Shown here: in pieces, positions 1 to 64,000 of the stretch | Numbering within the stretch: position 1 is the stretch's first letter | Layout of the letters: each line of letters opens with the position of its first letter | Assembly: GCF_009914755.1 (NCBI RefSeq) | Contig: NC_060925.1 | DNA from: the human T2T-CHM13v2.0 reference genome, Homo sapiens | Strand: one strand, 5' to 3' | Length of the DNA stretch: 64,000 bases | Position numbers and translations under genes: made by a program | Notes under the pieces: model-generated | Told to the model about the DNA's origin: nothing | Databases searched by the model: none | The model's input: the letters and a program-made list of their open reading frames with translations, nothing else

Positions 1-749
1 AATGACCACTGCTTTTTTTTTTGCCTGAGGATAGAGTGTACTTTTTGGGGTCACTTCTGAAGAGCTAAAGGAGTAATAAGTGTCCTTTACAAGTACTGCC
101 TTTTACTATTAGCTATCCACTTAGGATTGGTGAGTAGCTAAGTACGTATGTTACGGTTCAGAGCTGACAAAACAATAATAGGGTATCTGCAGCCTCAAAA
201 GAAGTTACTATGGACTCAGGGTCTACCCCTAACAAAAATATTGTGTCCCTTTACACAGGCATCATCACATAGGAACAAATTTATTCATTTGTATACTTAA
301 AACACTTCATATTTCATTCCAATAGTTTCAGATAAGAGTCATATCACAGATCCACAGATACAGAATATATATACGTTCCCTTACCTAACTCCAGTCTCTA
401 GATAAATCAATGTTAATAAAAAAGATAAGACTTTCATCTGGAATCTTTTTCTTTCTGCCCTAAGCATATCCTCTAAGGTTTTCTTTAGTGTAGGTTTGCT
501 GATTGAAAATTTTTCAGGTTTATTTATTTTAAAATGTCTTTATTTTACCACTGTCTAGAGATTTTCACTGGATGTAGAATTCATGGTTTGCAAATGTTTT
601 CCTTCCCACACTATCTGGTTTCACTGTCTGTTGGCTTCCACTATTTCATTGAGAAGTTGGCTGTCAGTCTAACTGACAATATTTTCTCTCTGCCTTCTTT
701 CAAGAATCTCTCTGGGGAAGCCAGGGAGGAAGAAAAAAGAATCTCTCTG

Positions 750-2505
750 GGGGAAAAGATAGTCTCTTCAATAAATGGTGTTGGGAAAACTGGATATCCA
801 TATGCAGAAGAATGAAGTTGAGTATCTCACACCATATACAACACTCAACTCAAAATGATTAGAGGCTTAAACATAAGACTGAAAACTGTAAAACTACTAG
901 AAAACATAAGGTAAAAGCTCCATAATGGTCTGAAAAATTTTTTGGCTAAAACTGCAAAAGCAAAAACAGACAAGCATGAATGCATCAAACTATCAATATA
1001 AAGCTTCCTCACAACAAAGGAAACAACAGAGTGAAAAGACAACATGTGGATTGGGAGAAAATATTTGCAAACTATTTATCAGTTAGGGGGTTATAAGGAA
1101 CTCCAACACCTAAACAGCAAGAAAACAAATAACCCACTTAAAAAACAAGCAAAGAACCTGAATAAACATTTCTCAAAAAAAGACATACAAATAACAAACA
1201 GGTATATGAAAAAATGCTCAATATCATTAATCATCAGGGAAGTTTAAATTAAAACCACAATGAGGTATCGCCTCACAACTGCTAGAATTTCTATCATCAA
1301 AAAGACAAATGACATCTGTGAAGTGGGGTGTGTTAAAAAAAGATGAAAGATAACAAGCGTTGGCAAGAATGTGGAGAAAAGAGAACTCTTGTAACGTTGG
1401 TGGGAATGTAAATCAGTACAGCTTTTATGGAAAATAATATGGAGGTCCTCAAATACTAAATACAGAATGGCAATATGACCTAGCAATTACACTTCTGAGC
1501 ATTGAATCCCACTTCAATTTCAAAAGAGTTAAAATTAGGATACAGAAAAAAACATGCACACTCTTTTATTCATTGCATTATTCACAACAGCAAAGATATG
1601 AAATCAACCTAAGTGCCCATCAACAAATAAATGGATAAGAAAACATGGTATACAGCTGACCCTTGGAAAACACAGGTTTGAACTGTGAGGAACCACTTAT
1701 ATGCAAATTTTCTTCCTCTTCTACCACTCCAGAGAAAGACCAACCCCACTTCTTTCTCCTCCTTCTCAGCCTACTCCATGTGAAGATGAGGATGAAGACC
1801 TTTATGATTCACTTCATTTAATAAACAGTAAATATATTTTCTTTTATGATTTTCTTAATAATATTTTCTTTTGTCTAGCTTATGTGGGTTAATTGTTTAT
1901 GTTATTGGTAAGATTTTCAGTCAACAGTAGGCTATTAGTAGTTAAGCTTTTGAGTCAGGGAATCAAATTATACCCGAATTTTCAACTGAGTGGAGGGTCA
2001 GTGCCTCTTGCCCCCACGTTGTCAAGGTTAAACTGTATATAATGGAATACCATTCAGCTTTACATGAACTTGGAGGACATTATGCTAAGTAAAATAAATC
2101 ACACACAGAAAGAAATACTGCATGATCTCATTTATACGTGTAATCTTAAAAAATTGAACTCAGAGAAATAGAGAATAGAATGGTAGTTACCAGAGGTGGG
2201 GGATGGGAGTGGGAGGATGCCAAGATGTTGGTCCAAGGCTACAAAGTTTCAGCTAATTAGACAAAAAGAGTAAGTTTTTGAGATGTATTGCATAGCAGAG
2301 TGACTGTAGTTAATAATAATGTAGTGGATATTTCAATATTGTTAAGAGAATAAGATTTTAAATGTTCCCACTACAAAAAAAGCATGTGAGATGACCGATA
2401 TGCTCATTAGTTTGATTTAATCATTCCATAATGTACATGTATATGAAAACACCACATTGTACCCCATAAATACTTACAATTATTATTTGTCGAAAAGAAA
2501 AGAAA
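750..2505 (+). mobile_element. Old L1MA-type 3' fragment (ORF2 end and 3'UTR), interrupted by a Tigger2-type element
   Basis: Degenerate ORF2 C-terminus (ORF 1044..1247 [15 protein letters not shown]) and an L1MA-like 3' end with A-rich tail near 2490-2505. Confidence 0.8.
1653..2035. mobile_element. Tigger2-family non-autonomous DNA transposon (Tigger2a/MER28-like)
   Basis: Ends cagctgacccttg ... caaggttaaactg, flanked by TA on both sides. Confidence 0.8.
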
Positions 2506-2537
2506 CTGATGGCTTAAAGGAATGAAAAAGACTCCTC

Positions 2538-4453
2538 TGATATGGTTTGGGTGTGTCCCCATCCAAATCTCAACTTGAATTCCCATATGTTGTGGAAGGG
2601 ACCCAGTGGGAGGTAAATGACTCATGGGGGCAAGTCTTTCCCGAACTGTTCTCGTGACAGTGAATAAGTCTCATGATATCTGATGGTTTTAAAAAGGGGA
2701 GATTCCCTGTACAAGTTTTCTTCTCTTTTCTGCTGTCATGTGAGACATGCCTTTCACCTTCCGCCATGATTGTGAAGCCTCCCTAGCCATGTGGAACTGC
2801 GAGTCCAATAAACCTCTTTCTTTTGTAAATTACCCAGTCTTGAGTATATCTTTATCAGCAGTGTGAAAATGGACTAATACAGAAAATTGGTACCAGAAGT
2901 GGGGTGCTGCTGAAAAGATACCCCAAAATGTGGAACTGACTTTGGAACTGGTTAACAGGCAGAGGTTGGAACAGTTTAGAGGGCTCAGAAGACAGGAAAA
3001 TGTGGGAAAATTTGGAACTCCCTAGAGACTTGTTCAATGGCTTTGACCAAAATGCTGATAATGATGGACATGAAATCTAAGGCTGAGGTGGTCTCAGATG
3101 GAGATGAGGAACTTGCTGGGAAATAGAGCAAAGAAGACTCTTGTTATGTTTTAGCAAAGAGACTGGCGGCATTTTGCCCCTGCCCTAGAGATCTGTGGAA
3201 CTCTGTCCTTGAGAGAGATGAGTTAGGGTATCTGGTAGAATAAATTTCTAAGCAGCAAAGCATACAAGAGGTGACCTGAATGCTGTTAAAGGCATTCAGT
3301 TTAATAAGGGAAACAGAGCATCAAAGTTCAAAAAATTTGCAGCCTGACAATGCAATAGAAAAGAAAATCCCATTTTCTGGGAAGAAATTCAAGCTGGCTG
3401 CAGAAATTTGCATAAGTAACATGGAGCTGAATGTTAATCCCCAAGACCACGGGGAAAATGTCTCCAGGATATGTCAAGAGGTCTTCAGAGCAACCCCTCC
3501 CATCACAGGCCTGGAGACCCCGGAGGAAAAAGTTGTTTCCTGGGCCAGGTCCAGGGTTGGCATGCTGCGTGCAGCCTAGGGACTTGGTGTCCTGTGTCCC
3601 TGCCGCTCCAGCCATGACTAAAAGGGGCCAATAGAGAACTCGAGCCATGGCTTCAGAGGGTGCAAGCCCAAAGCCTTGGCAGCTTCCATGTGGTGTTGAG
3701 CCTGCGTGTGCACAGAAATAAAGAACTGAGGTTTGGAAACCTTTGCCTAGATTTCAGAGGATGTATGGAAACGCCTGGCTATCCAGGCAGAAGTTTGCTG
3801 CAAGGGTGGGCCCCTCATGGAGAACCTCTGCCACGGCAGTACAGAAGGGAAATGTGGGGTGGGAGCCCTCACACAGAGTCCCTACTGGGGCACCACCTAT
3901 GGGGCTGTGAGAAGAGGGCCACCATCCGCCAGACCCCAAAATGGTAGATCCACTGACAGCTTGCACCGTTCACCTGGAAAAGCCACAGACAATGCCAGCT
4001 CGTTAAAGCAGCCAGGAGGGAAGCTGTACCCTGCAACGCCACAGTGGTGGAGGTCTCCAAGACTACGGGAACCCACCTCTTGCATCAGTGTGACCTGGGT
4101 GTGAGACATGGAGTCAAAGGAGATCATTTTGGAACTTTAAGATTTGACTGCCCTGTTGGATTTTGGACTTACATGGGGCCTGTAGTTTTGTTTTGGCCAA
4201 TTTCTCCCATTTTGAATAGCTCTATTTACCCAATGCCTATATTCTCTTCATATCTAGGAATTAACTGATTTGCTGATGATTTTACAGACTCATAGGCAGA
4301 AGGGACTTGGCTTATCTCAGATGAAACGTTGGACTTTGGACTTCTGAGTTAATGCTTAAATGAGTTAAGACTTTGGGAGACTGCTGGGAAGGCATGATCA
4401 GTTTTGAAATGTGAGGACATGAAATTTGGGAGGGGCCAGAAGCAGAATGATAT
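2538..4453 (+). mobile_element. THE1 (THE1A/B-like) MaLR: 5' LTR (2538-2881) plus internal region, 3' LTR missing
   Basis: LTR tgatatggtttgg...ggactaataca. Internal region starts aattggtaccagaagtgggg and ends at the polypurine tract plus tgatat. Explains the cluster of spurious ORFs at 2400-4270. Confidence 0.9.
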
Positions 4454-5359
4454 TTTCATTCTAAAAATAGTTTCCAGTTCTCAGTTAAAATTTTCAATCT
4501 TGTCTTTCATCTTGTAAGCATAGCTACTTTCAAGCTGTCTGATAATTTCAATATTTAGAGCTGCTGTGACTGTTTCTACAGTCTGTTGCTTAGGCTGGTT
4601 TAATTCATGCTGTCTTCTCTTTTACTATGTCTGTTTATTTTTTATTGTGCCCTAGTTATTGTAGTTACAAAACTAAAAAAAATAAAGCACTTAGATGATC
4701 TTATCTTTTTTCAGAGGATTTAAATTTGCATCCTGTGGATATTAGCAATCAAGGGTCACCTCAATTCAATTTCAGAGATTGATATGAAGTTCAGATGCAA
4801 TCGCTATGAAGACTTATCTTCTGGTTTCCCCTATAATATACCCCTGTGGGGACTTAAAACAAAGTAATCACCCATACAACGTCAGGCACTGAGCTCCAAT
4901 CCCTGCAACCCTGTGAAGCTAGTATAAGCACTTTCACCCACCCCACCAGAACTGACAAATGCTCACAGGGGAAAAGTAGATTCAAAAGCCAGGGTCACAA
5001 TCCAAATCTGGTAATTCTTTCCTGTCTTGTTTGCTTTCCAATGCTTTCAAATAGGTTCTTTTTTTAAAAATACATACATTTGGTCCTTTTTTTCTAATTT
5101 TACTTGGAGGAAGGGTTGGTCCAAATTACCTAGTCTGTCAATTAGCAAAACTGGAAATGGAGCCACAGAACTTTAAATAAGACAGCAATAGAATATATCA
5201 AATTAAAGTGAAACTATACCTGAAACTTGGATTTTTAAATTACATATCAAGTCAGAATTTTTTTTGTCAAAAACCCAACTAATCACCTAAAAAGCTATTT
5301 TAAAAATATGATACTAATAACTCATGTTTATATAAATCAAGATAGTAACAAGAATTATT

Positions 5360-5647
5360 ATTTTCTGAGACAGAGTCTCACTCTGTCGCCCAGGCTGGAC
5401 TGCAGTGGCGCGATCTTGGCTCACTGCAAGCTCTGCCTCGCGGGTTGATGCCATTCTCCTGACTCAGCCTCCCGAGTAGCTGGGACTACAGTCACCCGCC
5501 ACCACGCCTGGCTAATTTTTTGTATTTTTAGTAGAGACAGGGTTTCACCGTGTTAGCCAGGATGGTCTTGATCTCCTGACCTCGTGATTTGCCCGCCTCG
5601 GCCTCCCAAAGTGCTGGGATTACAGGTGTGAGCCACCGAACCTAGCC
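5360..5647 (-). mobile_element. AluY
   Basis: Reverse Alu with Y-type positions (gcaagctc..., ttagccaggatggtc). aagaattatt is repeated on both flanks. Confidence 0.9.
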
Positions 5648-6202
5648 TAAGAATTATTTTTTCATATAACTTATGAAAAACCTTATACTTTAAAACATAA
5701 GTGAAAAGTTTGAGGCAACTCCACTTTATAAAACCCAGTAGCATAACTGCCTCATCAATATACTAAATATGCTTAAATATTCATATATAAATGTATTTTG
5801 TAGACAGCAATTCTACTTTGAAATAGTACTTAATTAGAGGACCATATAGGCCACTATCCTTTACCTGTACCAATTCTTTTTCTCCCTCCCTATTAAAATA
5901 CCAGCTCAGCTTAATGTTTATCAAGCTTATACTGCACATAATCAATAAAGAAAATGAGACAGAATGCATATTTTGGAGGAATTTCCAGTCTTATAGAAGA
6001 GATATGAACAGACAATATGATAATGGTTATAACTGAGATATGCACTAAATGCTATGGGTCACAGAGGGACATTATGACACCATGACATTGCTCTATTACT
6101 ATGCATTTCAATCACTACCTAAAATGCCTATTGTCTTTGGTGACACATTACAAAGTTTTTTAAAAAGTACATACCACATACCAATTTACATTTTAAAATT
6201 TA

Positions 6203-6505
<303 letters not shown>

Positions 6506-6703
6506 TTATCAGCCAAAGTTATAGTTCAAAGATCTTTTATGGGCAAATTTGAAAGGCTAGATCACAGGACTAATTAGAAATCATGTAAGAAAAGGATTCT
6601 TGGACAAAAGCTATACTTTACTAATCTAAAGAAACAATCAGTGTTAAATGATACAACAATACTGATAATTCTAAGGCTAAAATTACCCTATAAAATCATT
6701 TAT

Positions 6704-6768
6704 AGAGGTTGGTACAAAAGTAATTGTGGGTTTTGTCATTACTTTTAATTACTTTTGCACCAGCCTAA
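6704..6768. mobile_element. MADE1 (Hsmar1-derived palindromic MITE) with internal deletion
   Basis: aggttggtacaaaagtaatt ... aattacttttgcaccagcctaa inverted termini match the mariner TIR. Confidence 0.85.
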
Positions 6769-7611
6769 TAAGTCTATAGTAGAACCAGAAATATATTATA
6801 AGAATCTTAAATTACATTTAGGAAGATTTCCATTTAGAGAGGTAAAAGAAAGTGGCAACACTTACACAGGCAGATTTTCATAGCCTACATAATTTATTTC
6901 CATTTCTCAGTATAGGAATTATTCTATTAATGGTCTATGAACTGTATTTTTATTTTTGAGCCATCTATTAAAGATAGAATAATTGTTCCAGATATTTGCT
7001 TTGGCAGTCTCATACATATGTGGAGAAAGTCAACTTTGCTGAACAAAGGCCAAGTCATTTAAAAGTATGATCAAAGCTCATCTATTCAGGCATTAGATGT
7101 ATCAGAGCATTTGAATAATATCAAATTTGATTTTTCTATTTCTTATTTAAATTTGTATAAATTATCAACAATAAAAGCCATAGAATAACAGATCAATGCT
7201 ATGCAAACAGATTACTTCATGAAGAGAACAGCAGATAGGGGAAAATGAATATCAAGCTTAAGAAGACACATAATGTCTCCAAAATTGGAAATATTACTAA
7301 CAGAACTTAACCTTTTCTGTCTTCTACACAATATCTAAAGAATTATGTTATAATGGAGAACAACTATAAAACAGTTAAAAATCAGGTGTTCAGGTATTTG
7401 AGGTGTTCAGGGTTTCTACACAATAAAAAAGGGAAGGACTAATGCTCTTCTAGTACAACACAAGGAAAATCAGTAGTGCTGGGGCATCATGTCTATTATA
7501 CTATCTTCTGAGTGCACAGACCATTTCTTGACTTAGTATTTATTCTATTTCCACTGAGTTCAATTTCAATAACAAACACCTGTTAAAAAGTTCCTGGAAA
7601 CGATGGTTTCA

Positions 7612-7794
<183 letters not shown>

Positions 7795-7833
7795 TCATCA
7801 CTACTAATTAGAGGCAATGCAGTTTGCTGGTTA

Positions 7834-8340
<507 letters not shown>

Positions 8341-8688
8341 TCATTCTATTGCATCAACTATGTTGTTTATCTCTTCTTTAGAAGCAATAGCTAAAATCTA
8401 ATCTGAAGTTCAAATGCAATTAAACATAGGAGGATGAGATAAGGGGGGAGGGTATATAAAAAACTAGTATCTTCAGGATTTTACCCACAATTCACATATA
8501 AAAGTGCACAATACAGACCAGAAACCACACTACTTTAATTGGACAAGATTAAAAAAAAAATCTACTATTTAAGAAAAAGTACATATACTCCAATATTATA
8601 GTTTACATACACCCTCAGTGACATTACAAGCTGGTAGGTAAGTACAGAGCTCTGTATTAAGCTCAACCTCTGAGGAGAGTAATACTCA

Positions 8689-8823
<135 letters not shown>

Positions 8824-9139
8824 TTAGATAAATGTAGTAAATGCAGAAATGGAAAGCAAAGTTAATTTTAACTGGTTTTTGGTTTTTTCATTAAAAGTTT
8901 CACATATGATGTCTAATCTCTAACAGCCAGAAAACAAAGGAAAAGGAATCCTTTTCAAATATAAGATTGGCTCTAGAAAGAGAGTATTAAGGGGTCAAAA
9001 TAACTGGAAACTTAAAAATCAATCTTTGTTTTAATGATGTCATGAAAAAAATGTTAATATAAACATTATGGGACATCTGGATAAACATAATGCTATATAA
9101 TCTTATTTCCCATATTTGTTTTAAAAAACCATTATTTAG

Positions 9140-10315
9140 ATATATTTTGCATATAATAAAATACACACACTAAAAATATTGTATGCAATTCAACGATCTT
9201 TACTAAATTTAACCAGCAGTTCAACTATTACCATAAATCAGTTTTAGAGTATTTCTGCACTCCGATAAGATCACTCATTTGGCATCCACCATCACAGGCA
9301 GTCTCTATTCCTGTCTGTCTCTATCACTAATTTCTACTCTAACCTTTATTATTTCCTTCCTTCTGCTTGTCTTCAGTTAGCTTTGTTATTCTTTTTAAAG
9401 ACAGACACTTAAGGATACACAATTCTCTATCAACACTGCTTTGGCTGATACCACAAATTGTGATATGATGTGTTTCCATTTTCATTCAGTTTAAAATCCT
9501 TTTACATTTCCTTTGTTATTTCTTCTTTGACTAATGGTTATTTAGTAATGTGTCATGTAATTTCCAAATACTTGCAGATGTCTCAAAGTAACTATTGTTG
9601 ATTTTTAATTTAATTCCATTTTGGTCAGAAAACTGTTTTGTATGTCTTCAATCATTTTAAATTTATTGACAGAAAACTGTTTTGTATGTCTTCAAGCATT
9701 TTAAATTTATTGACTTATTTTTAGTCTTAAATATGGTGTCCCCTGGAGACTGTTACTAACACTTGCTTGAGAAGAATGTGCATGCTTCTACTGTTGGCTG
9801 AAGTGGTCTTTGGATGTCTGTTATGTCAGATTGACAATGTTATTCAAGTCTTCTAAAACTCTGCCAATTTTCTGTCCAGTTTTTCTATGAAATATCAAAA
9901 GTGGAGTATTTTTCAACAACTTCAGTCAAAATATCTGTTTTTCCCTTAAATATCACAGATTTTCTTTTCATATATCTACAAAAAGTTTGTTTTGAGGTGT
10001 GTTGATAATTGATGTATCTTTTCACTATTGATTCTTTTACCATTATAAAATGTCTTTGTTTCTAGTACTGATTTCTACTCTAAGTATATTCTGTTCGACC
10101 TAAATATAGCCATTCTACCATTTTTCTTGACTACTACTTACATGGTATATCTTTTTCCATCCTGTTACTTTAACCTATTTGTGTCTGTGAATCTAAAGTC
10201 TATCTCTTGTAGACAGCATAAAGCTGGATTCTAATTTTTTTTTTTTTTGTAAACCCATTCTGCCAATCCCTGAATGTTACAACATTCAACATACTTACAT
10301 TTAATATAATTATTA
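9140..10315 (-). mobile_element. Old L1M fragments (outermost host of the nested stack, resuming about 20020-21646 and 27703-28600)
   Basis: T-rich degenerate reverse L1 ORF2-like sequence. Confidence 0.6.
9626..9713. repeat. 44-bp tandem duplication
   Basis: cagaaaactgttttgtatgtcttcaa(t/g)cattttaaatttattga twice (9626, 9670), one mismatch. Confidence 0.95.
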
Positions 10316-11584
10316 ATAGGTTGCACATCTGAAATCAAAAAATCCCAAATCCTTGCTTTTGGAGTGCCAACATTTCAATCAAAGCTCCAAATGCTTCTTC
10401 ATTGGAGCATTTCAGATTTTGGATTTGAGATGCTGAACAGTAAGTACAATAATACATACTTAACAATGGAGATACATTCTGAGAAATGTATCATTCAGCA
10501 ATTTCATCACTGTGTGAGCATACAGTGTACTTTCACAAACCTAGATGGTATAGACTACTACACACTTAGGTTATGTGGAATAGCCTATTGTGCTCCTATG
10601 CTACAAACCTATGTATCATGTTACTGTACTGAATGCTGTAGGAAACTGTAACAATGGTAAATATTTATGTATCTAAATATAGAAAAGCTACAGTAAAAAT
10701 AAGATATAAAAGGTAAAAAATGGTACACACCCATACAGGGGACTTATGATGAATGGAGTTTGCAGGACTGAAAATTGTTTTGGGTGAGTTAGTGAGTGGT
10801 AAATGAACGTGAAGGCCTAAGACGTTAACAGTATACCTAGGCTACACTAAATTTACTGTAAAAAAGTGTTCTCCCTTCAGAAATAAATCAACCTTACCTT
10901 ACAGTGATTTTCTGACTTTATAAACTTAAAAAATTTTTAAAGCTTTCTGACTCTTGTAATAACACTTAGCTTAAAACACATACATTGTACAGCTGGACAA
11001 AAGTATTTCCTTTTTACATTTCCTTATAAGTTAAAAAATTAAAATAGGAAAAAGCTTTTTAAACTTTTTTGTTAAAAACTAAGAAACAGAAAGTTAGCCT
11101 AGGTCTACACAGGGTCAGGATAATCAATATCACTGTTTTCACCTCCACGTTTTGTCTCACTGAAAAGTCTTCAAGGGTAATGATATGCATAGAGATGTCA
11201 TCTTCTCTGATAACAGTACCTTTTTCTGGAATGTCTCCTGAAGGGCCTGCCTGAGGCTGTTGTATAGTAACTTAAAAAAACAAGTGTAAGAAGTACAGTC
11301 TATAATAATGGTAAAAAGTAAATAATAAACAAGTATATAGTTATTTATTATCTTTATCAAGTATTGTGTAGTATACGTAATCGTATGTGCTAGACTTTTT
11401 GAACATTTTTAATTTTTTTTGAGTATTATAGTTGGTATATACACTTATGTGGAATATGAGATGTTTTGATACAGGCATGCAATGCATAATAATCACATCA
11501 TGGAGAATGGCGCACCTACCTCAAGCATTTATCCTTTGTGTTACAATCTAATTATACATTTTCAGTTATTTAAAAATGTACAAT

Positions 11585-17824
<6,240 letters not shown>

Positions 17825-18457
17825 TAGAACCATGGATTAACAGGCATTCAGAAAATGTTAAAAAATAATTATCTTCTGTGAATGGAAATATATTTAAAAA
17901 CTAAATCTGTATATAGCATTTCAGGACTTCTGCAAATTATGAAATCTTTCATCTAGTACCAGGGTTATTACATCCATTTAGGATACTCACAGATAGTTCA
18001 TAATGTACAATAGTCCAGAGATGATTTTACCTTTCTGGTGTAAGTTAATTAAAATTTGGAAGGAACTCATTTCTCTTCCCTCATACACATTTTTGGTGTA
18101 TTCAAAAAACATAAGGTAATCCTAGGTAGGATAAGGTAAAGCCTAGGTAATCATTTGGAAATATTTTGTGTTCATTTCAGTGCCTGTTAAGCAATAATGG
18201 AATGGAACTTCATTGAGTGGTACTGATTTATCAGATTACATGGCACACTCAATTCCACTCATGTTAATGATAAAGATATGCTCCAGTACTTGCAAAGCAG
18301 AGCACAACTGATGGGTTTCTATGACTCTCTATTTTGTTTTATGTCTTTCCATTTTAAAACACATCAGTGACTTAACTGAGCATTGTGGACAGTTTTCAAC
18401 CCATGATGGTATGAGAAAGTAAATGTAGCATCTAATAGCAAATAAAAAATTAAAAAT
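17825..18457 (+). other. L1 3'-transduced non-L1 DNA with second A-rich tail
   Basis: Lies between the L1 poly(A) and the downstream TSD copy (aaaaatgtacaat at 11572-11584 and 18458-18470). Confidence 0.88.
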
Positions 18458-20392
18458 AAAAATGTACAATTAAATTATTATTGACTATAGTCACCTCGTT
18501 ATGCTACCAAATACTAGGTCTTACTCATTCTGTGTATTTTTTGTAGCCATTAACCACCTCTACTTCCCCCAACAGCCCAAGTACCCTTCTCAGACTCTGG
18601 TAACCATCCTTCTACTCTCTATGTCCATGAGTTCAATTGTTTTCATTTTTAGATCCCACAAATAAGTGAGAATCCGTGACGTTTGTCTTTCTATGCCAGG
18701 CTTATTTCACTTTACATAATGATCTCCAGTTCCATCCATGTTGTTGCAAATGACAGAATCTCATTCTTTTTTTTAATGGCTGAATAGTACTCCATTTTGT
18801 ATATGTACCACATTTCCCTTATTCATTCATCTGTTGATGGATACAAAGTTTGCTTCCAAATCTTGGCTACTGCGAACAGTGCCGCAAAAAACATGGGAAT
18901 GCAGATAGCTCTTTCATATAGAAGTTGCCTTTCTGTTGGGTATATACCCAGCAGTGGGACTGCTGGGTAATATGGTAGCTCTAGTTTTAATTTTTTAGGA
19001 ATCTCCAAACCAATCTTCATAGTGGTTGTACCAATTTACATTCCCACCACCACTGTACAAGGGTTCCCTTTTCTCCACATCCTCACCAGCATTTGTTTAC
19101 TGCCTAACTTTTGGATAAGTCATTTTAACTGGGGTGAGATAATATCTCATTGTAGCCACGATTTGCATTTCTGATGATCAATGATGTTGAGCACTTTTAC
19201 ATATACCAGTTTGCCATTTATATGTCTTCTTTTGAGAAATGTCTATTCAAACCTTTTACCCATTTTAAAATGGATTATTAGATTTTTTTCCCTACAAAAT
19301 TGTCTGAGCTCCTTATATATTCTGGTTATTAATCACTTGTCAGATGAGTAGTTTGCAAATATTTTCTCCCATTCTGTGGGTTGTCTCTGCACTTTGTTGA
19401 CTGTTGCCTTCGCTGTGCAGAAGCTTTTTAACTTGATATGATCCCATTTGTCCATTTTTGCTTTGGCTGCTTGTGGGATATTACTAAAGAAATTTTTGCT
19501 TAGACCAAAGTACTGGAGATTTCCCCCAGTGTTTTCTTGTAGTAGTTTTGTAGTTTGAAGTCTTAAAGTCTTTAATCCATTGTGACTTGATTTTCATATA
19601 TGGTGACAGACAGAGGTCTAGTTCCATTCTTCTGCAAACGGATATCCAGTTTTCCCACTGGCATTTATTGAAGACTGTCTTTTCTCCAGTGTATGTTCTT
19701 GGCAAGTTTGTCAAAAATGAGTTCACTGTAGGTGTGCTATACTTTTATTTAACTGGGAGCATAGAATTGTTTACACTAGTATCACTGTAAACATGTGAGT
19801 AATGTCTGCACTATGAAGTTATAATGGCTATGACAACATTAGAAGTTTAAAATTTTTTACCTCCATTTTAATCTTATGGGACCACTGTCATATATGTGGT
19901 CTCTCACTGATTGAAATGTCATTATACACTGCATGACTCTACAATGTAAATATTTTTAAAAAAATGAAATCCAAAACACATCTGGTTCTCAGCATTTTGG
20001 AAAAAGGGTTCTCAACCTGTATATGGTAGAATTTTTACATGCAATGTTGCTTTTTTTTTTGTTATGTCATTTGCTCTTTTATGCCTCCATTATTACCTTA
20101 CTTTGTGTTATACAGATATTTTCTAGTGTATCATTTTAGTTTGAGTATATTTTAAAAGTTATTTTTCAGAGTGTTTTTTCTGGGGATTATAATTGGCATG
20201 TTAAATTAAAATAACCTAGTTCAGATGATCACTAATTTAATTTCAATACTATGTCAAAATTCTGCTGCAATATAGCTCCATCTCCTTTCCTCCCCAACCT
20301 TTGAAACATTATGGCCATACATATTACATCTTTCTATGTTACATGTTCATCAACAATTTTAGAATTACTATTTTAGTCAATTGTCTTTCAAA

Positions 20393-20933
20393 CCCTTTCC
20401 AGTTTAGAAAAAAGGAAGTGCAGCTCACTACCAAAGCGCATTTAATTTTACATGAACACTCTCTTCAAGGCTACTGCAAATCTGACTGATTTTTACTGTG
20501 AAAATAAAATATAAAACTCTTCTTGGGAGTTATTTCTAAAGAGAATTAACATCAGAATTGTCTGAATCATCAGAAACATCTATTTCAAAAAACCTGGATT
20601 CATCGAATGAACCTCTAGGCATCAAGTATTTGAGTACGATGTTAACATCATGCATAAGAATGCTATGTTTTCTAAGGATCTGACATTTTCAGCGATTGAG
20701 TATAGTAATTCTCTGTCAAATTTTCTCGATTTTTGTTTGTGTAAATGGAAATACCACTACTAAAAACAGAATGCTATGGACAGAATGATGTCTTTTGTTT
20801 CCAAAGTTGATATACTACAGTGATGTAAAAATAATAATAAAAGCGAGATATTTCGTGGCAAAGTTATCTCAGGGTAAACAACTGCAGCCGCAAGTGCCAC
20901 CAGCAAGTATTCTCAGGGCAAATGAGTAAAGGG
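20393..20933. mobile_element. MER75 (piggyBac-family non-autonomous element)
   Basis: Termini ccctttcc...aaaggg. Internal gagatatttcgtggcaaagttatctc and ggaaataccactactaaaaacagaatgcta match the recalled MER75. Confidence 0.8.
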
Positions 20934-21661
20934 TAAAATCAGAATAAAAATTCTTTACAAAAAAATTCATCTAAACTATCTTTTTATATACCGATATGAT
21001 TATCTTAACCAGTTCTCTTTACTACTTTGTGGACTTACATTACAGTCTAGTATCCCTTTATTTCGGCCTGCAGAACTCTCTCTGGTATTTCTTATGGGGT
21101 AGGTCTCCTGACAAAGAACTCACTCGGTTTATCTGGGAATATCTTAATTCCCCCTTCATTTTTGATGAATAGTTTTGCTGAATATAAAATTCTTTATTGA
21201 CAATCTTTTCCTTTCAATACTTTAAACATATCCTACTGCCTGCTGGCAGTAATGATTTCTGACGAGAAGTCATCAGAAATATTAACATTAATCTTAATGA
21301 GGATCCCTGGTACTTGCTGAGCAACTTTTTGATTGCCATTTCCAAGATTCTCTTCCCGCCTTTCAAGAGTTTCAATATGATGAGTTTAGGTGTACATCTT
21401 ATCTACTTGGGGTTTATTGAGCTTTTTGGATGTGTGGATTGATGTTTTCCATCCAATTTGCAAAAATACTGGCCATCATTTCTACAAATATTTTCTACCT
21501 CTTTCTCTCTCCTCATCTTTTGGAAATCTACAAATGTTGGCATGCTTGATGGTGTCTCCAGGTTTGTGAAGTTCATTTTTTCTTTTATTCTTTTTTCTTT
21601 GTATTCTTTACAATGGATAATCACAACTGACCTATCTCCAAGTTTACTGATTCTTTCTTTT

Positions 21662-27687
<6,026 letters not shown>

Positions 27688-29329
27688 CTGATTCTTTCTT
27701 TTGACAGGTCAAATTTTCTCATGAACCTCTCTAATGAATTTTTCATGTTTAGTTATGATACTTTCAACAACAGAATTATTTGTTTTTATTTCTTTTTGTT
27801 AATATTCTCTATTTGATAAAGTATATTTGTCATATTTTCCTTTAACTCTTTGTGGTTTAATTACCTTTTTTGAATATATTTGTAATAACTAATTACAAAT
27901 ATATAAGCCCTATAGCTAGGATAATTTCTACTAAGAATTTTTCTTGTTTGTGTATACCTTTTTTTACTGAAAAGCAGACACTTTGGAAAATACTATGTGG
28001 CAACTGTGGACTCGGTTCTTCCTCCTGGTTTTCTTCCAGCTCAGCTTTTTGCTATTGGTGGTGTTGCTGTTTGTGGTTTAATGACTTCCCTGGGACTAAA
28101 TCTGTTCAGCCTGTAATTCCTACTGCATGGAGCCACTGACATCTTTAATGAGTTTTTTATTTATTTTTGTTTTTATTTTTAAGTCCAGCTGAGTAGGAGT
28201 TGTTCCTGGGTCAGCAACACTTAGCAGTAACAAGATTTCCTTAATGCTTTGCACGATTTGTGTGTATGTTGTGGAATGCTTTCAGAGCTTAAATCTGCCT
28301 TAGCCTTCACTTCCTGCTTACACAGAGCTCATGGTCAACCAGAGGTGAAGACTGGGGCTCTCTGCAGTTTTTCCTGGATATGCACACTACACCTGGCACA
28401 TGTGCATAGCATTCTACAGCTAGGTACACGTCAGAGCTTCTTGACCCCCACCTTTGGCTGTTTTGTTGTCCAGATCTTTGTTTTCAATTTTTAGCTGTGC
28501 CTTGATTGCCCAACTGGTACTAGAGTCTGACACAGCTGTGATACTGCATCTGATTATTTTCAACAATACTGTGGGTATCGACAGGTATTTTCCCATGGAG
28601 ATTTTGAGTTGGGTCAAATAGTAACAATATTCTAATATTTCACAATTCAAAAACATTTTAATACATAATTTCTCAAGTTATTTCATAAGATGAGAATAAT
28701 TTGGTATTATAAAAATAACATAGTACCATATAATAATATACTAACGTATTCTCATGTTAATACAAAAGGGGTGTAATATGTGAAAGGCATATAAGTAAAG
28801 GTTAAATTATGTCCTTGTGTACTGTACAAAAGTTTTACAGTAGCTAAAAATTGCGTACTGCACGAAGGTTTTTACAGTGAGTTATCAAATGACAGATGTT
28901 TCTATAGATGTGACAACTTCAAAAGAAACTGTATTGGAGTACTCATAACCAGTTTGGTATGTTGAGTGGTGACTTATTTTCAGCAAAATTATACCAGTTA
29001 ATCCGATTATTGTTATTATTATGCCATCATATTGTTATTTTGAATTTTGATTTTATATATTGCATTTATTAATAATTAGAATTTGTTCTGAGTTATAGTT
29101 ACTTAGGAGACAGGGGCATATGAAGATGGTCTACACCTTTACATTTTTATATATATTGTAATAACATTATGATGTTAAGTTATAAGTTTAGGTTACTTGG
29201 GGGGGGGGGTCCGCAATAATTTTCTTTCCTTTATAAAGGAGGGTATGTCTTTATATTTCTGAAGCATTGCCATAATTGAAAAAGTATGCTTAATAATGAG
29301 GAATTAGGGTACAGTCAATTACTGTTTTT

Positions 29330-29990
29330 CCTTTTTCCCTTTTAGCTTTGAAAAAAATATCCAGTCTGCAAAGAAGCTGAAAGAACAGCACAATGAATAA
29401 CCTTGTACCACTTGTTCTAGACTCACCAACTGTAAATGTTTCACCATATTTGCTTTACCCACACCCCAAACACACACCGCCTCTTGTCTCTCTCTCTCTC
29501 TGCCCCCTGTACCGCTGAACCACTTTAAGTTTCAAACATCAGGATATTTGACTTTTAAAAACTTCAGCCTCTACCTTCTACAAACAAAACCTTTCCTATG
29601 TACACAATATCATTATATCACACTCAAGAAAATTAATATTGATATAATATACAATGCATCCTATATTCAGATATCTCCCAACTGTTTAAAAAAGGGCCTG
29701 AATATTTATTAAGTTTTTACTAGTGGGTCACTCATTGTATTTAGTTGCCATGTCTCTGGCCTATTATATAAAACAATTCATAATATTGTTATATTTGAAG
29801 CATTCAGGACAGCTGTTTTGCACATTGTTCCACACATCTGAATTTGTCTAAATGTTTTCTTATTATGTTCAAATTAAATGTTTTTGGCACAAATACTATA
29901 AAGGTGATGGTCCTTTCTATCACATCAAAAGAAGAGGCACATGTTTGTTCCAATGGTGATGCCAAATTTGATTACTTAAATGACCTTCTG
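29330..29990 (-). mobile_element. Old L1MC/L1ME 3' end fragment
   Basis: Degenerate reverse 3'UTR motif (agactcaccaactgtaaatgtttcaccatatttgc). Confidence 0.55.
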
Positions 29991-30497
29991 GCCTTTTCAG
30001 TATAAAGGGAATCTGTCTCTCTTATTTCAGTTGTTAAGCCAAATGATGCTATCTCCACAGCCATTAAGAAGAAAACAAACACATCTTATTTTTTATGCAG
30101 CTAAATGTCAAATGTCGGTAACAAAAACCATACAAATACTTTAAGCCAACAAGATGAATTAATACTTGACTCTTCATAGAAAATCAATGCTAAATGACAA
30201 GGTGATATCAAAAATATCACCATTTATAGAAATAAAATTGTCTATATTAACATTTCCTCAGTGGTGGTAGGAGCCTGAGGACAGATTAAAGTACATTTTT
30301 AAGGCTAATTTTTAATTGTGAGGAACAGTGAAAAGAGAACTTTAATCTTTCTTAATATTTCCCTTTAAACATGCTTTCTAATTAAAACAGATTTTAGTTT
30401 ATCTCAGTTTTAGTTGATATCTCAAAGTTTTTGTTGGTGTGAAAAACAAAATAATGTGGTGGCAGTAATTCAAAACCTGTACTTTATAAAATTAGAA

Positions 30498-30655
30498 TAG
30501 TGCTGTCCAGTACAGTAGTCACTAGCCACATGTGGTTATTTAAGTTATATAAAATTAAACTAAAACTTACTTTCTCAGTAGAACCAGCTACATTTCAAGT
30601 GCTCAACAGCCAAATGTAGCTAGAACTAATACTGCAGTTCTATTTGACAGTTTTG
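30498..30655. mobile_element. MER3/MER33-like hAT-Charlie MITE
   Basis: gtgctgtcca, actagccacatgtgg and catttcaagtgctcaa motifs. Confidence 0.7.
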
Positions 30656-31028
30656 ATAGAAAATAACTAAACCAATGAATAATCTACAAATATGTATGGT
30701 GTAGTAAGTAGAAATTCCATTTCTATTAAAGGGAGGAAAGTAACCGAAATAGAAGAATAAACTCTAAGTACTTAAGATGGTTATGTTCACATTCACTAAT
30801 TATGTGAGTTAATCTTCCCTTTCTTACTTTTTTCTCATTAATGTACTCCATAAACCAGAGAGTATGCTTATCATACCATCTTAACAATCAAATCAATCTT
30901 TCTAGACAATGTGAGATTCAAATTGTCCAATTACTCAAAATGTGAGCTTCAAAATAGTAACTGTTTTATGGCTAGAGAGAATTTAGAAATATAACACACA
31001 TAGACATTTATTATAATGCACTTATATA

Positions 31029-32254
31029 CAGTCACATGCCAGATAATGACATTTCATGATGATATATGATGGCAGTGCCATAAGATTATAATAGAGCTGA
31101 CAAGTTCCTATCACCTAGAGACTTTGTGCCTATTAGTAACTTTGTACACATTATTCTAAGTTTTTGGTCATTCTGGTGTACACAAACCTACTGCATTGAC
31201 AATAAAATAAAAGTATAGCACATACAATTACATACTGTATACAATATATGATAAACAACTGTGTTACTGGCTTATGTATTTACTGTACTTTTTAATCATT
31301 ATTTTAGAGTGTACTCCTTCTATTAATTAAAAAAAAAACTGTAATACAACCTCAGGAAGCTGGGCACAGTGGTGTGCGCTTGTATCCCAGCAACTTGGGA
31401 GGTTGAGGCAGGAGGACTGCTTGAGCCCAAGAGTTTGAAGCTGCAGTGTGTTAACACTGTGCCTATGAATAGCCACTGTACTTCAGCCTAAGCCATAGGT
31501 TGGAGAACAGTGGTGCAATAATGGCTCACTGCAGCCTCGACTTCCTGGGCTCAGGTGAATTTCCCACCTCAGCCTTCCAGGCAGCTGGGACTACAGGTGT
31601 GCACCACCATGCTCCACTAAGTTTTTGTGGAGCTGGGGGTTCCACCATGTGACTTGGCTGATCTTGAACTCCTGAGCTCAAGTGATCCACTCACCTTGAC
31701 CTCCCAAAGTGCTGGGATTATAGATGTAAGCCACCGCACCCAGCCAAGCTAAGTGTTATTACAAAAGAGTCAAAAAGCTTAAGTTTTAAAGTTAATGAAG
31801 TAAAAAAATTACATTAAGCTAAGGTTAATTTATTACTAAACAAAGAACTATTAACAAATAAATTTAGTATAGCCTAAGTATACAGTAATGACCTAGGTCT
31901 TCATATTCACTCACCACTCATTAACTCACCACAAACAACTTCCAATTCTGCAAGCACCATTCATGGTAAGTGCTCTATAAAGGTGTACCATTTTTTTTTT
32001 AACCTTATATTGTATTCTTACTGTAGCTTTTCTACATTTAGATACACGAATACTTACCATTGTGCTATAATTGGCTACGGCTTTCAGTACAGTAGCAAGC
32101 TATACAGGTTTGTAGCCTAGGAGTATTAGGCTATACTATATAGCTTAGGTATGCAGTAGGTTTGTGTAAGTATACTCTGTGATGTTTCCACAATGACAAA
32201 ATCTAATGACACATTTCTCAGAATGCATCCCCATCCTTGAGCAACACGTGATTG
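31029..32254. mobile_element. Tigger3-type element interrupted by a FLAM/Alu monomer (+, ~31359-31492) and an AluJ (-, ~31495-31746)
   Basis: TA-flanked start cagtcacatgcc and end catttctcagaatgcatcccc...acgtgattg, with Alu sequence inside. Confidence 0.75.
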
Positions 32255-32259
32255 CATTA

Positions 32260-32578
32260 TGTAGTCCCTAGGTATCCTCGGGGGAACTGGTTTCAAATCC
32301 CCATGCCCTCCATACCAAAATCCACGGATGTTCATGTTTCTTTTACAAAGTGACCATAGTATATGCTTATAACTTCCACACCTCCTCCCATATACTTTAA
32401 ATCATCTACAGATTACTTATAACACCTAATACAACATAAATGTTGTATGTAAATAATTGTTATACTGTATTTCCAAAATTTATCTTATTTTTTATTGTCA
32501 TATTAATACTTTTCTAAATGTTTTTGATCCAAGGTTGGCTAAATCAGCAGATGCCCAAGGGTACAGAGGGCTGAGTAT
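32260..32578. mobile_element. MER2-type Tigger MITE
   Basis: ataccaaaatccacggatg, ctttaaatcatct...gattacttataa...cctaataca and cagagggctga motifs. Confidence 0.75.
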
Positions 32579-34149
32579 GTAACTCATCCCAAAAATATAT
32601 GATTATAGTAAGAAAAGAAAATACGGTTCAGAAATTTACTTAGCTAGGGGGAAAAACACAAGATGATGATGGGTTCTAAAATAAGAGATAACTGGAATAT
32701 AATCTTGTAATTTAAAATTTTCCATTTGCTCTTTGTAGTATCTTATTTGGTCTTAATGAATCATTATAAAGAATATAAAGGATTTAAGTTTCATTTAATG
32801 AGCAAACCTACTTGGTTCTCCTTCCTGCTATAGTTTTTCTCCTTGTATAATTTCTCATTTCTGTTACATTAGACTATCATAAATAAATTATTTCATTATA
32901 ATTCTCTTTGGACTGAAATAGTTTACAAAGACTACAAATGTATTTCAACTCACCATATAATATGTGAAAAGTCAAAATTAGACACAGAATTTTAACTGAA
33001 GTATGAGAAAATGTTTCATATATTATTTATACAAAAGGACCTTTTATAGCTGGTATACTTATAACCTCACTATTATTAACATAGTGTTTTACTTTGAAAG
33101 CAGTGCTTGCAGAAAAAATTAAAATTCCAGACTTATTTAAATACGTGCACATGTAAAACTATCAAGGTTATTCTAGGAAAGTACCTGTGGCTTTTTTAGT
33201 TAAGACACTGCCAAAAGTATGTATGTTTTACAGCTGTATGAAAGATTACTCAGCCCGATTTTATAATCATTGATTAAGAGTTCATTCCAATAAGTGCTCT
33301 TTTAATTTTGGGGTGGGAACACTGATTAATTATATGAAGCTATTTCTCCATTCCTTCAAAATATACAAAGTATTTGTATTTTATCTTCATGTTTTTGGTG
33401 GAGAATAAAGGGTGCACAATGAACTTTCATTTGCAGAAAGCATGCAGAATTTGATTTGAGGTGAAAATAGAGAACAGAAGAAAACAGAAAGTAAGAGAAT
33501 ACATCTGACTACTGAGATCAAGTGGGAAGCTGCGCTTACATTTGAAAGGCTGCTTTACAGACTTCTGCTCCTGGACCCCACCCAACCAATTCCTACACAA
33601 TCATCAGTGTGTCAAGCACTGTCTACTCTCATCAATGCAAGTTCAGAGAAAGTGATTCTGGGTGCTAAATTAGCTACTTAATCATTTATTATTTCAACAG
33701 CACAAGTTATGCTGCCTAGTTGCAACCTTTATCTCTATTAAATGGAAGTCATTCATTTATTTGAAAACTATTCTAATTATCTGTTAGAAGTCATTACCCT
33801 CAAAACAGGTGGTTACATTCTGTAATTACGATTTCTTTAAGGCTATATGGACATTTAAAAAATAAAACTATCTGCTAAAGACTGAGTTTCATAATAAAAT
33901 ACATGTTTTTTTAAAAATTAAAATCTAAGGGTCCTAAATGAAACTTCACCTTACTTATCACTCTCTGAATTTAAGAAGCTTACAACCTGAAATCAAAACT
34001 CTATGTTGGCTTTGTATTCCGAAAACTTTTGCAAAAAAATTAGGCAAAAACCAATGTGTGTGTATGTATACATACATATATATGTACACTATACATATAT
34101 ACACACTATATTAGTACTAATATATGTCTGTTAGTACTAATATTTTAAA

Positions 34150-35845
34150 TACATGTATTTATTGAAAATCTATTATGCGCAGTTGTAAGGGACATTGTGG
34201 GGGATACAATAATGAACAAGAAAAGTCCCTGCTTTTCTGTGTGCTTACATTCAAGTATTAAAGTCAGACAAAAACAATTATGTAATAAATAAAATATAGA
34301 TCAAGTGATAACAATGAGACAGAGAGGAAAGGTAATGACTGGGTGAGTCTCCTTGACAGAGGGTTTTCAATAGGCTTCTTTGAGGAGATGATGTTTAAGA
34401 TGAGACTGAAGAGTGTGCACTGGCTGTGGTAAGAGCCAGGGGAAGAATGTCTAAAGCAGAGAAGCAGCACAGTGAGAGCAGCATGAAATAATGTAGGATG
34501 AATCTAGAGAAGTTTGAAAGAGATCAAAGCAGGAACGCAGGATAAATTTATCTGAAAGAATATTATCCCTGCTGCTGTCTGTAGAACAAACTGAAGGGAA
34601 ACAAGTAGAGAAGAGCTGAGTATTCAGGCAAGAGGTTACTCCAGTGGTAAAGGTAATGTAACCAAATGCAGGTCCGAATCGTTGCAGTTTGCAGAGTCCA
34701 ATTAACAACGACAAGGTCTGGTAGAAAGACAGACACTTTATTAACCAAAAGTAAAGGGAAGGGGTCAGATTCCTATCCAAAATAACCACTTCAATTTTTG
34801 AGGGGAAGGCAGGGATTTAAAAAGGGAAAACTTGATAAGGAAGACATACAATAATTGAGCTGAGTACAATGTGTGCCTCAAGGTTATATCTTGATAACCA
34901 AGGAGGAAAAAAAAGTTTTAAAATGAATTTTGAAGTTAAGCTGCCTGGTTACAGTAATGGCTTGAACTAGAGATAACTCAATTCCTGCCTAAGCTGGATA
35001 TGACTGCAGGGAAAGCAACAAAGAGAAGAGAAGGATGGAAGAAATAGAGGAGTGGTCAATTATATTAAATAGTAATGAAAAAGAACAGACTAGATCAATT
35101 AATTTAGTAATATGGAGGTAATTTGGTGATGATGACAAGAACACTTTTAAGTGGAATTATGGTGGCAGAAGCCTTGGTGAAGTGGGCTACAATGTGAATG
35201 GTAGAAAAGGAGCCAGAAAAAGGAAAATTCTTCTGTAATATGATTTTTTTAAAAAGAGGATGACATTTAGTAAGTAGAACACACATGCTTCAATTTAACG
35301 TGAAGAATGAGATACATGGCTTGGACCACTGCATCAACAGGAAAATTAACAAAAAAGAAGATAAAGTAATGGGTTTGCAAAAGAAAAATTGAGTTCTGGA
35401 TGTTAAGTTTGAGGTGGCAATGAATACTGAGGTAGGAATTTCCAGTAAGTAGAATAGAAATGTCTGGAGTTTTTTTTAGCTAAGAGTGGAATTGAGATAA
35501 CTATTCAGGAGTCTGCTATTTAAACACAATAACTAAATGGATAAAATAACCCATGGGGAATTTAGAGAGTGACAAGAGAACAGAGTATCAAAGAATACCA
35601 ACATTTCAAAGAAAAGACAACTGAGAACTATAGATGGGAGAGGTGAAAAAAAACCAGAGGGTGTTGTTTTAGAATCCAAGCGAGGAAAGTTTTTCCAGAA
35701 GTGAGTGGTCAACAGTGTTGACTACTACTGAGAGATCAAATGAAATAAGGGCTTGAATTTAGTGACATGAGGCTGCTACTGATCTTAGTGAGAAGAATTT
35801 CTATGTAAGGGTAGGAGCAGAAACCAGACTTCAGAGGAATGAGAA
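34150..35845 (-). mobile_element. L2 fragments
   Basis: Reverse L2 3' motif (tatttattga...gggatacaataatgaacaaga..agtccctgc) and purine-rich L2 body. Confidence 0.7.
34657..34953. mobile_element. ERV1-type solo LTR, internally deleted, inside the L2
   Basis: Inverted ends tgtaacca...tggttaca and a 4-bp TSD gtaa (34653-34656, 34954-34957). Family not identified. Confidence 0.7.
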
Positions 35846-36814
35846 GCTGGAGTTAAGGAGGAGCTCTTTCTTCTCCTTCTCTGTCTCTCTCTCTTTCCCT
35901 CCCTCTCTGAGTTAGGGGAAACTGCACATTTAAAATGCAGACGGAACAGAGATGCCAGGTACATGTAATTCTATTTCCATTCAAAAACTATTTTGTATGG
36001 AATTTGTAATACACTTTTATTGTGTTTACATGTCCATTTTTATGAATGACTCTTTTTTTTAAAAAAAAAATTACAGGTAAGTATCAATCCAGGTGATAAA
36101 ACAAAGGTAAATAAACAAAAAAATTTATCTACTTAAATCAGCATTCATTGTTTCATTGTTTTATCTGAAATAAACAGAGAAAGAAACTGCCAGTCTAGGA
36201 ACACATTAGGTAAATGTTTAAGGGGTGTATCAATTCCTAACATCTTAAGTGTTGAAGCTAATCAAAAGTATGCACTAACTCTTTATTTCTGTAAATATTA
36301 CAGAATAATTTCTAGTACAACAAATAATTTTCCTGTAGGATTACTGTAAAAAACAAAAAACAGAACCAGAGACATTTCCACCATTGATAAGGCAATCATC
36401 AATACGTTAAAATGATCAGGTGAAATAGATAAAGGAATATCTTATTAAATGTTCAATGAATATTTCACTACCTTTAGTAAAGAAAGCATAAAATGACTAT
36501 TATTAATGAGGCAACGTTTTAAAATACAGATTGGGACACAATCAGTCTAGACTGTGTGCCAAAAAGCAATAAGACATAAAGGAAGACTCATATGTAATAC
36601 GGCCAATCAGACATCAAACTCAATTTCAAAAATCCTGAATTTCTTTAGGCTTCTCAGATGCTTGAGAGTTTATAAAAGTCCTCAATGCCCTAGCTTTTGG
36701 ATACTGCGACAGGACTGGGGTGGGAAGAAAAGTCGGGAAAATCCCTGCTAGGTTTTTCTTAGGCGGGAAATAAATTTTGACCATTTAAACATACACAGGT
36801 CCACTGGTTACTAA

Positions 36815-40455
<3,641 letters not shown>

Positions 40456-42559
40456 GGAATCAGTTTCTATGAAATAAAATATGTGCTAATTACTAGGCAT
40501 ATTTATGGTTGTGTTTTCTATTTTTTAGGTAACATTTAGAGGCAATGCCTTCCAAATTTTATTGGTTTTTAGAAATATAAAATCCAGCATGCCCACACCA
40601 GAAGTAAAAGCATTAAAAAACACACTCAAAAAGTAGTACAGAATTATTTCCTCTAAATGGCCTAGTTTGCTAAGATTGTACAAACTCAGCAGGTGCCAAA
40701 TTATCTAAAGATACTACATATTTATTTTGAGAGAATTAATTTGCTTCAATCCTCATTGATTTGCTTTACATTAATCTCTTTTTTGTACACTTCTGCTTTA
40801 AGGATTAAATGCAAATAATGGTAAGTAATGAATGACTAATAAATACGGGACATAATTTTTTAATCATTAAAAATACATTAAAATAACTTTAAAAAACCAT
40901 GTAGGCATGTAAATATTGCAAATAAATAAATTGATTTATCTCAAAAATCTGGGAAATGGTTGTCTACATTAACAATGATAGGAAAGAACTGAAAAGGCCT
41001 AGCTGGGACCCTTTAACACTACTACTGCTGCTTTCTTTGAATATCCTCAGAGACAAATTCATTATGGGAAGCTGTCAAAATCATTTAGAACCAAGTCTGA
41101 TATATTGGGATCAGAATGAATGCTTGACTTTATTGAAAAAGAGAAGCATAAAAAATCATTTTAAGTAAATAATCTATGTCTGATTGAAAACAACGTGGAT
41201 TTCTCTAGCTGACAGATTCCATCTTCTATATACATACTTGTTAACTTTCGTGTTCACATCTTTATTATCTTTTAATTTTTGCTTTTCTATCATAGAAAGA
41301 TCTATAAAATCTCCTAAGATACTGAAATTTGAATTATCTTAGCATTTTCATTTTAATTAATGTATTTTGAGGCAATGTTATTACATACACAAAGCTCAGA
41401 AGACATATGTTTTCATTCTAATTTATTCCTTTGATAACTATATTGGGACTTGTAAAGTCTTTTATATGTATGAAAAAGGTGAAAGAACAAAATAACAAAA
41501 TAAAAGTACAAAGAGAAACAAACTTATTGTAACAAGCACAAATATAAGATCTAAGCAAGACAGACAGGGAAGCTTACAATTAGCATGATGCCTCACTTCC
41601 CTGGTAGGATCCACAGTGCCCTTGCAACAGGAAGTCAAACTATAATTGGTGGGTAGCTCATATACTAATTTTCTACCTCTCAAAACTCCAAAAGCAATGT
41701 TTAAGAAAAGTACAGCCCATTCCTAATGTCAGATTCATCATCACAAATGATATTTATTAATAAGCAACTTCATGAGTATGATTCTGTATCGCTCTCAGTG
41801 GTAAACTAAACAATATAGCTAAAGAAACAGTGTTATTTCATAAAGAGAAACATTTAGATGACAGGCTACATTTTAAAAAATGTTTCAATTCTAAATGAAG
41901 ATGACTGAATATCGGTCAGTTTTCTAGTTGTAAAGTTTTTCTTGTATTAAAGGAATGTTTCAGTCAGTGAAAGGTACAATGAAAGGCAATGAATTAAGCA
42001 CTATTGGCCTCACTGATGCCTTGCTGATACTATCCCCTGCTTCAGACCGAGGAAAATTAGCTCATACCTAACCTCAATGTGCCCTCAGCATCCATTTCCA
42101 CCATCTTAAAGTGTTTACAACCTATGCAAGATACAAGGTTAAAACTACATTGCTCAGATGCCCTTGCATTTATGCTTCTAGACATGAATTAGATTCCATC
42201 AATCAGATGCACTTATTTAAGATTTGAAAGGTGAACATTTTATGGTCGTTCTCCTTGTGCTTTGAATGTTTCTGTTACAAGCACCATTGTAGAGATGTGG
42301 GGGTTTTCTGTTGTAGTGTTCCAGTGTCTAGTTTCTAGCTTTGTGGGAGTTGTAGTGAAGGATTCCTGATTCCGTGATTACAGTAATGGCATCATGTTCT
42401 TGATTTCAATAGTGCCACTAGCTGAGAAATAACAGCTCTCCTGGCCTATCTGATGATGAGCTAAGAGTCATTACAGGAAGCCAAGCCTACAGAATCATTC
42501 TACAGACCTTCCAACAATAAGAACTACAACAGCCTTTCCACACACACTATTATACGGTG

Positions 42560-45560
<3,001 letters not shown>

Positions 45561-46201
45561 ATAAATGATGGCCAGTATGTTTATAAAACAGAACATACAC
45601 TCAAACTCAATAAACTAAGAGTATATATTTTAATTGAATACATAATATTAATAATAAAAATAACAACTATAAGAACTTTACACAAAGAATCTTTTTTCCA
45701 TAATCCTCATAACAGCCCCAAACAGCTCTACCTCTATGTTACAGATAAAAAACTTGGGAGAAAGTTAAAGAACTTGCTCAAGGTCACATTTCTAATTTGT
45801 GACAAAGTAAGTATTTAAACAAGACAGAAGTAGGATCAAATGAAAACAGCATGTAATCATTAAAAATAAATTCTATATGCTAAAAAAAAGAGAATTTTAC
45901 CCACATCTACTTGTTAGTCCATGTCCTCCTTAAACTGAACTATGAAATTATGTCAGTAGCCCAGTGACACAGTGAGTTGAATAAAAGGAAAAAGTATAGT
46001 GACATGGTTTAAATTATGCATTTCCTTTTTTTAAAAGTTGCTACTGTCTCCATCATATGGTGCTAACTTGTATTTTTTTTTGTAAAACCCTGATATTATT
46101 AATAAAAAATAAGACTTCACCATTCAGAAGCCAAATTACAAGTATTTACTATTTTAGTAAATATTCAAGGGGGAAAATATGAAAGATAAAAAAATTAAGG
46201 G

Positions 46202-46339
46202 TAGGGTGACCATATGATTTATCTTCCTTCCAACTCATGACACTTTTGTGAATGAAAGAGGGCACTAATAATAAATACAATGGTACAAACGGTGTGAACT
46301 AGGACTGTCCCAGGCAAACACCGACATATGGTCACCCTA
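46202..46339. mobile_element. MER96-like hAT MITE
   Basis: Perfect 15-bp terminal inverted repeats tagggtgaccatatg / catatggtcacccta. Confidence 0.75.
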
Positions 46340-46870
46340 GTTAAGAAAAATAATTTACCAAATGATTATTTGGTATGATAATAATAGCAAACATTTTTTG
46401 AATACTATGTTAGCATGAACTCCATGATACAAGACTATGTCTTATTCACTGTCCCTAGATGAGTGCTTTGTGCATAGTAGGGACTCAATAAATAATTGTT
46501 GAAAGAATAGTTTGCCTTAAAAAAAGTGTTCCTGTGCCTATACAATATAGCTTAATAATAGCTTAATTGTTTAAATGTTATTATGACCTTATGTTTGTGA
46601 ATAAGTAATAAGCATTAATTCATGCATATAAACACTAAGAAAAATGACAAAAATTAACAAATTCATATCTACGTATTAAAGATAAGTGACAGAATAGTGC
46701 AATTAAGGTACAGCACTAAATGAGTAATGATGGCATACTGTATACTTCTAATTTAGAGCCTAATAATAAAAACAACATTTAAACCTACAAAAGAGTTATT
46801 TGTTTTAAAATGCTCTCCTATCCTTACCATGATATTTAACCAACATCAAAGGAAGACAAATCTGCTTTCA

Positions 46871-47041
<171 letters not shown>

Positions 47042-47148
47042 TTAGTAAATGCTTCTGTAACTTGGGAAAGTTGGCTTATTGCTCCAGAAATCTTTTTGTG
47101 CCACTCTAAAACATTTGGTTTACTAGGACTAAAAGTGTTAAAGCTGAA

Positions 47149-47511
47149 TGTATTTGTCTGTTCTCGCACTGCTAATAAAAAGATACCTGAAACTGGGTAA
47201 TTTATTAAAAAAAAAAAAAGAGGTTTAATTGACTCACAGTTCCACACGGCTGAGGAGGACTCACAACAATGGCAGAAGGTGAATGAGGAGCAAAGTCATG
47301 TCTTACCTGGGGGCAGGCAAGAGAGCGTGTGCAGGGGAACTCCCATTTATAAAACCATCAGATCTCATGAGACTTATTCATTACCACGAGAACAGTATGG
47401 GGGAAACCACCTGCTATGATTCAATTATCTCCACCTGGCCCCATCCTTGACACATGGGGATTATCATAATTCAAGGTGAGATCTGGGTGGGGACACAGCC
47501 AAACCATATCA
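47149..47511 (-). mobile_element. THE1 solo LTR (sense to COP1)
   Basis: Reverse tgatatggtttggctgtgtcccc...aataca with 5-bp TSD ctgaa (47144-47148, 47512-47516). Confidence 0.92.
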
Positions 47512-47588
47512 CTGAATGACTGAATAACAGAATAACATTAAAACCAAGAGAGCTTAGTTTCAATGTCAAAAATCAATATAGATAAAAA

Positions 47589-47998
47589 GGTCGGGCACAG
47601 TGGCTCATGACTGTAATCACAGCACTTTGGGAGGCTGAGGCAGCAGATCACTTGAGCTCAGGAGTTAAGAGACTAGCGTGGGCAACATGGTGAAACCCTG
47701 CCTCTACTAAAAATACAAAAGTTAGCTGGGCATGGTGGTGCAGGCCTGTAGTCCTGGCTACTCAGGAAGCTGAGGTGGAATAATCACTTGAGTCCAGGAG
47801 GCAGAGGTTGCAGTGAGCTGAGATCATGCCACCAAAAAAAAAAAATGAAATGAAATGAAATAAAAAAAGAAAAATCAATAAAAAGGAAAAATCAATATAG
47901 ATAAACGATAAATTTATACTCAGATGTAACACAGACCCACAACTAAGACATAAAAGACAGGAACAAAAAAAGCAATCTGGAGCTAGGTGGTATATTTG

Positions 47999-48054
<56 letters not shown>

Positions 48055-49465
48055 TTATATATATTATTCTTTTTATTATTATTATTATTTTTGAGACAGG
48101 TTCTCCTCACTCTGTCATTCAGGCTGGAGTGCAGTGGCACAATCATGCCTCACTTCAGGCAGCCTCTACCTCCTAGGCTCAGGTGATTCTCCCCACTCAG
48201 CCTCCCGGGTAGCTAGGTGTGTGTCACCAGGCCTAGCTACCTGTTTTCTATTTTTTTTGTAAAGACAGGGTTTCATCACGTTGCTGAGATTGGTCTCAAA
48301 CTCCTGGGCTCAAGCAATCTGCCCACCTCAGCCTCACAAAATGTTGAGATTACAGATGTGAGCCACTGGGCCCAGCCAATTATTCGTTAAATGTGTGTGC
48401 ATATGACTGTATACTGATATACATCATAAATATGAAAATGTACACAAACATCTTTAAAGCACTTGGAAACTGTTCTTATTTTATCTTTCAATTAAGAATT
48501 TCGTGACTTTAAATTTTTATGTAGTAATTCAGTTATACAACTTAAATATGTCTAAAGTAATATATTCTAGAATTATTTAAATTGCAAAATTTTGGTTTTG
48601 TATTTGAATAAGTAGTCTAAGCCAGTGATATATATTAAAATTTGTAATGATTAGGGAGAGCAAAGCTGACTAAGCAAAATAGGTCTGATTTGAAAGCAGA
48701 AGCAGAAAATGAGTTGCCATTTTACAAAGGTACCAGAGCAACTATCATATCATTTTTCAACAATAAAAACAGTAAGACAGGATACACCCATAAAATAGAT
48801 TTTCAGTATATAAGTTGTCATCCTGGATGCACATTAGAATAAATAAATGAACATTAACAACAACAACAAAATCTTTCCATCCATCTTTCAATCTGTCCCA
48901 GTGTCCCATCCAGGACATTATCCAGAGAGGGTCCAGGTACTGTTGTTTTTTAAAAAAGCTCTCCAGGTGATTCTAACATGCATTTGGGGTTGGAAACCAG
49001 TATTGGGAATGGAAGCATAGTAAAAAATCTTAGAATATTTTTAGAAATACTGATACAGTAACCTGTAGACAGCAGTGAATAAAATAAGTAAAACTGGTTC
49101 CAATAAATACCACTTCTATGAAACGGGATTACGTAAGAATTTAATATGTGAAATCTCCAAGTAGAAATTAATCATTATCAAAAAATATTGCTAATTTACA
49201 ATCTGATAAATTTATTAGCCTTCCCACAGTAAACTAAGACCCTCAATATTAAAATAGGAATCATTATTATTAGTAGTAGTATTTTTTGAGACAAGGTCTC
49301 AAACTCTGCCACCCATCCTGGAGTGCACTGGTATGATCATAGCTCACTGCAGCCTTGGACTCCTGAATTCAAGTGATCCTCCCATGTCAGCCTCCTGAGT
49401 AACTGGGACTACAGGTGCACACCACCACGCCTGGCTAATATATTTTTTTTAAAGTAGAGATGGAG
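47589..49465. mobile_element. Alus: + 47589-47845 (3' part deleted), - ~48070-48377, - partial ~49260-49465; MER5A remnant ~48810-49000
   Basis: Alu motifs. 19-bp repeat aaaaatcaatatagataaa at 47568 and 47887 flanks the first Alu. Confidence 0.85.
48003..48051. repeat. (AT)n microsatellite, about 24 units
   Basis: Perfect AT dinucleotide run. Confidence 0.97.
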
Positions 49466-50089
49466 TAAGATTTTTAAATAGCAATATTTGATTTGTTCCA
49501 TGTTATTCTCCAATAAGCATGATGTACTATTTCAATCAAAATGCAATCATTTGGTCAATCACGACATACAATTCTAAGATGAGATGGCTCCCTGGAATTA
49601 AAAGTCAACATGCCGAACATAGCACTTAAAGATTAGATTATTAAGTGGACTTTGACTGGATTATACTCTAACAGCCTAGGCCCAAAGGTAATTCACAATA
49701 GATAAGTATGGAGCACTTACTGTGCCCATAACCCCACTTATAATCACTAAAAACCTTTACAAACAAGCATTATGTATCGTTGTTTAACGTTAATTAAATA
49801 TAAGTGAGAAAAAAACAGTACTGACAGAATGACAGTTAAGTTAGAAGGGTGGCAGGTCTTTTGTAATTTCATGGTAATTTTCTCAATGCAGTAATCATTA
49901 ATATTATTTAAATAAGTCACAACATTAACCACCATGATTATAATTTTCAATATATAAGATATTAGAATTCAATATAACTGTCTGAGCTACAAGGGTAACT
50001 AAGATTAAAAATAAAGATACACTAAATGAATACAGCATGGAAAAGCGGTATAGAGATTACAATAATTTCAGTGGTTATTAAACAAAACA

Positions 50090-50548
50090 GGTGTTAATTG
50101 TGTTCCCCAAAAAGACATGTTTCAGTCCTAACCCCAGGTACTTGTGAACATCACCTTATTTGGAAATAGGGTATTTGCAGATGTAACAAAGTTAAAATTA
50201 CGTCAGACTAGATTAGGATGGGTCCTAAATCCATTGACTGGTGTCTTCATAAGGAGAGAGAGATTTAGAGACAAAGGCACAGTGAGAAGAAGGCCATGTG
50301 TGAAGAGAGCCAAGACCAGAATGATACAGCTACAAGTCAATAAATAATAAGAATGACCATCAATAACCAGAAATTAGGAAGGAGACAAGAAATAATTTTT
50401 CCCCAGAGCCTTCACAGAGAGTGTGGCCCTGCCAACAATCTAATTTTGGGCTTCTGGTCTTCAGTACTATGAGAGAACAAATTTCTGTTGTCTTAAGCCA
50501 GCCTGTTTGTGGTATGCTTTCTTATGGTAGCCCTAAAAAACTAATACA
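50090..50548 (+). mobile_element. MLT1 (B/C-like) solo LTR
   Basis: accttatttggaaatagggt..ttgcagatgtaa, gtggccctgccaaca and aactaataca terminus. Confidence 0.85.
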
Positions 50549-51718
50549 ACAAATATAATGAAATAATATTGAAATCTATTTAATATCCTAAGATGGCATC
50601 ACAGATCGAAAGATAAAATAGTATAATCTTTTGGAGGAAGCGTAGAAGAAATCAAGTATGAGAAGAAACTAAGCCAAATATAAATGAGGCGATCCTCAAA
50701 ATAAGGAGACAGTATACAAATTAATAAGAACACCTTTACTGTTACTTTTTCCTTGCAAGGATGGTAGTAAGAGTTTCATTTAACTTCCAAAATTTAAATT
50801 TCAGAATTTATTGACGAAAATTCCCTTCGAAAGAAAAAGTAAATTTAAAAGAAAATATCATCTTCTAGGTGAAGAGCTAAAGCAATTAAATCAAATAAAA
50901 TACACTGTATTTATTTACATATGGCCTCCTTTGGCTCTCAGTAAATAATCAAAAGAGTAACCATTAGGAAAATCATACCATAATTAGGAGGTTAAAATAA
51001 AGAAACATACTCTAGTTGGCCATAAATTTGTTACTTAACACTAAGTGTTCTATACAAGTTTTATTTCTTTAACGTTAATGTGTAAAGTGTCTTCTAAGTG
51101 TCACCTAATTTTTCAGTTCGATTTTGAAATCCTGAATCTTAAAAAATCCAACTACACTACAGAATAAAGTATATCATCTAATAATCTGTAAAATTTGAGT
51201 GAATCATTCCCCAAAGTAGTTTGCTAAAATTGTTTCCAAAAATAGAGAACAAGATATTGCTTATCTATAATAACATCAGATTCAGTTCCAGTGTGCAAGG
51301 TTTATGTTTCTGAGTTTCTCTGACAGCGCCTACTGCATGTCTATTTGCACCAAAGTATCCTAAGAAAGAATTCATTACCAAAGAAAGAGAAAACAGGGAC
51401 AGAAGTTTGACACAGTAAAACAGCCCAATGCTTTAATGAGGATGTGCAAATATGAGTAAGTTTCATATGGAATTCTTCCAGACTCGCTTCTAAACTACTG
51501 TCCAGGTCCTACAGAAAACAGAAAGTTACCCATATGAGTAAAAAGGGAGAGTGCTACTTCAACAAAAACTACCATAAAACTCAGGGGCAATGTGTATTGT
51601 TTTATACCTCTATAAAAAGTATGAAAGATTAAATACAAAGATGTAAACTTTAATACTGTTTACCAAATATAAATAAGCTTGACTCTTAAAAACTTTGTCA
51701 AAGGGAAACAACAGACCA

Positions 51719-52186
51719 TGTATTAGTAGCTAGACGTTGTCATACAGCAAACTGCCCTAAAGCTTAGCTACTTAAAACAGCAAACATATACTATCTCACA
51801 CAGTTTTGGAGGTCAAGAATCTCAGAGCAGGTAAGCTGGGTAGTTGTGGCTCAGTCTCAACACACTGCAGTTGAGCTGTCCCTCCTAGGACTCTAGACTA
51901 TTAAACTACCACTTCCAAGCTCACTCAACATGACTTTTGGCATAAGGCTTCAGTTCCCCACCATGTGGGCTTGTGACAACGCAGATGTTTCTCCCAAACC
52001 AAGCGACTGCGAAGAGAGAAAATGATGAAGATAGAGGCTACAGAGTCTTTTATAACCTAATTTTAGAAGAGACATCTACTGGTCACATAAATGAAGCCTG
52101 GAACAAGGTAGGTGAAGGGGAACTACACAAGCATAAGAACACTAGCAGGCAGAGATCCCTGGAGGCCATGATGGATGCTGATCAAC
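51719..52186 (-). mobile_element. MLT1 (F/G-like) LTR
   Basis: tgtattagt start, cttaaaacagcaaaca..tatctcaca and ccccaccatgtgggc motifs. Confidence 0.65.
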
Positions 52187-52418
52187 ATAAGTCTTTAACA
52201 TTTCATTTAAATTCAGGAGAGAATATACTTAGTAAAGCTTTAACTTATAGGAAAGGTAATTGCCTCTAAAGTTATAAATTATAATAACTGTTATCATAAT
52301 GCTATTTATTAAGTTATTTAATCTGCTGATGAAAAACTGGAAGCATTACAATCAGCATGAGTTTCACTAACTGATTTCTAAAATCTACCAAGACTTCACA
52401 GTTGTCACTTGTGCATTA

Positions 52419-52869
<451 letters not shown>

Positions 52870-53299
52870 TTAATTCAAAGGCAAGGTTATTTATTGGAAA
52901 CAATTCTCAGGTTACATATTTAAAAAGGAAAATATATTTCTCCAAAAGAACCTTTAAAATGACTCATAAAATTCCTTTCTGATTAGCTGCCACATAATGA
53001 TGGTTCTTTAACATGTAATTACGTGCATATATACTTGGAACTAAATTATTTTAAAAATATACAGCATATGTAGGAAAAATATTCATATGAACTCAGTTTT
53101 TATTTAAGCAATGAAAAAAATAGCTGTTTAAAAAATTCCTCAGTTAAACATTTACTAAATACAAAATATAGAAAATAAGCAAAATATATTTGTATAAAAT
53201 AAGTGATTTAAAATATTCTCTAACTATAAAGTTATCACAAAGGCAATATTTTATATGATCGCCAAACAGACAAGAGTAATAAATACATTTAAGTAACAC

Positions 53300-59480
<6,181 letters not shown>

Positions 59481-59639
59481 ATATCTATTGTAACATGGTA
59501 CTCTCACTAATTTAGAAATTCAAGGACAATTTTTCTTTCTTTACTTTCTTGCTCTTTCTTCTCTCTCTTCCCTCTTTTTCTCACCTCCCTTCCTCTCTCT
59601 CTCCTTCTCCCTCTCTGTACCACCCCCTTTTCCCTCCTT

Positions 59640-62675
<3,036 letters not shown>

Positions 62676-62958
62676 TCAATTTATTGTTACGGGGAGAGGG
62701 AAAGACAACAGGCTAGAAAACAAATGAAAAGCAAATAAGATGTTGATATAAAGTACTTCCAAAACTTTTTATACATTTACCAAAATTATTGCTTTTAGAA
62801 ATTTACCTGATACATTCCATAAAGACCGAAGTCTGAAGAAATGCTTTGGAAAAGCATATGGTACCAAAAGTGGGAGACAGGAAAAAAAAGCATTTGGTAC
62901 TGCATAGGTGTTACACAGGTATAAAAAATACTAAATAGTGACTTCAAATCTGTAATTA

Positions 62959-63258
<300 letters not shown>

Positions 63259-64000
63259 TCACAATCATTATTCTGCCCACAACATACCTGGGAAAAGACA
63301 TACCAATAATTTTGAAATTTTAAAAATAAAAATTAACAAGTAATGACCCTAACCACCTTTTACTGTGATCACTAGCTGTTAAGATGGATGTGAGCCTAGA
63401 GCTATCACTGGCCATCTTTGATACATGAGGAAACGATGTCTATCAGTGAAGGTGATACTATCCAGAGGGCTCAAGGCATACCATGGCAGAATGACAGACC
63501 TGATGAGACTGTTTAACCCCCTGGATCCAGTTGTGCCAAATCATATAAGCCAAATAAACTACAGTGAATTGGGTTTCTGTATTTACATCCCAAAAGTCTT
63601 GACTTGACTAATTATAACTTATGACTAAAATTCCAATTAAAAGCATCTAAAAGTTAGAATCAAACTTTTATCATTTATGGTTTTGGCTATTCTCAAGTAC
63701 TCCAGAAGTCTACAACATCTAAAAACTTCTGCTGAGATACATATCTGCATCACGCATATAGTAAAGGGAATGCATATTATGGAAGAAGTTACTTAGAAGG
63801 CAGTTAATGTAGGTAACTTCTAAGACATGAACACAAGGTCTTTTGCTTTCTACTAGTTGCATTGATGCTAAATTCCAGAGACTGGAAGAGTTTATTTGCA
63901 TTTTTAAATATACTTAATTAGAATTTCTGGTAGAAATTATCTGGAACAATTAAGAGACACATTTTGAATTTAGGTAGACTTGAGTTCAAATTCCAGATCT

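What the first reader, a model, noticed from the sequence alone, without database searches (positions are those of the whole stretch)
17825..18470. ~630-bp L1 3' transduction imported into the COP1 intron
Seen: the target site tt|aaaaatgtacaat (11572-11584) is not repeated after the L1 poly(A) at about 17824. It reappears at 18458-18470, after ~615 bp of non-L1 DNA, an AGTAAA hexamer (18418-18423) and a second A-rich tail (18440-18457). The interrupted L1MA resumes exactly there (aatgtacaat-taaattattattgactatag). Known: read-through of the weak L1 poly(A) signal mobilises 3' flanking DNA. Inference: this segment tags the source L1 locus.
Basis: partly seen in the sequence, partly recalled or inferred. 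Interest (0 to 1): 0.7.

Follow-up and report, generated by a model that had tools for sequence, protein, structure and literature searches.

The report
Chromosome 7 DNA carried by LINE-1
A dead LINE-1 jumping gene in an intron of COP1 ends in a 620-base copy of chromosome 7 DNA that it most likely dragged along by read-through from a parent LINE-1 that is no longer at that chromosome 7 site in this genome; this is an ordinary, well-known kind of event, likely without effect on COP1.

Summary
Confirmed, and ordinary. The 13-bp target-site duplication (11572-11584, 18458-18470) occurs only twice in the window. Nine of 11 relatives of the interrupted old L1 imply exactly that 13-bp overlap. The passenger (17825/6-18444) has one other genomic copy, G000:C7:89,717,913-89,718,532 (16 substitutions in 619, no indels). 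That copy has no tail. No young L1 lies within 30 kb of the chromosome 7 copy, but the junction sits on an L1-endonuclease-type site (TTCT/AA), so it reads as the empty site of a parent that has been lost. The carrier is a full-length, broken L1 with the roughly 129-bp 5'UTR piece (L1PA3-like). Its 1.6% private changes agree with half the passenger divergence (1.3%). No siblings were found. Ape genomes could not be searched, so the fate of the parent is open. Verdict: a new member of a known kind, low interest.

The parts
11572..11584 (+). 5' copy of the 13-bp target-site duplication; the cut site reads TTTT/AA on the bottom strand
11585..17793 (+). Full-length L1 carrier (L1PA3-like), antisense to COP1; ORF1 and ORF2 broken into pieces
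12362..12489 (+). About 128-129 bp of 5'UTR absent from the second, younger-type full-length L1 in the window; by size and place the ZNF93-bound piece of L1PA3/4
   Evidence: PMC5860796 passages
17339..17414 (+). Separate, later insertion inside the carrier: 54 nt of a young L1 3' end plus about 22 A, replacing 21 bp of the host, with a 2-bp microhomology at the 5' join and no TSD
17794..17824 (+). First (internal) A-rich tail, inferred to be the parent L1's genomic poly(A), copied along
   Evidence: 84% A
17825..18444 (+). Transduced unique DNA, copy of G000:C7:89,717,913-89,718,532; base 17825 may belong to the tail or to the source
18418..18423 (+). AGTAAA; the chromosome 7 copy has AATAAA here, the first one downstream of the junction, ending 21 nt before the last shared base
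18445..18457 (+). Second A-rich tail, absent from chromosome 7 (added poly(A), decayed)
18458..18470 (+). 3' copy of the target-site duplication; the old minus-strand L1 resumes here

Best explanation
This is a full-length, now broken L1 followed by a 620-bp copy of chromosome 7 DNA and a second A-tail, all inside one 13-bp target-site duplication, most likely made by a single 3' transduction from a parent L1 inferred to have once stood at the chromosome 7 junction. Steps: (1, inferred) an L1PA3-type element inserted at the endonuclease-type site at C7:89,717,913/4. (2, inferred from the anatomy) Its transcript read through its own weak signal and A-tail and was cut 21 nt after the first downstream AATAAA, ahead of a GT-rich stretch. 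(3, shown by the TSD, the tail and the TTTT/AA site) This RNA was copied by target-primed reverse transcription into an old L1 in the COP1 intron. (4, inferred) The daughter was kept, while the parent allele, probably never fixed, was lost from the lineage of this genome, leaving a clean empty site. (5, inferred) Much later a short L1Hs-type cDNA replaced 21 bp inside the daughter. The insertion is antisense to COP1 and is likely neutral.
For: One other copy only, 16 substitutions in 619 with no indels; searches with both ends and 2.5 kb of source found no third copy. The chromosome 7 copy has no A-tail (17% A in the next 30 nt) and no flanking repeat longer than 5 bp, so it is the donor. The 3' end lies 21 nt after the first AATAAA; 2.8% of positions in the 30 kb lie 10-35 nt after one. 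The 5' end lies at TTT|AGAA (bottom strand TTCT/AA). 0.37% of positions fit a strict TT|purine rule and 1.4% are within one mismatch of TT|AAAA. TTCT/AA is listed as a cut site for disease insertions in PMC4859970 Table 1. Two A-tails and a single outer TSD match the textbook anatomy in the same review. Ages agree: the carrier has 94 of 5794 private non-CpG changes (1.62%) against half of 2.6% (95% CI 1.5-4.2%, so 0.7-2.1% per copy). Sources without a donor L1 are a described class (PMC4862182 section 14).
Against: The parent L1 was not seen: a BLAST of the carrier against C7:89,699,500-89,729,499 gave only poly(A)/poly(T) hits, so step 1 rests on a 6-base motif. The two motif rules were chosen after seeing the junction, so the chance figures are optimistic. 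The junction is ambiguous by one base. An insertion of a chromosome 7 RNA into the L1's A-tail could hide a pure-A duplication. The genome search scores only the best candidates, so short or diverged siblings could be missed.
Confidence: 0.9

Rival explanations
1. Two events: the L1 inserted first, and a 5'-truncated polyadenylated chromosome 7 RNA was later copied in trans into the L1's A-tail, so no L1 ever stood on chromosome 7.
For: A-tracts could hide a pure-A duplication. No parent L1 is on chromosome 7. The source has a well-formed AATAAA and a GT-rich downstream stretch, so it could end some other transcript.
Against: The truncation would have to fall by chance on an endonuclease-type site (0.4-1.4% of positions). 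The end of tail 1 has G interruptions that tail 2 lacks, so no inner TSD is visible. L1 and passenger ages agree.
Confidence: 0.04
2. One event by template switching: reverse transcription began on a chromosome 7 RNA and jumped to the 3' end of an unrelated full-length L1 RNA.
For: It explains the single TSD, the matching ages and the missing parent. The bases before the junction on chromosome 7 resemble a splice acceptor.
Against: It needs a switch exactly onto the L1's tail and exactly at an endonuclease-type site. The shared sequence includes the TAG that splicing would remove, so a spliced last exon does not fit. Known chimeras of this kind usually have the L1 at the 3' side (recalled).
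Confidence: 0.04
3. DNA-level duplication or break-repair capture of chromosome 7 DNA next to the L1.
For: A single paralogue on another chromosome.
Against: The copy ends at a poly(A) cleavage position with a non-templated A-tail and lies inside the L1's TSD. Homology stops sharply at both ends.
Confidence: 0.01
4. Variant of the best explanation: the parent L1 was once fixed and was later removed precisely by recombination between its TSDs, or it still segregates in living people.
For: A precise deletion leaves the same clean empty site.
Against: Precise deletions are rare: 0.003% of SINE loci in toothed whales, described as slightly higher than in primates (PMC10531181 abstract and passages); these figures are for SINEs, not L1. 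A 2.6% divergence is old for a living polymorphism (inference). A search of three supplement files of PMC12350158 for the locus coordinates gave no hit, but full variant files are not among them.
Confidence: 0.05

Closest known systems
L1-mediated 3' transduction (as described in PMC4859970, Fig. 2d legend and text; passages seen)
   Same: Read-through to a downstream AATAAA, two A-tails, outer TSD, L1 endonuclease site, unique passenger traceable to one locus.
   Different: No difference in kind. The parent is missing from this genome, so the parent's 3' TSD in the passenger cannot be delimited.
Transductions whose source has no donor L1 (class 1 of TIGER, PMC4862182 section 14 read in full)
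   Same: No donor L1 within 5 kb of the source; explained there as the donor segregating separately from the daughter.
   Different: Those are polymorphic ape events. This one is in the human reference and is old (2.6% divergence).
Reference transductions catalogued in T2T-CHM13 (bioRxiv 10.1101/2021.07.12.451456; passages)
   Same: Same genome and same class; 183 top-confidence L1 3' transductions and lower-confidence bins are reported.
   Different: Whether this locus is in their Table S13 could not be checked (preprint supplements are closed; the journal version is not held).
L1PA3/L1PA4 with the 129-bp ZNF93-bound 5'UTR piece (PMC5860796 passages)
   Same: The carrier has about 128 extra bases at the matching place relative to a younger-type L1 and is about 6.15 kb without the nested piece.
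   Different: L1PA3 versus L1PA4 rests on recalled 3'UTR diagnostics; no Dfam/RepeatMasker library was available.
Retrotransposon insertion-mediated deletion (RIMD; PMC6191304 passages)
   Same: The nested young L1 fragment has no TSD and removes 21 bp of target.
   Different: Unusually short (54 nt of L1); human specificity was not tested against an outgroup.

Membership tests
L1 3' transduction | One TSD encloses L1 plus extra 3' DNA | tested here: met
   (9 of 11 host relatives give a 13-bp overlap)
L1 3' transduction | Two A-rich tails, the outer one not templated by the source | tested here: met
L1 3' transduction | Passenger maps to another locus that is the donor | tested here: met
   C7 copy has no tail or TSD
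L1 3' transduction | Poly(A) signal 10-40 nt before the end of the passenger | tested here: met
   first AATAAA at +593, 21-nt spacing
L1 3' transduction | L1 endonuclease site at the target | tested here: met
   TTTT/AA at 11571/11572
L1 3' transduction | Same-orientation parent L1 directly upstream of the source | tested here: inconclusive
   Absent in this genome; the junction has an empty-site motif; other haplotypes and apes could not be searched
L1 3' transduction | L1 and passenger both absent from the orthologous target in outgroups | not testable with these tools
   No relative genomes are held for this window
L1PA3 subfamily (carrier) | 129-bp 5'UTR piece present (L1PA3/4, not L1PA2/L1Hs) | tested here: met
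   128-nt gap at 12362-12489 against the second L1; PMC5860796
L1PA3 subfamily (carrier) | Best match to the L1PA3 consensus rather than L1PA4 | not testable with these tools
   No repeat library. The 3'UTR states seen fit recalled L1PA3 diagnostics; nearest of 13 relatives 3.2% apart at non-CpG sites
L1Hs (nested fragment) | 3'-end states shared with Ta/pre-Ta elements | tested here: inconclusive
   Of 20 perfect-match loci fetched (20 of the 36 full-length 100% matches listed, one of which is the window's own), 11 carry ACA, 5 ACG and 4 GAG upstream, read from the sequences. None of the 16 older relatives shows either of the two states where the motif could be read. The fragment is too short to hold the trinucleotide; the Ta/pre-Ta labels are recalled

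The most novel reading that the evidence does not exclude
The parent L1 still stands at the orthologous chromosome 7 junction in one or more great apes (or rare human haplotypes) while this genome has the exact empty site. The COP1 daughter would then be an internal witness that humans descend from a population carrying a 6-kb active L1 since lost by deep lineage sorting or precise excision, giving a dated parent-daughter pair split between species.
Probability: 0.15. Interest if true: 0.4.

Novelty: new member of a known kind. Interest (0 to 1): 0.2.

Why it matters
Mostly as a clean record: it places an active L1PA3-type source at a spot where no trace of it is left except its cut site, and it gives a presence/absence marker for ape phylogeny. 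The nested young fragment is a candidate human-specific and possibly polymorphic insertion hidden in an older L1. Nothing here points to an effect on COP1. The element and its poly(A) signal are on the opposite strand, and the passenger has no ORF over 41 codons and no Rfam match at its source.

Tried and rejected
Parent L1 near the source: none in 30 kb. Siblings: four own-genome searches (whole passenger, 2.5 kb of source, and each junction) returned only the two known copies, apart from Alu-like hits to one upstream repeat; 0 of 16 close L1 relatives had the passenger in the fetched stretch, and several of those stretches did not reach the 3' flank. A tree of 14 L1s was star-like with no close sister, so no relative could be named as kin of the parent (3 partial copies dropped). 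Last-exon/splice-acceptor reading of the source: rejected because the TAG is retained. Coding or RNA-family content: none. Literature: no paper on this locus turned up in the searches. All 48 'chr7' places in the TIGER table were read by eye and none resembled the passenger (no alignment run). No COP1/RFWD2 entry in the supplements of PMC9396940 or PMC6191304 (one file). No coordinate hit in PMC12350158 supplements. The search for a paper stating the L1Hs 3' diagnostics found none. Szak 2003, Pickeral 2000, Jacobs 2014, Han 2005 and the journal version of the T2T repeat paper were not held, so nothing is cited from them; an older catalogue may list this event.

Full report
Observation. A full-length L1 starts at 11585, right after AAAAATGTACAAT. 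Its first A-rich tail ends at 17824 with no repeat of that word. About 620 bp of other DNA, a second A-rich tail and the word follow at 18458-18470. The 13-mer occurs twice in 64 kb, against about 1.4e-4 expected by chance in the 2 kb after the L1. To test that it is a true duplication, I fetched 11 relatives of the old element that the insertion interrupts (the best 11 non-self of 40 matches) and aligned the two flanks separately. Nine of 11 place the end of the left flank and the start of the right flank with exactly 13 bases of overlap. L016's left alignment ends early, and L025 has an Alu-like insert at the same point. The passenger aligned to none of them.

Source. A search of the whole genome with the passenger gave two matches of two candidates: itself and C7:89,717,914-89,718,528 at 97%. 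Alignment shows that homology runs from 17825/6 to 18444 with 16 substitutions in 619 bases and no indels. The chromosome 7 copy is the donor. It continues into non-A sequence (17% A in the next 30 nt, 62% G+T in the next 40) and has no flanking repeat over 5 bp. Where the window has AGTAAA, chromosome 7 has AATAAA. This is the first AATAAA on that strand after the junction (+593), and it ends 21 nt before the last shared base. Weaker variant hexamers earlier in the segment were evidently passed over. By a Pfam search the source lies about 183 kb from a minus-strand F420_oxidored exon at C7:89,534,405, which I take from memory to be STEAP4; no annotation of the source itself was available.

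The parent is missing. BLAST of the 6.2-kb carrier against 30 kb around the source gave only poly(A)/poly(T) hits. The junction reads CTTATTT|AGAACCA, i.e. TTCT/AA on the bottom strand, a cut site listed for several disease insertions in Table 1 of PMC4859970 (passages). In the 30 kb, 112 of 29,994 positions fit a strict TT|purine rule and 421 are within one mismatch of TT|AAAA; these rules were picked after seeing the site. The simplest reading is an empty site: the parent was never fixed and was lost. Donor-less sources are a described class (PMC4862182 section 14), and non-reference sources are common among living human transductions (PMC9311842 passages). Precise excision would look the same but is rare for SINEs (PMC10531181 abstract and passages). 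No third copy appeared in searches with 2.5 kb of source or with either junction.

Carrier and age. ORF1 and ORF2 are broken into pieces (80 and 113 aa; 359, 548, 115 and 53 aa). Compared with the second full-length L1 in the window it has 128 extra bases at 12362-12489, matching in size and place the 129-bp piece present in L1PA3/L1PA4 and lost in L1PA2/L1Hs (PMC5860796 passages). Its best 5' matches genome-wide are 93-94% identical. Sixteen of those were fetched. Among 14 near-complete sequences (3 partial ones dropped, nested piece excluded) the carrier has 94 private changes in 5794 non-CpG columns, 1.62%; the others range from 1.0 to 2.05%, and the tree is star-like. The passenger, which has no CpG, differs from its source by 2.6% (95% CI 1.5-4.2%), or about 1.3% per copy. 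The two clocks agree, as one event requires. On recalled calibrations (human-chimpanzee about 1.2%, human-orangutan about 3%), that points to roughly 10-15 million years, before the African ape splits; this is inference, not a test.

A second event inside the carrier. At 17339-~17414 a second copy of the L1 3' end with about 22 A sits where the 15 of 16 relatives that cover the site have an uninterrupted stretch; 21 host bases are gone, with a 2-base microhomology at the 5' join and no TSD. It differs from the carrier's own 3' end at 17358 and 17383. Its 64 bases match 36 listed loci perfectly over the full length, the window included (40 scored of 97 candidates). Of 20 fetched, 11 have ACA, 5 ACG and 4 GAG at the upstream trinucleotide (the script's pattern missed two, read by eye). 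From memory ACA and ACG mark Ta and pre-Ta L1Hs; my search for a paper stating this found none. So it is most likely a human-lineage insertion with a small target deletion, a known class (RIMD in PMC6191304 passages). Polymorphism was not testable.

Mechanism and rivals. Best: one 3' transduction from a lost parent (0.9). Shown: TSD, two tails, unique donor, signal spacing, absence of the parent here. Inferred: that the parent existed, read-through, loss by drift, and AATAAA as the ancestral state. Rivals that need no parent (later insertion of a chromosome 7 RNA into the A-tail, or template switching) each need the junction to land on an endonuclease-type site by chance. DNA-level duplication does not explain the added tail.

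Function. COP1 is on the minus strand, so the L1 and the imported signal face away from its transcripts. The passenger has no ATG-started frame over 41 codons, and the source has no Rfam match. The L1 antisense promoter would face COP1 exon 8690-8807, 2.8 kb away (inference), but COP1/RFWD2 does not occur in three supplement files of an L1 chimeric-transcript study. The one paper returned for RFWD2 plus LINE-1 plus antisense promoter mentions it only as a knock-down gene (PMC3643820 passage).

Known or new. The anatomy is the textbook one, and 183 top-confidence L1 3' transductions were catalogued in this assembly (preprint passages). I found no paper on this locus (searches; supplements). The catalogue tables of that preprint and several older papers could not be seen, so it may already be listed. 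PMC13192797 (passages) added nothing on this locus. Verdict: real, a new member of a known kind, interest 0.2.

Noticed in passing
window 17339-17414 (+): Very short L1Hs-type 3' fragment with poly(A) nested in the carrier L1, replacing 21 bp, no TSD; candidate human-specific or polymorphic insertion.
   Followed up: partly
window 21651-27689 (-): Second full-length L1, in COP1's sense orientation, lacking the 128-bp 5'UTR piece (younger type; L1PA2-like by recalled diagnostics), with a direct repeat of at least 13 bp at 21647 and 27688. Its 5'UTR overlaps the RefSeq enhancer 26886-27387.
   Followed up: partly
window 11585-12490 (-) and COP1 exon 8690-8807: The carrier's antisense promoter would point in COP1's direction, 2.8 kb upstream of a coding exon; no entry found in one chimeric-transcript study.
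   Followed up: partly
L025 (G000:C7:16636017-16639855): In this relative of the old host L1 an Alu-like element sits at about the same position where the COP1 copy took its L1, suggesting a reused endonuclease target within that old family.
   Followed up: no
window 17826-18444 versus C7:89,717,914-89,718,532: Ten of the 16 differences have G/C in the COP1 copy and A/T on chromosome 7, and three are the reverse; the carrier L1 shows no such bias (32 versus 34). Small numbers, not polarised.
   Followed up: no
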